From Alphaproteobacteria bacterium (GTDB lineage Bacteria; Pseudomonadota; Alphaproteobacteria; SP197), in NCBI GenBank assembly GCA_964291265.2, contig OZ219747.1, forward strand, positions 320,001-384,000: 64,000 nucleotides of DNA. Reading direction: 5' to 3'. A model generated the notes under the pieces. It was not told the DNA's origin and did not search any database. It saw nothing but the letters and a program-made list of their open reading frames with translations. Below are positions 1 to 64,000 of the stretch, piece by piece. The first letter of the stretch is position 1; every line of letters starts with the position of its first letter. The position numbers were made by a program, and so were the translations under genes.

Positions 1-1204
1 TCGCGCCGTGTCGCTGCTGCGATCGGTTCAAGCAGGGCCTCGGTGGCCTCGAGCAGCTCCTGGCGCTTGCGGGCCCGGTCCTCGGCCAGCAGGGGGTTGC
101 GGCAGACCATGAGGCGTTCGCCGGGATACGCATCGCTGGTGATCTCCACCAGGTCCCTCTCGTCGAAGAGCGACATCTCGACGTCGCCGGCCTCCACAAG
201 GGCGCGGATGGCCGGTCCCCTCAAGGCGCTGATCCAGTCCAGGCCCGCAGGCTTCACCTCCTCGCGTATGCGCGCCTCGGTCAGCATCCCCCGGTCTCCC
301 ACCAGCACCACCTTCGCCAGGGAGAAGCGCTCCTGCAGCGTGGTGATCTGTGATGCCACCGTCCCGGGGTCCGCCGTGTTGCCGGGGAACACTTCCACCG
401 ACACTGGACAGCCGTCCCGATCGCACAGAAGGCCGAACTCGATCTGCAGCTTGCCCTTCTTGCCATCCCGGGAATGACCCCTCCTTGCCAGGGGACACGC
501 TCTCCCCTCCATCCATACCGAGGTCAGGTCATAGAGCACCAGGCAGCCCTCTTCGAGGCGCCGCTTCGCCAGGGACCGCTCGATCCTCTCCTGACGCTCC
601 AGGAGCCAGTCCATGGCGCCGTAGAGGGCGTCCTCGTCCATCTCCGCATCGAGGACCTCGCCCAGGGTGCTGACCGCCGTGGCCTCGGCCAGCCCCCTGG
701 CCGTGGCCAGCTTCGAGGCGGGCTCGAGGATGCGTGCCACGATCATGGCCAGGACCTGATCGCGCCGTGCCGAGGGCTTCGGGTCGATCAACCTGTCCAG
801 TCCCAGCTTCTTCAGGGTTCCCAGCACCGCGGCGACATGCCCATGGGGGAGGGAGCGGACGATGTCGAAGGCATCGTCGAGATGTCGGACTGCTGTTCCT
901 CCCTTGAGGAGGATGCGCAATCCCTCGACGAGAGTGGGGGACCACTTGGAGAGGTTGGCGATGGTGCGCTTCTTGACCTTTCCGTTTTCGCGATAGGACT
1001 CGCGGAGCAGGATGGCGGGCGGCGAGGAGCGGTTGGGGACGGCTTCGATGTACATGGCTACTGTACATAGGCACGGCACTGCCGTGTGTCAAGCACAAAA
1101 TGCATCCGTACATGGGTACGTTGTGAAGTCCGTCAAACCCGATAAACCGCGCAAGATCAACGACTTGACGCGATTTCCAGCTGGAAAACGTCCGGAACTT
1201 CGGC
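1..1204 (-). mobile_element. IS1634-family element, one end in window
   Basis: Transposase plus putative terminus ...GGAACTTCGG next to CTAG at 1205-1208; other end outside window, so boundary is inferred. Confidence 0.6.
3..1055 (-). CDS. IS1634-family transposase (runs off the left edge)
   Basis: Read manually from ATG 1055: MYIEAVPNRSSPPAILLRESYRENGKVKKRTIANLSKW, later LYDLTSVWMEG and DRGML motifs; no stop in window so absent from ORF track. Confidence 0.85.
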   Translation of the reverse strand, partial: MYIEAVPNRSSPPAILLRESYRENGKVKKRTIANLSKWSPTLVEGLRILLKGGTAVRHLDDAFDIVRSLPHGHVAAVLGTLKKLGLDRLIDPKPSARRDQVLAMIVARILEPASKLATARGLAEATAVSTLGEVLDAEMDEDALYGAMDWLLERQERIERSLAKRRLEEGCLVLYDLTSVWMEGRACPLARRGHSRDGKKGKLQIEFGLLCDRDGCPVSVEVFPGNTADPGTVASQITTLQERFSLAKVVLVGDRGMLTEARIREEVKPAGLDWISALRGPAIRALVEAGDVEMSLFDERDLVEITSDAYPGERLMVCRNPLLAEDRARKRQELLEATEALLEPIAAATRR

Positions 1205-2002
1205 CTAGAGCACTTCTTCGAAGTAGCGCACGGCATGCTCGATCAGGCTGCGCATGGCAAACAGCATGGCCGGAGCATCGCCGATCCTGCCCCGTTGCAC
1301 TCCATCTCCGGTGGCGAAGTGCTCCCCGACAGCGGGGAAGTGGGTACCGTTGTCGTCCGCGACATTCGGCACCTCCACCCAAGTGCGTCGTCCATCGACC
1401 AGCATCGGGAAGCGCAAGGTCTTGAGTCGTCGCCGGTCGACCAGCGACTCGGCGTAGTGCAATGCCGTGCAGCGGTTGAAACCCACGCCCAGGAGCAGGA
1501 TCCGGCAATCGAGGTCATGGAGCTTCCCGAACGGTCCGCCCGGACCTTCCGAGAAGGCCAGGGGGTGGTCGCCGATGATACCCGGCGCCTCGACGCCCCG
1601 GGCACAGACGGACTCGACCGGGTGTTGGCTGCGCAGGGTGTCCGGCCAGTTGCGAAAGCTCTCGCATATGGCGCCCATGGTCGTAGGCGTGGTTCGGGCA
1701 TCGAAGACCGGAAGGTGCTCCCTGACCTCATCCAGCCAGGCTTCGGGGAGTCGGGGACTCGTCCATGTCGCAGGGTCGGCGCAGTGAGGCGTCGCCGCCG
1801 GCATGACCAGCGTGCCGCCTTCCCCGAGTGCGGACAGGAGTGCCCGCACCACGGTCGGTGCTCCGCCGACGACCCAGCCGATCGAACTCAGCGAGGAGTG
1901 GACCAGCAGGGTCGTGCCCCGAGTGACGCCTATCGCCGCAAGATCCCTCTCCAGACCGGCTTGCGTCTTGGGCTCGCCTTCGAACATCCTCATCGTTGTC
2001 AC
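1205..2002 (-). CDS. AAC(3)/YokD-family N-acetyltransferase
   Basis: LLVHSSLSSIGWVVGG, GTLVMP, RSQHPVES, LLGVGFNRCTALHYAE motifs. Confidence 0.9.
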   Translation of the reverse strand: MTTMRMFEGEPKTQAGLERDLAAIGVTRGTTLLVHSSLSSIGWVVGGAPTVVRALLSALGEGGTLVMPAATPHCADPATWTSPRLPEAWLDEVREHLPVFDARTTPTTMGAICESFRNWPDTLRSQHPVESVCARGVEAPGIIGDHPLAFSEGPGGPFGKLHDLDCRILLLGVGFNRCTALHYAESLVDRRRLKTLRFPMLVDGRRTWVEVPNVADDNGTHFPAVGEHFATGDGVQRGRIGDAPAMLFAMRSLIEHAVRYFEEVL

Positions 2003-2396
2003 CTCCAGGACTCCCGCAAGGCGCCGTTACCTTCCTTCAGGAGTCTGGTAGGCATGCATAGCCAAGTCGTTTACCGGCCCCTGGTGCTGCGTCAAGCACC
2101 AACTTTCAACTCTACCAACTTCATGGTTGGACGGGTGCGTGTTCCTATGGCACCAAGTCGAGAACCGACTTTCCTGGCGAGTTCGTGGCCCGCTGGGAAA
2201 GGCGGAAGGGAGGTGTCTGAGGTTCGAGCATGCCGACAAGCTGCCGAGGGTCATGTCGAGATCTGTGCCATTCCGCAAGGCCGGTCGCACCGGCATCAAT
2301 TCGATGGGTCCATACAGCAAGTGGAGGTCGCTGAGATAGCCGCAACGAATTGCAACCTTGCGCAATTTTGCGGTGGTTGTGCGAAACAACCAGGTG

Positions 2397-2425
2397 TTGA
2401 CTTGCAACGATATAAACAGTATACG
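2397..2425 (+). promoter_or_regulatory. sigma70-like promoter for ATPase-S8 operon
   Basis: TTGACT-17 nt-TATACG in an AT-richer stretch about 40 nt upstream of ATG 2467. Confidence 0.55.
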
Positions 2426-2466
2426 CAATCACGGTGTGGCTCTCATTGCCCTTCTCAGGAGTCGGT

Positions 2467-3684
2467 ATGGAGCATTTCTCGATAACTCAGGCGCTGTGCC
2501 GAGCAGCAATGGCGAATGCCTCCCCCGCGTTACGGAAGCAGGTGGAGCGGCTGAGAAACGCGCTCGCCCAGGACGGGGAAGACCGGCAGGCAGCGGCCCT
2601 GACCAAACTCCTCCGCGCCGCCGAGCGGACAAGGGAGATGGCACCAGGGCGGCTTGCGCGTTCGAGGGCGCAAATGCCTGGTGAAACGCTCAGTCGCAAC
2701 ACACCACTCCCTGTCGACCGCGAGACGTCTGCTACGTTGGCTGAGCTTCTGTTTCCGGCGGACATTCGCGCCGACCCGCCCTTGTTCAATTCGACGGTCA
2801 CCGCTGCCATCGAGACGGTCATCGAGGAGTGGACGAATCTTGCAGCGCTCTCCGCTCTCGACCTTCAACCGCCAAGGACCTGCCTCATCTATGGTGCGCC
2901 TGGCACCGGCAAGACCCGCCTCGCCCTGTGGATAGCCCATGAGCTCAGCCTGCCTGTCGTGCTGGCGAGGCTGGACGGTTTGGTATCCTCGTTTCTCGGA
3001 ACGACTGCGCGCAACATCGGCAATCTCTTTGCCTTCGCGAACCGCCATCGGTGTTTGCTGCTTCTGGACGAGTTCGACGCCATCGCGAAGCTCCGCGACG
3101 ACCCGCAGGAGGTGGGCGAGATCAAGCGGGTGGTGAATGCCCTGTTGCAGAACCTTGATTCGCGCAAGAACCTCGGCTTCACCATAGGAATCACGAACCA
3201 TGAACGTCTGCTGGATCCTGCGGTCTGGCGGCGCTTCGAGGTGCAGCTTGAGCTTCCGAAACCGGACTTTCAGATGCGCACAGCAGTCGCCCGACACTTC
3301 ATGCCGCCGATCGAAGTTCCCGAAAGCCATCTCCGTCTGATCGCCTGGTTTACGGAAGGGTGCACGGGCGCAGAGATCGAGTCCCTTGTGCGCACCTGCA
3401 AGAAGGCCACCACGGTAAGGAATCATGATCGACGGAGCTTGTTGGACACGCTTCGGCAGTTTGCGACACTCAATGGCGCACGCATCAACAGTACCCGGCG
3501 GGTGCTTCTGTTCAGCAATGAGGCGACCCTGTTCCGCGCCATGAAAGATGATCCCGAACTCGGCTTTTCACTTGCCGACATCGGCAAAGTCGCCGGCCGG
3601 GATAAATCCACGGTAAGCCGCCAACTCGGAAAGCATCGAGATCACCATCCCGAAGCCAGAGGCGAAGCGAGCGCCGATGGCTAG
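2467..3684 (+). CDS. AAA+ ATPase (IetA-like) with C-terminal HTH-like segment
   Basis: Walker A GAPGTGKT, Walker B LLLLDEFD, SRH TNHERLLDPAVWRRF; C-terminal SLADIGKVAGRDKSTVSRQL. Confidence 0.9.
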   Translation: MEHFSITQALCRAAMANASPALRKQVERLRNALAQDGEDRQAAALTKLLRAAERTREMAPGRLARSRAQMPGETLSRNTPLPVDRETSATLAELLFPADIRADPPLFNSTVTAAIETVIEEWTNLAALSALDLQPPRTCLIYGAPGTGKTRLALWIAHELSLPVVLARLDGLVSSFLGTTARNIGNLFAFANRHRCLLLLDEFDAIAKLRDDPQEVGEIKRVVNALLQNLDSRKNLGFTIGITNHERLLDPAVWRRFEVQLELPKPDFQMRTAVARHFMPPIEVPESHLRLIAWFTEGCTGAEIESLVRTCKKATTVRNHDRRSLLDTLRQFATLNGARINSTRRVLLFSNEATLFRAMKDDPELGFSLADIGKVAGRDKSTVSRQLGKHRDHHPEARGEASADG

Positions 3685-6177
3685 TCCAATCCAGATCATC
3701 CTGAATCCCGAGAATTATGAGGAGGTTCGGGAAAAGTCCGGCGGCGGTCCGAAGAAGGATTTCTTTGCAAACCGTGATCAGGAATTCCGACAACACAAGT
3801 CGCGCCTCATCAAGCAGCTCAGAACCGTTGCGGACTGTCTACATGCAAGTTCACCACAGGCTGATCTGGGCTATGTGAAGGTGATCCTGCGACGTCCGGC
3901 CTGGGCCAAGAGCCACCGGCCACTGCATGCGCTCTTCAAGCCAAGTCGCACTCCGATGGTAGGCGGAACGGATCTCGGCGTCGTGCTTGTTGAAGCGCGA
4001 CCTTCGACCTTGTTGCAGGTGGCCGAGGAAATCGCCGAGGCCGAAGATCACACCAGGTTTCGTTTCGTCGAGGCCCGGGGAAGGGAAGTCCCGTACCCCT
4101 CAGCCCGCCGGAGTGAGGCCGGCGCCATTGACCGAGTTGAGATTTATGGTCAGAGCGACCGACGAGATTTTTCGCTCGAAGAGGCTGTGGCGTGGCTGTC
4201 AAACCCGATCACTGGTGGCAGCTACCAGGTCGAGCTCTTCGAAGTACCACCTCCGCGGGGCGATTGGGACGCACTCGATGAAAGCCATCGCCTCCTGTTC
4301 CAGTCCTTTGTTGCTGGCCTCGAGGCGCTCGGTGAGGGACTGATGGTTCAGCGGCTTTCCAGCCGCGTCCGCCGAGCCCAACCACTTTTGTCCATCCGAT
4401 TGGCTCGCTCCGATGCCCCCCCAACACTACGCCTGGGTTCGCCCCCTCAGAGCGATCGTCGCCGCGAAGTCGCGCCTTTCGATCCGTCGCAAGAGCGGCA
4501 TAGGCGCGTCTTGGCCTTCTTGGACAAACATCCCCTTGTGCGCAAGGTGTCGCTCCCCGGCGTTGTCGTGAGAGCAACAACCAGTCAAGGCCTTGTACGC
4601 CCCAACGAGGCGATGGTGCCCGTCCGGGATACGGCTAGAACCCATCCGAAAATCGGCATCATCGACGGCGGACTGGGTGAGGCACTATCGGATTGGATAA
4701 TTGACCGATGGGACATTCTTGCCGAAGAACACAGGGATCTCGCGCATGGGTCTTTCATTGGAGGTCTCGCCGTCCTCGGTGGAACACTCAACGGCCCCCA
4801 ATGTTGTCCAGAGGCCGATGGCGCTGAAATCGTCGATCTCGCCGTATTTCCGAGCGAAAGTAGCGACATCTTCGCGTTGTATTATCCTGAGGGCCCGCAT
4901 CAATTTTTTGATGAAGTCGAAATCGCTTTAGGTGACATGCGGTCGCGGCACGGCGTCCGCATCTTCAACATGAGCCTGAACGTACTGCAGCAAGCGCCCC
5001 TTGATCGATACAGTCCTCATGCGGCCCATCTCGACCGCATTGCCGAAGATAACGATGCCATTGTCTTCGTGTCGGCGGGCAACCTCGAATCCCAAGATCT
5101 CCGCCCAGAATGGCCAGACGACGAGACACAGGCGCTCGCGACCATAGCCGCGTCGATCAACGACGGATTGCTCATGCCGGCTGAGAGCGTTCGAAATCTA
5201 GCAGTTGCCGCGGTCAACCCGCCAGGACACCCGATTTCCGTCCCTTTCGCGCCGTGCCGCTTCAGTCGGCGGGGACCAGGCTTGCGAGCCGGTGTAAAGC
5301 CAGATCTCGCTCATGTCGGTGGTTCCGGTTCTCCTCAGCCTCCACTTGACCACGCGCTCTTCTCGGTCACCCCTGATGGCGCGATCATCAGCGGGTGTGG
5401 CACAAGCTATGCAACTCCGCTCGTTGCGAAGACGGCTGCTGCCCTTGACCACGCATTGAAGGTGATGTCTCAAGAGAAACGCTCATCGGTCTCCTGGTTC
5501 ATAACGCCCAGGTTCCGGAACCGCTTCAGGCGAAGGCATTAGCCCCGGTAGCCCGTCACCTGGTGGGTTTCGGTGTTCCATCATCGACAGAGCATATTCT
5601 TGAATCTGGCGATCACGAGATCACGTTGGTCTTCGCCTCGCGGATCAGACGTGATCAGCAGATGATCTTTCCGTTCTCCTGGCCTGCGTCTCTTCTGGGT
5701 CCTGGGGGGAAGTGCCGCGGCGCCGCGCGTTTGACCCTCGTGTCCTCGCCGCCGCTTGATCCGCGCTATGGCTCTGAATTCGTGCGCGTCAATCTTGAAG
5801 CAGCCCTTCAGCAAGAGAATCCTGACGGCGGTTGGAGAGGCCGCCTGGATCCTGTCTATCTTCCGGGTGGAAGCGAGAATCCAGTTATCGAAGCCGAACT
5901 CATCGAGCACGGCCTGAAATGGAGTCCGGTCAAGGTCTTCGCCAAAGAGATGCCGCGCGGGGTAGGCACGTCATCTAGCTGGCGGCTTTCCATCAACTAC
6001 CTGACGCGTGCTGGTGAGAAGATGCCCGATGATGGGGTGCCCTTCACCGCAATCTTGACGATCTCTGACCCGGAGGGAGCGCAGCCGGTTTTCAACGACC
6101 TGCGTCAGACACTCATAGCTCTCGGTGTGCAGATTTCCGACATCCGTACGGCCGCGCGCATCACCCCACGCGTATAA
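3677..6177 (+). pseudogene. S8 subtilase (IetS-like), split by a 1-bp frameshift near 5454
   Basis: IIDGG, HGSFIGG, SAGN, GTSYATP motifs; alternate frame continues IEGDVSRETLIGLLVH...VGFG into ORF 5563..6177. Confidence 0.8.
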
Positions 6178-6205
6178 TGTCGGTCAGCGGCTCGAGTCGT
6201 AACTA

Positions 6206-7991
6206 GTGTCCGCCCGAGAAAGTACAACCATTTGACTCTAAAACCTGAATTGTGGTATGAGTGAGGCAAAGAACCCCGCTTTGGGGCGGGAATCAGCCGG
6301 ATTTTCGGGAAATTTCGCGAGAATGGCCATGCGAGACTTCGTCCGCCCTCAGCTGGAGTTGGGACAGGTAGCGATCGAGGAGATCGATCTCAACGAGCAC
6401 TCGCGGGACGACATTCCGCCGATGCTGCGCGGGATTCAGCGCGTGTACACCGATCCGTCGACCCGTGCCCGGCTGTTTGAGATCCTGGAGGAGGGGATCC
6501 TTCCCGGAGTGTCGCTCACGAAAGGGCGCCCCGGCATGGAGCTTTGGAAGATCCTGGTGATGGGTCTCCTGAAGCAGGGCCTGGGACATGACTGCGATCA
6601 CCTGCACGAGCTGGTGAACGAGCACAAGACGGTTCGTAAGTTCCTGGGTCACGCCGACATCTGGGGCGACACACGCTACGGGCATCAAACGGTGGTGGAC
6701 AACGTGAGCCAGCTGACGCCGGATGTGCTGGAGAAGGTGTCGCAGCTGGTGGCGGAGAGCGGCCATGCGATGGTGCGCATGCGCAAGCGTGGCAAGGATC
6801 GTCGCCATGTGGACGGTCCTCTTCGTGGTCGTTGCGGTTCGTTTGTGGTGGAGACGGACGTGCACTACCCGACGGACGTCAATCTTCTGTGGGATGCGAT
6901 GCGTTGTCTGGTGCGCGATACGGGCCGCGCATCCGTGGCTGAGGGCATGACCGAATGGCGTCAGTGGAAGCATTGGACCCGGGTATTGCAGAAGCATTTT
7001 CAGAAGGTCCGGCAGACCCGTCGGACCTCTTCGGAGGATGTCGAGGCGTACCTCGACACCGGCCGGGAGTTGGTCCGGCGGGCGCAGGAGACAGTTCCGT
7101 TGCTTGTGGAGCGCGGCGTCGGGGCCCCCGCGGTTCTCAGGATCGAGTCGTACCTCGAGCATGCCCGCCGGCAGATCGATCAGGTGGACCGGCGCCTGCT
7201 GAAAGGCGAGAAGATTCCGCAGGACGAGAAGGTGTTCTCGATCTTCGAGGAGCACACGCGCTGGTGCGTGAAGGGCAAGGCCGGTGTGCCGGTGGAACTC
7301 GGTGTGCCGGTGGCCGTGCTGGAGGATCAGCACGGCTTTCTCCTGCACCACCGGATCCTGTGGGAAGGCAGTGACGTGGACCATGCCGTACCCGTGATCC
7401 GGGAAGCGCAGGCGCGCTTCCCGGATCTGCGCCTGTGCAGTTTCGACAAGGGGTTCCACAGCCCTTCCAACCGGGTCGCACTGGACGCACTGCTGGATCA
7501 CAACGTGCTTGTTGAAGAAGGGGAAGCTCTCTCGGGCGGACCGGGAACGGGAAGCTGAGACGACGTTCCGGGAGATGCGCCGGCAGCATCCGGCCGTGGG
7601 TGCCACGATCAACAATCTCAAGCAACGCGGCATGGACCGGGTCCTCATCCTACGGAGCGGACGGCTTTGCGCGGATGGTGGCGCTGTCCATGGTGGCCTT
7701 CAATGTCCACCACATCGGGCTGCTGCTGCACAGGGAGGCCCGGGCCCGACGACGACGACGAAGACGCGCCGCCTGACGGCAGCTCCCAAGACCCTATCCG
7801 CAACGAAACCCGCTCAAGCGGGAACGGAGCCGCTTGCCCTGAAGTCGGGATTCTTGCCTGGGATAGTCCTGATGCCGCCATGAATCGGCAGGAACAAGCC
7901 TCGAAAACGGAGCGCTCTGGGGCTCCGGGGGACGATCAAACCCGAAGCTTCGCCGAAAGGTCAGCCGAAACGGGCATTTCCGGGCGGGCAC
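6206..7991 (+). mobile_element. Degenerate DDE insertion sequence (ISNCY/IS5-like)
   Basis: Imperfect TIRs GTGTCCGCCCGAGAAA (6206) and TTTCCGGGCGGGCAC (ends 7991); AACTA on both flanks. Confidence 0.7.
6257..7776 (+). pseudogene. Transposase, frameshifted near 7510 and 7650
   Basis: GRPGMELWKILV, FSIFEEHT..KGKAG, SFDKGF motifs; tail pieces in other frames. Confidence 0.75.
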
Positions 7992-8089
7992 GAACTAGAA
8001 CACGACGAGATTCGGTTGCGTGACGGGAAGACCGGTGCGCGCGCGGTCCCGCTGTCGCCGGCGGCGAGACGAGGGCTCAACGCCATGCC

Positions 8090-8330
8090 CCCTGCAGCCC
8101 GACAATCCCTGGGTCATCTTGGGGCGTGGACCCGGAACGCGCCTCGCCAATCTGAACGCATCGCGGCAGGTGTTCGGTCTTGAGGATGTGCGGCTTCACG
8201 ATCTTCGCCACGGTTTCACCAGCAGGGCGCTCGCGCACGGTGAGAGCCTGCCGATGATCGTCCGGCTCCTCGACCACAACCAGATCCAGACCACCGCCTC
8301 TACGCCCACCTCGCGAAGTGATTTGCGGCT
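8090..8330 (+). pseudogene. Tyrosine recombinase C-terminal fragment
   Basis: LHDLRHGFTSRALAHGESLPMIVRLLDHNQIQTT box II motif; no N-terminus. Confidence 0.75.
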
Positions 8331-8361
8331 CCATGCGCACCGCAGCTGAGAAGGTTTCGAC

Positions 8362-8904
8362 TCAGGCAGTGATGGAAGGCCGGCGCCGGCTCAAAGAAGA
8401 AGATCCAGATATGTGCGCCACTGCCCGAACGTGACGCTCAAGGGCTGCAGGCACTCTCTTCGTCCGGACGGCATCAAGGAAGGAGTCCGTGTCTCGCCGC
8501 CAGGCATCCCCGTCGAAGTCAGCGGCGAAAAACCGGCAACGGTCGTCCGGCAGCATGAAGCAGATGCCGGGCATATGGCGTCCTCATGGATGCTCGGCGA
8601 CCACTTCGTCCATCACCGCCAGGGAGGCTTGGTGAGGGCAGGCGCCGCACGGATTCCGGCAGAGTCGCAGTGTCCGCTCGTCAGCGAAGACTTGCGTGCA
8701 GTCCGCGTTGTCGGTCCCGGCGCTTTCCTGGCGCTTGGGATGGACATCCTCGCGGCCGCGAAACAGGAACCTGAACAACGCGACCTTGTCGAGCGCCGGC
8801 GAAAGCCCGGTGATCGGCGCCGGAGGTCGCCGCGCGTCCTCTGAATCCGCCCGTCGGGCCACGAATTCGGCATGACATCTCCCGTTCGCCCCCAAGAGGC
8901 GCAC
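8362..8904 (-). pseudogene. Fragments of AEP-primase/helicase (TOTE-type) N-terminus
   Basis: KVALFRFLFRGREDVHPKR and CRFFAADFDGDAWRRD...PAALER in different frames. Confidence 0.55.
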
Positions 8905-8952
8905 GTTGCTCGCGTGTAAGCGCCGCCTCCCCTCGAGCGGACACCTTGTGCG

Positions 8953-9514
8953 TCAAACTTCTTCACTGAACATGGCCGGGATCGCTTCGATGGCGATGAA
9001 CATCCGTTCCGGACGATCCTGGAAGCTCCGGGAACCGAGACACTGGTAGAATGTCATGCGGCGCGCGCAGGCCTCGTTCTCTCCATCGTCGATCACGTCC
9101 AGGACAACCAGCTTGAGGCCCGACTTCACCAGCCACATTGAAAGCGCGGCCGAGCGCATCGACCGCCAGGTCGGAGCCAAGTCTCCGGCCTTGCCAGCTT
9201 CGATCCACAGCAATCATGGAGAGATACAGCGCCGGAACGCTGCCGGTACTGGGAGCCCGTCGGGGCAGCGCCTGTCCGAGTCCGTCCGTCGCGACGGCGT
9301 GTGCATTCAGCGCATAGTAGCCAAGCCCCTTGGACAATCCTTCGGCAACTGCAACGAATACTCTCGCAATGTCGTCCTTCTGCTGCTTTCTGGCGCTGAA
9401 CCGCAGAAAATTGTCGAGACGGTCCGTGCCGCAGGTGAAGCCCGACCGGTCATGCCGGCCGGGATCGAACGGTTCGATGACGATTCCGGGAGTCGCCGCA
9501 CGATCATCCTGCAT
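8953..9514 (-). pseudogene. GNAT acetyltransferase toxin, +1 frameshift near 9120
   Basis: HDRSGFTCG..LDNFL, IAVDRSWQGRRLG; tail LKLVVLD...FYQCLG in another frame. Confidence 0.8.
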
Positions 9515-9815
9515 TGGCAATCCGGGCGCGGTAGTTGCGCACCGCTTCCCGGGCTGCCGGTGTAGGCGGCGGCGGATTGTCAAGCGCTTCCAGAAGCATC
9601 TGCCTGTCGCGCTCCAGAAGCGCCGTGGTCTGATGCTCACGCAGGATGCGCTCGGCCTCCCTGCCAACCGACGCTCTGACAAACGTTGAAAGCTTGACGC
9701 TCGACAGCTCGGCGGCCCGGACAATGCGCTCCTTGTCGCTCGGTCTCACCCACGTCTCGATATGATCGGTCGCCTTCTCATTCGAAGACGCTTCCACATC
9801 GCTGAAGTTCAACAC
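9504..9815 (-). CDS. DUF1778 (TacA-like) antitoxin
   Basis: IVRAAELSSVKLSTFV...LEALDNPPPPTPA; overlaps GNAT start. Confidence 0.85.
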   Translation of the reverse strand: MLNFSDVEASSNEKATDHIETWVRPSDKERIVRAAELSSVKLSTFVRASVGREAERILREHQTTALLERDRQMLLEALDNPPPPTPAAREAVRNYRARIANAG

Positions 9816-10242
9816 GGCCCACCCTCCTTTTCTGTCCAGACAATGTAGGGTCCAGCAGGAAGTATCAATGTCAGCTGTCCTGGTCCCTCCGGATCACGGC
9901 AGGACGGACCGGCAATGGCTTGATCGCGCCCTGGACGGAGACAGTCTGGATGTTGATCCACCGGACGCTCAATCCCGCGGAAGTCGATTGGGACGTCACG
10001 GGGCGGCTGACCCACGGACATCGGGTGCTGCGGTCCCTCGACAGAATTGCGACAGCGGCCGCTGGTTGATCGCCGACCGGGATGGCGTGTCGGCCAGGAC
10101 GTTCGCGCCGCCGGAAGGCGCCATCCTCGTGGACGGCAGCGCTTGTGCGAGCGCAAGGCACTGGTGATCGGATTCTGCAGATCCCGGCTCTGCCGGGTGT
10201 CGATGTCACCGAACCTCGCTGACATGCAGTCGTGAGCACGCG

Positions 10243-11400
10243 TCAGGCGAGGAAGCGTTGCAACCTGTCTGCGGCAGCGTCGAGGACGTCATCCTTCTTG
10301 CAGAAGCAGAATCGGATGAGGGTGTCGATGCTGCCCTGGCGCATGAAGGCGCTGACCGGAACGGCGGTGACACCGGCCTTCTCGGTGATGAGACGGCAGA
10401 ACGCCTCGTCACCGCCGGCGATGCCGAATGGCGTGATGTCGGCATTGATGAAATACGTGCCCTGGCAGGGAAGGACCGGGAATCCGGCCTTCGCAAGACC
10501 GCAGGCCAAGCGGTCGCGCTTGCCCTGCAGGTGGGCCGCGAGATCGGTGTAGTAGGATGTCTCCTTTCCCAATCCATAGGCCACGGCCTTCTGCAGGTTG
10601 GGAGCCGTGGTGAAGGTGACAAACTGGTGGGCCTTCATGACGGCGGTCATGAGATCGGCCGGCCCTTCGACCCATCCGACCTTCCATCCCGTCAGCGAAA
10701 AGATCTTGCCGGCCGAGGAGATCCTCAGGGTTCGCTCGCGCATGCCGTCGAGTGACGCGATCGGCCGGTGCGCGAGCCCGTCGAAGAGCAGATGTTCATA
10801 GACCTCGTCACACAGGCAGATGACATCGTGCTGGATGCACATCCGCCGGATGAGGTCCAGTTCCGCCATGGTCAACACGCGCGCGGCAGGATTCATCGGC
10901 GAGTTGAGAAGGATCATGCGTGTCCGTGGCGTGAACGCCTCCTCGAGGGCCACGGGAGCGAGTTCCCACCCCGGCGGCTCGAGGGTGACATACCGGGGGA
11001 CGGCGCCAGCCCGCTCGATCATCGGCGGATAGGAATCATAGAGAGGTTCCAGCAACACCACCTCGTCGCCCGGATTGAGCAAGGCAAGGAAGCAGTCCGC
11101 CAGGGCCTCCGTTGCCCCCGACGTGACGACGATCTCGCTCTGCCAGTCGTAGTCGAGACCGTAGAAGCGCCGTGCGTGTGCGGCGATGGCCTGGCGGAGT
11201 TCGGCGAGCCCGGTCATGGGAGGGTACTGGTTGGGACCTTCCATGAGAGCGTCCGCCGCCGCCTGGCGAATGTCCCGGGGCCCGTCCTCGTCTGGAAAAC
11301 CCTGGCCAAGATTGATGGATCCGTGTTCCATCGCCAGGCGCGACATGACCTCGAACACCGTGGTTCCGAGGGCTGCCATGATCGTGTTGGCCGGCCTCAT
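10243..11400 (-). CDS. Class I/II PLP aminotransferase (YbdL-like)
   Basis: NLGQGFPD, DEVYEHL, SAGKIFSLTGWKVG. Confidence 0.92.
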   Translation of the reverse strand: MRPANTIMAALGTTVFEVMSRLAMEHGSINLGQGFPDEDGPRDIRQAAADALMEGPNQYPPMTGLAELRQAIAAHARRFYGLDYDWQSEIVVTSGATEALADCFLALLNPGDEVVLLEPLYDSYPPMIERAGAVPRYVTLEPPGWELAPVALEEAFTPRTRMILLNSPMNPAARVLTMAELDLIRRMCIQHDVICLCDEVYEHLLFDGLAHRPIASLDGMRERTLRISSAGKIFSLTGWKVGWVEGPADLMTAVMKAHQFVTFTTAPNLQKAVAYGLGKETSYYTDLAAHLQGKRDRLACGLAKAGFPVLPCQGTYFINADITPFGIAGGDEAFCRLITEKAGVTAVPVSAFMRQGSIDTLIRFCFCKKDDVLDAAADRLQRFLA

Positions 11401-11506
11401 GTCACCCTCCGACGGTCACGATGAACCCTCTCCGCGACGTCCCTCGCAGACAAGGTGTCTTTCGAATCTCGACAAGAGCGATCCGATCTGCCAGATACTG
11501 CACTGA

Positions 11507-11944
<438 letters not shown>

Positions 11945-11988
11945 AAGCGTGCCCGAATCTCCAACAGACAACCGGAAGGAACCCCGCG

Positions 11989-13401
11989 ATGTCAGATGCT
12001 GAAAGTGTGCTCAAGCGTATCGAGGATGACGACATCCCCTACGTCGACCTCCGATTCACCGACCCAAGGGGCAAGTGGCAGCATCTCACGCTGTCCAGGC
12101 GCATGGTTGACGAAGACATGTTCACGGACGGTGTCATGTTCGACGGCTCCTCCATCGCCGGCTGGAAGGCCATCAACGAATCCGACATGACCCTCATTCC
12201 CGATCCTGACACCATGGTCCTGGATCCCTTCGAATCCCAGCCCACGCTCATCCTGAACTGCGACATCCACGAACCGTCGACCGGACAGGACTATGAGCGC
12301 GATCCGCGCTCGCTGGCGAGACGGGCGGAAGCCTATCTGCAGTACACCGGCATCGGCGACACGGCCTTCTTCGGCCCCGAGCTCGAGTTCTTCGTCTTCG
12401 ACAGCGTGCGCTTCACCACCGAATCCCACGCCATGGGCTACGAGATCGATTCGGATGAAGGGCCCTACAACGACAACACCGAGTACGAGGCGACGGGCAA
12501 CCTCGCCCACCGGCCACGCCAGAAGGGCGGCTACTTCCCCGTTCCGCCCGTTGATTCACTGAGCGACATGCGCTCCGAGATGCTGACGACCATGGCAGAC
12601 ATGGGCCTTCCCATCGACAAGCATCACCACGAGGTGGCGCCGGCACAGCACGAACTCGGCTTGACATTCGGTTCGCTGCTGACCTGCGCCGACAACGTGC
12701 AGGCCTACAAGTACGTCGTTCACCGGGTTGCCCACAGCTACGGCAAGACGGCGACCTTCATGCCCAAGCCCGTGATGTACGACAACGGCTCCGGCATGCA
12801 TGTGCACCAGTCCATCTGGAGGGACGGAGAGCCTCTCTTCGCCGGGAACCGCTACGCCGACCTTTCCGACATGGCGCTCTACTACATCGGTGGCATCATC
12901 CGCCATGCCAAGGCGCTCAACGCCTTCACCAACGCCTCGACCAACAGCTACAAGCGACTGGTTCCTGGCTACGAGGCGCCGGTGCTGCTCGCCTACAGTT
13001 CGCGCAACCGCTCTGCGTCCTGCCGCATTCCCTACGCCACGTCACCGAAGGCCAAGCGTGTCGAGATCCGTTTCCCGGACCCGACCGCGAATCCCTACCT
13101 TGCCTTCTCGGCCATGCTGATGGCCGGCCTCGACGGCATCGAGAACCGTATCCATCCAGGCGATGCCATGGACAAGAACCTCTACGATCTGCCGCCCGAG
13201 GAACTCAAGGATGTGCCGACGGTAGCAGGCAGCCTGCGCGAGGCGTTGAACGCCCTCGAGGAGGACAATGACTTTCTCAAGAAGGGTGAGGTCTTCAGCG
13301 ATGAGCTCATCAACGGCTATCTCGAACTCAAGTGGGAAGAGGTGATGGCCTTCGAGACCACCACGCATCCCATCGAGTTCGACATGTACTACAGCATCTA
13401 G
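11989..13401 (+). CDS. glnA: Type I glutamine synthetase
   Basis: [35 protein letters not shown]. Confidence 0.98.
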
Positions 13402-13457
13402 AAGGTGGATCTTTCCGGGCACGCACGCCAAGCGTGCCCGGAAGACCGGGTTCCAGG

Positions 13458-13964
13458 ATGGCCAGCCGCACACTTTCCCTGCTTCCCGTCTTCGCACTCC
13501 TGGCGGTGGTCGGGGGCAGTGCAGCCGAAGCCGGGTGCAACGACCTTCCGGCAGAAAACGTCGACTGGCGCAGCTGCAATCTCTCCGGCATCGATTTCCC
13601 CGGGGCCGTCCTCGTCGGCGGCAACCTGCGCGGCGCAGCGCTCAGCAACGCGAACCTGCGGAATGCCGACTTGTCGCGCATTGACGGCTACCGCGTGCGT
13701 TTCGTCGAATCGGACCTTTCCGGCGCCACGTTCGACGGCGCGAAACTCACCGGCGCACGCTTCGACAGGGCCGACCTTTCGGGTGCCTCCATGCGGCGCG
13801 TCGAGGTCCGGGACACCAAGTTTCTCTTTGCCGATCTAACCGGTGTCGACTTCACCGGAGCCGTTCTCAGGGATGTCGACTTCACCGGCGCCACCCTCAC
13901 CGGCGCCACGTGGACCGATGGCGTGAAGGTGTGCGCCGAAGGATCCCGGGGAATGTGCCGGTAG
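13458..13964 (+). CDS. Secreted pentapeptide-repeat protein
   Basis: Signal-peptide-like N-terminus; A(D/N)LxG repeats; terminal C..GS.G.C. Confidence 0.88.
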   Translation: MASRTLSLLPVFALLAVVGGSAAEAGCNDLPAENVDWRSCNLSGIDFPGAVLVGGNLRGAALSNANLRNADLSRIDGYRVRFVESDLSGATFDGAKLTGARFDRADLSGASMRRVEVRDTKFLFADLTGVDFTGAVLRDVDFTGATLTGATWTDGVKVCAEGSRGMCR

Positions 13965-13978
13965 CTCCGTCCTGGTTG

Positions 13979-15268
13979 TCAGACCTTTTCCAGGGCCTCG
14001 TCGAGATCGCGGATGAGATCGCTGACCGTCTCGATGCCGATGGAAAGACGGATCGTGTCGTCGGCGGCGCCGGCGGCGGCGCGCTGTTCGGGCGTCAGCT
14101 GGCGGTGTGTCGTGCTCGCCGGGTGTATGACGAGGCTCCGTGTATCACCGACATTGGCAAGATGACTGAAGAGGCCGGACGCCTCGACCATGCGGGTACA
14201 GGCATCGAAACCGTCCTTCAGACCGAAGGTGAAGACACTGCCGAAGCCGTGCTTCAGGTACTTGCGCGCCAGACCGTGCCACGGGCTCGACTCCAGTCCG
14301 GCGTAGGAGACCCAGGCCACCTTGGGGTGGGTCTCGAGGTGGCGGGCGACATCGAGAGCGTTGTCGCAGTGACGCTGCATCCTCAGGGGCAGGGTCTCGC
14401 ATCCGGTGATCAGATGGAAGGCATTGGCCGGCGACAGCGACGGCCCGAAATCCCTCAGCGCCACGGCGCGCGCCTTCATGGTGAACCCGAAATCACCGAA
14501 GGTCTCGGCAAAGGTGAGGCCGTGATAGGCCTCTTCGGGTTCCGTCATGCCGGGGAACTTGCCACTGGCAAACCAGTCGAAGGCGCCCGACTCGACGACG
14601 ACGCCTCCCATCGAGGTGCCGTGGCCACCGATGAACTTGGTCGCCGAATGGATGACGATATCGGCCCCCCAGTGAATGGGCTGGATGAGGCACGGTGTGG
14701 CCAGGGTGTTGTCGACGACAAGAGGAATCCGGTGGCGGCGTGCGATCGCGACCAGGGGTTCGAGGTCGACGACGATACCCCCGGGATTGGCCAGCACCTC
14801 GACGAAGATGGCGCGGGTCTCGTCTCGTATGGCGGCTTCCACGATGTCCGGGTCGTTGGGGTCGACGAGGTCGGCGTGCCAGCCGAGCCTGGCAAAGGAC
14901 TTGGTGAACTGCGTGACGGAACCGCCGTAGAGATAGCGCGACGCGACGATGTGGGAGCCGGGCTCGAGCAGGGTAAAGAAGGCAAGAAACTGCGCCGCAT
15001 GACCCGAGGCGCAGGCGACGGCGGCGCGGCCGTCCTCGAGACTGGCGACCCTTTCCTCGAGAACCGCCACCGTCGGGTTGGTCAGCCTCGAATAGAGATA
15101 GCCGAAGGTCTGGAGATTGAAGAGCGAGGCGGCGTGCTCGACGTCGTCGAACACGAAGCTGGTCGTCTGGTAGATCGGTGTCTGCCTTGCTCCGGTGGCC
15201 GGGTCGGGGCGCGCCCCGGCGTGGACGGCACGGGTCTCCATGCCGTAGAGGCGGTCGCCGTCATTCAT
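13979..15268 (-). CDS. metY: O-acetylhomoserine sulfhydrylase
   Basis: PIYQTTSF, YSRLTNPT, HSATKFIGGHG, LANVGD. Confidence 0.9.
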   Translation of the reverse strand: MNDGDRLYGMETRAVHAGARPDPATGARQTPIYQTTSFVFDDVEHAASLFNLQTFGYLYSRLTNPTVAVLEERVASLEDGRAAVACASGHAAQFLAFFTLLEPGSHIVASRYLYGGSVTQFTKSFARLGWHADLVDPNDPDIVEAAIRDETRAIFVEVLANPGGIVVDLEPLVAIARRHRIPLVVDNTLATPCLIQPIHWGADIVIHSATKFIGGHGTSMGGVVVESGAFDWFASGKFPGMTEPEEAYHGLTFAETFGDFGFTMKARAVALRDFGPSLSPANAFHLITGCETLPLRMQRHCDNALDVARHLETHPKVAWVSYAGLESSPWHGLARKYLKHGFGSVFTFGLKDGFDACTRMVEASGLFSHLANVGDTRSLVIHPASTTHRQLTPEQRAAAGAADDTIRLSIGIETVSDLIRDLDEALEKV

Positions 15269-15304
15269 GACTGACCCCTTGTCGTGGGCGCAAGGCAGCG
15301 GGTG

Positions 15305-15799
15305 TCACAGTCTCAGGACCCGGGCGGTGATGATCCCGGAATTGACGCCGCTCCACGAGAGTTCCCCGGAAAGCCGTCCATATTCGATCTTCGGGCACCG
15401 GTCCATGACGACCTCGAGACCCGCGGCCTCCGCCCTCTGGGCTGCGGCATCGTTGCGCACCCCGAGCTGCATCCAGACAACCTGGAACTGTTTGCCGTTC
15501 CGCAACCTGATGATCTCGTCGACAATGCCTCCGGCCGCCCGGGAATTGCGAAAGATGTCGACCATGGGAACGGGCGTCCGGAGCTCGTCAAGGGACCCCA
15601 GCACGGTTTCACCCAGCACCGTCTGGCCGGCGGCGGCCGGATTGACCGGGATGATGCGATATCCCTTGCCCTGGAGGTACTTCATCACGAAATGGCTCGG
15701 TCGCACCCAGTTCGGACTGGCGCCGATCATGGCGATGGTGCGGCAGCGGCGCAGGATCGAGCGCAGCGCCTCGTCGCTGTAGCGGTCGTGACCGGCCAT
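15305..15799 (-). CDS. CoA-binding protein (YccU-like)
   Basis: IAMIGASPNWVRPS, VDIFR, WMQLG, DRCPKIE; start overlaps upstream stop. Confidence 0.9.
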   Translation of the reverse strand: MAGHDRYSDEALRSILRRCRTIAMIGASPNWVRPSHFVMKYLQGKGYRIIPVNPAAAGQTVLGETVLGSLDELRTPVPMVDIFRNSRAAGGIVDEIIRLRNGKQFQVVWMQLGVRNDAAAQRAEAAGLEVVMDRCPKIEYGRLSGELSWSGVNSGIITARVLRL

Positions 15800-16578
15800 C
15801 ACTCGCCCTGCCACCGCGGAGCGCGCTTGCCGAGGAACGCGTCGATTCCCTCCTTCGCATCCCGCTTGAGCATGTTCTCGGTCATCACCCGGCTGGCGTA
15901 GGCGTACGCCTCGTCCAGGGGCATCTCCAGCTGGCGGTAGAAGGCCTCCTTGCCGATGGCCACAGTCATGGGGGACTTCGAGGCGATGGTCCGCGCCAGC
16001 TGCGATGTCGCGGAATCGAGGTCGCAAGCCGCCACGACGCGGTTGACGAGGCCCAGTTCCCGTGCCCGTACCGCGTCGATCACGTCACCGGTCAGCAACA
16101 TCTCCATGGCGGGCTTGCGCGCCACGTTGCGTGACAGCGCGACCATCGGCGTGGAACAGAAGAGCCCGATGTTGACGCCGGGCGTGGCGAAGGCCGCCCC
16201 CACCGAGGCCACGGCGAGGTCGCAGCTCGCCACCAGCTGGCAACCAGCCGCTGTCGCCATGCCGCCGACACTGGCGATCACCGGCTTCGGCAGCCTGACA
16301 ATGGTCGTCATCAGGCGGCTGCACTGATCGAAGAGGCGGTTGTGGTTGTCGGCTCCCGGATGATCACGGATCTCCTTCAGGTCATGACCGGCACAGAACA
16401 CCTTGCCCTTGCCGGCAATGACGATGACATGCACGTCGGACCGGTTCGCGAGGCGATCGAGTTCGTCCTGCAGCGCAGCCATCAATGCGACACTGAGCGC
16501 GTTGCGCCGTTTCGGGCGATTGAGCGCCAGGTGCGCCACCTGACCCTCCTGCGAAGTGAGGAGAAGCGGTTCGTCCAT
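15799..16578 (-). CDS. Enoyl-CoA hydratase/isomerase
   Basis: LNRPKRRNAL, FCAGHDL, AAGCQLVASCD. Confidence 0.92.
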   Translation of the reverse strand: MDEPLLLTSQEGQVAHLALNRPKRRNALSVALMAALQDELDRLANRSDVHVIVIAGKGKVFCAGHDLKEIRDHPGADNHNRLFDQCSRLMTTIVRLPKPVIASVGGMATAAGCQLVASCDLAVASVGAAFATPGVNIGLFCSTPMVALSRNVARKPAMEMLLTGDVIDAVRARELGLVNRVVAACDLDSATSQLARTIASKSPMTVAIGKEAFYRQLEMPLDEAYAYASRVMTENMLKRDAKEGIDAFLGKRAPRWQGE

Positions 16579-16643
16579 CCCTGCACTGTAGCCAAGCTGC
16601 GGACACGGAGACAATGGATGTCTCGGCGATGAGGATTCGGGCA

Positions 16644-16673
16644 TTGACATGACCGGGCAGTCTTGACTAGGTT
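16644..16673 (+). promoter_or_regulatory. sigma70-like promoter of rplM-rpsI
   Basis: TTGACA-18 nt-TAGGTT, 35 nt upstream of rplM ATG. Confidence 0.5.
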
Positions 16674-16708
16674 CCGCCGCGTCAGGCTGACTGCCATTCG
16701 GAACCCGC

Positions 16709-17173
16709 ATGAAGACCTATGTTGCCAAGCCGCGCGAAGTCGAGCGCACGTGGTACCTGGTTGACGCCGAGGATCTTGTTCTCGGACGCATGGCCGTGGA
16801 AATCGCCGACATCCTGCGAGGCAAGCACAAGCCGACCTTTTCGCCGCATGTCGATTGCGGAGATTTCGTGATCGTCGTCAACGCCGAAAAGGTTCACCTG
16901 ACGGGCAACAAGCGGGCCGGCGAGACATTCCACTGGCACACCGGGTGGCCAGGCGGCATCAAGGGTCAGACCCTTGGCGAACGACTCGACGGGGCCTTCC
17001 CCGAGCGCGTCGTCATCAAGGCCGTCGAGCGCATGATCTCCCGCAACCCGCTTGGCCGCCAGGTCATGAAGAAACTCAAGGTCTATGCCGGGTCACACCA
17101 TCCCCACGAAGCGCAGCAGCCGGAGGTTCTCGACCTGGCGGCGCGCAACCCCAAGAACAGAAGGGCTGCCTGA
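16709..17173 (+). CDS. rplM: 50S ribosomal protein L13
   Basis: [25 protein letters not shown]. Confidence 0.98.
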
Positions 17174-17175
17174 CC

Positions 17176-17640
17176 ATGGCGATTGTGGCCGAAACCCAGG
17201 AACCCGCCGTTTCCGACGCCGACATCCAGCTTCCCGAACCCCAGATTGATCCCCAGGGGCGCTCCTATGCCACAGGCAAGCGCAAGAACGCGATCGCCCG
17301 CGTCTGGCTGAAACCCGGGGTCGGACGCATCATCGTCAATGGCAGCAGCGTCGAGGAGTACTTCACGCGCGGCACCTGGCGGCTGATCCTCGGCCGCCCC
17401 TTCCATGTCGCCGACCGTGTCGACCAGTACGACGTCTTCTGCACGGTGAAGGGGGGCGGGCTGTCGGGCCAGGCGGGCGCCCTGCGTCACGGCATCTCGA
17501 AGGCGTTGGCACTCCATGAACCGGTTCTGCGCAAGACACTCAAGTCCAGCGGCTACCTGACGCGCGACCCACGGGTCGTGGAGCGCAAAAAGTACGGCAA
17601 GCGCAAGGCGCGCCGCAGCTTCCAGTTCTCCAAGCGCTGA
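17176..17640 (+). CDS. rpsI: 30S ribosomal protein S9
   Basis: [39 protein letters not shown]. Confidence 0.98.
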
Positions 17641-17652
17641 CGGCCGAAGCCG

Positions 17653-18255
17653 TCAGTCCACCTCGATCTCGAGTTCCGTCGGCCGGTTGCCGGCGTTGAT
17701 CTCCCAGCCTTCGGCCTGGATGTCGAAAGGACACGAGGACACCACGCAGATGAGGTCCATCAAGGCCTCCATGGTCACGCTGGCCCCCGGTTTGACGCGG
17801 TTGGCGGGAGCCGTCAGGCGTCCTTCGCCATCCACCGGGACGTTGGTGAAGAAGTTGATGGGCTGGGGAATGACCGAAATCTCGTAACCCTCGCGGCGCA
17901 TGGCGATCTGCAGGTTCCCGGAACAGCTGGCGTGCACGCCCCGATAGCCGAAGAACTCGTATCGGAACTGGTCGCAGGCCGCGAGCAGCATGTCGTGGAT
18001 GCCGTCGGCGGTGTCCCCTGTCATCGTCAGCATCGGCCGTCGGAATCGCGACAGGAAGACATCGCCCGGGCGCGGCCTGAGCGAGAACGTGGTGACCCAC
18101 GTGTGGGTGGGCGACAGCCACTCGTCGACATTGGCGCTGTTGTAGGCGAAGAAATCGGCCGCCTGGCCTCCCTTCGGCGTCGCCACGGAGATGGACTCGC
18201 CAGCGGCAACACGCACTGCACGACCTTCCGACGGCGGGACAATGATCCGTTCCAT
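17653..18255 (-). CDS. DUF1989 / urea-carboxylase-associated family protein
   Basis: GQAADF, HDMLLAAC, H.SC..NL, INFFTN, SSCP. Confidence 0.85.
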   Translation of the reverse strand: MERIIVPPSEGRAVRVAAGESISVATPKGGQAADFFAYNSANVDEWLSPTHTWVTTFSLRPRPGDVFLSRFRRPMLTMTGDTADGIHDMLLAACDQFRYEFFGYRGVHASCSGNLQIAMRREGYEISVIPQPINFFTNVPVDGEGRLTAPANRVKPGASVTMEALMDLICVVSSCPFDIQAEGWEINAGNRPTELEIEVD

Positions 18256-18264
18256 GGGGGCTCC

Positions 18265-18981
18265 TCAGGCTGTCAAGGCCCGCAGACCGGCTTCGCCGGT
18301 TGCGGGGAATCCGGCGAGCTCGGTGACGACATCATCGCTCGTCACGATCCGGCAATACCCCGAATACATGTCGAGCGACTGCTCGTGCCGCTCCCTGCTC
18401 ATGGTGGCGCACGCGTCCTCCGGCACCGTTACAAGATAGCCGAGATCGCAGGCATCCCGCACCGCCGACTCGACGCACTGGTCGGTCAGAAGGCCACAGA
18501 TGACGATCTGTTCGATCTCGAGTGCGCGCAGCACGTAATCAACGTTGGTCGACACGAAGACATTCGATGATGTCTTCGAGATGACAATCTCGTCGTCGTG
18601 GCGGGCAATGGCTTCGGGAATGGCGGCCCATGGCGACCCCTTCGGAACGCCGATGCCCGAGATGCGATAATCGAGCCCGAGATCCCGCATGTCGCCGGTC
18701 AGGGCCTCGACGACCGTGTACATCACCTCCATGCCGACCCGCCTCGACGCGTCCTGAAGGCGGGCGATCGCCGGCAGGGTCACCCCTTCAAGGCGGGTGA
18801 AGTAGTAGGCGAGATGGTGCGGAATGGCGGAAGGGTCGATATCGCCGAATTCACCATCTCCGGGTGTCACCGTGTAGACCTGCACATCCACCACCAGCAG
18901 GGCCGCATGACGCGGGGTCCTGATCGGCACGTGACGCGTCAGACCACCTCTTGCGTCACGGGCGAAGCATGTGCGTGACAT
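18265..18981 (-). CDS. Isochorismatase-family cysteine hydrolase (start uncertain)
   Basis: ALLVVDVQ, ISKTSSNVF, GLLTDQCVESAVRDA. Confidence 0.88.
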   Translation of the reverse strand: MSRTCFARDARGGLTRHVPIRTPRHAALLVVDVQVYTVTPGDGEFGDIDPSAIPHHLAYYFTRLEGVTLPAIARLQDASRRVGMEVMYTVVEALTGDMRDLGLDYRISGIGVPKGSPWAAIPEAIARHDDEIVISKTSSNVFVSTNVDYVLRALEIEQIVICGLLTDQCVESAVRDACDLGYLVTVPEDACATMSRERHEQSLDMYSGYCRIVTSDDVVTELAGFPATGEAGLRALTA

Positions 18982-19114
18982 GGACCCTGTTCTCCCTTGC
19001 CCCCGCCACCCTAAGGCGGCCCGAGCGTCCCGTGCAAGGCTCCATCGGCATGCCGGGGCTTGGAGTGAACCCGGCTCCCGGCTACCTTGGCCCGGGGCAT
19101 GCAGGCCGGAGGAC

Positions 19115-19942
19115 ATGGGCGGGATCAAGGCGGTCATCTTCGACTGGTCCGGCACCGTGATCGATTTCGGTTCCAGGGCGCCTGTCGAGGCCTTCATCGA
19201 GATCTTCGCAGATCGTGGCGTCGCCATTCGTGATGACGAGGCGAGGGCGCCCATGGGCCTCGGCAAGCGCCACCACATCGAGGCTCTGGCACGCCTGCCC
19301 CGTATCGCCGCTGCATGGCGCCACGTTCACGGCCAGGGCATCATGGCCGACGACATCGACCGTCTTCACGGGATCCTGGAACGGCGCATCAAGGACGCGG
19401 CTCTCCGTCGTTCCGCCCTGATTCCGGGCACCGCCCGCGTCATTGGCGGCCTGCGCCGCCGCGGTGTCAGGATCGGTTCGACCACCGGGTATCCCCGTTC
19501 CGTGCTGACGCCTCTTGCCCGCCTGGCGGAGACGCAGGGATTTGCGCCCGACGTAACGGTGTGCTCGGACGACCTTGCCGCCGGCAGACCCACGCCGCTC
19601 ATGATGTACCGCTGCTTCATCGATCTTGCCGTCTGGCCGGCCAGTGCCGTCGTCAAGGTGGACGACACCGCACCCGGCATCGCGGAGGCGGTCGCCGCCG
19701 GCAGCTGGGCCGTCGGTGTCACGCTGTCGGGGAACGGAGTCGGGCTTGACGAGAACGACCTGGCACGACTCGACGCGTCAGAGATCGGCCGGCTGAGGAC
19801 CAGGGCCGCCGCGCCTCTTCATGAGGCCGGCGCCCATCATGTCATCGACACCGTTGCCGATCTTCCCCGGGCACTCGACCACATCACGAAGAGCCTTGGC
19901 TCCGGGGGTACGCCCTTCGACGACCGGGAGAACGGACGATGA
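19115..19942 (+). CDS. phnX: Phosphonoacetaldehyde hydrolase
   Basis: DWSGTVIDFGSRAP, PMGLGK (Schiff-base Lys), GRPTP, KVDDT; RBS GGAGG. Confidence 0.92.
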   Translation: MGGIKAVIFDWSGTVIDFGSRAPVEAFIEIFADRGVAIRDDEARAPMGLGKRHHIEALARLPRIAAAWRHVHGQGIMADDIDRLHGILERRIKDAALRRSALIPGTARVIGGLRRRGVRIGSTTGYPRSVLTPLARLAETQGFAPDVTVCSDDLAAGRPTPLMMYRCFIDLAVWPASAVVKVDDTAPGIAEAVAAGSWAVGVTLSGNGVGLDENDLARLDASEIGRLRTRAAAPLHEAGAHHVIDTVADLPRALDHITKSLGSGGTPFDDRENGR

Positions 19943-21462
19943 CGATGATCCTGCTGGGCGGGGAGGCGCTTGGAGTCGACGACGTGGTGGCTGTGGCCCG
20001 TGGTGGCGCATCGACCGGCATCGCCGGCGAGGCGCGATCCCGCATGGAACAGAGCCGCGCCGTGGTCGAGCGCTTCAGTGCCTCCGATCGACCTGTCTAC
20101 GGCCTGACCCGAGGCCTCGGCGGGCGTGTGGTGAATGAAGTGGACCCCGCGGAGCGCGAGGACTACAGCCGGATCGTGGTGCTCGCCAGGGCCTGTGGCG
20201 CCGGCGAGCCACTCCCCGGGGAGACCGTGCGGGCCGCCATGTTCTCAAGGGCCGCCGGAATGGCCCGGGGAGGGGCCGGGGTACGCCCGATCATCGCCGA
20301 AACACTGTGCGCGATGCTTGAAAGGGACGTTCAGCCCCTGGTTCCCGGCATCGGCTCCATCGGCGCCTCGGACATCGCACTGTGCGCCAACATGGCGCTT
20401 CCCCTCATCGGCGAAGGGCGCGCCTGGTTCCAGGGAACACTCCTTGACGGCGCCGAGGCCATGGCGCGCGCCGGTGTCGACGTGGTCGAGCTGCGCGAGA
20501 AGGAGGGTCTGGCTCTCTGCTCCTCGAATGCCGTTTCCGTTGGCCAGGCGGCCCTGGTGATGGCCGATCTGGAACATCTCCTGGAACTGATGGACGGCAT
20601 CGTCGTTCTCGGGTTCGAGGCATTCCGCGCCAATCCCGGGCCCATCGACCCCCGCGTGGTGATGGCCCGTGGCGCGCCTGGCCAGGCCCGGGCGGCCCTG
20701 AGTCTGCGCCACAAGCTTCTGGGCACGGCGCTCTTCGATCCTGCGGAACCGCGCCGTGTCCAGGACCCGATCAGCCTGCGCTGCGTCAGCCACGTTCACG
20801 GCAGTCTGAGGGCAGCGATCGATTTCGCAAGGCCGAATGTCATCGTCGAGATCAACGGCGCCGGGGACAACCCCCTGGTGCTGGCGACGGACGGCGACAT
20901 CCTGTCCACCGGCAATTTCCACACGCCGGCCATGGCGGTCGCCTTCGATGCCCTCACCCTTGCCATGTCCCAGACGGCGACGATGGCGGCACAGCGCATC
21001 GGGCGCCTGATGCAGAACCAGTTCACCGGACTGCCCGACATGCTGACGCGCCACGGCACCACGCGGGCCGGGCTCGGCCTCCTGTCGCTCACGTCGGAGA
21101 CCCTGTCGAAGGAGATCCACCTGCTCGGCGCCCCGGCCAGCCTGCTCGACAGCTCGACCTACCACGTCGAGGACCACGCACCGATGACCTGGGTGGCAGT
21201 CCGCCAGGCACGGGATGCGGTCGTCCACCTCACCCGCATCGCCGCCGCCGAACTCATCGTTGCCGCCCAGGCCTTCGACCTGCGCAATCCGCCGCGCCAC
21301 GCCCGCGTGGCGGGATGCCTGCGCGACGCTCTGCGTCTCATCGTTCCGCCCCTCGACGACGACCGCAGCATGACCGGCGAGGTTGCCGCCGTCGCCACCG
21401 CCATCGCCGACGGCGCATTCCGCGACTGCCTTGGCGCGGAACCGCAGGAATGCGCGCCATGA
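19939..21462 (+). CDS. HAL/PAL-family lyase lacking the Ala-Ser-Gly MIO tripeptide
   Basis: VYGLTRGLG, GSIGASDI, KEGLAL, QDPISLRC, DNP, GNFH. Confidence 0.85.
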   Translation: MTMILLGGEALGVDDVVAVARGGASTGIAGEARSRMEQSRAVVERFSASDRPVYGLTRGLGGRVVNEVDPAEREDYSRIVVLARACGAGEPLPGETVRAAMFSRAAGMARGGAGVRPIIAETLCAMLERDVQPLVPGIGSIGASDIALCANMALPLIGEGRAWFQGTLLDGAEAMARAGVDVVELREKEGLALCSSNAVSVGQAALVMADLEHLLELMDGIVVLGFEAFRANPGPIDPRVVMARGAPGQARAALSLRHKLLGTALFDPAEPRRVQDPISLRCVSHVHGSLRAAIDFARPNVIVEINGAGDNPLVLATDGDILSTGNFHTPAMAVAFDALTLAMSQTATMAAQRIGRLMQNQFTGLPDMLTRHGTTRAGLGLLSLTSETLSKEIHLLGAPASLLDSSTYHVEDHAPMTWVAVRQARDAVVHLTRIAAAELIVAAQAFDLRNPPRHARVAGCLRDALRLIVPPLDDDRSMTGEVAAVATAIADGAFRDCLGAEPQECAP

Positions 21463-21764
21463 CGACCCTGCACCGGGTGGAGGACACGCCTCGTCCGCGG
21501 ACGACCGGCGACATCCTTGCCGCCTGCCATGGCGGATTCGCCCGGACAGTCGAGGCGGCGGGGATGTCCCGCAGCACGGTGCAGACACCCCGCAAGGTCT
21601 GACGAGAGCGTTGCCCGGCAGCTCCCCGTTCCCGATCACGGACATGGCCGGTATTGCGTGCGGACTTCATCGATGTGGTTCCTCCCGGCGGGCCAATTCG
21701 GTAAACGGGAGCCTTCGCCGCCATCTCGCCCGTCGCTCCCGACACCCCCGCTGGAGGATACGCC

Positions 21765-22634
21765 GTGACCGCACTGCCGCCGCCAAATTCGCCGATCAAC
21801 CGGGTGCGCCACCGGGTCGGCGTCTTCATGGAGGGTCCACGGGTCACGCGCGCCATCACCGCGGTCATCATCTTCAACGCCGTCGCCCTCGGCCTGGAGA
21901 CGTCGTCCGGCGTGATGGAACACGCCGGGACGCTGTTGCGGTTGCTCGACAGGGCCGTTCTGGCGATCTTCGTGATCGAACTCCTGGCCAAGCTGTTCGC
22001 CTTCGGCTGGCGCTACTTCACGAACGGCTGGAATGTCTTCGACTTCGTTGTCGTCGGCATCGCACTGGCGCCGGCAAGCGGCGGTCTCTCCGTGCTGCGT
22101 GCGCTGCGCATCATGCGCGTGCTTCGCCTTGTCGCCATCGTGCCGTCGATGCGCAAGGTGGTCATGGCCCTGATGACAGCGATCCCCGGCGTCACGAGCG
22201 TACTTGCCCTGCTGGCGCTGGTCTACTACGTCTTCGCCGTGATGGTGACCAAGCTCTATGGCGAGACGTTCCCGGACTGGTTCGGCAGCGTCGGCGACAG
22301 TCTCTATTCCCTGTTCCAGATCATGACCCTGGAAAGCTGGTCCATGGGCATCGTCCGCCCGGTGATGGAGCAGCACCCGGACGCCTGGATGGTCTTCGTG
22401 CCCTTCATCCTGATGACCAGCTTTGCCGTCATCAACCTCTTCATCGCCGTGATCGTCAACGCCATGACCGAACAGGGCCACGCCGACTCCGTGGAACTCC
22501 GGGAGGATCTCCATGCCGTCAGCGAGGCCGGGGTTGCGGCCCTGGTGCAGCGCATGGAAGCCATGCAGCGGCAGATGAACGAGATCAAGGACATGCTGGA
22601 CCGCCGCCGGAACGACCCGACGCATCCCGAATGA
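21765..22634 (+). CDS. Bacterial voltage-gated sodium channel (BacNav)
   Basis: S4 RALRIMRVLRL, selectivity filter TLESWSM, C-terminal coiled coil. Confidence 0.92.
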   Translation: MTALPPPNSPINRVRHRVGVFMEGPRVTRAITAVIIFNAVALGLETSSGVMEHAGTLLRLLDRAVLAIFVIELLAKLFAFGWRYFTNGWNVFDFVVVGIALAPASGGLSVLRALRIMRVLRLVAIVPSMRKVVMALMTAIPGVTSVLALLALVYYVFAVMVTKLYGETFPDWFGSVGDSLYSLFQIMTLESWSMGIVRPVMEQHPDAWMVFVPFILMTSFAVINLFIAVIVNAMTEQGHADSVELREDLHAVSEAGVAALVQRMEAMQRQMNEIKDMLDRRRNDPTHPE

Positions 22635-22857
22635 TGGCTCACCCGGTCGGCCCCCAGACACCGCTTGCAAGGGTCACCGCAGCGGCCGGCGGATGAGCAA
22701 CAGTTCCATCAGCCGCCCACTCGTCAAGGTAGCGATGCAAGCCCTCCCTCGATCCTCGTGGTGAACCCGACCGCACATCGGTGATCGGGTGGTGCGGACC
22801 GGTCGCTCCGGGGACGGGGAGGCCGAGGTCGCGGCCGGGGCATCATCCAGGGTCCCG

Positions 22858-23679
22858 TCAGCTTCGCCGGCGCAGGTAGAGGCCGAGCGAGGCGATGATG
22901 AAGGTGAACGACAGCATCAGCGTCGCAATGGCGTTGATCTCGGGCTTCACGCCGCGCCGCAGCATGCCGTAGATGAAGAGCGGCAGCGTGGTCGAATCGG
23001 GCCCGGCGATGAAGTAGGTGATCACGAGATCGTCCATGGAGATGATGAACGCGAGCAAGGCGCCGCCGACCACGCCCGGCGCGATGTGCGGCAGCGTGAC
23101 GCGGCGGAAGGTCACCCATTCACTGGCGCCGAGGTCGGCGCTGGCTTCCTCCAGCGTGCTGTCCATGCCGGCAAGCCGGGCGCTGACCACGACGAAGACG
23201 TAGGAGATCAGAAACGTGCAGTGACCGATGATGATCGAGTACAGACCGAGCGACATGCCGACCGCGACGAAGAACACGAGCAGCGCGATTCCGAGGACGA
23301 TGTCGGGCATGACCATGGGCATGTAGAGAAGCCCCTGGTAGAAGCGCTGTGCGCGGAAGCGATAGCGGTAGAGCGCAAGCGCCGTCATGGTGCCCAGCAC
23401 CGTCGAAACGGTGGTGGTGAAGGCGGCCACGATCAGACTGTTCCCGACGGCGGCAAGCAGCTGATCGGTGGATTCGACGTAGAGCGTCTCCTCGTTCAGC
23501 TGTGTCGGATAGCCGAAGATCGTCCAGTACCAATCGAAGGTGAAACCCGACCAGACCATCATGTTGATCGGGTTGGAATTGAACGAGAAGGCCACGGTCA
23601 TCACGATCGGCGCGTAGATGAACACCAGGAACAGCACGCCGTAGGCGCCGAACAGACGCTGCCCGAGACGCAGTTTCAT
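22858..23679 (-). CDS. Polyamine ABC transporter permease (PotC-like)
   Basis: LEEASADLGA loop, TLPL..Y, PEINA. Confidence 0.9.
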   Translation of the reverse strand: MKLRLGQRLFGAYGVLFLVFIYAPIVMTVAFSFNSNPINMMVWSGFTFDWYWTIFGYPTQLNEETLYVESTDQLLAAVGNSLIVAAFTTTVSTVLGTMTALALYRYRFRAQRFYQGLLYMPMVMPDIVLGIALLVFFVAVGMSLGLYSIIIGHCTFLISYVFVVVSARLAGMDSTLEEASADLGASEWVTFRRVTLPHIAPGVVGGALLAFIISMDDLVITYFIAGPDSTTLPLFIYGMLRRGVKPEINAIATLMLSFTFIIASLGLYLRRRS

Positions 23680-24563
23680 GGCCGCGTCTGCATCCGCCCG
23701 ATGCGCCGAAGATAGACCAGGATGAGCACAAACATGACCGTCATCATCATGACCGACAGGGCAGCGCCAAACGGCCAGTTGCGGGCGGAAAGGAACTGCT
23801 GCTCGATCAGGTTGCCGATCATCAGGACCTTGGCGCCGCCCAGGAGATCGGGGACGATGAAGTTTCCGAGGCTGGGGATGAACACCAGGACGCAGCCGCC
23901 GGCGATACCCGGCAAGGTCAGCGGTATCGTCACCCTGCAGAAGGTCTGGAACGAACTCGCGCCGAGGTCCGACGACACCTCGATCAGCGAACGATCGAGC
24001 TTCTCCACGGACGCATAGACCGGCAGGAACATGAACGGCAGCAGGATGTAGGCCATGCCGATCAGCACGGCCGTTTCCGTGAAGATGATGTCGAGCGGTT
24101 CCTCGATCACGCCAAGGCCGATCAGGGCGTAGTTCAGAAACCCGGTGGGTCGCAGGATCAGCACCCAGGCGAACAGGCGCACCACAAGACTGACGAAGAA
24201 CGGCAGCGTGATCAGGAACACGACGAGCATGCGCAGGCGCTGCGGCAGGCCGCGCACCCAGAGCGCCGCAGGATAACAGACTGCAAGGGTGATCAGGACG
24301 TTGATGAAGGCAAGCCGGGCCGAGCGCACGAATATCTCGGCATAGACCCAGTCGAAGTCCTCCCATTCGCCGTCCGCCCAACCGAGAATGCGTCCGAAAT
24401 TCCAGTGATAGAAGTTCCACTCGACGCCGCCATAGAGCCCGGGCTCCAGGAAGCTGAAGAGGACCATCACCGCCAGCGGACCGACAAAGCACGTTCCGAG
24501 GAACAGGCTGACCGGTCCGAGCAGGAAGGCGAGCCGGATCCTGTCCCGCCTAACCGCCACCAC
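23676..24563 (-). CDS. Polyamine ABC transporter permease (PotB-like)
   Basis: LPFMFLPVY, DLLGG, NWPFGAA. Confidence 0.9.
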   Translation of the reverse strand: MVAVRRDRIRLAFLLGPVSLFLGTCFVGPLAVMVLFSFLEPGLYGGVEWNFYHWNFGRILGWADGEWEDFDWVYAEIFVRSARLAFINVLITLAVCYPAALWVRGLPQRLRMLVVFLITLPFFVSLVVRLFAWVLILRPTGFLNYALIGLGVIEEPLDIIFTETAVLIGMAYILLPFMFLPVYASVEKLDRSLIEVSSDLGASSFQTFCRVTIPLTLPGIAGGCVLVFIPSLGNFIVPDLLGGAKVLMIGNLIEQQFLSARNWPFGAALSVMMMTVMFVLILVYLRRIGRMQTRP

Positions 24564-25713
24564 GGACTTCCTCGATCAGATGCGGATCCGCACGCCGGTA
24601 GGCGAGCCTGAGCGCCTCGCCGTTCCCGGCCCGGCAGAGCCGGTCGCCATCAGCGCCGGGGCCCGGGGTGACGGTGATGGCGGCGCCGTTGGCGAGGCGG
24701 CAGACCAGCTGCCGCGTCGCGCCGTAGAAAACGGACTGTTCGAGGGTCGCCTCCAGGACGCCGAACGCGGGGTCGTCCGAGGCGGGCGCACCGTCGAGCT
24801 GCTCCGGCCTCAGCAGCATCGTCAGTCTTCGCCCCGCCGGTACGCCGTCACGGATCGGGAGCCGCAGGCCGTCGCCGGTCACGAGCACCGGATCCGGTCC
24901 GACGTCGACCGCCCCGGTGAAGAGGGCGCCGTCGCCGATGAATTCGGCGACGAAGCGTGTCGCCGGCGCATGGTAGAGTTGCTCCGGCGTCCCGATCTGC
25001 TCGATCCTGCCACGATTCAGGACGACAATGCGGTCAGACATCGTCAGCGCCTCCTCCTGGTCGTGGGTGACGAAGAGGAAACAGATCCCGAGCCCATGCT
25101 GCAGTGTCTTGAGTTCGAGCTGCATGGAATGCCGCAGGTTGCGGTCGAGCGCAGACAGGGGTTCGTCAAGCAGCAGGAGCTTGGGCCGGTTGATGATGGC
25201 GCGGGCCAGGGCGACGCGCTGCCGCTGCCCGCCCGACAGCTGGTCCGGCTTGCGGCGCTCAAGGCCCCGGAGACCGACCTGTTCCAGAGCCCTGGCCACG
25301 CGGTCCGTGCGCTCGCGGCGCGGCACGCCCGTGACCTCCAGGCCGTAGGCGACGTTGGCCTCGACGCGCAGGTGCGGAAACAGCGCGTAGGTCTGGAACA
25401 CGGTGTTGACGGGCCGACGTTGAGCCGGCACGCCGGTCATCGACGCCCCGTCGATGCGCACCTCGCCGGAATCGAGTTCTTCGAAGCCGCTGATGCAGCG
25501 CAGCAGCGTGGTCTTGCCGCAGCCCGAGGGGCCGAGCAGGGTCACGAACTCGCCGGCGCGAACAGCCAGCGACACCTCGTCGAGCGCCGTGACCGTGCCG
25601 CCTTCGGGCGCCGTGAACCGCTTGACCGCATCCACCACCTCGGCGACCGGACCGCCTGTTTCAGGCGGCCCGGCGCCTGGCGCGCCGGACAACGGGCCAG
25701 GACCTCTTTCCAC
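24550..25713 (-). CDS. Polyamine ABC transporter ATP-binding protein (PotA-like)
   Basis: GPSGCGKT, LSGGQRQR, VTHDQEEA. Confidence 0.92.
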   Translation of the reverse strand: MERGPGPLSGAPGAGPPETGGPVAEVVDAVKRFTAPEGGTVTALDEVSLAVRAGEFVTLLGPSGCGKTTLLRCISGFEELDSGEVRIDGASMTGVPAQRRPVNTVFQTYALFPHLRVEANVAYGLEVTGVPRRERTDRVARALEQVGLRGLERRKPDQLSGGQRQRVALARAIINRPKLLLLDEPLSALDRNLRHSMQLELKTLQHGLGICFLFVTHDQEEALTMSDRIVVLNRGRIEQIGTPEQLYHAPATRFVAEFIGDGALFTGAVDVGPDPVLVTGDGLRLPIRDGVPAGRRLTMLLRPEQLDGAPASDDPAFGVLEATLEQSVFYGATRQLVCRLANGAAITVTPGPGADGDRLCRAGNGEALRLAYRRADPHLIEEVRGGG

Positions 25714-25736
25714 CGTGGATCGGTTTGAACGGACTG

Positions 25737-26789
25737 CTACTGCGCAGTGCGCACCCTGGTCCAGACGCGATTGTACTTGCGCAGATCGTTGCCGAGATCT
25801 TCGAAGATCTGGAGTTTCGCCATCACTTCCGGCGGAGGATTGGTGTTCGGATTGTTCCTGAGTTCATCGGGCAGAAGATCACGCGCCGGCACGTTGGCGG
25901 TTCCGTTGACCTGCTGGAGCGTGTTGAGGGCGGCAATCTCGGGCTGCAGGTAAAACTCGAGGAACCGGATGGCGCTCTCCTTGTTCGGTGCGGACTCGAG
26001 GACGCAGATGTCCTCCTGATACATCGTCGCGCCTTCCTCGGGAATCACGAATCCGAGCCGGTCGGGTTCCTGCAGAACAAGGAACGTCGCGCCGACGTAC
26101 CAGTGTGCGGCGGCGATGTCGCCAGCCTGCACCAGTGGCCCCACGTCATAGGTGAACGCCGAGATCTTGTCCTTGCGTTCGAGCAGCCAGGCCTCGGCCT
26201 GCCTGAGAGCGTCCGCATCCCCGGTGTTCACGGAGTGACCGTTCATGATGAGAGCGACGCCGATGGTCTCGCGCAGGTCATCGAGCATGGTGATCTTCTT
26301 GCCCCTGTCGGGCAGCGCGAAGAAGTCCTCCCAGGAGGTGATCTCGCCGGCTTCCTCCTTGTTGTAGAAGATGCCGACCGCACCCCAGGCATAGGGCAGG
26401 CAGTACGAACTCTCGGGGTCCACGAGGGACCTCTTGGCAAGCGGATCGATGTTCTCGAAACCCTTGAGCGTGTTCACTTTCGCATCGTGCAGCAGCCCGA
26501 GCTTCTGCATGATGTCGCGCATATGAACGGACGGAAACACGATGTCGTATCCCGTCGCGCCTGCCTGGATCTTCGCCAGCATTTCCTCGTTGGTGCCGTA
26601 GGTGTCGAGGGTCACCTCGATCCCGGTTTCCTCGGTGAACCGGGTCAGCACCTCCGGATTGATGTACTCGCCCCAGTTGTAGACGTTGAGCTGGCCTTCT
26701 GCCGAAGCGGGTTGCGTCGTCAACGCGCCGGAAACGCCGACGATGACAGCGGCGGATGCCGCGCCGAGTGTATGCAGGAACTTGTTCAT
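25737..26789 (-). CDS. Polyamine ABC transporter substrate-binding protein (PotD-like)
   Basis: Signal peptide, LNVYNWGEYI, NEEMLAK, PYAWG, PEEG. Confidence 0.9.
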   Translation of the reverse strand: MNKFLHTLGAASAAVIVGVSGALTTQPASAEGQLNVYNWGEYINPEVLTRFTEETGIEVTLDTYGTNEEMLAKIQAGATGYDIVFPSVHMRDIMQKLGLLHDAKVNTLKGFENIDPLAKRSLVDPESSYCLPYAWGAVGIFYNKEEAGEITSWEDFFALPDRGKKITMLDDLRETIGVALIMNGHSVNTGDADALRQAEAWLLERKDKISAFTYDVGPLVQAGDIAAAHWYVGATFLVLQEPDRLGFVIPEEGATMYQEDICVLESAPNKESAIRFLEFYLQPEIAALNTLQQVNGTANVPARDLLPDELRNNPNTNPPPEVMAKLQIFEDLGNDLRKYNRVWTRVRTAQ

Positions 26790-27031
26790 GCCTTCCTCCA
26801 GATTGCCCTTCAGTCCTAGCACCGAAGCTGTCCATCCGTCATCCGTGTCTTTCGGGAGCCTGGACGAGGCAATCGGCATTCCACCGGAAGGCTCCGCACA
26901 AGGCGCCGTCCAGTCGGGGCTTGCAGGAGCCTCGCCAGGACGCCAACGGAGAACCCCTGCACACCTCGGACACACGCCCGACAACGGCGGATGCCTGTTC
27001 GACGGGGATGCCCGGGTCCGGGGCAAGCGCC

Positions 27032-27135
27032 TTGACACATGCGAGCGGCAACACTAGGTAGGGGCCATGATCGGTTTCGGGACATCAGCTCTGGGCCTAG
27101 CGCCGGACTGAGCGGCGCCCCCTGAAGGGGTGCCG
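27032..27135 (+). promoter_or_regulatory. leuA promoter, putative leader peptide (27067-27111) and hairpin
   Basis: TTGACA-17-TAGGTA; uORF MIGFGTSALGLAPD with CTG-GGC-CTA; stem CGGCGCCCC/GGGGTGCCG. Confidence 0.5.
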
Positions 27136-27200
27136 TGCCGACGCGTTACGCCTTCACCTCCTCTTCAGGAGAAGCCCATGTCCACCGAACATTCACCTGA

Positions 27201-30277
<3,077 letters not shown>

Positions 30278-30341
30278 CGTGGCGCATGACGCGCCGTCTT
30301 GCGGTAGAACACCCTTCCGGAACCGTGCCGCGCGAGCGCCG

Positions 30342-32129
30342 ATGAGAACTCACGACACTGTTGATCACACGACACGCGTCATTGTCCGGCGCATCGTGGA
30401 TGAACATGTCCGCCGCTACATTCCGCGCATACTCGTCGCCATCGTCTTCATGGGTCTCGTGGCCGGCAGCACGGCGGGATACGCCTGGCTCGTCCAGCCC
30501 ATTCTCGACGAGGTCTTCATCGAGAAGGACCGTGGACAGCTGGTGTGGATCACCATGGCCGTCTTCCTGCTCTTTTTTGTCAAGGGCCTCTCGGAATACG
30601 CCCAGGCGGTGATCATGGCCCGCACCTCCATGCGCATCATCGCAGACATCCGCAAGAGGGTCTGCCGCAGCCTGATCCGCGCCGATCTCGCGTACTTCCA
30701 CAAGACCTCGACCGGCGCCCTGATCGCCGGATGCATGAACAATGTCGACGACCTGCAAGCGACGGTGGCGCAGACCCTGACAACGATGGTCAAGGACCTG
30801 CTGACCCTCGTCTTCCTTGCCGCCATGATGTTCCATCAGGACTGGGTTCTGGGTCTCATCTCGTTCTTCATCTTTCCCGCGGCCTTCGCCAGCGTCCAGA
30901 GGATCGGACGCAAGGTCAGGATCAGGTCGCGCGAGGTGGCGATCGAGCGCGAGCATGTCACGGGCTTCATTTCCGACATGTTCCGGGGCATCCGCCACAT
31001 CAAGGCCTACGGCCAGGAAGGCCACCACATGGCGCGGCTCGGCGACCGCATCGACCTTCTCTTCCGGCGCGGCGTCAGGACCGTGAGAGCCAGTGAAGCC
31101 ATCTCGCCGATCATGGAATCGCTGGCCGGCATCGCCATTGGCGCCACCATCGTCTACGGCGGACTCAAGGTCATCGAGGGCACCACCACCCCCGGCGCCT
31201 TCTTCAGCTTCATCACCGCCCTGCTCCTCGCCTACCGGCCCCTCAAGAGCCTTGCCCGCCTCAACAACACCCTGCAGCAGGGGCTGGCCGCCGCCCAGCG
31301 GGTGTTCGCCCTCATCGACATCAGGCCGGCGATCCGGGACCGCGAGAACGCCGCAGCGCTGTCGATCGCGGGCGGCATGGTGAGGTTTGACGAGGTCTCG
31401 TTCGCCTACCACGACACGCCGGTCCTCGATCGCGTGTCCTTCGAGGCGCCGGCCGGCCGGACCACGGCCCTCGTCGGGCCCTCGGGCGCCGGAAAGTCGA
31501 CCGCCCTCAACCTTGTCGCGCGTTTCTATGATGTCGGCAGCGGCCGGATCTCGATCGACGGTTCCGACGTGCGTGACGTCACCCTGGAGAGTCTGCGTGA
31601 CGCGGTTGCCGTCGTCAGCCAGGAGGTCGTGCTTTTCAACGACACCATCGAGGCCAACATCGCCTTCGGCAGGCCGAACGCCGCGCCTGACGAGATCAAG
31701 GCGGCAGCGCAGGTGGCCGACGCCCACCCCTTCATCGAGAAACTCGAGCTCGGCTACGAGACTCTCATCGGCGAAAACGGCATCCGTCTCTCGGGAGGCC
31801 AGAGACAGAGAATCTCCATTGCCCGGGCGGTGCTGCGCGATGCGCCGATCCTCATCCTTGACGAAGCCACCAGTTCCCTCGATTCCGAATCGGAACGCCA
31901 GGTCCAGCAGGCCCTTGCCCGCCTGACCAGCGGCCGCACATCGATTGTCGTGGCCCACCGGCTCAGCACCATCGCCGATGCCGATGTCATCCATGTCCTC
32001 AACGAGGGGCGAATCGTCGAGTCCGGCACCCACGACACGCTGCTGGCCCAGGGCGGACTCTATGCCCAGCTGTCACGCCTGCAGCCGATCGAGGAGGAAG
32101 GTGTCGACGGCCTTGCCGGGGCGTCATGA
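30342..32129 (+). CDS. msbA: MsbA-like ABC exporter (start 30279 or 30342)
   Basis: TM domain + GPSGAGKS, LSGGQRQR, DEATSSLD; upstream of waaA/lpxK. Confidence 0.8.
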   Translation: MRTHDTVDHTTRVIVRRIVDEHVRRYIPRILVAIVFMGLVAGSTAGYAWLVQPILDEVFIEKDRGQLVWITMAVFLLFFVKGLSEYAQAVIMARTSMRIIADIRKRVCRSLIRADLAYFHKTSTGALIAGCMNNVDDLQATVAQTLTTMVKDLLTLVFLAAMMFHQDWVLGLISFFIFPAAFASVQRIGRKVRIRSREVAIEREHVTGFISDMFRGIRHIKAYGQEGHHMARLGDRIDLLFRRGVRTVRASEAISPIMESLAGIAIGATIVYGGLKVIEGTTTPGAFFSFITALLLAYRPLKSLARLNNTLQQGLAAAQRVFALIDIRPAIRDRENAAALSIAGGMVRFDEVSFAYHDTPVLDRVSFEAPAGRTTALVGPSGAGKSTALNLVARFYDVGSGRISIDGSDVRDVTLESLRDAVAVVSQEVVLFNDTIEANIAFGRPNAAPDEIKAAAQVADAHPFIEKLELGYETLIGENGIRLSGGQRQRISIARAVLRDAPILILDEATSSLDSESERQVQQALARLTSGRTSIVVAHRLSTIADADVIHVLNEGRIVESGTHDTLLAQGGLYAQLSRLQPIEEEGVDGLAGAS

Positions 32130-33394
32130 TCCAGGAGCTCTACCGCCACGCCACCGCCCTCCTCGAACCCCTTGCCCCGCTCCTCGTCGAACGGCGCCTG
32201 AGGCGCGGCAGGGAGGATCCGTTGCGCCGGGAAGAGAGGCTCGGGCGAAGCACGGTTTCGCGGCCGGCAGGGCCTCTCCTGTGGATCCATGCCGCCAGCG
32301 TCGGCGAGTCGCTCTCCGTGCTGCCCCTCGCGGAGAAACTGGCCGGCGCCCATGACACATGCGTTCTCTTCACCACCATGACGACCTCGGCTGCCGAGGC
32401 CCTGGCGTTGCGGCAGCCGCCCGGCTCGATCCACCAGTACATCCCCTTCGACACTCCGGGAGCGGTGGGGCGCTTCTTCGACAGGTGGCGACCGAATGCA
32501 GCCCTGTGGGTCGAATCGGAGCTGTGGCCCAATCTCCTCATGGAAGCGCAGCACCGGCACATCCCCACCGCGCTCGTGAACGGACGTCTCTCCGATCGCT
32601 CCTTCGCCCGCTGGAGTCGGCTGCCCGCCTTCAGCCGGAGACTTCTGGGCGGTTTCACCACCGTCCTTGTCCCCGGCGACCGGCAAGGCAGGCGTTTCAC
32701 CGCTCTCGGCGCAGCGCCGGTCGTGATCACCGGCGACCTCAAGGCGACGGCCGGTCCTCCCAGGGCCGATCCGGAGGCACGGGCACGCTTCAAGGATGCC
32801 GTTGCCGGGCGCCGGGTCTGGCTGGCGGCCAGCACGCACGACGGGGACGAACGACTGGCCTGCGACATTCACCTTGATCTGGCCGACACGGTCGACGGGC
32901 TCCTCACCGTCATCGTGCCGCGCCATCCGGCGCGGGCGGACGACATCGCCGAAGAGGCAGCCGCACGCGGTCTCACGGTGGCGCGGAGGTCACACGCGGA
33001 CATGCCGAAACCCGCCACCGACATCTTCCTCGGCGACAGCATCGGAGAGATGGGCCTCTATCTCGGTCTCGGCGATGCCGTCTTCATGGGCAAGTCGATG
33101 TTGCAGCACGGCGGCCACAATCCCCGCGAGGCGGCATGGCTGGGAAAGCCGACCGTGTTCGGACCGCACATGCAGAACTTCACCGACATCGCCCGGCGGC
33201 TCGTGGCGGCGGGCGGCGCCCTCGAGGCTTGCGATGCCGCGTCCCTTCGCCGCCACGTCGCCGGATTGCTCGGAGATGAACAGGCCTGTCGCGCCATGGG
33301 CGAACGGGCAAGGGCCCTCGTCGAAGGCGATGCCGCAGGCGTACTCGATCGGGCCTTTGCCGCCCTGCAACCGCTCTTCGGAAAAGAGCCTTGA
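32126..33394 (+). CDS. waaA: Kdo transferase
   Basis: WIHAASVGE, ESELWPNL, AASTH, PRHP, GGHNPRE. Confidence 0.95.
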   Translation: MIQELYRHATALLEPLAPLLVERRLRRGREDPLRREERLGRSTVSRPAGPLLWIHAASVGESLSVLPLAEKLAGAHDTCVLFTTMTTSAAEALALRQPPGSIHQYIPFDTPGAVGRFFDRWRPNAALWVESELWPNLLMEAQHRHIPTALVNGRLSDRSFARWSRLPAFSRRLLGGFTTVLVPGDRQGRRFTALGAAPVVITGDLKATAGPPRADPEARARFKDAVAGRRVWLAASTHDGDERLACDIHLDLADTVDGLLTVIVPRHPARADDIAEEAAARGLTVARRSHADMPKPATDIFLGDSIGEMGLYLGLGDAVFMGKSMLQHGGHNPREAAWLGKPTVFGPHMQNFTDIARRLVAAGGALEACDAASLRRHVAGLLGDEQACRAMGERARALVEGDAAGVLDRAFAALQPLFGKEP

Positions 33395-34368
33395 TGCGCG
33401 AGCCTGCCTTCTGGGAGAGTGACGGCCCGACGGCACGGGCCCTGCAGCCCCTTGCCGGCATGTGGACCGCGGCAACGCGCCTGCGCAGAAGGGCGGTGCG
33501 TCCCTGGCGGGCGCCTGTACCTGTGCTGTGTGTCGGCAACGTCACCGTGGGCGGCGGCGGCAAGACACCCGCGGCGCGGGCCCTTGCCGACCGGCTCTCT
33601 TCCCGCGGCTGGCAACCCCATATCCTGTCGCGCGGCTTTGGCGGCCGCCAGGCCGGGCCGGTGACCGTTGACCCCGGGCGCCACACGTCCCGCGACGTGG
33701 GGGACGAGCCCCTGCTGCTGGCGCGCCATGCGCCCGTCTGGGTGGCACGGAACAGGGCCCGGTCCGCGGCGGCCGCGGTCGATGCCGGGGCCGATATCCT
33801 TGTCATGGACGACGGTCTGCAGAACGTCCATCTTGCCCGGACCCTTTCCTTCATCGTCATCGACGGCCCCCGCGGCTTCGGCAACGCGAAGGTGCTGCCT
33901 GCCGGGCCCCTGCGCGAACCACTGGCCGACGCTCTCGGGCGCGCCGGCACAGTGGTCATCGTCGGCGACGATGACCACGGCCTGGAGCGAGCACTGGCAG
34001 GCGAGGGACTGTGCGTCCTCCATGCCCGCCTCGAGGCCGATCGCATTCCAGGTGACGGCCTGCCGCTCTTCGCCTTCGCCGGAATCGCCAGACCGGCCAA
34101 GTTCTTCGCCACTCTCGAGGAACACGGCGCCGACGTGGTGAAGACGCGGAGCTTTGCCGATCATCACCGGTACGATCCCATGACCGTGACCGCGATGTTC
34201 GAGGAAGCAAGCACCCTGGGCGCGAAGCTCGTGACGACGGAGAAGGACTGGGTGCGCCTCGATGAGGAAACGCGCCCCCTTGCCGAGCCGGTGCCGGTGA
34301 CGATGGTGTTCCGGGAAGAGGGCAGCCTCGATGCCCTGATCGATCGGGTCGGGATTGCCGCGTCATGA
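33391..34368 (+). CDS. lpxK: Tetraacyldisaccharide 4'-kinase
   Basis: VGNVTVGGGGKTP, DEP, DDGLQ, PAGPLRE, TTEKD. Confidence 0.95.
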   Translation: MMREPAFWESDGPTARALQPLAGMWTAATRLRRRAVRPWRAPVPVLCVGNVTVGGGGKTPAARALADRLSSRGWQPHILSRGFGGRQAGPVTVDPGRHTSRDVGDEPLLLARHAPVWVARNRARSAAAAVDAGADILVMDDGLQNVHLARTLSFIVIDGPRGFGNAKVLPAGPLREPLADALGRAGTVVIVGDDDHGLERALAGEGLCVLHARLEADRIPGDGLPLFAFAGIARPAKFFATLEEHGADVVKTRSFADHHRYDPMTVTAMFEEASTLGAKLVTTEKDWVRLDEETRPLAEPVPVTMVFREEGSLDALIDRVGIAAS

Positions 34369-35234
34369 AGGCAGGTCCGCGCGATATCGTCGAAGCTGGA
34401 TTCCTGTGGCTGGGATTTGTCCTGTTCCGGACCATCGGGCTCGAGAGCGCCTCGGCTCTCGGCGGATGTCTCGGACGCCTCGCCGGACGCTTCGCCATCT
34501 CGCGCAACCGCATCGCCCGGCGCAACATCGGGCAGAGTTTCCCCGGCATCACCGCGGAGGAGGTGCAGCGCATCATCACCGGCATGTGGGACAACTTCGG
34601 GCGCCTGGTGGCCGAGTTTCCGCATCTCCATGCCATCGATGTCTATGGCGGCTCCCGGGTGACCATCACCCGTGATCCGGGCGTCGACGAGTTTGCCCAC
34701 ATGCCGTCGATCTTCATGGGCGCCCATTTCGGCTGCTTCGACCTCGGCATCCTTCTCGCCACCCAGAAGGACATCGACCTCACCATCATCTACCGCCAGG
34801 CGAACAATCCACTGGCTGAACGCCTGATCCAGTCATGGCGTCTCAAGTGCGGCGGCACATGGGCGCCGAAGGGACGCAGAGGCTCCCAGCTGGTGCTGAA
34901 GGGCCTGCGCCGCAAGGGCGCCATCGCCGTCCTCGGCGACCAGAAGTACTCGCAAGGGGTCCCGGTCCCCTTCTTCGGCCGGGACGCGATGACCGCCCCG
35001 GCCCTCGCCGAACTGGCGCTCAAGCACGACATTCCGATCATTCCCATCCGCGTCCTGCGCAAACCCCGGGCGCGCTTCCACGTGCACCTCTTCGCTCCCC
35101 TCGACATCGTCAGGACCGGAGACGCGGCCAGGGACGTGCGCACCATGCTGCGGGCCATCAACGCAACCTACGAAGACTGGATCCGGGAACACCCCGAGCA
35201 GTGGCTGTGGCTCCACCGCCGCTGGGATACCTGA
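34365..35234 (+). CDS. Lipid A biosynthesis acyltransferase (LpxL/HtrB family)
   Basis: HFGCFD (HX4D), DQ, FFG, PEQWLWLHRRW. Confidence 0.9.
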   Translation: MKAGPRDIVEAGFLWLGFVLFRTIGLESASALGGCLGRLAGRFAISRNRIARRNIGQSFPGITAEEVQRIITGMWDNFGRLVAEFPHLHAIDVYGGSRVTITRDPGVDEFAHMPSIFMGAHFGCFDLGILLATQKDIDLTIIYRQANNPLAERLIQSWRLKCGGTWAPKGRRGSQLVLKGLRRKGAIAVLGDQKYSQGVPVPFFGRDAMTAPALAELALKHDIPIIPIRVLRKPRARFHVHLFAPLDIVRTGDAARDVRTMLRAINATYEDWIREHPEQWLWLHRRWDT

Positions 35235-35499
35235 CCTCTTCGCCCCGGCTGAGATCCGTGCCGCATGCCCGAAGAGACCGCATTGTCGATGAACAGGCGC
35301 AAGCTCCCATCCACCCGAGCCGATCTCCGTGCCGCGCAGTCCGAACCGCCGCTTAGCAGCCACTGCCGGGACGGGCTGTTCCAGGCAACGCTGAGACCTC
35401 GCAGCTCGGCACCTCGCGCCCCTCGACCGCCGGCCGCTCCGCTTCGCCACCGAACTTCCGCTGCCGCCGCCGCTCCAGGCCCGCCGTGACAGCCGTTCA

Positions 35500-35740
35500 A
35501 GCTCGGCCGCAGCCCCCCTTCGGCGGCGGCGACGCCAGCAGCGGGCCAACCACCGCGAAGCGCAGCCGCGTCCAGGCGTCCCTGGCGTCCGTTGTTGATG
35601 CAGTTGTATTGGTCGACGAAGGCGTTCCACAGCTGCCACCCCTCGGTGGCGGTGACGGGCTCGACGCGAAGCGGGCGCCGTTCCGACAGCGGCGCCACGA
35701 TCTCCGGCTGCGGGTCGGAGCCAAGGTCCAGATAGGGAGA
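35500..35740 (-). pseudogene. DUF4338-like fragment
   Basis: PLRVEPV...QLWNAFVDQY then broken frame. Confidence 0.45.
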
Positions 35741-35744
35741 GATG

Positions 35745-36190
35745 TCATGTCGCGGAGACGTTCTCCTCTTCCAGCAGGCACCGGACCTGGTCGAGACCTT
35801 CCTCGAACCGGACAACGCTCTCCTCCATGTCGATACCGAACTGCTCGTCTTCTTGATGGAGGAAGGCCAGCGCGAAGCCGACATCGAGCCGGCCGCCCGA
35901 GATGACGTCGAGCATACCGATCTCGCCAGCCAGCTTGAGCGGATTGTTGAACACCGGCAGCACCGCGCCCGTCACAATTCGCGCGGTCCTGCTGCGCTGC
36001 GAGGCGGTGGCGAGGAAGATGATAGGGTGCGGGCTGTAGCCAATGGTGCAAGTAGTGCAAATAGTGCTCGACGAACCGCACGTGGCTGTACCCCGCGGCG
36101 GTGGCAGAGCCCGACCAGATCGAGCGATTCGGCGAGATATCGTTCCGCCGGCTTTTCGGTCGGCCGGACACCGAGAACTGCATGCCGTAC
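35745..36190 (-). pseudogene. LLM-class flavin monooxygenase remnant
   Basis: GYSHVRFVEHY and NPLKLAGEIGMLDVISGGRLDVGF in different frames. Confidence 0.75.
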
Positions 36191-36439
36191 TGCACCGATT
36201 CCTCCTGATCCTGACTCACCCCGCCGCATGTTACCCCAACCGGGGTTGAGATAACGCGCAGGGGGGATTGACGCGGCGGACGGGCTTCGGACATATCTGC
36301 GCGCGAATGCGCCAAACTGGCTGGCCCCCCCCAACGGATCGCTACCAGACCTGCGAATCACGTCATGCGTACGCGCGCCAGAGGTTCCTCTGCAGCCCGC
36401 CAAAGCGCGGTCCGCTCTTCCCCTGACAGAGCGTTATTG

Positions 36440-36558
36440 CAAGCCGCAAGGCGTCCAGATCGATTGTTCGGACCGATGAACACCGCCGTCTCGTCCAGGT
36501 TGAGGAGGAGATGACGAATTGACCGGAAACTCCGGATCTCGATCCGCGCCAGGCGCAT
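36440..36558 (-). pseudogene. OLD/ABC-ATPase nuclease N-terminal remnant
   Basis: MRLARIEIRSFRSI...FIGPNNRSG, broken at Walker A. Confidence 0.6.
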
Positions 36559-36703
36559 TCCGCTGGGCGCCTCCATGATTCGGTTCCATGGGACGTCCCA
36601 TCGTCGCCGAGCAGTAGCCGCACTAGCCAGGCGAGGAGACCGCGCCAGGCTCTTCTCCGCAATTGGCACCTCTCCACGCCCTGGATGGACGGGCTTCGGT
36701 CGC

Positions 36704-37162
36704 TCACTCCCGCGCAAGCGACGACTGGATGCAGTGGAAGTCCTCGATCACGGTCGGGAGGTTGATACCGGCATGGCGCAGGTCGCCATGCGCGACGTGA
36801 TTGCGGACTTCGTAAAGCTCCAGGGTTCTCTTCCATACGTTGCTGCTCCGGTCGAGCACGAGCGTCAGACGGTTCCTGAAGCTCAGCCTGAGATTGTTCT
36901 CGTCGTAGACGCTCCACGCCCGCCGGTGCCGCCAGTCCTCATGCGATTTCCCGAGACGGATCGCGTCGCGACAGGCATCATCTATCTCCGCTTCCAACTG
37001 CCCCCAGGCCAGCACGAAATACGCCTGCTCGTTCAGTTTCTGCTGGCGTTCGACACGGTCGCGCTCATCGGCCTCGCCGGCCGCTTCATGCTGCTCACGC
37101 AAGTCTTCGAGTGAATTGTCGACCTGCTGGAACAGGGCGGCAATGGCATCCAGATCGGTCAC
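36704..37162 (-). CDS. Putative HEPN-domain protein (152 aa)
   Basis: Helical protein with LE near N-half and RNHVAH (RX4H) motif; GTG start overlaps upstream TGA. Confidence 0.6.
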   Translation of the reverse strand: MTDLDAIAALFQQVDNSLEDLREQHEAAGEADERDRVERQQKLNEQAYFVLAWGQLEAEIDDACRDAIRLGKSHEDWRHRRAWSVYDENNLRLSFRNRLTLVLDRSSNVWKRTLELYEVRNHVAHGDLRHAGINLPTVIEDFHCIQSSLARE

Positions 37163-37596
37163 CGCAGGACGCGCTTCAGCCAGTCTTCGCTGACCGTCTC
37201 GCGCGCGCACCGATGCTCGGCAGGCGCAGCCTGCCAGTCGGGCGCCTTGAAATTCTCGGACATGTCGACCATCAGATAGCGGCGCCCGCCCCGCTTCATA
37301 TCCACGCGGCCGTTGCTGCCGATGATCCACAGTCCGCGCGGAACGAGCCTGGCCTGATGGCCCGCGCGGTCCCGGAGATCAAGCGTCGGCATCCGCTTCG
37401 CAGCGACGCCGAACTTGCGCATCAGCTCCTCGTGCATGACGACCGGCGCGCCCTGACGAGCCTCCCACCCGTCCGGCAACCAGTCGCCGATTGCAGAGTA
37501 GAGCCCGTTCAGCCGCTCTTCCCAGTCATCGACGCGTCGGCGTATGTGCTGCACGTCGATGGTGTCGCTTGTAACGTCTTCGAGAACCGTGCCCAT
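37159..37596 (-). CDS. Hypothetical protein (145 aa)
   Basis: Protein-like composition, P.GLWIIG.NGRVD motif, upstream TTGAAA-17-TAGAAA (37694-37666), coupled to next gene. Confidence 0.7.
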   Translation of the reverse strand: MGTVLEDVTSDTIDVQHIRRRVDDWEERLNGLYSAIGDWLPDGWEARQGAPVVMHEELMRKFGVAAKRMPTLDLRDRAGHQARLVPRGLWIIGSNGRVDMKRGGRRYLMVDMSENFKAPDWQAAPAEHRCARETVSEDWLKRVLR

Positions 37597-37861
37597 CGAA
37601 CCGTTCCGCCCTGCCGCTCGCCCGGTCAGCCCTTCATGATCCACGCTGTGGCGACTCTTGGACACTTTCTATTGAGCGGCGGAAGGCGTTTCAACCTGAA
37701 ACGGGCAGTTGGAAGGCGCGATTGCGCTCTCGGCTGGGTTCAACGATCGGTTTTCGGGGCCGGTTTCAGTACGCGGGTACGCGGACACGATCTTGGGTGG
37801 GGGTGGTTCGGTCGATGGCTTTTCGCCGGCTTGACACAACCTGGCCGAGAGGACCTTCCGG

Positions 37862-38283
37862 GGTGACCGCGAGAAAGCTGAGCTTCGGCTCCGACAGCGA
37901 GGAGGACGCCGCCTTCACCGCCATCATGGACTCGCTCATCGGCACCCTTGCCATGAACGGCATCCATGTTCGGCGCTGGCTTCATGAGTGGCTTGATGCC
38001 TGCGCGCAGAACGGCGGCAAGCCGCCGGATGACCTCGATGCGTGGCTGCCATGGTCGATGAGCCCGGAGCGCCGACGGGACCTCATGGAACCGGGGTGAT
38101 CGCGTACCGCTACTGGGGCCGTGACGTCACCGCGCGCGAGATGGCGCTGTTGCGCTCCCTGATCACCCAGCACCCCACCCGTGCGGCCATCGCCCGCGCC
38201 TTCTGCCGCGAGACCGGCTGGCGCAAGACCGACCGTGGCCTCAAGGACATGACGGCGAGGACCGCCTTGCTGGCCATGCACAC
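37862..38283 (+). mobile_element. Internal fragment of the IS66-type element (tnpC 3' end + DUF4338 5' end)
   Basis: Highly similar to the reverse complement of ~54975-55393. Confidence 0.85.
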
Positions 38284-38715
38284 CAATCCCTCAACGGATG
38301 GCCCGCCGCCGCACAGAACATCGTCCCGCGCGCCACCTCCATCGGATGGACCCCTGTCGCGCTCCTCATCGAGGACGTGCATCGTTCCACCGAGAATGGC
38401 GCAGTCCACCTGGCTGACATCGGGAAGCACACCCCCGCGGCAGATGTCGCCAGCGCTATCGTGCCATGTCACGATCCAGTCCCTTGTCGATCCCTGGGAA
38501 ACAGATGCTGCGGTCGAGCGCCGGATCGTGCTGATCTCGCTCACCGAACATCGAAATGAACAAGAGGCTCCACGCCATCGACCCGTCTCCGTGAACGCTC
38601 GTGCCCGATGTTGCTACGCTATCTGCAGGCGCCCTCCCGCGGCAACGGGCTTTACAGCGGTCGCGCCCACTTCGTACTCTTGGTTCCTTCCGGGCGGCGA
38701 GGTGGACGAGACCAG

Positions 38716-39885
38716 GTGAATGCGAACCTTGATGCGGCCGTCGACATTCTCTCCCGCCTGGTCGCGTGCCCGAGCGTGTCGGGAAGGCCCAACCACGACA
38801 TCGTCGGCATCGTCAGGGACGTTCTGGAGACCCAGGGGATCCCCTGTTCGTTGAGTTTCGATGAGTCGGGGGAACGGGCCAACGTCTTCGCCACCATCGG
38901 GCCATCGAGGGACGGAGGTGTCGTGCTGTGCGGTCACATGGACGTGGTGCCCGTCGAAGGTCAGCAGTGGAAGACCGATCCCTTCCGGATGACGCGGGTC
39001 GACGATCGGCTCCATGGCCGCGGTACGGTCGACATGAAGGGTTTCCTTGCCTGCGTCCTGGCATCGGTTCCGGCGTGGCAGACGATGGACCTCTCGCGGC
39101 CTGTCCACGTTGCCTTCACCTACGACGAGGAGATCGGCGGGTTCGGCATGCCTGTGCTGCTGCAGGACATGGCGAGGAGGGACTTCCGCCCAGGCATCGT
39201 CATCGTCGGGGAACCGACGGGCATGAAGATTGTCTCGGGCCACAAGGGGGCCGTCGAACTCCATACCCTCGTCACGGGCCTCGAGGCCCATTCGTGCAAC
39301 CCCTGCAACGGCGTCAACGCGATCGCCTACGCCATGCGCCTCATCAGCCGCATCGAGGAGCACGCCCGCAGGTGCGCCGCCGATCCTGTCGCGGAATCGC
39401 CTTACGATCCGCCGTTTCCAACGCTCAATGTCGGCAGGATCAACGGGGGAACGGCGCGCAACATCACGTCAGGATGGTGTGAATTCGACTGGGAGGTCCG
39501 CATGCTTCCGGGAGATGACGGGATGGACTTCGTCGATGACATACGCCGCTACTGCGAACGGCAACTCGTTCCGGAAATGCGCGTTCGCTGCCCCGAGGCC
39601 GATATCGTGACCACCATCGAGGCCCGTGTTCCGGGTCTCGATGACCGCCACGCCGGCGACGCGATCGATTTCGTCCGAAGCCTGACCGGGCTCAACAGCG
39701 CAGAGGTCGTCTCCTTCGGCACGGACGCCGGGTACTTCAGCGAAGCGGCGTACTCGACCATCGTCTTCGGGCCCGGCAGCATCGAGCGCGCCCACAAGCC
39801 GGACGAGTACATCGAACTCGGTGAATTGGCCGAAGGGCTCGCATTTCTCGAGAAGGTGGGACGTCGGCTGGTGCGTTCCTTGTGA
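38716..39885 (+). CDS. argE: Acetylornithine deacetylase-like M20 amidohydrolase
   Basis: GHMDVVP, GRGTVDMKG, DEEIG, GEPT, AHKPDE. Confidence 0.85.
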   Translation: MNANLDAAVDILSRLVACPSVSGRPNHDIVGIVRDVLETQGIPCSLSFDESGERANVFATIGPSRDGGVVLCGHMDVVPVEGQQWKTDPFRMTRVDDRLHGRGTVDMKGFLACVLASVPAWQTMDLSRPVHVAFTYDEEIGGFGMPVLLQDMARRDFRPGIVIVGEPTGMKIVSGHKGAVELHTLVTGLEAHSCNPCNGVNAIAYAMRLISRIEEHARRCAADPVAESPYDPPFPTLNVGRINGGTARNITSGWCEFDWEVRMLPGDDGMDFVDDIRRYCERQLVPEMRVRCPEADIVTTIEARVPGLDDRHAGDAIDFVRSLTGLNSAEVVSFGTDAGYFSEAAYSTIVFGPGSIERAHKPDEYIELGELAEGLAFLEKVGRRLVRSL

Positions 39886-39946
39886 GGGGAGCGGCCCCGT
39901 GCCAGAGTACCGCACGTTTCAACCGACAATGGGGAGATCCTTCATC

Positions 39947-40801
39947 ATGAGATTCATGACATGGTCGTATGCGGCGGTCGCCGCGAGCCTTGTCCTGACC
40001 CACTGGTCAACGCAGGTCCAGGCGGATGAGCATACGCTCCTCGAAAGGGCAATGGCCGGCGAAGCCGTGCGCATCGGCTTCGCCAACGAGGTCCCGTGGG
40101 CCTATCCCGGCGAGGACAACGAGCCGCTTGGTTTCGTCAATGCCATCGCCACCGGTATCCTGACCGAGATGGGAGTCACCGACATCGAACCGGTGGTCAC
40201 CGACTGGGGCGGCCTGATTCCCGGGCTCAACGCCAATCGGTTCGATATCATCACCGGCGGCATGTACATTCTCGGCAGCCGCTGCGAGAACGTGACGTTC
40301 TCCGAACCGATCGGCGTGTTCGGCGATGCCTTCATCGTCGCGGCAGGCAACCCGAAGGGGATTCAGACCTACGAGGACATCCGCGACATGGGAGCGACGA
40401 TCGTCACGGGAGCGGGCTACAACATCGTTGAAGTCGCCAAGAAACAGGGCATCGACGACTCCAGCATCATGCAGGTTCCCGGCCCCACGGAGATCCTTGC
40501 CGCGGTCCGCGCCGGCCGTGCCGACGCCGGCGGCGTGACGTTCTTCACGGCACGCACCCTCGCCGCGGAGAGCGAAGGCGAAATCGACATCACCGATCCA
40601 TCCCTCCTTCCGGAATGGACCTTCAACTGGGTCGGAATAGCGTTCCGTCACGAAGACACCGATTTCGTCGCGGCGTTCAACGATGCGCTGGCGTCCTGGG
40701 TCGGTTCGGACGAGATGATGGCCGCCGTGGCCGAGTACGGTTACACGGCATCCCAACTGCCCGGCGAAGGCAGAACGGAGTATGCCTGCGCCAACCGCTG
40801 A
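39947..40801 (+). CDS. ehuB: Ectoine/hydroxyectoine-type ABC substrate-binding protein
   Basis: IGFANEVPWAY, WGGLIPGL..RFD, RC..V.FSEP, GNPK. Confidence 0.8.
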   Translation: MRFMTWSYAAVAASLVLTHWSTQVQADEHTLLERAMAGEAVRIGFANEVPWAYPGEDNEPLGFVNAIATGILTEMGVTDIEPVVTDWGGLIPGLNANRFDIITGGMYILGSRCENVTFSEPIGVFGDAFIVAAGNPKGIQTYEDIRDMGATIVTGAGYNIVEVAKKQGIDDSSIMQVPGPTEILAAVRAGRADAGGVTFFTARTLAAESEGEIDITDPSLLPEWTFNWVGIAFRHEDTDFVAAFNDALASWVGSDEMMAAVAEYGYTASQLPGEGRTEYACANR

Positions 40802-40890
40802 ACGTCAGACTGCAGCATGTTCGATCCAGGGCCTCCCGGCCGTTGTCCCGGTCGGGAGGCCCTGGATCGTGAATCCGGCGGGCACTCCTG

Positions 40891-41568
40891 ATGGAGCGCT
40901 ATCTCGATTTTCTGGTGGAGTACGGCCCGCGCTTCATCGACGGGACCATCGTCACCGTCCAGCAAACCGTGCTCGCCGCCTTGCTGGCGGTTGCCATCGC
41001 CCTCCTGATGGGGCTGATGAAGCTCTCGAAGCTGGTCCTCGTCCGCTCCGTTGCCACCACCTACATCGAGATCTTCCGGGGAACGTCCCTCCTCATCCAG
41101 CTGTTCTGGATCTTCTTCGTGCTGCCGCTGTTTGGCCTCACCCTGGACAAGTTCTCCGCGGGCTTCATCGCGGTTGGCATGAATCTCGGCGCCTACGGAG
41201 CCGAAGTCGTCCGCGGCGCCATCATCTCGGTTCCGCGCGGCCAGTACGAAGTCGCCATCGCGCTCAATCTCTCCCCCTACAAGCGCATGATCAGGATCAT
41301 CCTGCCACAGGCCCTGCTCGCCATGCTGCCACCCTGGGGCAACCTCTTCATCGAGCTTCTCAAGGGAACGGCCCTGGTGGCGCTCATCTCGGTCACCGAC
41401 CTCATGTTCGAGGCGCGCCAGATCAACGGCTCGACCTTCCTTTCCGCCGAGGCATTCGGCACGGCGCTCATCATCTACTACCTCCTGGCACGGCTGCTGA
41501 TATCGCCATCGATGCTGGCCCTCGAGAGATTCATGGCGCGCAAGATGGGCCGGAGCACCGGAGGATAG
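40891..41568 (+). CDS. ehuC: Ectoine-type ABC permease
   Basis: FRGTSLLIQLFW, GAYGAEVVRG. Confidence 0.8.
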   Translation: MERYLDFLVEYGPRFIDGTIVTVQQTVLAALLAVAIALLMGLMKLSKLVLVRSVATTYIEIFRGTSLLIQLFWIFFVLPLFGLTLDKFSAGFIAVGMNLGAYGAEVVRGAIISVPRGQYEVAIALNLSPYKRMIRIILPQALLAMLPPWGNLFIELLKGTALVALISVTDLMFEARQINGSTFLSAEAFGTALIIYYLLARLLISPSMLALERFMARKMGRSTGG

Positions 41569-41571
41569 GCC

Positions 41572-42240
41572 ATGTTCGACTGGAAATGGGACTTCACCTT
41601 CGAAATCCTGCCGCGCCTCCTTCTGGCCACCACCAATACCCTGCTCGCCGCCGGGGTCGGCTACGCCATCGCCCTCGTGGTCGGACTGGCCCTCGCACTG
41701 GGACAGCGCACGTCCATCACACTTCTCTCGGTCGCCCTGCGCGAATGCGTCGAGTTCATCCGCTCCACTCCGCTGGTCCTGCAGATCTTCTTCGTCTTCT
41801 ACGTCGGGCCGCAGGTGGGCGTGACGCTCTCTCCCTGGACCGCCGGCATGATCGCCATCGGCCTGCACTACGCCGCGTACCTTTCCGAAGTCTACCGGGC
41901 GGGGCTCGACAGCGTTCCGAAGGGACAATGGGAAGCCTGCAAGGCTCTGAACCTGTCGACCGGGAGAAGCTATTTCAGGATCATCATTCCCCAGGCGCTG
42001 CCACCCGCGATCCCGGGCATGGGGAACTACCTTGTCGGCATCTTCAAGGATACGCCGATGCTCTCGGTGATCGGGGTGGCCGAGCTCCTTCACGCCGCCA
42101 ATGCTGTCGGCTCCGAAACCTACCGCTTCCTCGAACCCTATACCCTGGTCGGCATCATCTTCCTCGCCGTTTCCCTGCCTGCGGCATTCGGTCTAAGAAG
42201 GTTCGAGACATGGACACGGCGCATGCTCGGTGTCGATTGA
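41572..42240 (+). CDS. ehuD: Ectoine-type ABC permease
   Basis: W.WDF, IRSTPL, GLHYAAYLSEVYR, FKDTP, RFLEP. Confidence 0.8.
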   Translation: MFDWKWDFTFEILPRLLLATTNTLLAAGVGYAIALVVGLALALGQRTSITLLSVALRECVEFIRSTPLVLQIFFVFYVGPQVGVTLSPWTAGMIAIGLHYAAYLSEVYRAGLDSVPKGQWEACKALNLSTGRSYFRIIIPQALPPAIPGMGNYLVGIFKDTPMLSVIGVAELLHAANAVGSETYRFLEPYTLVGIIFLAVSLPAAFGLRRFETWTRRMLGVD

Positions 42241-42265
42241 CCGGCCGTCGGGACAGGACAGAGTC

Positions 42266-43078
42266 ATGGACCACAATAGCCATCCCCTCCGGCTGAAGGA
42301 AACCGATCCACCTGCGGTACGGTTCTCCAGGGTGTCCAAGCGTTACGGCGATCTCACCGTGCTCGATTCACTCGATCTCGACATCGCAGCCAACGAGATC
42401 GTCTCGATCATCGGACCGTCCGGCTCGGGCAAGACCACGGTCCTGCGCGTCCTGATGACTCTCGAACCCATCGATGACGGTGTCATCTATCTTCATGGTC
42501 GGCCGCTCACCCACATGGAAAGGGACGGAATCCTTGTCGGAGCCAGCGGCGCGCATCTCAGGAAGATGCGATCGGACATCGGCATGGTGTTCCAGCACTT
42601 CAATCTCTTTCCTCACATGACCGTGCTCGAGAACTGCATGGAGGCCCCCGTGCAGTCGCTGGGTCTCGGCAAGGACGAGGCGCGGGAGCGCTCCATGGAA
42701 CTCCTGACCATGGTGGGCATTGCCGACAAGGCGGGCCAGCATCCATCGCGCCTCTCCGGCGGTCAGCAGCAACGCGTCGCCATCGCCCGGGCGCTTGCCA
42801 TGCGGCCGAAGGTCATGCTCTTCGACGAGGTCACCTCGGCCCTCGACCCGGAGGTGATCGGCGAGGTTCTCAACGTCATTCGCCAGCTCGCTAGGGAACA
42901 TGACCTGACCATGATCATCGTGACGCACCAGATGGGATTTGCCCGCGAAATCTCTGATCGCGTATGCTTCTTCTACGAGGGCAGGATTGCCGAACAGGGA
43001 CCGCCGGACCAGCTGATCGGAAACCCGCGGAATGAACGCACAAGGATGTTTCTCAGCGCCGTGCTCGACGCGGATTGA
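42266..43078 (+). CDS. ehuA: Ectoine-type ABC ATP-binding protein
   Basis: GPSGSGKTT.LR.LMTLE, LSGGQQQR, FDEVTSALDPE. Confidence 0.85.
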   Translation: MDHNSHPLRLKETDPPAVRFSRVSKRYGDLTVLDSLDLDIAANEIVSIIGPSGSGKTTVLRVLMTLEPIDDGVIYLHGRPLTHMERDGILVGASGAHLRKMRSDIGMVFQHFNLFPHMTVLENCMEAPVQSLGLGKDEARERSMELLTMVGIADKAGQHPSRLSGGQQQRVAIARALAMRPKVMLFDEVTSALDPEVIGEVLNVIRQLAREHDLTMIIVTHQMGFAREISDRVCFFYEGRIAEQGPPDQLIGNPRNERTRMFLSAVLDAD

Positions 43079-43085
43079 GGAGTTC

Positions 43086-43919
43086 ATGCCCGACTCGCCA
43101 CTGACGACCCCGGAGCAGCGCGCCGCCTACGAGGAAGACGGGGTGGTCTGCCTTCGCGAGGCTTTCGACCCTCGCTGGTTGGCCGTTGCTTCCGACGCCA
43201 TCGACCAGGGCATGACAAATCCCGGACCGATGTTCGTCGACTACTCGGCGGATACGAAACCCGGCACGTACTGCACGGATTTCTGGATCTGGCAGCGGGT
43301 GCCGGCGATGCGTGAGTTCATCTTCGAGTCACCTGCCGCCCGGATCTCCGGCGAACTCATGGACGTTGCTTCCGTGATGCTCGTGACCGACAACTGGCTC
43401 GTGCGCAGGGCCGGCGCCGTCAACCGGGCGCCCTGGCATCACGATGCACCGTACTTCGATCTCGACGGTACATGGTGCGTGCTGTGGATGGCCCTCGAGC
43501 CGATCGCCCGGGGCGAGGGCGTCACGTTTCTCAAGGGGTCCCATGCGTGGAACAGGCTCTTCATGCCGGAGAGTTTCGCGGGCACCGGACCGAAGGCCGA
43601 CCCCCACGGCATCTACGAGAGAACTCCCGACTTCTCCCGGCTGAGCGAGTGCGGCGACCGGGTCGACTACGCGCTCGAGCCCGGGGACTGCCTCGTCTTC
43701 GATTCGCACACGGTGCACGGCACGCCGGACACCGCGCCACCGCGGCACACCACGAGGCGGCTCACCATGCGCTTCGCCGACGGCAATGCCACCTATCGTC
43801 GACGGGGCCCCTGGACCCGCGACATGACGGATTTCCTGGAAGCTGAGTACGGACTCATCGAAGGCGGTCCCTTCCGATGCGAACTCCTGCCGATCCTGCG
43901 GGACCGGCGCCGTGACTGA
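43086..43919 (+). CDS. PhyH-family Fe(II)/2OG dioxygenase
   Basis: WHHD...KGSH...HTVHG...RR. Confidence 0.85.
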   Translation: MPDSPLTTPEQRAAYEEDGVVCLREAFDPRWLAVASDAIDQGMTNPGPMFVDYSADTKPGTYCTDFWIWQRVPAMREFIFESPAARISGELMDVASVMLVTDNWLVRRAGAVNRAPWHHDAPYFDLDGTWCVLWMALEPIARGEGVTFLKGSHAWNRLFMPESFAGTGPKADPHGIYERTPDFSRLSECGDRVDYALEPGDCLVFDSHTVHGTPDTAPPRHTTRRLTMRFADGNATYRRRGPWTRDMTDFLEAEYGLIEGGPFRCELLPILRDRRRD

Positions 43920-44727
43920 CAGGCGCCTGAACGAAGCGGCCCTCCGCTACAGGCGGGACGGCTACGCCTTTCCCTTCGATGCGATCGGCACGGCAAGGGC
44001 CAGCGAAGCGGCCACGCGCATCGAGGGGCTCCTGGAGACACCACCGGTGACCCTGCAGCACCCGTGGCGCATCAAGATGCACCTGCTCTGCGACTGGATC
44101 TTCGACCTCGCAACAGATGACGCCGTGCTCGACGGCGTCGAATCGGTCATCGGAACGGACATCCTTCTTCAGGCGGCCGATCTCTTCTGCAAGCCGCCCG
44201 GGGGACGGCAGCACATCAACTGGCACCAGGACGCCAACTACTGGAATCTCGAGCCCTTCGAGATCTGCACCGCATGGATCGCCCTCACCGACGCCCGTCC
44301 GGAGAACGGATGCATGCGTTTCATGGCGGGCAGCCACACGCGCGACAAGCTCTGTCACCGGGAAACGCTGTCCGAGGGAAGCGCCCTCACCCGCGGTCAG
44401 GAGATCGTCCTCGACATGGATGAATCGCGCGCTGTCCCGGTCATCCTCGACGCCGGAGAGATGTCGTTGCATCACTGTCTTCTTGCTCATGCATCCGGCA
44501 TCAACCGCACCGCATCGCCACGCATTGCCCTTGCGGTCCGTTACCTTCCCGCCCACGTGCGTCAGACCGCCGGACCGGCGTTGTCCACGATCCCGGTGCG
44601 CGGCCGGGACACCTGGCGGCATTTCACCCGCGATACACCGCCAGACGGCAGTTTCACGGCGCGCTCGATCGCCGCGCATGCAAGGGCCATGGCGCCCCAC
44701 GCGGCGTCGGGCTACGCCACAGCCTAG
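43912..44727 (+). CDS. PhyH-family Fe(II)/2OG dioxygenase
   Basis: WHQDANYW, ENGC, GSH, LAHAS..N...PR. Confidence 0.88.
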   Translation: MTDRRLNEAALRYRRDGYAFPFDAIGTARASEAATRIEGLLETPPVTLQHPWRIKMHLLCDWIFDLATDDAVLDGVESVIGTDILLQAADLFCKPPGGRQHINWHQDANYWNLEPFEICTAWIALTDARPENGCMRFMAGSHTRDKLCHRETLSEGSALTRGQEIVLDMDESRAVPVILDAGEMSLHHCLLAHASGINRTASPRIALAVRYLPAHVRQTAGPALSTIPVRGRDTWRHFTRDTPPDGSFTARSIAAHARAMAPHAASGYATA

Positions 44728-44736
44728 AAGAGCCTC

Positions 44737-45915
44737 ATGGTAGCAGCCGCTTTCGAAGAATCAGAGTACGCGCAACGCCGCGCCAGGGTCCGCCAGCGCA
44801 TGGACGAGGCCGGATTCGACCTTCTGATTTGTCAGGATCCGGCGAACATGCATTGGCTGACCGGCTTTGACGGCTGGTCGTTCTATACGCCGCAGGCCGT
44901 GCTGTTTCATCGTGATGAGCGGTTTCCGGTGTGGTTCGGCCGCGCCCAGGATGCCCTTTCCGCCGTCCTGACGACGGATCTTCCCGACGACAACATCGTG
45001 GCCTATTCCGAGCCCCTGGTTCACCATCCGGACGACCATCCCTTTGACGAGCTGTGTGAACTGATCAGGCAGCGCGGCTGGAGTTCCGCGCGCATCGGCG
45101 TCGAACTGGACGCCCACTACTACACGGCAAGAGCCCACCGGCATCTCGTCGACGGACTGGGCGGCGCCCGGATCTCCGACAACCGCGAACTGGTGAACTG
45201 GGCGCGGCTGGTCAAGTCGCCCGCGGAACTGTCGTACATGCGCGAGGCCGGCAGAATCGCGACACGGGTCATGGAAGGTGCACTGGAGCGCCTTCGACCG
45301 GGCGTGCGGCAGAAGGACATCATCGCGGACGTCTATCACGCACAGATCAGCGGTCTCGACGGGAGGCACGGCGACTACACCAGCCTCTGCCCGTTGATCC
45401 AGGTCGGGGAAGGCACGGCGACCCCGCACCTCACCTGGACATCCGATGCCCTGCCCGACGAGGGGCTTGTGGTCATGGAGCTGGCTGCGGCCCGCCGCCA
45501 CTACCATGCGCCGCTGACCCGGACGGCGCATCTCGGTACGCCGCCGCGTGACGTCGTCAGGCTCGCGGAAACGATCGTGGAGGGCGGAGATTCGGCGCTG
45601 GAGGCCGCTCGTCCCGGCGCGACATGCGCCGATGTGGAAGCCGTCTGGCAGGGCGTGCTGAACCGTCACGGCTACCGCAAGGAGAGTCGCGTGGGCTACT
45701 CGATCGGCCTTGGTTTTCCGCCCGACTGGGGAGAACGGACCGCCAGCCTGCGCCCCGGCGACGACACCGTCCTCGAGGTCGGCATGTGCTTCCACTTCCA
45801 GTCGGGCGTGTGGCTGGAGCGCTGCGGCGCCGCGATCTCCGAATCCTTCGTCGTCACCGCCGACGGGGGCGAGCGTCTCTGTGACGTCGAGCGCGCGATC
45901 CGCGTCGTTGCCTGA
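44737..45915 (+). CDS. M24-fold hydrolase, ectoine hydrolase DoeA/EutD-like
   Basis: DPANMHWLTGFDGWSFY, LVNWAR, PHLTW, GYSIG..FPPDWGERT. Confidence 0.85.
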   Translation: MVAAAFEESEYAQRRARVRQRMDEAGFDLLICQDPANMHWLTGFDGWSFYTPQAVLFHRDERFPVWFGRAQDALSAVLTTDLPDDNIVAYSEPLVHHPDDHPFDELCELIRQRGWSSARIGVELDAHYYTARAHRHLVDGLGGARISDNRELVNWARLVKSPAELSYMREAGRIATRVMEGALERLRPGVRQKDIIADVYHAQISGLDGRHGDYTSLCPLIQVGEGTATPHLTWTSDALPDEGLVVMELAAARRHYHAPLTRTAHLGTPPRDVVRLAETIVEGGDSALEAARPGATCADVEAVWQGVLNRHGYRKESRVGYSIGLGFPPDWGERTASLRPGDDTVLEVGMCFHFQSGVWLERCGAAISESFVVTADGGERLCDVERAIRVVA

Positions 45916-45942
45916 CAGGCCAGCGACACACGGGAGACCGGC

Positions 45943-47103
45943 ATGACCGCTCACTTGCCCTTTCCACGCCAGGAACTCGATCGACGCCTTGACACGCTCC
46001 GCGGCGCGATGGCGGAGCGTGATCTGGACGGCATTCTCGTCGCCAGTCCGGAGAACATCTACTACCTCACCGGCCTCGATCACTGGGGATTCTTCGCGAC
46101 ACACGTCCTCGTCGTGCCGCGCGACGGCGGAATGCGCCTCGTCGCCCGGGCCATGGAGCGGATCACGATCACCAACCAGGTCGCCAACGCCGCCTTCCAT
46201 GGCCACTCCGATGGCGAGGAACCGGCGGACCATGTGCTCGAGGCGATGAGCCTTCTCGGAATTCGCGACGGCCGGGTCGCGCTCGAGGAGCGCTCCTTGT
46301 TTCTCACACCGCATACGGCAAGCCGCATCAAGGCCGGCGCTCCGGCGGCCGCATGGAGCGACGCCTCGGGCATCATCGACACCCTGCGGATCGTCAAGTC
46401 ACCGCTCGAAATCTCCTATACGCGCCGTGCCGCCGAAGCGGCGGATGCCGGTACGCTGGCGGCCATCGACGCCATTCACCATGGCGCCAGGGATCACGAA
46501 GTCGCTGGCGAATGCCAGCGCGCCCTGTGTCTGGCGGGCAGCGAGTATCCCGGTTTCGGACCGTTCATCAGGCCGACATCCAGGCTTGGCGAGGAGCACA
46601 CCACGTGGCGGGGCGAGACGTTTCGCAACGGCGATGCAGTGTTCCTGGAGATCGGTGCGGCCTGCCGCAAGTACCAGGCGCCCATGGGCCGGCTGGTCTA
46701 CGTGGGGAGCGCTCCTGTCGGCGTCGAACGCTCCGTCGAGATGGCCATCGACGCCATGCAGGCGATCGCCGCCGCGATCGTTCCGGGCGCGCGGGCCAGA
46801 GACGCCTATGCAGCCTGGCGGGATGTCGCAAGAAGCCGGGGGCTCGAAGGCTACGAGCGGCATCACTGCGGCTACCTGACAGGCATCGGTTTCCCACCGA
46901 GCTGGACCGGAGGCTCCATGGTCACGGGTCTTGCGCCCGATTCGGACCTGGAACTGAAGCAGGGCATGTCGTTTCACCTTCATTCGTGGTTCACCGACAC
47001 GGACTGTGTCGACTATTTCATCTCCGACTCCGCGATCCTGACGGAGAAGGGGTGCGAGATCCTCACCACGCGCTCACCCCAGACCCTCATCGTGCGCGCA
47101 TGA
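45943..47103 (+). CDS. M24-fold hydrolase paralogue
   Basis: ENIYYLTG, KSPLE, GY..GIGFPPSW. Confidence 0.85.
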   Translation: MTAHLPFPRQELDRRLDTLRGAMAERDLDGILVASPENIYYLTGLDHWGFFATHVLVVPRDGGMRLVARAMERITITNQVANAAFHGHSDGEEPADHVLEAMSLLGIRDGRVALEERSLFLTPHTASRIKAGAPAAAWSDASGIIDTLRIVKSPLEISYTRRAAEAADAGTLAAIDAIHHGARDHEVAGECQRALCLAGSEYPGFGPFIRPTSRLGEEHTTWRGETFRNGDAVFLEIGAACRKYQAPMGRLVYVGSAPVGVERSVEMAIDAMQAIAAAIVPGARARDAYAAWRDVARSRGLEGYERHHCGYLTGIGFPPSWTGGSMVTGLAPDSDLELKQGMSFHLHSWFTDTDCVDYFISDSAILTEKGCEILTTRSPQTLIVRA

Positions 47104-47559
47104 GCATGACGTCACGTGAGCACCGGAGGCAACAGCCGGCACGAATGCGCCCGGCATCAAGGGGACCCTGACCGGGCAAGCGGCGCAGCGAGCGCTGCAC
47201 CAAGCGCATGCCATCGACCACGCGAATCCCTGCGGACGACTTGCTTCAGACGGACCCCCGTCGAGTCACACCACCGATCAGCCGGCACCGTCCCGGCAGG
47301 ATCGGAATTCGTTCCGCGGCCCGGGTCAGGGCATCCTTGCCACGCCGAGCCGCCTGCCTTCCACCGACGTGCACGTGTCCGCCACGGGATCGTTGCCACC
47401 ATCGAACTCGGGAGCATTGTCAGAAAATGCTGCCCGGAATTGACCCTTCTCGGGATCCGCTCCACCGGCCGCCCAGCTCATGCCGCTGCGACCCGCATGC
47501 GTGGGAAGGTCAGAGGAAGCCGCCGACATACGTGCGCGCGTGCAACCCATGGATGCCCG

Positions 47560-47928
47560 ACGTCAGGAGGAATCATGTGGAATCAGGCGTGGGACGGTCC
47601 TGACCGGGTTCCCCGGCGGTCCCTCTTGCGGCTCTGCAGCGTTCCCGCGACCCCGGACGGCCCGTCATGCCTCGCCAGTGGCGGCGTTTCCGGTATTGCC
47701 CCTGCTCCTTGGAACACAAGGCGCCGGCATCGACAGCTTTCGAGGCTCAATGGCGCTGCTTCGCCGCCCCCCTTGCGTACGCTTCACGACATGCGGTGCC
47801 GCACGCCATGCAACACTCGGTTCCGGCTGGTATTGACCCTTGCCGCGTCGGAGTTTCACCCGATGGATTACGTCGAGACGTTTCAGATTCGTCGCACCTA
47901 ACCTCCTCCAGGACTCTGTCTGGCGCAA
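47560..47928 (-). ncRNA. Group II intron 5' remnant (domain I only)
   Basis: Minus strand TTGCGCCAGAC...GGGTGAAACTCC...GGAACCGAGTGTTGC...GTGAAGCGTAC...TTGAGCCTCGAAA; no domain V found. Confidence 0.65.
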
Positions 47929-48393
47929 GGCAGCACGCACCCGGACGGCAGGATCGGGCGCCGGATCTCTGCAGACCGGCGCGGCCTGGACCCGGCGCCT
48001 CGGCGAGCACCTGCCGGCGATCTTCCCCGGAGGGCGACTTCCAGGAGATGATCTCGCGCGCCGGTGAGACCGGGGCGGCGCTGCCGGTCCGGGCGATGTC
48101 GGGGACCGAAGCGCCAGCTGCTGTCCGGAACGCAGAAGCTCCGGGAAGGCGTCAGGTTTCTGTCTCGGGCTGCAAGCCAACCGGAAGAAGAAAAGGACAC
48201 GGACTTGAGTGTGCTGGATTGACAGGCCTCGATCCCGCCAACGACAGCGTCGACGGTGCCGGCCGCATCCGCATAGCGGCAGGGCGCGACTTCTCCGACG
48301 TCTCACCGACTGAGCGGAATTCTGCCAGGCAGGTGCCAGGCCGCCCTCGAAGTCAGGATCCGTCCCGTCCGCGCCTGACAGGGAACCGCTCTC

Positions 48394-49641
48394 CTACTCG
48401 ACCACGGCAATCCGCGCCGGGACGCGATGCAGGAAACCCGCGTCGTCGTCGGTGAACATCATCATGTCGATGAGCATGGACATGCCGGCATCCTGCGGCA
48501 GGTAGAAGTTGGCCTCGTAGTTGGACGACATCCCGGGCTCGAAAACCTCGTCTCCGGGATCGTTGTGAACGTCCCAGAACCACGGGCCCACCCAGTCCGG
48601 CGGAAAGGAAAGGCCCAGATCATAGCCGCCGATCCAGCACTGGTCCTGCCAGATGCCGGTGTCGCGGTAGTAGGCTTCGATGACCTTGAGAAGTTCGCGC
48701 ACCGGCAGACCCGGACGGAGAATCTCCGCCAGCATGGCCTTGACGCCGGTGACGGCGTCGAGATAGCGCGACACCTCGGGGTGCGGTTCACCGACGCACA
48801 CGGTACGCGCGATGTTCGAGTGGTAGCGGTGCCAGACGCCACAGATGTCGACGTTGACGACATCGCCCGGCATGATCTGCCGCCGCGTGGCCAGGGCATG
48901 CATGGCGGCGCTGCGCGCGCCCGAGGACACCGGCATGGTGATCGACGAGGGTTCACCGCCGGCGCGGGCCATGGCGCGCACCATCTCGCCCCAGACCTCC
49001 AGTTCCGTGACACCGGGGCGAATGGTCTCGATGGCCGTCTGCATGCCGATGTCGCCGATCCTGGCGGCGGTGCGGATGAAGGCAAGTTCGGCGGGCGACT
49101 TGATCCGGCGCACATCGTTGACGATGTCGCTGCCGTCGACCACCGTGGCACCGCGGGCCTCGAAACCGGCCTGCAGCCGCTCGCTTGCCGCGCGGTTCGG
49201 CCGGTAGCTGTGCATCTCCAGGCCGACCCTCCCGTCGAGCCAGTCCTCGCCGTCGAGGGTCTGGACGATGAAGCCGATCACGTCCTCGGAAGGCTGGGCG
49301 TCGCCGCCGAAGATGCGCAGGTCCCGGCTGACCGTCGTGAACCCCGCCAGAATCTGTTCGTTCTGCACCTCGATGTGAATGAAGTCGTCCGCGTCGACGT
49401 GAACGGCGATCCCGGTGACCGGCAGCCAGGCAGTCGGTCCCTGGGCCTGATACCACTCGGCACGATAGCCGGAGAGGTAGCACACCGATTCCGGTGACGC
49501 GAGATAGAGGGTGTCGATGCGGCTGGCGGCCATCGCTGTACGCACCCGGTCCAGCCGGCGGCGGTACTCGTCGAGGGAGAAGATCGTTTCGGCCTCCGGC
49601 CGCAGAAACTTCAGCGTCCGTTCCTTGTGTGTCATGCCCAT
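48394..49641 (-). CDS. M24-fold hydrolase paralogue
   Basis: YLSGY, KSPAE, YHSNIART, GYDLGLSFPPDW. Confidence 0.85.
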   Translation of the reverse strand: MGMTHKERTLKFLRPEAETIFSLDEYRRRLDRVRTAMAASRIDTLYLASPESVCYLSGYRAEWYQAQGPTAWLPVTGIAVHVDADDFIHIEVQNEQILAGFTTVSRDLRIFGGDAQPSEDVIGFIVQTLDGEDWLDGRVGLEMHSYRPNRAASERLQAGFEARGATVVDGSDIVNDVRRIKSPAELAFIRTAARIGDIGMQTAIETIRPGVTELEVWGEMVRAMARAGGEPSSITMPVSSGARSAAMHALATRRQIMPGDVVNVDICGVWHRYHSNIARTVCVGEPHPEVSRYLDAVTGVKAMLAEILRPGLPVRELLKVIEAYYRDTGIWQDQCWIGGYDLGLSFPPDWVGPWFWDVHNDPGDEVFEPGMSSNYEANFYLPQDAGMSMLIDMMMFTDDDAGFLHRVPARIAVVE

Positions 49642-49734
49642 CTGATCCGTCCCCTTCAAGGTGACCGCGGCCTCTCGCTTCCGGCCGGTGTTTTGCTCAT
49701 AGTTCCGCCTGCGCACTATCCGGGAGACCACGCC

Positions 49735-51753
49735 TTGGCGCTGATGCTGGGTATCGATACCGGCGGAACCTACACCGATGCCGTATTGCTGGACACCGCC
49801 CGGGGGCCCCTCAAGACGGCAAAGTCGTTGACGACGCGGCACGACCTGACGATCGGCATCGCCGCCGCCGTCGATGCGGTGCTCGGCGAGAATGCCGCAA
49901 CGATCGCCCTCGTGTCGGTCTCGACCACGCTCGCCACCAATGCCATCGTCGAGGGACGGGGCAGTCCGTCAGCGCTCGTCCTCATCGGCCATGCACCCGA
50001 GGACGGGACCAGGCATGACATCGCGAGCGCCCTCTCCGGTGGCCCCCTGATCAGGGCCCGTGGAGGCCACGATGCCCTCGGCGAGGAAGCCGCTCCTCTC
50101 GATCTCGGTCTCGTGGAATCGGAGGCCCTCGAAGTCGCCGGCACGGTCTCGGCCTTCGCCGTCTCCTCGTTGTTCTCGGTTCGCAATCCGGCGCACGAGA
50201 TGGCGGTGCGCGACATGCTGCGGCGGTCGACCGGCCTTCCGGTCTCCTGCGGCCACAGCCTGAGCGCCGAGCTCGATGCGCCGCGCCGCGCCCTGACGGC
50301 GCTGCTCAATGCGCGGCTCATCCCCATGATCCAAGAACTCATCGTCACAGTCACGACGTTGATGGCCGAGCGCGGGATCCAGGCCCCGGTCATGGCCGTC
50401 AAGGGTGACGGATCCCTGATCGATGCCGCCACCGCGCTGGACACTCCGGTGGAGACCATCCTCTCCGGTCCCGCGGCGAGCGTCATCGGCGCACGGCACC
50501 TTTCCGGTCACGACAACGCCTTCATCTCGGACATGGGCGGGACCACCACTGACATCGCGCTGGTCGAGAACGGGCAGCCGAAACTCGACACCAGGGGTGC
50601 GCGGGTTGGCGGTTACCACACCATGGTGCGCGCGGTGACCGCCTACACAAGCGGTCTGGGCGGCGACAGCGAGATTCGCCTCGACGACAAGGGGCGGCTC
50701 GCCATCGGTCCGCGCCGCGCCGTGCCGCTGGCTCTCCTCGCCCACCGCTACCCCGACGTCATCGACATTCTCGCCGCGCAGGTGAGGCGCGCCTGGCCGC
50801 TGGAGTGGGACGGCATCTTTGCGCTTCGCCTGCTCCAGCCAGCCCGCGAACCCTCCGGTCTCTCGCGGCCACAGCGTCACCTGTGGGAGGCGCTCGCCGA
50901 CGGTCCCGTCGCCATGGAAGAACTCTATCGCGACCGCTCGCCCAAACTGTCGCTCGAGGCCCTCATGGAAAGAGGACTCGTCATCACGTCGCGTTTCACG
51001 CCGAGCGATGCCGCCCATGTCCTCGGCATCCACGACGCCTGGGAGGGTGAGGCAGGGCCATTGGCGGCGCGCCTGTGGCTGAGGTGGTGGGCCATGACAG
51101 GTCATGCCGCGCCGGATGATCCACAAGCCTTCGCGCGTCTCGTCCTGGAGGCGACGCTCCAGGCCAGCGTTCACGCGCTCATCGAAGCGGCGATGCAGGA
51201 AGAGCACGGGCTTCCACTGCCCTCCGGGCGTTCCGCCCATGCCCTGCTCCAGGCGGCGATGGAGGGCCGTGAGGGCACGCACTTCGCGCTTGACGTGCGC
51301 CTCCACCATCCCGTGGTGGGAGTCGGCGCGCCTGCCGCGACCTACTATCCGCGCCTCGCCAGCCGCCTTCACACCGAAGTCTTAGTTCCGCCCCATGCCG
51401 GCGTGTGCAACGCCGTGGGGGCCGTCGCAGGGGGCGTGGTGCAAAGGGCCGATGGACTGCTGACGTCACCCAGGAGCGGTGTCATTCGCTGTCATCTTCC
51501 CGACGAGGTGACGGACTTCGAAGACCTCGAGGAGGCAGCGCTCCATGCCAGCGGCGTTCTCGAACGCCTGGCGCATCAGGCAGCCGCGAGGATCGGCGCC
51601 GATGACATCACCGTGCGCGTGGACCGCAAGGACGAGATCGTCGCCTGCAAGGACGGCAGCTCGCTCTTCATCGAAAGCCGCCTTGCCGCCGTGGCGGCGG
51701 GCCGTCCATCACTCGGCAGTCAGGCGGGACGCGGCTCGAAGCCCTCCTCGTAG
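49735..51753 (+). CDS. Hydantoinase A/oxoprolinase-family protein
   Basis: GIDTGGTYTDAV, STTLATNA, SGPAAS, DMGGTTTD; TTG start after GGGAG. Confidence 0.9.
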   Translation: MALMLGIDTGGTYTDAVLLDTARGPLKTAKSLTTRHDLTIGIAAAVDAVLGENAATIALVSVSTTLATNAIVEGRGSPSALVLIGHAPEDGTRHDIASALSGGPLIRARGGHDALGEEAAPLDLGLVESEALEVAGTVSAFAVSSLFSVRNPAHEMAVRDMLRRSTGLPVSCGHSLSAELDAPRRALTALLNARLIPMIQELIVTVTTLMAERGIQAPVMAVKGDGSLIDAATALDTPVETILSGPAASVIGARHLSGHDNAFISDMGGTTTDIALVENGQPKLDTRGARVGGYHTMVRAVTAYTSGLGGDSEIRLDDKGRLAIGPRRAVPLALLAHRYPDVIDILAAQVRRAWPLEWDGIFALRLLQPAREPSGLSRPQRHLWEALADGPVAMEELYRDRSPKLSLEALMERGLVITSRFTPSDAAHVLGIHDAWEGEAGPLAARLWLRWWAMTGHAAPDDPQAFARLVLEATLQASVHALIEAAMQEEHGLPLPSGRSAHALLQAAMEGREGTHFALDVRLHHPVVGVGAPAATYYPRLASRLHTEVLVPPHAGVCNAVGAVAGGVVQRADGLLTSPRSGVIRCHLPDEVTDFEDLEEAALHASGVLERLAHQAAARIGADDITVRVDRKDEIVACKDGSSLFIESRLAAVAAGRPSLGSQAGRGSKPSS

Positions 51754-52694
51754 AAGCTGTACCAGTTCCCTCCCATGACACCCGCGATCTCGTCCGCCGT
51801 CATGCCGACGGCACCGAGGCCCTCCTCAATGGCGTCAAAGCAGAGATTGCTGGTGAACCAGGTGGGGAAAGATGGAACGGCGGCATCGCCGCCGTCGTCC
51901 CTGGTCCAGCGTCCGGTTCGCATCCAGGCGATGACGCGATCAGGCTGATCCTGCACGAGGTCCGAGCCGATGCCGATGCGGTCCATGCCGAACCGTTCAC
52001 CGGTTTCGGCAACCATCTGGCAGAAACTCCCGAGACTGCACCCGGAGCCGTCCTTCAGATGCGGTGGATAGAGGGAAAAGCCGATCATGCCGCCATTCAC
52101 GGTCACCGCCCGAATGGCGTCGTCGGACTTGTTGCGCGGCACGGGCCACCAGCTTGCCGGATTGGCATGGGTGATGGCGATCGGCCGCTCGGACAACTCC
52201 GCCGCCTCGATGGTGGAGCGCTCGCCCGAGTGGCTCATGTCGATGACCAGCCCGACCCGATTCATCTCCCGGATCACTTCACGGCCCATCCGTGTCACAC
52301 CCGAATCGTGATGTTCCCGGAATCCCGCCGCCAGGAGAGACTGGTTGTTGTAGGAGAGCTGCATGAAACGGCCGCCCAGAGTGTGGAGAATCTCGATGAG
52401 ACCGATGTCGTCTTCCATGGGGCTGCAGTTCTGGAACCCGAAGAAGATGGCGGTCCGCCCGGTCTCGGCTGCGCGTTTCACGTCGGTGGCCCACCGTCCG
52501 TGAAAGATGAGATCCGGATACTGTCCGAACCACCGGTTCCACCGCTCGATGTTGTGCACTGTTTCGCGGAAAGTCTCGTGGTAGGCGATGGTGACATGCA
52601 CTGCATGCACCCCGCCCTCGTTCATCTGCCGAAAGATCTTCTCGGACCAGTTGGCATACTGGAGATTGTCGATCCTCATGGCGCAAGACTGCAT
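51720..52694 (-). CDS. M19 membrane-dipeptidase-family protein (start 52679 or 52694)
   Basis: IDNLQYANWS, DMSH, THAN, GIGSD. Confidence 0.9.
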   Translation of the reverse strand: MQSCAMRIDNLQYANWSEKIFRQMNEGGVHAVHVTIAYHETFRETVHNIERWNRWFGQYPDLIFHGRWATDVKRAAETGRTAIFFGFQNCSPMEDDIGLIEILHTLGGRFMQLSYNNQSLLAAGFREHHDSGVTRMGREVIREMNRVGLVIDMSHSGERSTIEAAELSERPIAITHANPASWWPVPRNKSDDAIRAVTVNGGMIGFSLYPPHLKDGSGCSLGSFCQMVAETGERFGMDRIGIGSDLVQDQPDRVIAWMRTGRWTRDDGGDAAVPSFPTWFTSNLCFDAIEEGLGAVGMTADEIAGVMGGNWYSFYEEGFEPRPA

Positions 52695-52839
52695 CCGACA
52701 GGCCTCAAGGTCCACCTCTCTCGGACCTGCTCGCATGGCATGGCGCCGCGACCGCAAGACCATGCTGATCGTCACCCGAAACGAGGCGGAGGAGGCGCCG
52801 GAGTCGGTGGTGCTGTCGCGAGCAGAACCGGGAGTTGGC

Positions 52840-52937
52840 CAGGACCATCCCTTTGTCGGGCCTGTGGATGGCCGATGTGACAGGAACCTGGCACGGTTGA
52901 GGCGCCCCGGGTTCACTGCGGGCCGGTTTCAGTGGCC
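52840..52937 (+). repeat. ~95 bp direct repeat, copy 1
   Basis: CAGGACCAT..CTTTGTCGGGCCTGTGGATGG...CCCGGGTTCACTGCGGGC.GGTTTCAGTGGCC. Confidence 0.85.
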
Positions 52938-52989
52938 ACTGCTGGTGCATCAGGGCTCATCGGGCACGCTTTTTCGAGTGCTCGAGCGG

Positions 52990-53488
52990 AGTTGTCCTGT
53001 TGCGCCGTCGGGCGGCGCATTCCCGGCTTGTGGCGCCGGGTCAGGAGCGCAAGGTTCATGTCGACGAACGTCTCCGCGAGGAACACCTTGCGCGACCTCG
53101 ATGTCGACGGACAGCCGCCGAAGACTTGAGGCCGAACACGCTCAGACGCCGGGTTCGGCATCCCCCTCGGGACAGGAATGACGAACCGGGAACTGTTCGC
53201 GATCAGATGCAGGCGCCGGAACTGCTGCTCCGCAGTCCAGCCGATCCAGCGGTTGCGTGCAGCAAGCTTGAACTCAGCCCGGCTGGCAGCCGACCAGCGC
53301 CACCCAGGTCTCGCCCGCCAGGGCGACATGGCGCAGGCCCTTGCCGATGATGCCGTGAAACCGCAGGTAGTGATGCTCCTTCACCAGACGGTCCCAGAGC
53401 CGGTGCTCACGTGCGCCACGGGTCAGACTTGACCGCCACCTCGCGAAGGTCGATGAGGGAATCCGGGGTCGCAAGTAAGCGTCGTCAT
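52990..53488 (-). pseudogene. DUF4338 (DruA-like) domain remnant
   Basis: LWDRLVKEHHYLRF...RNRWIGW..EQQFRRLHLIAN.SRF...LAETFVD across frameshifts. Confidence 0.75.
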
Positions 53489-53652
53489 GCCGGCACACTA
53501 CCACGGCGAAAACGGGATCTTTGCCCCAAGATCAGCGTGCGTCGATCGCCGGGACGACAACATGAAGAGTCCTGCGTCTGCCACACCTGGAGTTGAATTG
53601 TGCTTTCCACGCTCCCATAGTATTGTCCGTGGGGTCGCGTTGAGTGAGAGGG

Positions 53653-54021
53653 ATGTATCGAACAGTTGCGGTGGCTACCCTTGGTGTGTTCCTGTGGGCT
53701 GCGGCCCTTGCTGGAGACAGCACACCAACCACGATTCCCGAAGATGCCGAAGATCTCGTGGGACTCACAACCATGGCGAAGGTGAAGGTCCCCGTTCGCA
53801 AATCCCCACCTGAAGGTCTCCTCGCCTGGCCCGGGGCGCAGGTTGGCGAGCTCTATCCGGACATGAGCTATCGAATCGAAGATGCGGTAGTCCTTCCGTA
53901 CGTCTTCTGGACACAGACCTGGGTTCTGATCACTGATCTGGACTCGGGTGAGGAGCTCGGATGGTCCTATTTCGGCGAGGATGCCTCGCAGAGCGTCAAC
54001 TTCTATTGGCCCCATTATTGA
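53653..54021 (+). CDS. Hypothetical secreted protein (possible SH3-like fold)
   Basis: Signal-peptide-like N-terminus, beta-rich body with W.....GW.Y. Confidence 0.6.
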   Translation: MYRTVAVATLGVFLWAAALAGDSTPTTIPEDAEDLVGLTTMAKVKVPVRKSPPEGLLAWPGAQVGELYPDMSYRIEDAVVLPYVFWTQTWVLITDLDSGEELGWSYFGEDASQSVNFYWPHY

Positions 54022-54030
54022 GTTATCTCG

Positions 54031-54393
54031 ATGGAACCGGCGCCCTACTGGCAGCCGATTGTTGCAATCGGCAGCCCCTTTCTATCCTTCTTCGCAGGGG
54101 TGTGGCTGACTGATCGGATTGGCCTGTACAGCCATATTCCGAGGCGCATTTTGTATCTGATAGCGATCCCCATTGGGATCGTCCTTCCCGCTCAGTTCGC
54201 TCAAAGTGCTGCTGTGACGATAGATTCGGTGATCTACTACGGATATATGCAGCAGGTATTCAAGTTCGCGATGTTCATGGGCACGGTCATGCTCTGCGGT
54301 ATGGCGGTGCCCGACTTGTTTGTCGCCATCATGAGCAGGATTCTCGGGCCCCGTGGTGGCGGGCCGGGCGGAGCGCCGACTGATCATTCCTGA
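54031..54393 (+). CDS. Hypothetical membrane protein (~3 TM)
   Basis: Three hydrophobic segments; starts 9 nt after previous stop; lower GC. Confidence 0.65.
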   Translation: MEPAPYWQPIVAIGSPFLSFFAGVWLTDRIGLYSHIPRRILYLIAIPIGIVLPAQFAQSAAVTIDSVIYYGYMQQVFKFAMFMGTVMLCGMAVPDLFVAIMSRILGPRGGGPGGAPTDHS

Positions 54394-54725
54394 AGTCGTG
54401 GTGCTGCTCTGACCGCCGTTCCGACACAAACCGGGGCGGGAGGTGCTGGTCGGACCGGCTGGCGGGCTTGTGACGACGCAAGGGACGCTGTCAACGCCTA
54501 GGGAACGCCGTGGAGGCGTTGTCCGGGGCCTGCGGTCCATCCACCCATCGACACGTCGTTCACCGCACTCACTGGCCCGTGCTGACGATCGATCTTGCAG
54601 TGTAGCGAGTTGGGAGCCCTCGACATTACCTCATGGCAACCTTGGCCGGCGTCTCGAGGCGCCGGCCTACCCATCGTCGTTGGCGGCGGTGATCATGCAC
54701 TCTCCGGCGCCGTGGTGGTGGCGGG

Positions 54726-54817
54726 CAGGACCATTCCTTTGTCGGGCCTGTGGATGGCTGATGTGGCAGGGACCTGCACGGTTGAGGCTCCCCGGGTTCA
54801 CTGCGGGCAGGTTTCAG
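54726..54817 (+). repeat. ~95 bp direct repeat, copy 2 (interrupted by IS66; resumes at 57709)
   Basis: Matches 52840-52932; final TGGCC follows the right TSD. Confidence 0.85.
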
Positions 54818-54859
54818 GTAAGCGTTCGGCCACGCGGTGATTGTTGGTGATATTCACCG

Positions 54860-55161
54860 GTTGAGGATGCGTTTGGGAGGCGCACCACGTGGCGGTTCGC
54901 TGTTGGGTCCGAAGACGATGGGTCCGGGTCGGGTTGCTCGTCGTTGGGGTGGCGGCAGGGTGATGAGGCCGTCGCGGTGCATGGCCAGAAAGGCGACATT
55001 CGCCATCATGTTCTTGAGGCCCCGTCGGGCTTGTATCAGCCGGTCTCGCGGCAGAAGGCGCGGGCGATGGCCGCACGGGTGGGGTGCTGGGTGATCAGGG
55101 AGCGCAACAGCGCCATCTCGTGCGCGGTGAAGTCACGGCCGTCGTAACGGCACTCGATCAC
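54860..55161 (-). pseudogene. DUF4338-like passenger gene, premature TGA at 55038 and truncated
   Basis: GTG start overlaps tnpC stop; RYDGRDF...AFCRETG* where the 38 kb copy reads TGG. Confidence 0.7.
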
Positions 55162-57590
55162 CCCGGTTCCATGAGGTCCCTTCGACGCTCCGGGGGCATC
55201 GACCATGGCAGCCACGGGTCGAGGTCATCCGGCGGCTTGCCGCCGTTCTGCGCGCAGGCCTCAAGCCACTCATGAAGCCAGCGCCGAACATTGATGTTGT
55301 TCATGGCAAGGGTGCCGATGACCGAGTACATGATGGCGGTGAAGGCGGCGCCTTCCTCGCTGTCGGAGCCGAAGCTCAGCTTTCTCGCGGTCACCGCACC
55401 CCGGAGGGCTCTCTCGGCAAAGTTGTTGTCCATGGGCACCTGGGGATGGTCGACAAAGACGCACAGTCCCTCGCGGTGACGGATCAGGGAACGCAAGGGC
55501 TTCGCTTCGCGTGCACCCTCGGGCAAGGCGTCGAGTTCCTCCTGAGCCTGCCTGAACAGCGCCTCGACAGCCGCACGAAGGTCCTTCTGCAGGGCATTGA
55601 ACCTCGCTGACTGACGCTTGCGTGCGGGATCGTAGTGCTTCAGCCGTTGCCCATTCAGTGTGTAGATCAGCGCGATCCTGTCGAGCCACTTGTCGCACCA
55701 CTCTTCCAGCCCCTCCTGGCCTGCCGCAGCCTCGATCACATCGCGCCTGGAGTGCGCCCAGCAAAGGCAGAGGATCACCTTGCCATCAAGCTCACGCTCC
55801 AGTTTCCTGTAGACCACGTAGCGGTCGCAAACAAGGAAGACGACACCTTCGGTGGAGGCGAACAGCACCATGGCCACCCGGGCGCTGCGTGACGGGTCGA
55901 TAAGGAAGAAGACGGAGTCGGCGCTGACCGCGGTCCACAGCCAGGCCTTCTGCGAGCGCCCCGAGGCCTTGAGGGACTGGATGCGCCAGCTGGTCTCGTC
56001 GCCGTGGCGCACCGTCAGCCGGTTCTGATGATCGAGGATGGCCTGAGCGAGAGGCGCGAACATCGGCGTCATCTTCTTCATGCCGCCAGCGATCGTTCCC
56101 GGCGCCATCGGCAGTCCCTGGTCTTCCAGCCATCGCGAGACCCGGCGCAGGGGACGCAAGCAGGCGAAGCGCTCATAGAGCACGCATTCCCAGACACTGA
56201 TGCCGAAGGGGGTATTCGCAAGCAAGCGCAAAGGTGGCGGCGCGATGATCTCCGCAGGCGCCGACGAACACTGACAACCACGGCGCCAACGCCCACGTTC
56301 AATCCGCCGGATATGAGCCTTGACATGGACCTCCATGATCGAGGTCTCGTGGCTGCCGTTGGCCACATAGGGCTCGCCGCAACACGGGCACGTGCGCTGC
56401 GATGCCGGTGGATCATGGCGTTCGTGCTTCTCCTTGAGCTTCGGACGCGGAGTGCGCCCGTGGCCGCTCTTGCCGGGTTGCTGACCCCGCTTGTTCCCTG
56501 TGCCTTCCTTCTTCTTCCGCTTCTCGCTCTTCGACCCGAAGCGCGCCGTCGCGTGCTTGGCACGCGTCCCGCGGAGATTCCTCAGCTCGCTCGCCTGTTC
56601 AGCGTTCTTGAGCTTCAGAGCGTCCCTTTCCTGCTCCAGCGCCTCCGCTCGGGCCTGTCCACGCTTCACCTCCCGGCGAGCCTCCTTGAGCTGATCACGA
56701 GTGCGGTCGAGATGAAACTTGAATGTGCCCGCACGGGCACGGGCAGAATTCTTCGCACGGCGCAGGTCAGACGCGGTAGGGATGCGCATTGCTGCGCACC
56801 CCCCGCGCAGATCCGGACGTGGACGTTAATCCATCCGGCTCCTACCTCGGGTACTGGACGGCAAACCACTGGACTAGCCTGCGGCTTCCCGTATCCGATC
56901 CGCCGCCTGTGGCACGCTTGCCCGACACTGCGTTCGGTGCGTGCTTTAGCGTCCCGGATTCCCCTTGGTTGAGGCCCTTTCCTCCAGCGACTCCGCAGAA
57001 GCTAACGCTTCCTTGTTCGCCGCCTTCACAGGTACTACGGCCTCATCCGACTTCTTCAAACCGTACATCATAGGCTTCGGTTTTCTCCTTCCCCATGCGG
57101 TCCCGCCACAACCGGCGGGACGGTTTGAAGATCTCCCAGGGTCCCAACAGAAGGCGTGCGGACGTGCATGGGTTCTCTGACACCGCGGGGCTCGCCGACA
57201 TCTCACCAAATCGATGCCTGCGATGTTGCCTTCGACCAATGCGAAAGCCTCGGCACCCCGGATGATAGCTTTTTCGGTGCTCATTAGCCCTGCCCATCCG
57301 TACCGCTACCGACGCTTCGCCTGCCCCCTCGCGGGAACCGACGCACGGCTCGCGGAGAAACGTGGTTTGGTTACTCCTTCGTTCCAGGGGACTTTCACCC
57401 CCTACCTTCCGCCAGTTCGCCTGGCACACCGCATACGCGCTTCCGCCGCATCCGCACGAACCCGCTCCGCCTCATAGAGCGCACGCCAGTCAGGCGCCTC
57501 GCATGACAAGGCCACTGACGCCCGACATAGGCCGTCACCACCTCCCGTCAGCTGCTGTGTCGCTCCGCGCGTCTCGGCAAAAGTCTTCAT
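55158..57590 (-). CDS. IS66 transposase TnpC in two exons (57590-57430 and 56769-55158)
   Basis: Coiled coil, CPCCG, HGDETSW, CDRY, CWAHSRR, DNNFAERALR; exons join in frame (590 aa from ATG 57590; start uncertain). Confidence 0.85.
56770..57429 (-). ncRNA. ORF-less group II intron (class E-like), 660 nt
   Basis: 5' GTGTG; domain V GAGCCGGATGGATTAACGTCCACGTCCGGATC; domain VI ending CCCTACCGCGTC; only IEP termini remain. Confidence 0.9.
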
Positions 57591-57833
57591 GGCCTCGACC
57601 ATAATCGAGACCAAACGAGTTTACCAGCACTTTCTCAGACGATAGTCAGCAAGACCCAAACCAACCAAAATCAGCCATCACCGAACGGCCGAACGCTTAC
57701 GGTTTCAGTGGCCTGACGACGGCCGTCCCGTCCCGACGTGATCGGTGGGATGCAAGGCAACACGACGGCGGCATGTGCCATCACCCCAATTGCGTGTAGT
57801 GTGCGGCCTCGCCGAAAGGAGAAGCCGTGAAGG

Positions 57834-58382
57834 ATGGCGGTGCGTCGCGTATGCGTGTTCTGCGGTTCCCTCGAGGGACGTGATTCGCGATACCTGGAGC
57901 TTGGTGACGACCTCGGACGGTTGCTGGCCGAGGCCGGACTTCAGATCGTCTACGGCGGTGGCGGCGTGGGCATCATGGGAGCGGTCGCCGACTCGGCCAT
58001 CGCTGCGGGAAGTCAAGTGACGGGGGTCATTCCGTCGTTTCTGGTCGAACGGGAACACCACCACCCCGGCGTTGCCAGGATGATCGAGACACGGGACATG
58101 CACGAAAGGCGCATGGCCATGTACGACAATGCGGACGCCTTCGTCTCTCTGCCAGGGGGTATCGGCACCCTCGAGGAGACCGTCGAGGTCCTGAGCTGGA
58201 TCACGCTGGACATCCACACCAAGCCAGTGATTCTCGTCGATTCGGTGTACTGGTCACCCTTCCTGGCCCTGCTGGACCATGTGGAAGACCACGGCTTTTC
58301 CCACCGGAGTCTGAGAGGCTGCCTGGAGGTGGTCGACAAACCCGAAGACGCGGTCGCGCGCCTTGCTGCAGGAACCTCCTGA
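57834..58382 (+). CDS. LOG-family (TIGR00730) nucleotide phosphoribohydrolase
   Basis: CVFCGS, VYGGG..GIMG, PGGIGTLEE. Confidence 0.92.
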   Translation: MAVRRVCVFCGSLEGRDSRYLELGDDLGRLLAEAGLQIVYGGGGVGIMGAVADSAIAAGSQVTGVIPSFLVEREHHHPGVARMIETRDMHERRMAMYDNADAFVSLPGGIGTLEETVEVLSWITLDIHTKPVILVDSVYWSPFLALLDHVEDHGFSHRSLRGCLEVVDKPEDAVARLAAGTS

Positions 58383-58515
58383 ACGGCAGGTCGGGGCTCG
58401 CATCCCTGAGCGGAGAGACAGGAACCTGAACTTTCACCGCGGCAAGTATCGCGCCTCTGCCGCCTGCAGGGGCGACACTGCGGCGGTCCGGCATTCCGGA
58501 CCTTGGACGGTGCGG

Positions 58516-59478
58516 TCACGGGGTGTCGATGCCTGCGTGCTCGTCGAGAGCGGCAACGATGGCGGTGGCCATCGCCGGCTCGTCGGGCATGTGTCCACCA
58601 TGTTCGACGATGCGCAGGTCGGCGCGGGGCCAGGCCTTGCCGAGACGCCAGGCTTCGCGTAGCGGCGTACACATGTCGAAGCGGCCGTGGACGATCGTTG
58701 CGGGGATGTCCGCGAGGCGTTCGCAACGCGACACGATGTGATCCTCGCCATCGAGAAAGCAGCCGTTCTCGAAGTAGTGCGCCATGATCCTGCCGTAGCT
58801 TGCGCCGCCGCCTTCGGTGAGGCTGGCCTCGCGAGGATGAAAGTAGACCGCGGCGGTCTCCCAGGCCTCGAGGGCGCAGGCGATGCGGTCTGCGTCCCCG
58901 GAGTCGCTGCCACGTATGCGGCGGTAGGTCGCGGCTTCGATGTCGTCAAGGTCGCGGGGCGGGAAGTGGGCCACGAAGCGGTCCCAGGCCTCGGGATAGA
59001 CCATGTTGGCGCCGAATTCGAAGAGCCAGCGTTGCGTCGTTCGGTCGGCAAGCCATACGCTCCAGACACAAAGTGCGCTGACGCTCCCGGGATGTGACTG
59101 GGCATAGACCAGGGCCAGTGTCGATCCCCACGAACCGCCGGCGACATGCCAGCGACCGATGCCGAGATGCTCTCGAATCCTCTCGATATCGGCAACGAGA
59201 TGCCAGGTCGTGTTGTCGTCGACGAGTGCGCTTGGCGTGCTGCGGCCGGCGCCACGCTGGTCGAAGGCAACCACGCGGTAGCGCTCGGGGTCGACGAGCC
59301 GGTGATGGCGCGGCGAGATCCGGCCGCCCGGTCCACCGTGGAGGAGAACGATCGGGACGCCGTCGGGATTGCCGCTTTCCTCGACATGGAGCTCGTGGCT
59401 CGGGGACACCCTGAGACGAAAGGTGCGGCGCACCTCGCGCTCAGGATAGACGATACGGGAGGCGTCGGGGGCGGTCAC
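58516..59478 (-). CDS. pip: Proline iminopeptidase
   Basis: HGGPG, DQRGAGRS, GGSWGSTL, HGRFD. Confidence 0.88.
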   Translation of the reverse strand: MTAPDASRIVYPEREVRRTFRLRVSPSHELHVEESGNPDGVPIVLLHGGPGGRISPRHHRLVDPERYRVVAFDQRGAGRSTPSALVDDNTTWHLVADIERIREHLGIGRWHVAGGSWGSTLALVYAQSHPGSVSALCVWSVWLADRTTQRWLFEFGANMVYPEAWDRFVAHFPPRDLDDIEAATYRRIRGSDSGDADRIACALEAWETAAVYFHPREASLTEGGGASYGRIMAHYFENGCFLDGEDHIVSRCERLADIPATIVHGRFDMCTPLREAWRLGKAWPRADLRIVEHGGHMPDEPAMATAIVAALDEHAGIDTP

Positions 59479-59481
59479 GGG

Positions 59482-60444
59482 TCAATACCCCCTCTCGGGG
59501 TCGACACGATTGGCGAGTGGCTCGCCCCGCACGAAGCGGTCGAGATTGTCGAGAAAGACCCGTGTGCTCAGCCGATCGTAGTCCTGCCAGGTCAGCATGC
59601 CGCCCACGTGCGGGGTGATGTGGACGTTCTCCATGTCCCAGAGCGGGCTGTCGTGAGGCAGGGGCTCCCGATGGAAGACATCGAGAGAAGCGGCCCCCAC
59701 GTGCCCGGACCGCAGCGCCCGGATCAGTGCCTCCTCGTCGATGACCCCGCCTCTCGACATGTCGTGCACGATCACGCCAGGCTTGGCGGCAGCAAGTGCC
59801 GAGGCGCCGATCAGTCCGCGCGTCGCATCGATCAGCGGCGTCACGACGATGACGTAGTCGGAGAGCGCCAGGACGTCGTTGAGCCGGTCCGGGCCCACGA
59901 CCTCCTCGACTCCTTCAAGGGGCTGCGGTCGCGCCCGCACGCCGTAGACGGTCATGCTCAGGACGCGGCCGACCCGGGCGCAGGCCCGGCCGATCTTGCC
60001 CAGGCCGACGACGGTCAGCGTGCCGCCGGTCGAGCGGATGACGTCATGGGGTTGCCAGAGATGCGCCTTCTGCTGCTCGTGGTAGCGGAAGAAGCGGCAG
60101 TTGATCGCGATCAGGCGGCCGATGGCGAACTGCGCCATCGCCTCGTCTTGCACGCCTCCGGAGTTGCACACGTGCACCTTGTCGGGATCCCAGGGGGTCA
60201 GATGGTTGATGCCGGCCCCCGAGACATGGATGAAACGCAGCGAGGGTTGCGCCAGCAGGGCCTCGCGCGGGTAGGGCCGGCGCTCGAATCGTTCGGTGTA
60301 GGCCACGTGATGGTCGCCGCGCGCCGCGTCCGGCAGGGCATCGAAGCTCTCGCACGTCGTGATGACGGCGCCGGGGTGACGTTCGGCAACGGCGCGCGCC
60401 ACCATTCCGGGCCGCTCGGTGTGAATGAGAATACGCAAGGTCAT
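59482..60444 (-). CDS. D-2-hydroxyacid dehydrogenase
   Basis: GLGKIG, SRGGVIDE, LDVF..EPL, TPH. Confidence 0.9.
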   Translation of the reverse strand: MTLRILIHTERPGMVARAVAERHPGAVITTCESFDALPDAARGDHHVAYTERFERRPYPREALLAQPSLRFIHVSGAGINHLTPWDPDKVHVCNSGGVQDEAMAQFAIGRLIAINCRFFRYHEQQKAHLWQPHDVIRSTGGTLTVVGLGKIGRACARVGRVLSMTVYGVRARPQPLEGVEEVVGPDRLNDVLALSDYVIVVTPLIDATRGLIGASALAAAKPGVIVHDMSRGGVIDEEALIRALRSGHVGAASLDVFHREPLPHDSPLWDMENVHITPHVGGMLTWQDYDRLSTRVFLDNLDRFVRGEPLANRVDPERGY

Positions 60445-60550
60445 CCGTGTCTTACCTCCCGGGACAGGCACAACCAAACCACCGGTGCCTGTGGTGTGTG
60501 TTGTCGAGGGGCGCCCCGAGACTGTCCTGCCTGAGGCCCGAGGAGGACGC

Positions 60551-61140
60551 ATGGCACGTATCGAACTTCCCTGTCTCGACCCTCATGAGGTCGTCGATCT
60601 TCTGGCTTAACGTTCCGGTCGCCATGGAGATCGTGAAACCGGGCCTCGCGGCTCGCGGCGCTGTCCTGCTGCCGCCCGAGGCTTGACATCCATCTCGACA
60701 AGCGCGGCAACGGTCCAAGCCAACGTTACCACCCGGCTGCGCAGATTACATCGACCGCGCCTTGTGACAGTGGTTGGCGGCTGCGTCGACAAGCGGAAAC
60801 GCGGGCCTCCCCTCGGAGGTGGTGCTCCTGACGCTCTGCGAGCCCGGGACTTAGCGAGTCTCTGTGCCTGCTCGATGCCACCCTTGGCGACATGGCTGCG
60901 GACCGGGGCCGTAGCGGTGTTGGCGTCGACCACCTCGCATGAAGGGATGCGGCGATTGCTTAACGCGGCGCTCCCTTGCGGGGGCGTGCATGGCGCGCCC
61001 GCACCAGGACCTGTGAGGAGCTTGGTCAGCAGGGGCGAGGATGAGCCTTTCGCTGTGGACCTCGTCCCGTCGCCAGCGTCCACACCGCGGTCGAGGGCGT
61101 CTGGAACCAGCCGAGGCCCTCGTGCGCGACGCCCAGGCTG
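60551..61140 (+). pseudogene. Heavily degraded ornithine-cyclodeaminase-like gene
   Basis: AGGAGG+ATG 60551; fragments LLPP, VVGG.VD..KRG, LRTGAV in broken frames; end approximate. Confidence 0.4.
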
Positions 61141-61366
61141 AGAAAGCGGATCACCTTCCGGCATCGCCGCCTTGCCGTCAGCCATGTCGTCCCCGGACAC
61201 TGGATTTGCCAGCGGGACGGTCCCGACGTTTGCTGCCGGAGCGAGGGAGCGTGTTGTCGGCTTGCTCCGACGATCCTGTGGCGATGACCCTTGAACGGCA
61301 AGCGCGAACCCTCACGGAGTGCGCGTGGCGTGGTAGTCTGCCGAACGGCAAGCACGAAAGCACGTC

Positions 61367-62305
61367 ATGATCAGGATGAATGACAGGATCGCTGCGGGCG
61401 ACATCATCGTCATCGACGGAGGGATGGGTACCGAGCTCGAGCGTCATGGCGTGCCCATGCATGCCCGAACATGGGCGGGCGCGGCGTTGATCGAGTACCC
61501 CGATGCCGTGGTCGACATCCATGCCGACTTCATCCGCGCCGGAGCGGAGGTCATCATCACCAACACGTTCGCAGCCTCACCCCACATGCTCGAGGCGATG
61601 GGCCATGGCGAGAATGCCGAGACGATCATCCGTGGTTCCGTCGATCTCGCCAGGCGGGCGCGCGACCGGGTCGGCCGGGACGTCGCCATCGCAGGATCGA
61701 TCTCGACCATGGCGCCCGGCGGAGATCTCGCGGACCCCGGCAACCGTCATTCCGATGGCGAAATCGCCGACAGTCTGGGCCGCATGGCACGAGCGCTTGC
61801 CGACGGCGGCTGCGACGTGATTGCTCTGGAGATGATGCAGGACACGGTTCGCGCGCCCCTTGCCATGCTCTGCGCCAAGGAAACGGGCCTGCCGGTCTGG
61901 CTGGGTCTGACGTGCGCACGGGCGCGAGACGGCGACGATCTGGTCGCATTCGACTTTCCCGGGAACCGTCTTGCCGACATCGTGGCGGCAACGGTGCCGC
62001 TGGGGCCGGATCTCGTGTGCGTCATGCACAGCGATGTCGACGTCACAGGCGATGTCATCGATGCCGTGAAGCAGCACTGGAACGGCCCGCTCGGCGTCTA
62101 TCCCGAAGCGGGCTATTTCGAGATGCCGCACTGGCACTTCGTCGACGTGATCGCGCCCGATGCGCTGGTCGAGCGGGCCCGGGCCTGGGCGGGTCAAGGC
62201 GTGACAGTCTTCGGAGGTTGCTGTGGTCTCGGCCCGGAGCACATTGCCGCCCTGGACGATGCCCGCGAGAGTCTCGAGGCATGCCGCTCCCGTCACCTCG
62301 ACTGA
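61367..62305 (+). CDS. Homocysteine S-methyltransferase family protein
   Basis: DGGMGTEL, AGAEVIITNTF, GGCCG.GPEHI. Confidence 0.9.
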   Translation: MIRMNDRIAAGDIIVIDGGMGTELERHGVPMHARTWAGAALIEYPDAVVDIHADFIRAGAEVIITNTFAASPHMLEAMGHGENAETIIRGSVDLARRARDRVGRDVAIAGSISTMAPGGDLADPGNRHSDGEIADSLGRMARALADGGCDVIALEMMQDTVRAPLAMLCAKETGLPVWLGLTCARARDGDDLVAFDFPGNRLADIVAATVPLGPDLVCVMHSDVDVTGDVIDAVKQHWNGPLGVYPEAGYFEMPHWHFVDVIAPDALVERARAWAGQGVTVFGGCCGLGPEHIAALDDARESLEACRSRHLD

Positions 62306-62484
62306 GCAGGGCTGATGCGGGATGCGGCCTGGAACACAAGGGCGCTGACGCCAGCGACGTGACCCTGTCGCACCAGGCCGGCCCGGACTGGCAGGTTTTC
62401 ATGGTCCGATGGTCCCGCATGGCGCAGCGCGGTGAGCCGTTGCGAGTGGTGATGCGGGTTCGCCGTGGCAAGTCCTGCTGCCGG

Positions 62485-63144
62485 CTACTCTCGCGCAATG
62501 CGGCAGGGTCTCCATCCCTTCGACCAGTGTTCATCGGACTGGACATGGCCCTCGCGAACGCTCTTGCAGACGTTGAGGTGGAATTCGTCGGCCGGAAACG
62601 CGCTCGCCAGCCTGATGACCACGCCTTCCCGCTCTCCACCGAGCACCGATGGCTCCCCGTGGGCGAAGTGGATGAAGTCCTGCACATCGTCCACTGACCC
62701 GAACACGCCCTCATGGAGGACCGGAACCAGCGGCAGCGCTCGATTGCGCGCATACTCCATCAGTGCCTGGAACGAGGAAAACCATCCGTTGGCGAAACGA
62801 AGTGCGAAGGCATGGAAGGTGCTGTCCTCCGGCACGGGGTCGTAGTCGATGCTGTGCACACCATAGATGTCCTCGCCATAGAGAAAGACGTCCCGCTCCA
62901 GCACCTTCCAGGCATGGTGCTTTCGCACCATGGCCAGCCACTTGTCGACCGAAGGAGCCGAAACGCTGCGTCCGTACACCTCTCCCATGTGCAGGAGCGT
63001 GTTGCTGCCATCGAGCTTTTCGGTGACGACGACCGGCGTTCCGACAAACCGTGATGGATCGGCAAGATCCTTCTTGCCACGGCCTCTTGCAGGCGACTGC
63101 GGCCAGTAGGGAGTCCTCGGATACCTGGGGATGCAGCGTGTCAT
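62485..63144 (-). CDS. ATP-dependent RNA ligase family protein
   Basis: YPRT, motif I EKLDGSN, YGE, EGVVIR, KSVR. Confidence 0.85.
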   Translation of the reverse strand: MTRCIPRYPRTPYWPQSPARGRGKKDLADPSRFVGTPVVVTEKLDGSNTLLHMGEVYGRSVSAPSVDKWLAMVRKHHAWKVLERDVFLYGEDIYGVHSIDYDPVPEDSTFHAFALRFANGWFSSFQALMEYARNRALPLVPVLHEGVFGSVDDVQDFIHFAHGEPSVLGGEREGVVIRLASAFPADEFHLNVCKSVREGHVQSDEHWSKGWRPCRIARE

Positions 63145-63147
63145 GAT

Positions 63148-63633
63148 CTATGAATCGCCGACCCTTGCGGAATGCTGCGGACACAGCTGCCGCAGCGTCA
63201 CGGCCAATCGATCCAGCAGTGCGCACTGCTCATGCCAGTCGCTGTCCGTTGCGTTGAGGATCACGCCACCGGCGACCAGCGCTGTAGCAAGGAACTTTCG
63301 ATCGGACCTGTCCAGATCATTTGCCGGCAATTCCTCGAATCCCCGGTCGTCATCGCTGCTCGGAGCAATTGACACGCGACGCACACGGGACGTGTCGTAC
63401 TGACGGTTGAAGACATGCTTGAAGAACTTGTCGCCTACTCCCTCGGCGCCTCCACTGTTCAGGTGTCTTGCGTATTCCCCGATGATGAGGCGGCGATCAT
63501 CGACAGCAACGATGCCGCGTGCACAAATGTCCTCCAGGACCTTCACACACACGAGCTGACATGGCAGGTCCGCATGTGTACGTCTCCTGTTCGCCGCAAT
63601 GGCAACGTTCGTGTCGACGACGCATGCCGTCAT
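63148..63633 (-). CDS. PIN-like domain protein
   Basis: VVDTNV...EY...DRSDRKFLA...TDSD acidic tetrad pattern. Confidence 0.7.
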   Translation of the reverse strand: MTACVVDTNVAIAANRRRTHADLPCQLVCVKVLEDICARGIVAVDDRRLIIGEYARHLNSGGAEGVGDKFFKHVFNRQYDTSRVRRVSIAPSSDDDRGFEELPANDLDRSDRKFLATALVAGGVILNATDSDWHEQCALLDRLAVTLRQLCPQHSARVGDS

Positions 63634-64000
63634 GGCGCGGTCTCGACCTGCCGTTCGAGGGACGCCTTGGCGATCGCTGCAATCTCGGACATTTCGTCTC
63701 CGAAGAACCGGGGAGGCCAGTTCTCGATCTCACCCCACTCATTGAGCTTGAGGTCGTTCAGCTCGGCGGCGCCGCGGCGTGTCTGGATGAAATAGAGTCT
63801 CAGGTCGCAGGACGGCACGCTTGCCTCGGCCGCACGCCGCTGAAAGCGGCGAAGCAGATGTTCGCTGTGGCTTTCCACGATGATCTGCACGCGCCGATGC
63901 CGGGCGACTGCCAGCATCACGTCCGCAAGCTCGCTCTGGACGGATGGATGCAGGTGTATCTCCGGCTGTTCCATCATCACGATGGAGCCTTCTGGCACGT
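63630..64000 (-). CDS. ABC-type ATPase with DUF3696-like C-terminus (partial)
   Basis: EQPEIHLHP, VESHSEH, G.I.NWP..FF; runs off right edge. Confidence 0.85.
   Translation of the reverse strand, partial: VPEGSIVMMEQPEIHLHPSVQSELADVMLAVARHRRVQIIVESHSEHLLRRFQRRAAEASVPSCDLRLYFIQTRRGAAELNDLKLNEWGEIENWPPRFFGDEMSEIAAIAKASLERQVETAP

Follow-up and report, generated by a model that had tools for sequence, protein, structure and literature searches.

The window, i.e., the whole 64,000-nt stretch of DNA analyzed here, carries on its minus strand an IS66-family insertion sequence (IS) whose transposase gene is interrupted by a 660-nt group II intron without an open reading frame (57429-56770; Table 1). 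The IS spans 57700-54818, which amounts to 2883 nt including the intron. Terminal repeats beginning with GTAAGCG and an 8-bp target-site duplication are typical of the IS66 family, and both are found in this element. Among the 11 IS copies with both flanks shown, 10 have matching flanking 8-mers. The transposase is likewise of the IS66 DDE type, with matches to PF03050 (E 1.8e-48) and NF033517 (262 bits against a cut-off of 180). The canonical accessory genes tnpA and tnpB are not found upstream in the IS; a single long ORF lies between its ends, and a single-ORF subgroup of IS66 exists. Compared with its nearest homologues, the transposase lacks about 54 coiled-coil residues.

Table 1. Features of the IS and of the group II intron within it (window coordinates).
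Feature	Position	Strand	Basis or remark
Left target-site duplication CTGAAACC, 8 bp	57701..57708	-	Same 8-mer at 54817-54810
Left terminal inverted repeat (GTAAGCGTTCGGCC)	57687..57700	-	End identical in 14/14 IS copies shown
Transposase exon 1	57430..57602	-	Ends ...GCG CGT ATG CG; 9/9 homologues align through, invariant residues inside
Group II intron, 660 nt	56770..57429	-	GUGUG ... CCCUACCGCGUC; empty site in paralogous IS joins 57430|56769
Domain I core, Rfam RF02005 (group-II-D1D4-6)	57171..57395	-	170.2 bits, E 4.3e-50, model 1-225 of 225
Predicted EBS2 in internal loop AAAAAGCUAUCAUC	57261..57274	-	GCU pairs with AGC at exon -12..-10, 3 bp only
EBS1, CGCAU	57239..57243	-	Complementary to exon end AUGCG, 5 bp
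EBS3, intron nt 252, A	57178..57178	-	Pairs with first base of exon 2 (U)
N-terminal remnant of intron-encoded protein (MMYGLKKSD...GNPGR)	56946..57071	-	Closed by TAA; full-length intron has CAA
Deletion junction, domain IV	56877..56878	-	Intron nt 552|553; ~1259 nt absent relative to 1919-nt intron
C-terminal remnant of intron-encoded protein (WFAVQYPR*)	56842..56868	-	Full-length intron ends ...QRFTVKHPR*
Domain V (GAGCCGGAUGGAUUAACGUCCACGUCCGGAUC)	56810..56841	-	AGC triad, 2-nt CG bulge, by inspection
Domain VI hairpin, GCAA loop	56772..56809	-	Bulged branch-point A at 56777, 7 nt from 3' end
3' terminal dinucleotide UC, non-canonical	56770..56771	-	AC in full-length copies and in 3/3 relatives read
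Transposase exon 2	55158..56769	-	T GAC CTG ... to TGA; DDE_Tnp_IS66 domain
Empty homing site of full-length intron	55970..56000	+	Opposite transposase strand; inserts between 55986 and 55985 in other copies
Right terminal inverted repeat (GGCCGAACGCTTAC)	54818..54831	-	IS end comparison
Right target-site duplication CTGAAACC, 8 bp	54810..54817	-	Matches left copy

The transposase frame across the intron

Joining the two exons gives ATG CG|T GAC CTG, and an intron-free copy of the IS (L001) encodes the corresponding ...EARMRDLRR... within a 598-codon ORF. This copy and the IS66 domain match bear out the proposal of an earlier note on this DNA that removal of the intron exactly rebuilds an IS66 transposase frame. 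Removal leaves an open 600-codon frame in 7/8 complete intron-bearing IS copies, and 9/9 homologous transposases align gap-free across the junction. The frame length proposed in the same note (161 + 1612 = 1773 nt) is correct for a start at ATG 57590, though the homologue alignment makes ATG 57602 (MVEAMKTF...) the likelier start; TTG 57614 is a further alternative. Intron-free IS copies, which the note had suggested looking for, were found by BLASTN against the own genome with the same junction, i.e., window position 57430 runs straight into 56769, for example at C2:927480-929703. As the latter copy is intact, the claim that full-length transposase depends on splicing stands for each interrupted copy, but not genome-wide.

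RNA runs from sponge and other metatranscriptomes (X21-X24) covered the intron at 85-99% likeness and gave zero coverage of the exons. These runs are uninformative on splicing at this locus because only intron relatives from other organisms were covered. The joined form 56769|57430 was present in contigs of X1, X3 and X5 (among X1, X2, X3 and X5, for which the library kind is not on record). It was rejected as evidence of splicing, since the DNA of this genome itself contains IS copies without the intron.

The 660-nt intron and its full-length sister

The intron starts with GTGTG and ends with CCCTACCGCGTC, and its limits are unambiguous in the BLASTN comparison with the own genome, where the flanking bases differ across each boundary. 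The empty sites confirm the limits first read from the sequence (GTGTG at 57429, last base at 56770). The identification as a miniature group II intron with recognizable domains V and VI also holds, by the 170.2-bit Rfam match to domain I and by inspection of the other two domains. A match to Intron_gpII (RF00029, domains V and VI) at 56843-56771(-) scores 33.6 bits, which is below the gathering score of 40. At DNA level the sequences fit precise excision, as the IS paralogues and 5/5 orthologues of an ABC-transporter gene, described below, equal the joined exons. The Rfam E-value and these two independent empty-site comparisons together rule out chance.

The 5' end conforms to the group II consensus GUGYG (GUGUG at 57429-57425), while the 3' end departs from the terminal AY. 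The full-length copies end in GAC and the three relatives read end in AAC, AAC and GAC, so that the description of UC as non-canonical was correct. The penultimate A of an intron contacts G1 and helps the second splicing step. In domain V, the G of the triad faces A and not U, in the mini-intron and in the proliferating full-length intron alike.

Exon recognition was examined in a register calibrated on six other introns, including a full-length copy, a subfamily copy and relatives from other genomes. The CGCAT at 57243-57239 had been suggested as the likely EBS1. This assignment is supported by covariation of the loop with exon positions -6..-1 in 6/6 of these introns, with 5 or 6 of 6 bp formed in each. 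Similarly, EBS3 and exon position +1 form a Watson-Crick pair in 5/5 introns (mini-intron A-U, full-length intron G-C, L007 A-U, L009 C-G, L010 G-C). The EBS2 loop is hypervariable between subfamilies, and its positions 5-9 pair with exon -13..-9 in the relatives. A strong EBS2-IBS2 helix was sought for the mini-intron and is absent, the best in-register pairing being 3 bp. The penultimate U, the 5-bp EBS1, the 3-bp EBS2 and the domain V/VI score under the gathering threshold are features that count against the mobilization proposed below.

Over the shared RNA, the mini-intron is 94% identical to a 1919-nt intron with 13 copies in the same chromosome. Alignment of the two shows one deletion in domain IV, which removes the RT motifs and the maturase domain, and the same junction is found in a diverged copy (C2:2248706-2248969). 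The mini-intron is a deletion derivative of a group II intron from which about 1.26 kb of domain IV has been lost. The earlier note had described the encoded protein as reduced to its termini, VPQAADRIREAAG and WFAVQYPR, and both were found bordering the ~1259-nt deletion; the reading as an ORF-less, non-autonomous intron is likewise supported. The note had also proposed searches for further 660-nt copies and for an RT-encoding parent, and these yielded 13 identical copies and the 13 full-length introns. An open 539-codon RT/maturase frame with YADD is kept in 13/13 of the latter, which agrees with the suggestion that a maturase could be supplied in trans. The protein matches TIGR04416 (356 bits), RVT_1 and, weakly, GIIM; its profile matches include no endonuclease domain, and 30 residues follow the GIIM match. 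Given the 6% divergence between the two introns, recognition of the mini-intron by the full-length intron's protein is only putative. The deletion junction, searched as an exact 23-mer with two degenerate positions, had no match in either genome_contigs or metagenome_contigs, from which records of the own genome were perhaps left out, and no match spanning it was found in 40 other genomes.

Copies, target sites and replication strand

BLASTN against the own genome found 13 mini-intron copies that are 100% identical over 660 nt. Since the copies are identical, their spread is likely recent. Twelve occupy the same IS site and one lies in an ABC-transporter ATPase gene. Across the 8 complete intron-bearing IS copies, the 2223 exon nt contain 30 variable columns, whereas the 660 nt of the intron contain 0; the associated P of about 4e-4 presumes more independence between sites than the clustered IS variants have. 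Of these IS copies, 7/8 have their own 8-bp target-site duplication, and the copy at C2:857243 is without matching flanking repeats. Copies with the mini-intron and copies with the full-length intron share IS haplotypes.

The copy in the ABC gene interrupts the oligo_HPY domain at the junction C2:2219837|2220498, and the ligated exons would read ...GGGCATGCG|TTCCAATG... The orthologues in 5/5 congeners are uninterrupted precisely at GGAAGCGGGCATGCG|TTCCAATG. The ABC gene and the IS site have only about 15 nt in common. Both copies of the ABC gene found in the genome contain the intron, which may reflect one insertion event followed by duplication.

Judged by GC skew, replication starts near 0.71 Mb and ends near 3.31 Mb. 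Relative to these positions, 14/16 mini copies and 11/13 full-length copies (25/29 together) are on the lagging-strand template. The off-strand mini copies are at 767591, near the origin, and at 2579874. Inversion with the copy at 857243 was considered for the former and rejected, since the 767591 copy has its own matching 8-bp repeats.

The full-length intron enters the IS at a homing site that is occupied in 10/25 IS copies examined. When these 25 copies are sorted by orientation, one orientation holds 11 mini and 1 full-length intron and the other holds 2 mini and 8 full-length introns (Fisher P 0.0015). In 9/9 IS copies with only the full-length intron, the mini site is intact yet empty, and two co-oriented IS copies with an intact mini site also remain empty.

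Probable mobilization in trans and related systems

On the sequence evidence, the RT-less 660-nt intron is probably spliced, and copied to new sites, by the protein of its 94%-identical full-length sister. The mini-intron RNA would be excised with help of this trans-supplied protein and would then reverse-splice into the single-stranded lagging-strand template at replication forks. The target would be read as GGAAGCG-N3-AUGCG|U through EBS1 (5 bp), the weak EBS2 (3 bp) and EBS3 (A-U), and cDNA copying would be primed by the nascent lagging strand, as in endonuclease-less introns of the RmInt1 type. The mini-intron has the same orientation as the transposase gene, and its splicing would therefore give back a complete transposase mRNA from that IS copy. 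In this IS the full-length sister inserts on the other strand, from where it cannot be removed from the transposase message by splicing.

The invariant introns, the shared IS haplotypes, the strand bias and the EBS3 covariation point to trans-mobilized retrohoming into IS copies already in place, beyond mere hitch-hiking. The earlier note had described the intron as hitch-hiking in the IS. Hitch-hiking was apparently not the main route, which was rather the intron's own retrohoming into resident IS copies and into the ABC gene.

If the intron were instead an immobile and perhaps splicing-dead passenger spread by IS transposition, with transposase supplied by intron-free copies, the 8-bp duplications in 7/8 complete mini-bearing copies show that the IS did transpose, and the intact intron-free copy, the non-canonical 3' end and the weak EBS2 pairing would also fit. 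However, IS transposition by itself leaves unexplained the orientation rule, the identical copy in the ABC gene without surrounding IS sequence, the lack of variable sites (0 of 30) in the intron, and the IS haplotypes common to mini- and full-length-bearing copies, and we consider such a passenger very unlikely. The clustering of IS variants like conversion tracts, the apparently reshuffled haplotypes and the copy at C2:857243 without matching repeats would be expected if homologous recombination or gene conversion between IS copies, and not reverse splicing, had spread the intron. Yet conversion has no reason to track replication orientation, should move nearby IS variants together with the intron, and cannot reach the ABC gene with its short stretch of shared sequence. 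It is the least probable of the explanations weighed here.

An unlikely, though somewhat better, candidate is that the transposase is produced without splicing from the ATG in domain VI (56789), which is in frame with exon 2, and that the intron serves as leader or attenuator only. The ORF 56789-55158 is open (543 aa, MRIPTAS-DLRR...), and the gene calls of this genome include the 543-residue protein (P0001). Such a protein would, however, be without about 60 N-terminal residues conserved in 9/9 homologues, including the invariant C38, D42, W43 and R51-A56, and the ATG is buried in the stable domain VI helix. Moreover, an unspliced start is compatible with splicing and mobility.

Returning to retrohoming in trans, a more tentative idea is that one IS66-family element offers both strands to two sister introns, and that replication orientation decides the fate of each copy; we regard this as possible but rather doubtful. 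If true, IS copies with the coding strand as lagging-strand template would receive the spliceable mini-intron and stay potentially transposition-competent, although only while the sister maturase is expressed. Oppositely oriented IS copies would receive the autonomous intron in antisense and be inactivated for good. Mobile elements would then form a consortium of three layers, with a retroelement protein gating a DNA transposon. In that case the mini-intron would also be the first ORF-less derivative of an endonuclease-less intron seen to proliferate actively in nature, and it would do so with a UC 3' end.

The likely copying of the mini-intron by its sister's enzyme would make it a parasite of a parasite, a rare type of element for which examples have been described. 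ORF-less derivatives mobilized in trans are described for the TeI3 introns of Thermosynechococcus elongatus (Mohr et al., 2010; PMC2882425). The TeI3 derivatives likewise have a single domain IV deletion with N- and C-terminal ORF remnants and a frame-breaking change in a remnant, relatives with intact proteins in the same genome, and many copies at EBS/IBS-paired sites, with subfamilies of diverged EBS. The present intron has the same domain IV deletion with remnants and an intact-protein relative in its genome, and its own proliferation is indicated by 13 identical copies, two kinds of site and the strand bias. The systems differ in that the driver protein here lacks an endonuclease domain, the copies here are replication-strand biased, and the 3' end here is UC. 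Furthermore, the copies here reside mainly on the coding strand of IS66-family transposase genes, whereas TeI3 is found in intergenic DNA or other introns, and trans-mobilization was demonstrated by assay for TeI3 while it is inferred here.

The Sinorhizobium introns RmInt1, RmInt2 and Sr.md.I1 (class D, endonuclease-less) likewise home into IS elements, and the ORF that harbors Sr.md.I1 carries an IS66 transposase annotation (PMC4615759, PMC4075523). As described there, RmInt1 favors the lagging-strand template, its IBS2 lies at -9..-13 and its EBS3 is a single base, and RmInt1-type proteins work in trans, also on related introns. A laboratory analogue of the mini-intron is the engineered RmInt1-deltaORF, which is provided with its protein separately, while these natural introns encode their own protein and the mini-intron does not. 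The system at this locus has the same features: a sister protein without D/En domains (RVT_1 and GIIM only), one-base EBS3-IBS3 pairing, IBS2 at about -13..-9 and the strand bias. The sister protein is 55% identical to the 491-residue protein of a Sinorhizobium plasmid intron, which may not be RmInt1, and DNA identity to this intron is only about 66%. The RmInt1-type likeness is one of features; the Rfam family name gives no intron class and the nearest solved proteins belong to other classes, so that class D, class E and other endonuclease-less classes are all candidates for the sister protein.

The single well-studied proliferating case is that of a thermophilic cyanobacterium, with a driver protein that has an endonuclease. 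The present locus would add a second natural system of a different mechanistic class, with an endonuclease-less driver and replication-strand bias. It also has a built-in internal control, as one and the same IS takes in one or the other sister in accordance with its orientation. The insertion in the ABC gene, a conserved cellular gene, makes splicing measurable without interference from intron-free DNA. For annotation, the intron leads gene callers to report a 543-residue transposase whose start lies within the intron, as well as an ABC ATPase that is truncated.

The mini-intron, its boundaries and its host transposase

BLASTN of the region against its own genome showed that some IS copies, all free of the intron and one of them otherwise intact, join window position 57430 directly to 56769. 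Because the bases flanking each boundary differ between the two sides, the intron is unambiguously 660 nt long, as the earlier note had read it. The Rfam model group-II-D1D4-6 matched the domain I core with 170.2 bits (E 4.3e-50) over all 225 model positions, and the domain V/VI model scored 33.6 bits, which is below its gathering score of 40. Folding supported the presence of both 3' domains: domain V is a hairpin with an AGC triad and a CG bulge, and domain VI forms a long hairpin capped by a GCAA loop; in the latter domain, an A bulges out 7 nt before the 3' end. In the catalytic triad, G lies opposite A instead of its usual partner U; this is flagged as non-canonical in the Rfam alignment and is common to the mini-intron and all full-length, proliferating copies. 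The penultimate A of group II introns contacts the first G and aids the second splicing step. The long sister intron has this A, whereas the mini-intron has U. Its UC 3' end is unusual, and the spread of identical copies suggests that the change is tolerated.

Features of the mini-intron, its host IS and related elements (window coordinates unless prefixed C2, the chromosome contig, on which the window covers C2:320001-384000)
Feature	Position	Strand	Details
Mini-intron	57429-56770	-	5' end GTGTG, 3' end CCCTACCGCGTC
group-II-D1D4-6 match	57395-57171
Domain V/VI model match	56843-56771
Domain V	56841-56810
Bulged A, domain VI	56777
Host IS	57700-54818		terminal repeats GTAAGCGTTCGGCC / GGCCGAACGCTTAC; 8-bp duplication CTGAAACC
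Likely transposase start (ATG)	57602
Called transposase ORF (P0001)	56789-55158	-	543 aa
Candidate ORF in IS tail	55215-55036	-	59 residues
Long-intron homing target	55970-56000	opposite transposase	...GGGACTGGATGCG / CCAGCTGG
Long intron at IS target	C2:1144144-1146062
Intron-free IS copy	C2:927480-929703
Mini-intron in ABC gene	C2:2219838-2220497 (L003 2039-2698)	sense to gene
IS::intron copy with unmatched flanks	C2:857243-860125		8-mers CATTGTGG vs CGTAACTG
Insert in diverged mini-intron	C2:2243020-2248712 (L005)		5.7 kb
Candidate nested element	C2:1375421-1376265 (L022 about 522-1366)		~840 nt
Further copies of nested element	C2:1339355-1340087; one split at 2243021/2248008

Matching 8-mers of their own flank 10 of the 11 IS copies with both flanks shown, and therefore the IS has truly transposed. 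Exon joining restores the transposase frame as previously claimed, since the intron-free copy reads ...EARMRDLRR... within an ORF of 598 codons that matches PF03050 (E 1.8e-48) and the IS66 family transposase model NF033517 (262 bits, cut-off 180). Nine homologous transposases with 57-77% identity span the junction without gaps; their N-termini place the likely start, and the part encoded by exon 1 contains residues that are invariant across them. Removal of the intron leaves an open 600-codon frame in 7 of 8 complete IS::intron copies, which is consistent with recent insertion and with maintained function alike. The ORF reported by gene callers begins with an ATG located within domain VI of the intron; seven of its residues are intron-encoded and the conserved N-terminus is absent. 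The transposase also lacks about 54 residues of a predicted coiled-coil region kept in 9/9 aligned homologues (alignment A1, columns 108-160). The 340-nt IS tail downstream of the transposase stop holds a 59-residue candidate ORF, for which a Pfam search gave no match.

The long sister intron and exon recognition

The full-length RT-encoding relative that the earlier note suggested looking for is present: the chromosome has 13 copies of a 1919-nt intron, with 0-6 differences among them. Every copy retains an open frame of 539 codons that includes YADD. The encoded protein hits TIGR04416 at 356 bits and contains an RVT_1 domain; GIIM is matched weakly, with only 30 residues beyond it, and no match to an endonuclease domain was obtained. 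The mini- and long introns align with 94% identity across nt 1-551 and the final ~100 nt, separated by one gap of ~1259 nt in domain IV. This gap is flanked by the two protein remnants already described from the sequence (...VPQAADRIREAAG and WFAVQYPR, each followed by a stop), and the N-terminal remnant is also closed by TAA where the long intron has CAA. The deletion junction was spanned by no match in 40 other genomes searched, and its 23-mer was absent from genome_contigs and metagenome_contigs (0 matches in each).

Other differences cluster in an internal loop at nt 156-169, at the single EBS1-loop base that follows CGCAU and at nt 252. The pairing register was calibrated on six introns (the long intron, one subfamily copy and, from other genomes, four relatives). 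In all six, the EBS1 loop pairs with exon positions -6 to -1 through 5 or 6 of 6 bp, and EBS2 loop positions 5-9 pair with exon -13 to -9 through 3-5 bp, with just 3 bp at locus L007. In 5/5 introns whose 3' exon is known, nt 252 (EBS3) is paired to that exon's first base (A-U in the mini-intron and L007, G-C in the long intron and L010, and C-G in L009). For the mini-intron, the predicted pairings are 5 bp for EBS1, A-U for EBS3 and only 3 bp for EBS2. The same register is published for RmInt1 (PMC4075523).

Mobility and orientation

The search for further copies found 13 mini-introns that are 100% identical over the full 660 nt, 12 of them at the identical site in the IS. Two more IS copies bear a damaged version, one with a 5-nt deletion and one with a 5' truncation from another insertion. 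The one identical copy outside the IS interrupts a double ABC-transporter ATPase gene, splitting the oligo_HPY domain at position 33 of the 65-position profile; its flanks, GGAAGCGGGCATGCG before T, are similar to the IS site, GGAAGCGCGTATGCG before T. The exons are contiguous at the exact insertion point in 5/5 orthologues from congeneric genomes, and joining them gives a continuous frame that runs on into a cysteine-rich tail. With the intron in place, gene callers would annotate a truncated ATPase. A partial paralogue 22 kb away bears an older mini-intron with the same deletion junction and no TAA, of which the 5' half is non-cognate, and which is disrupted by nested insertions.

The earlier note had the intron hitch-hiking in the IS, and four results instead favour mobility of its own. 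Across the eight complete IS::intron copies, all 30 variable columns are confined to the exons (2223 nt) and the intron (660 nt) has none, although clustering of the variable sites makes the nominal P of 4e-4 overoptimistic. Copies with the mini-intron at its site share IS haplotypes with copies whose second site holds the long intron, and the copy in the ABC gene has no surrounding IS. Finally, cumulative GC skew indicates an origin at about 0.71 Mb and a terminus at about 3.31 Mb, and 14/16 mini and 11/13 long copies lie on the lagging-strand template. Such strand bias is a known signature of endonuclease-less introns priming on the nascent lagging strand (PMC4615759; PMC4424553; PMC8919778).

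The long intron is inserted antisense in the IS, between window positions 55986 and 55985, and the mini-intron in sense. IS orientation therefore predicts the occupant, which was examined in 25 IS copies (P 0.0015, Fisher test, single-intron copies). The mini-intron site is intact yet empty in 9/9 copies with the long intron only. In this antisense position, the long intron cannot be spliced from transposase mRNA. It occupies its target in the tabulated copy and nine other IS copies; the target in the window is empty.

Occupancy of 25 IS copies by orientation
IS orientation	Mini only	Long only	Both	Empty
Coding strand is lagging-strand template	11	1	1	2
Opposite	2	8	0	0

The unmatched flanking 8-mers of one IS::intron copy suggest a rearrangement between IS copies. 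The copy at 767862 was tested as its partner and has its own repeats intact. The genome's load of IS elements and introns is very heavy. The insert at L005 is made up of two or more other repeated elements, and the chromosome has >10 near-identical copies of each. The ~840-nt element sits within subfamily introns, around their nt 396. It starts with GUGUG and has, by eye, a hairpin resembling domain V (AGC triad, G-U wobble, CG bulge). It weakly matches group-II-D1D4-3 (24.6 bits, E 0.045), below the gathering score of 32, and is a candidate for a second ORF-less intron, in a twintron arrangement.

Known systems and splicing

The mini-intron appears to be of a known kind, with an anatomy matching TeI3 introns and a mechanism that would resemble that of the RmInt1 group. 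Four traits are shared with the ORF-less TeI3 introns of Thermosynechococcus elongatus (PMC2882425): ORF remnants at both ends of a deletion in domain IV, a change that breaks the frame of a remnant, sister introns whose proteins are intact, and subfamilies that differ in EBS. Experiments have demonstrated trans-mobilisation of the TeI3 introns. RmInt1-group proteins act in trans on related introns, and one intron of the group sits in an IS66-annotated transposase (PMC4615759). Three features are particular to the present system: two sister introns divide one IS between them according to its orientation, the 3' end is non-canonical, and one insertion lies in a conserved cellular gene.

From mobility and precedent, we infer that the mini-intron is probably spliced in vivo with the protein of the long intron. 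Matches in RNA runs were relatives of the intron only. The joined exon form was seen in contigs of other runs, for which the library kind is not on record, and the same form exists as DNA in the genome. Some contigs over window 56772-57429 from runs X2, X5 and X24 join the intron 3' end head-to-tail to its 5' end. The junction in X2 and X5 (...CGCG+AC+GTGTG) is of the full-length type, and that in X24, an RNA run, is from a relative with other letters between; the head-to-tail junction has 0 occurrences in this genome's DNA. Intron circles and tandem insertions have both been reported for RmInt-type introns, and the head-to-tail contigs could be either.
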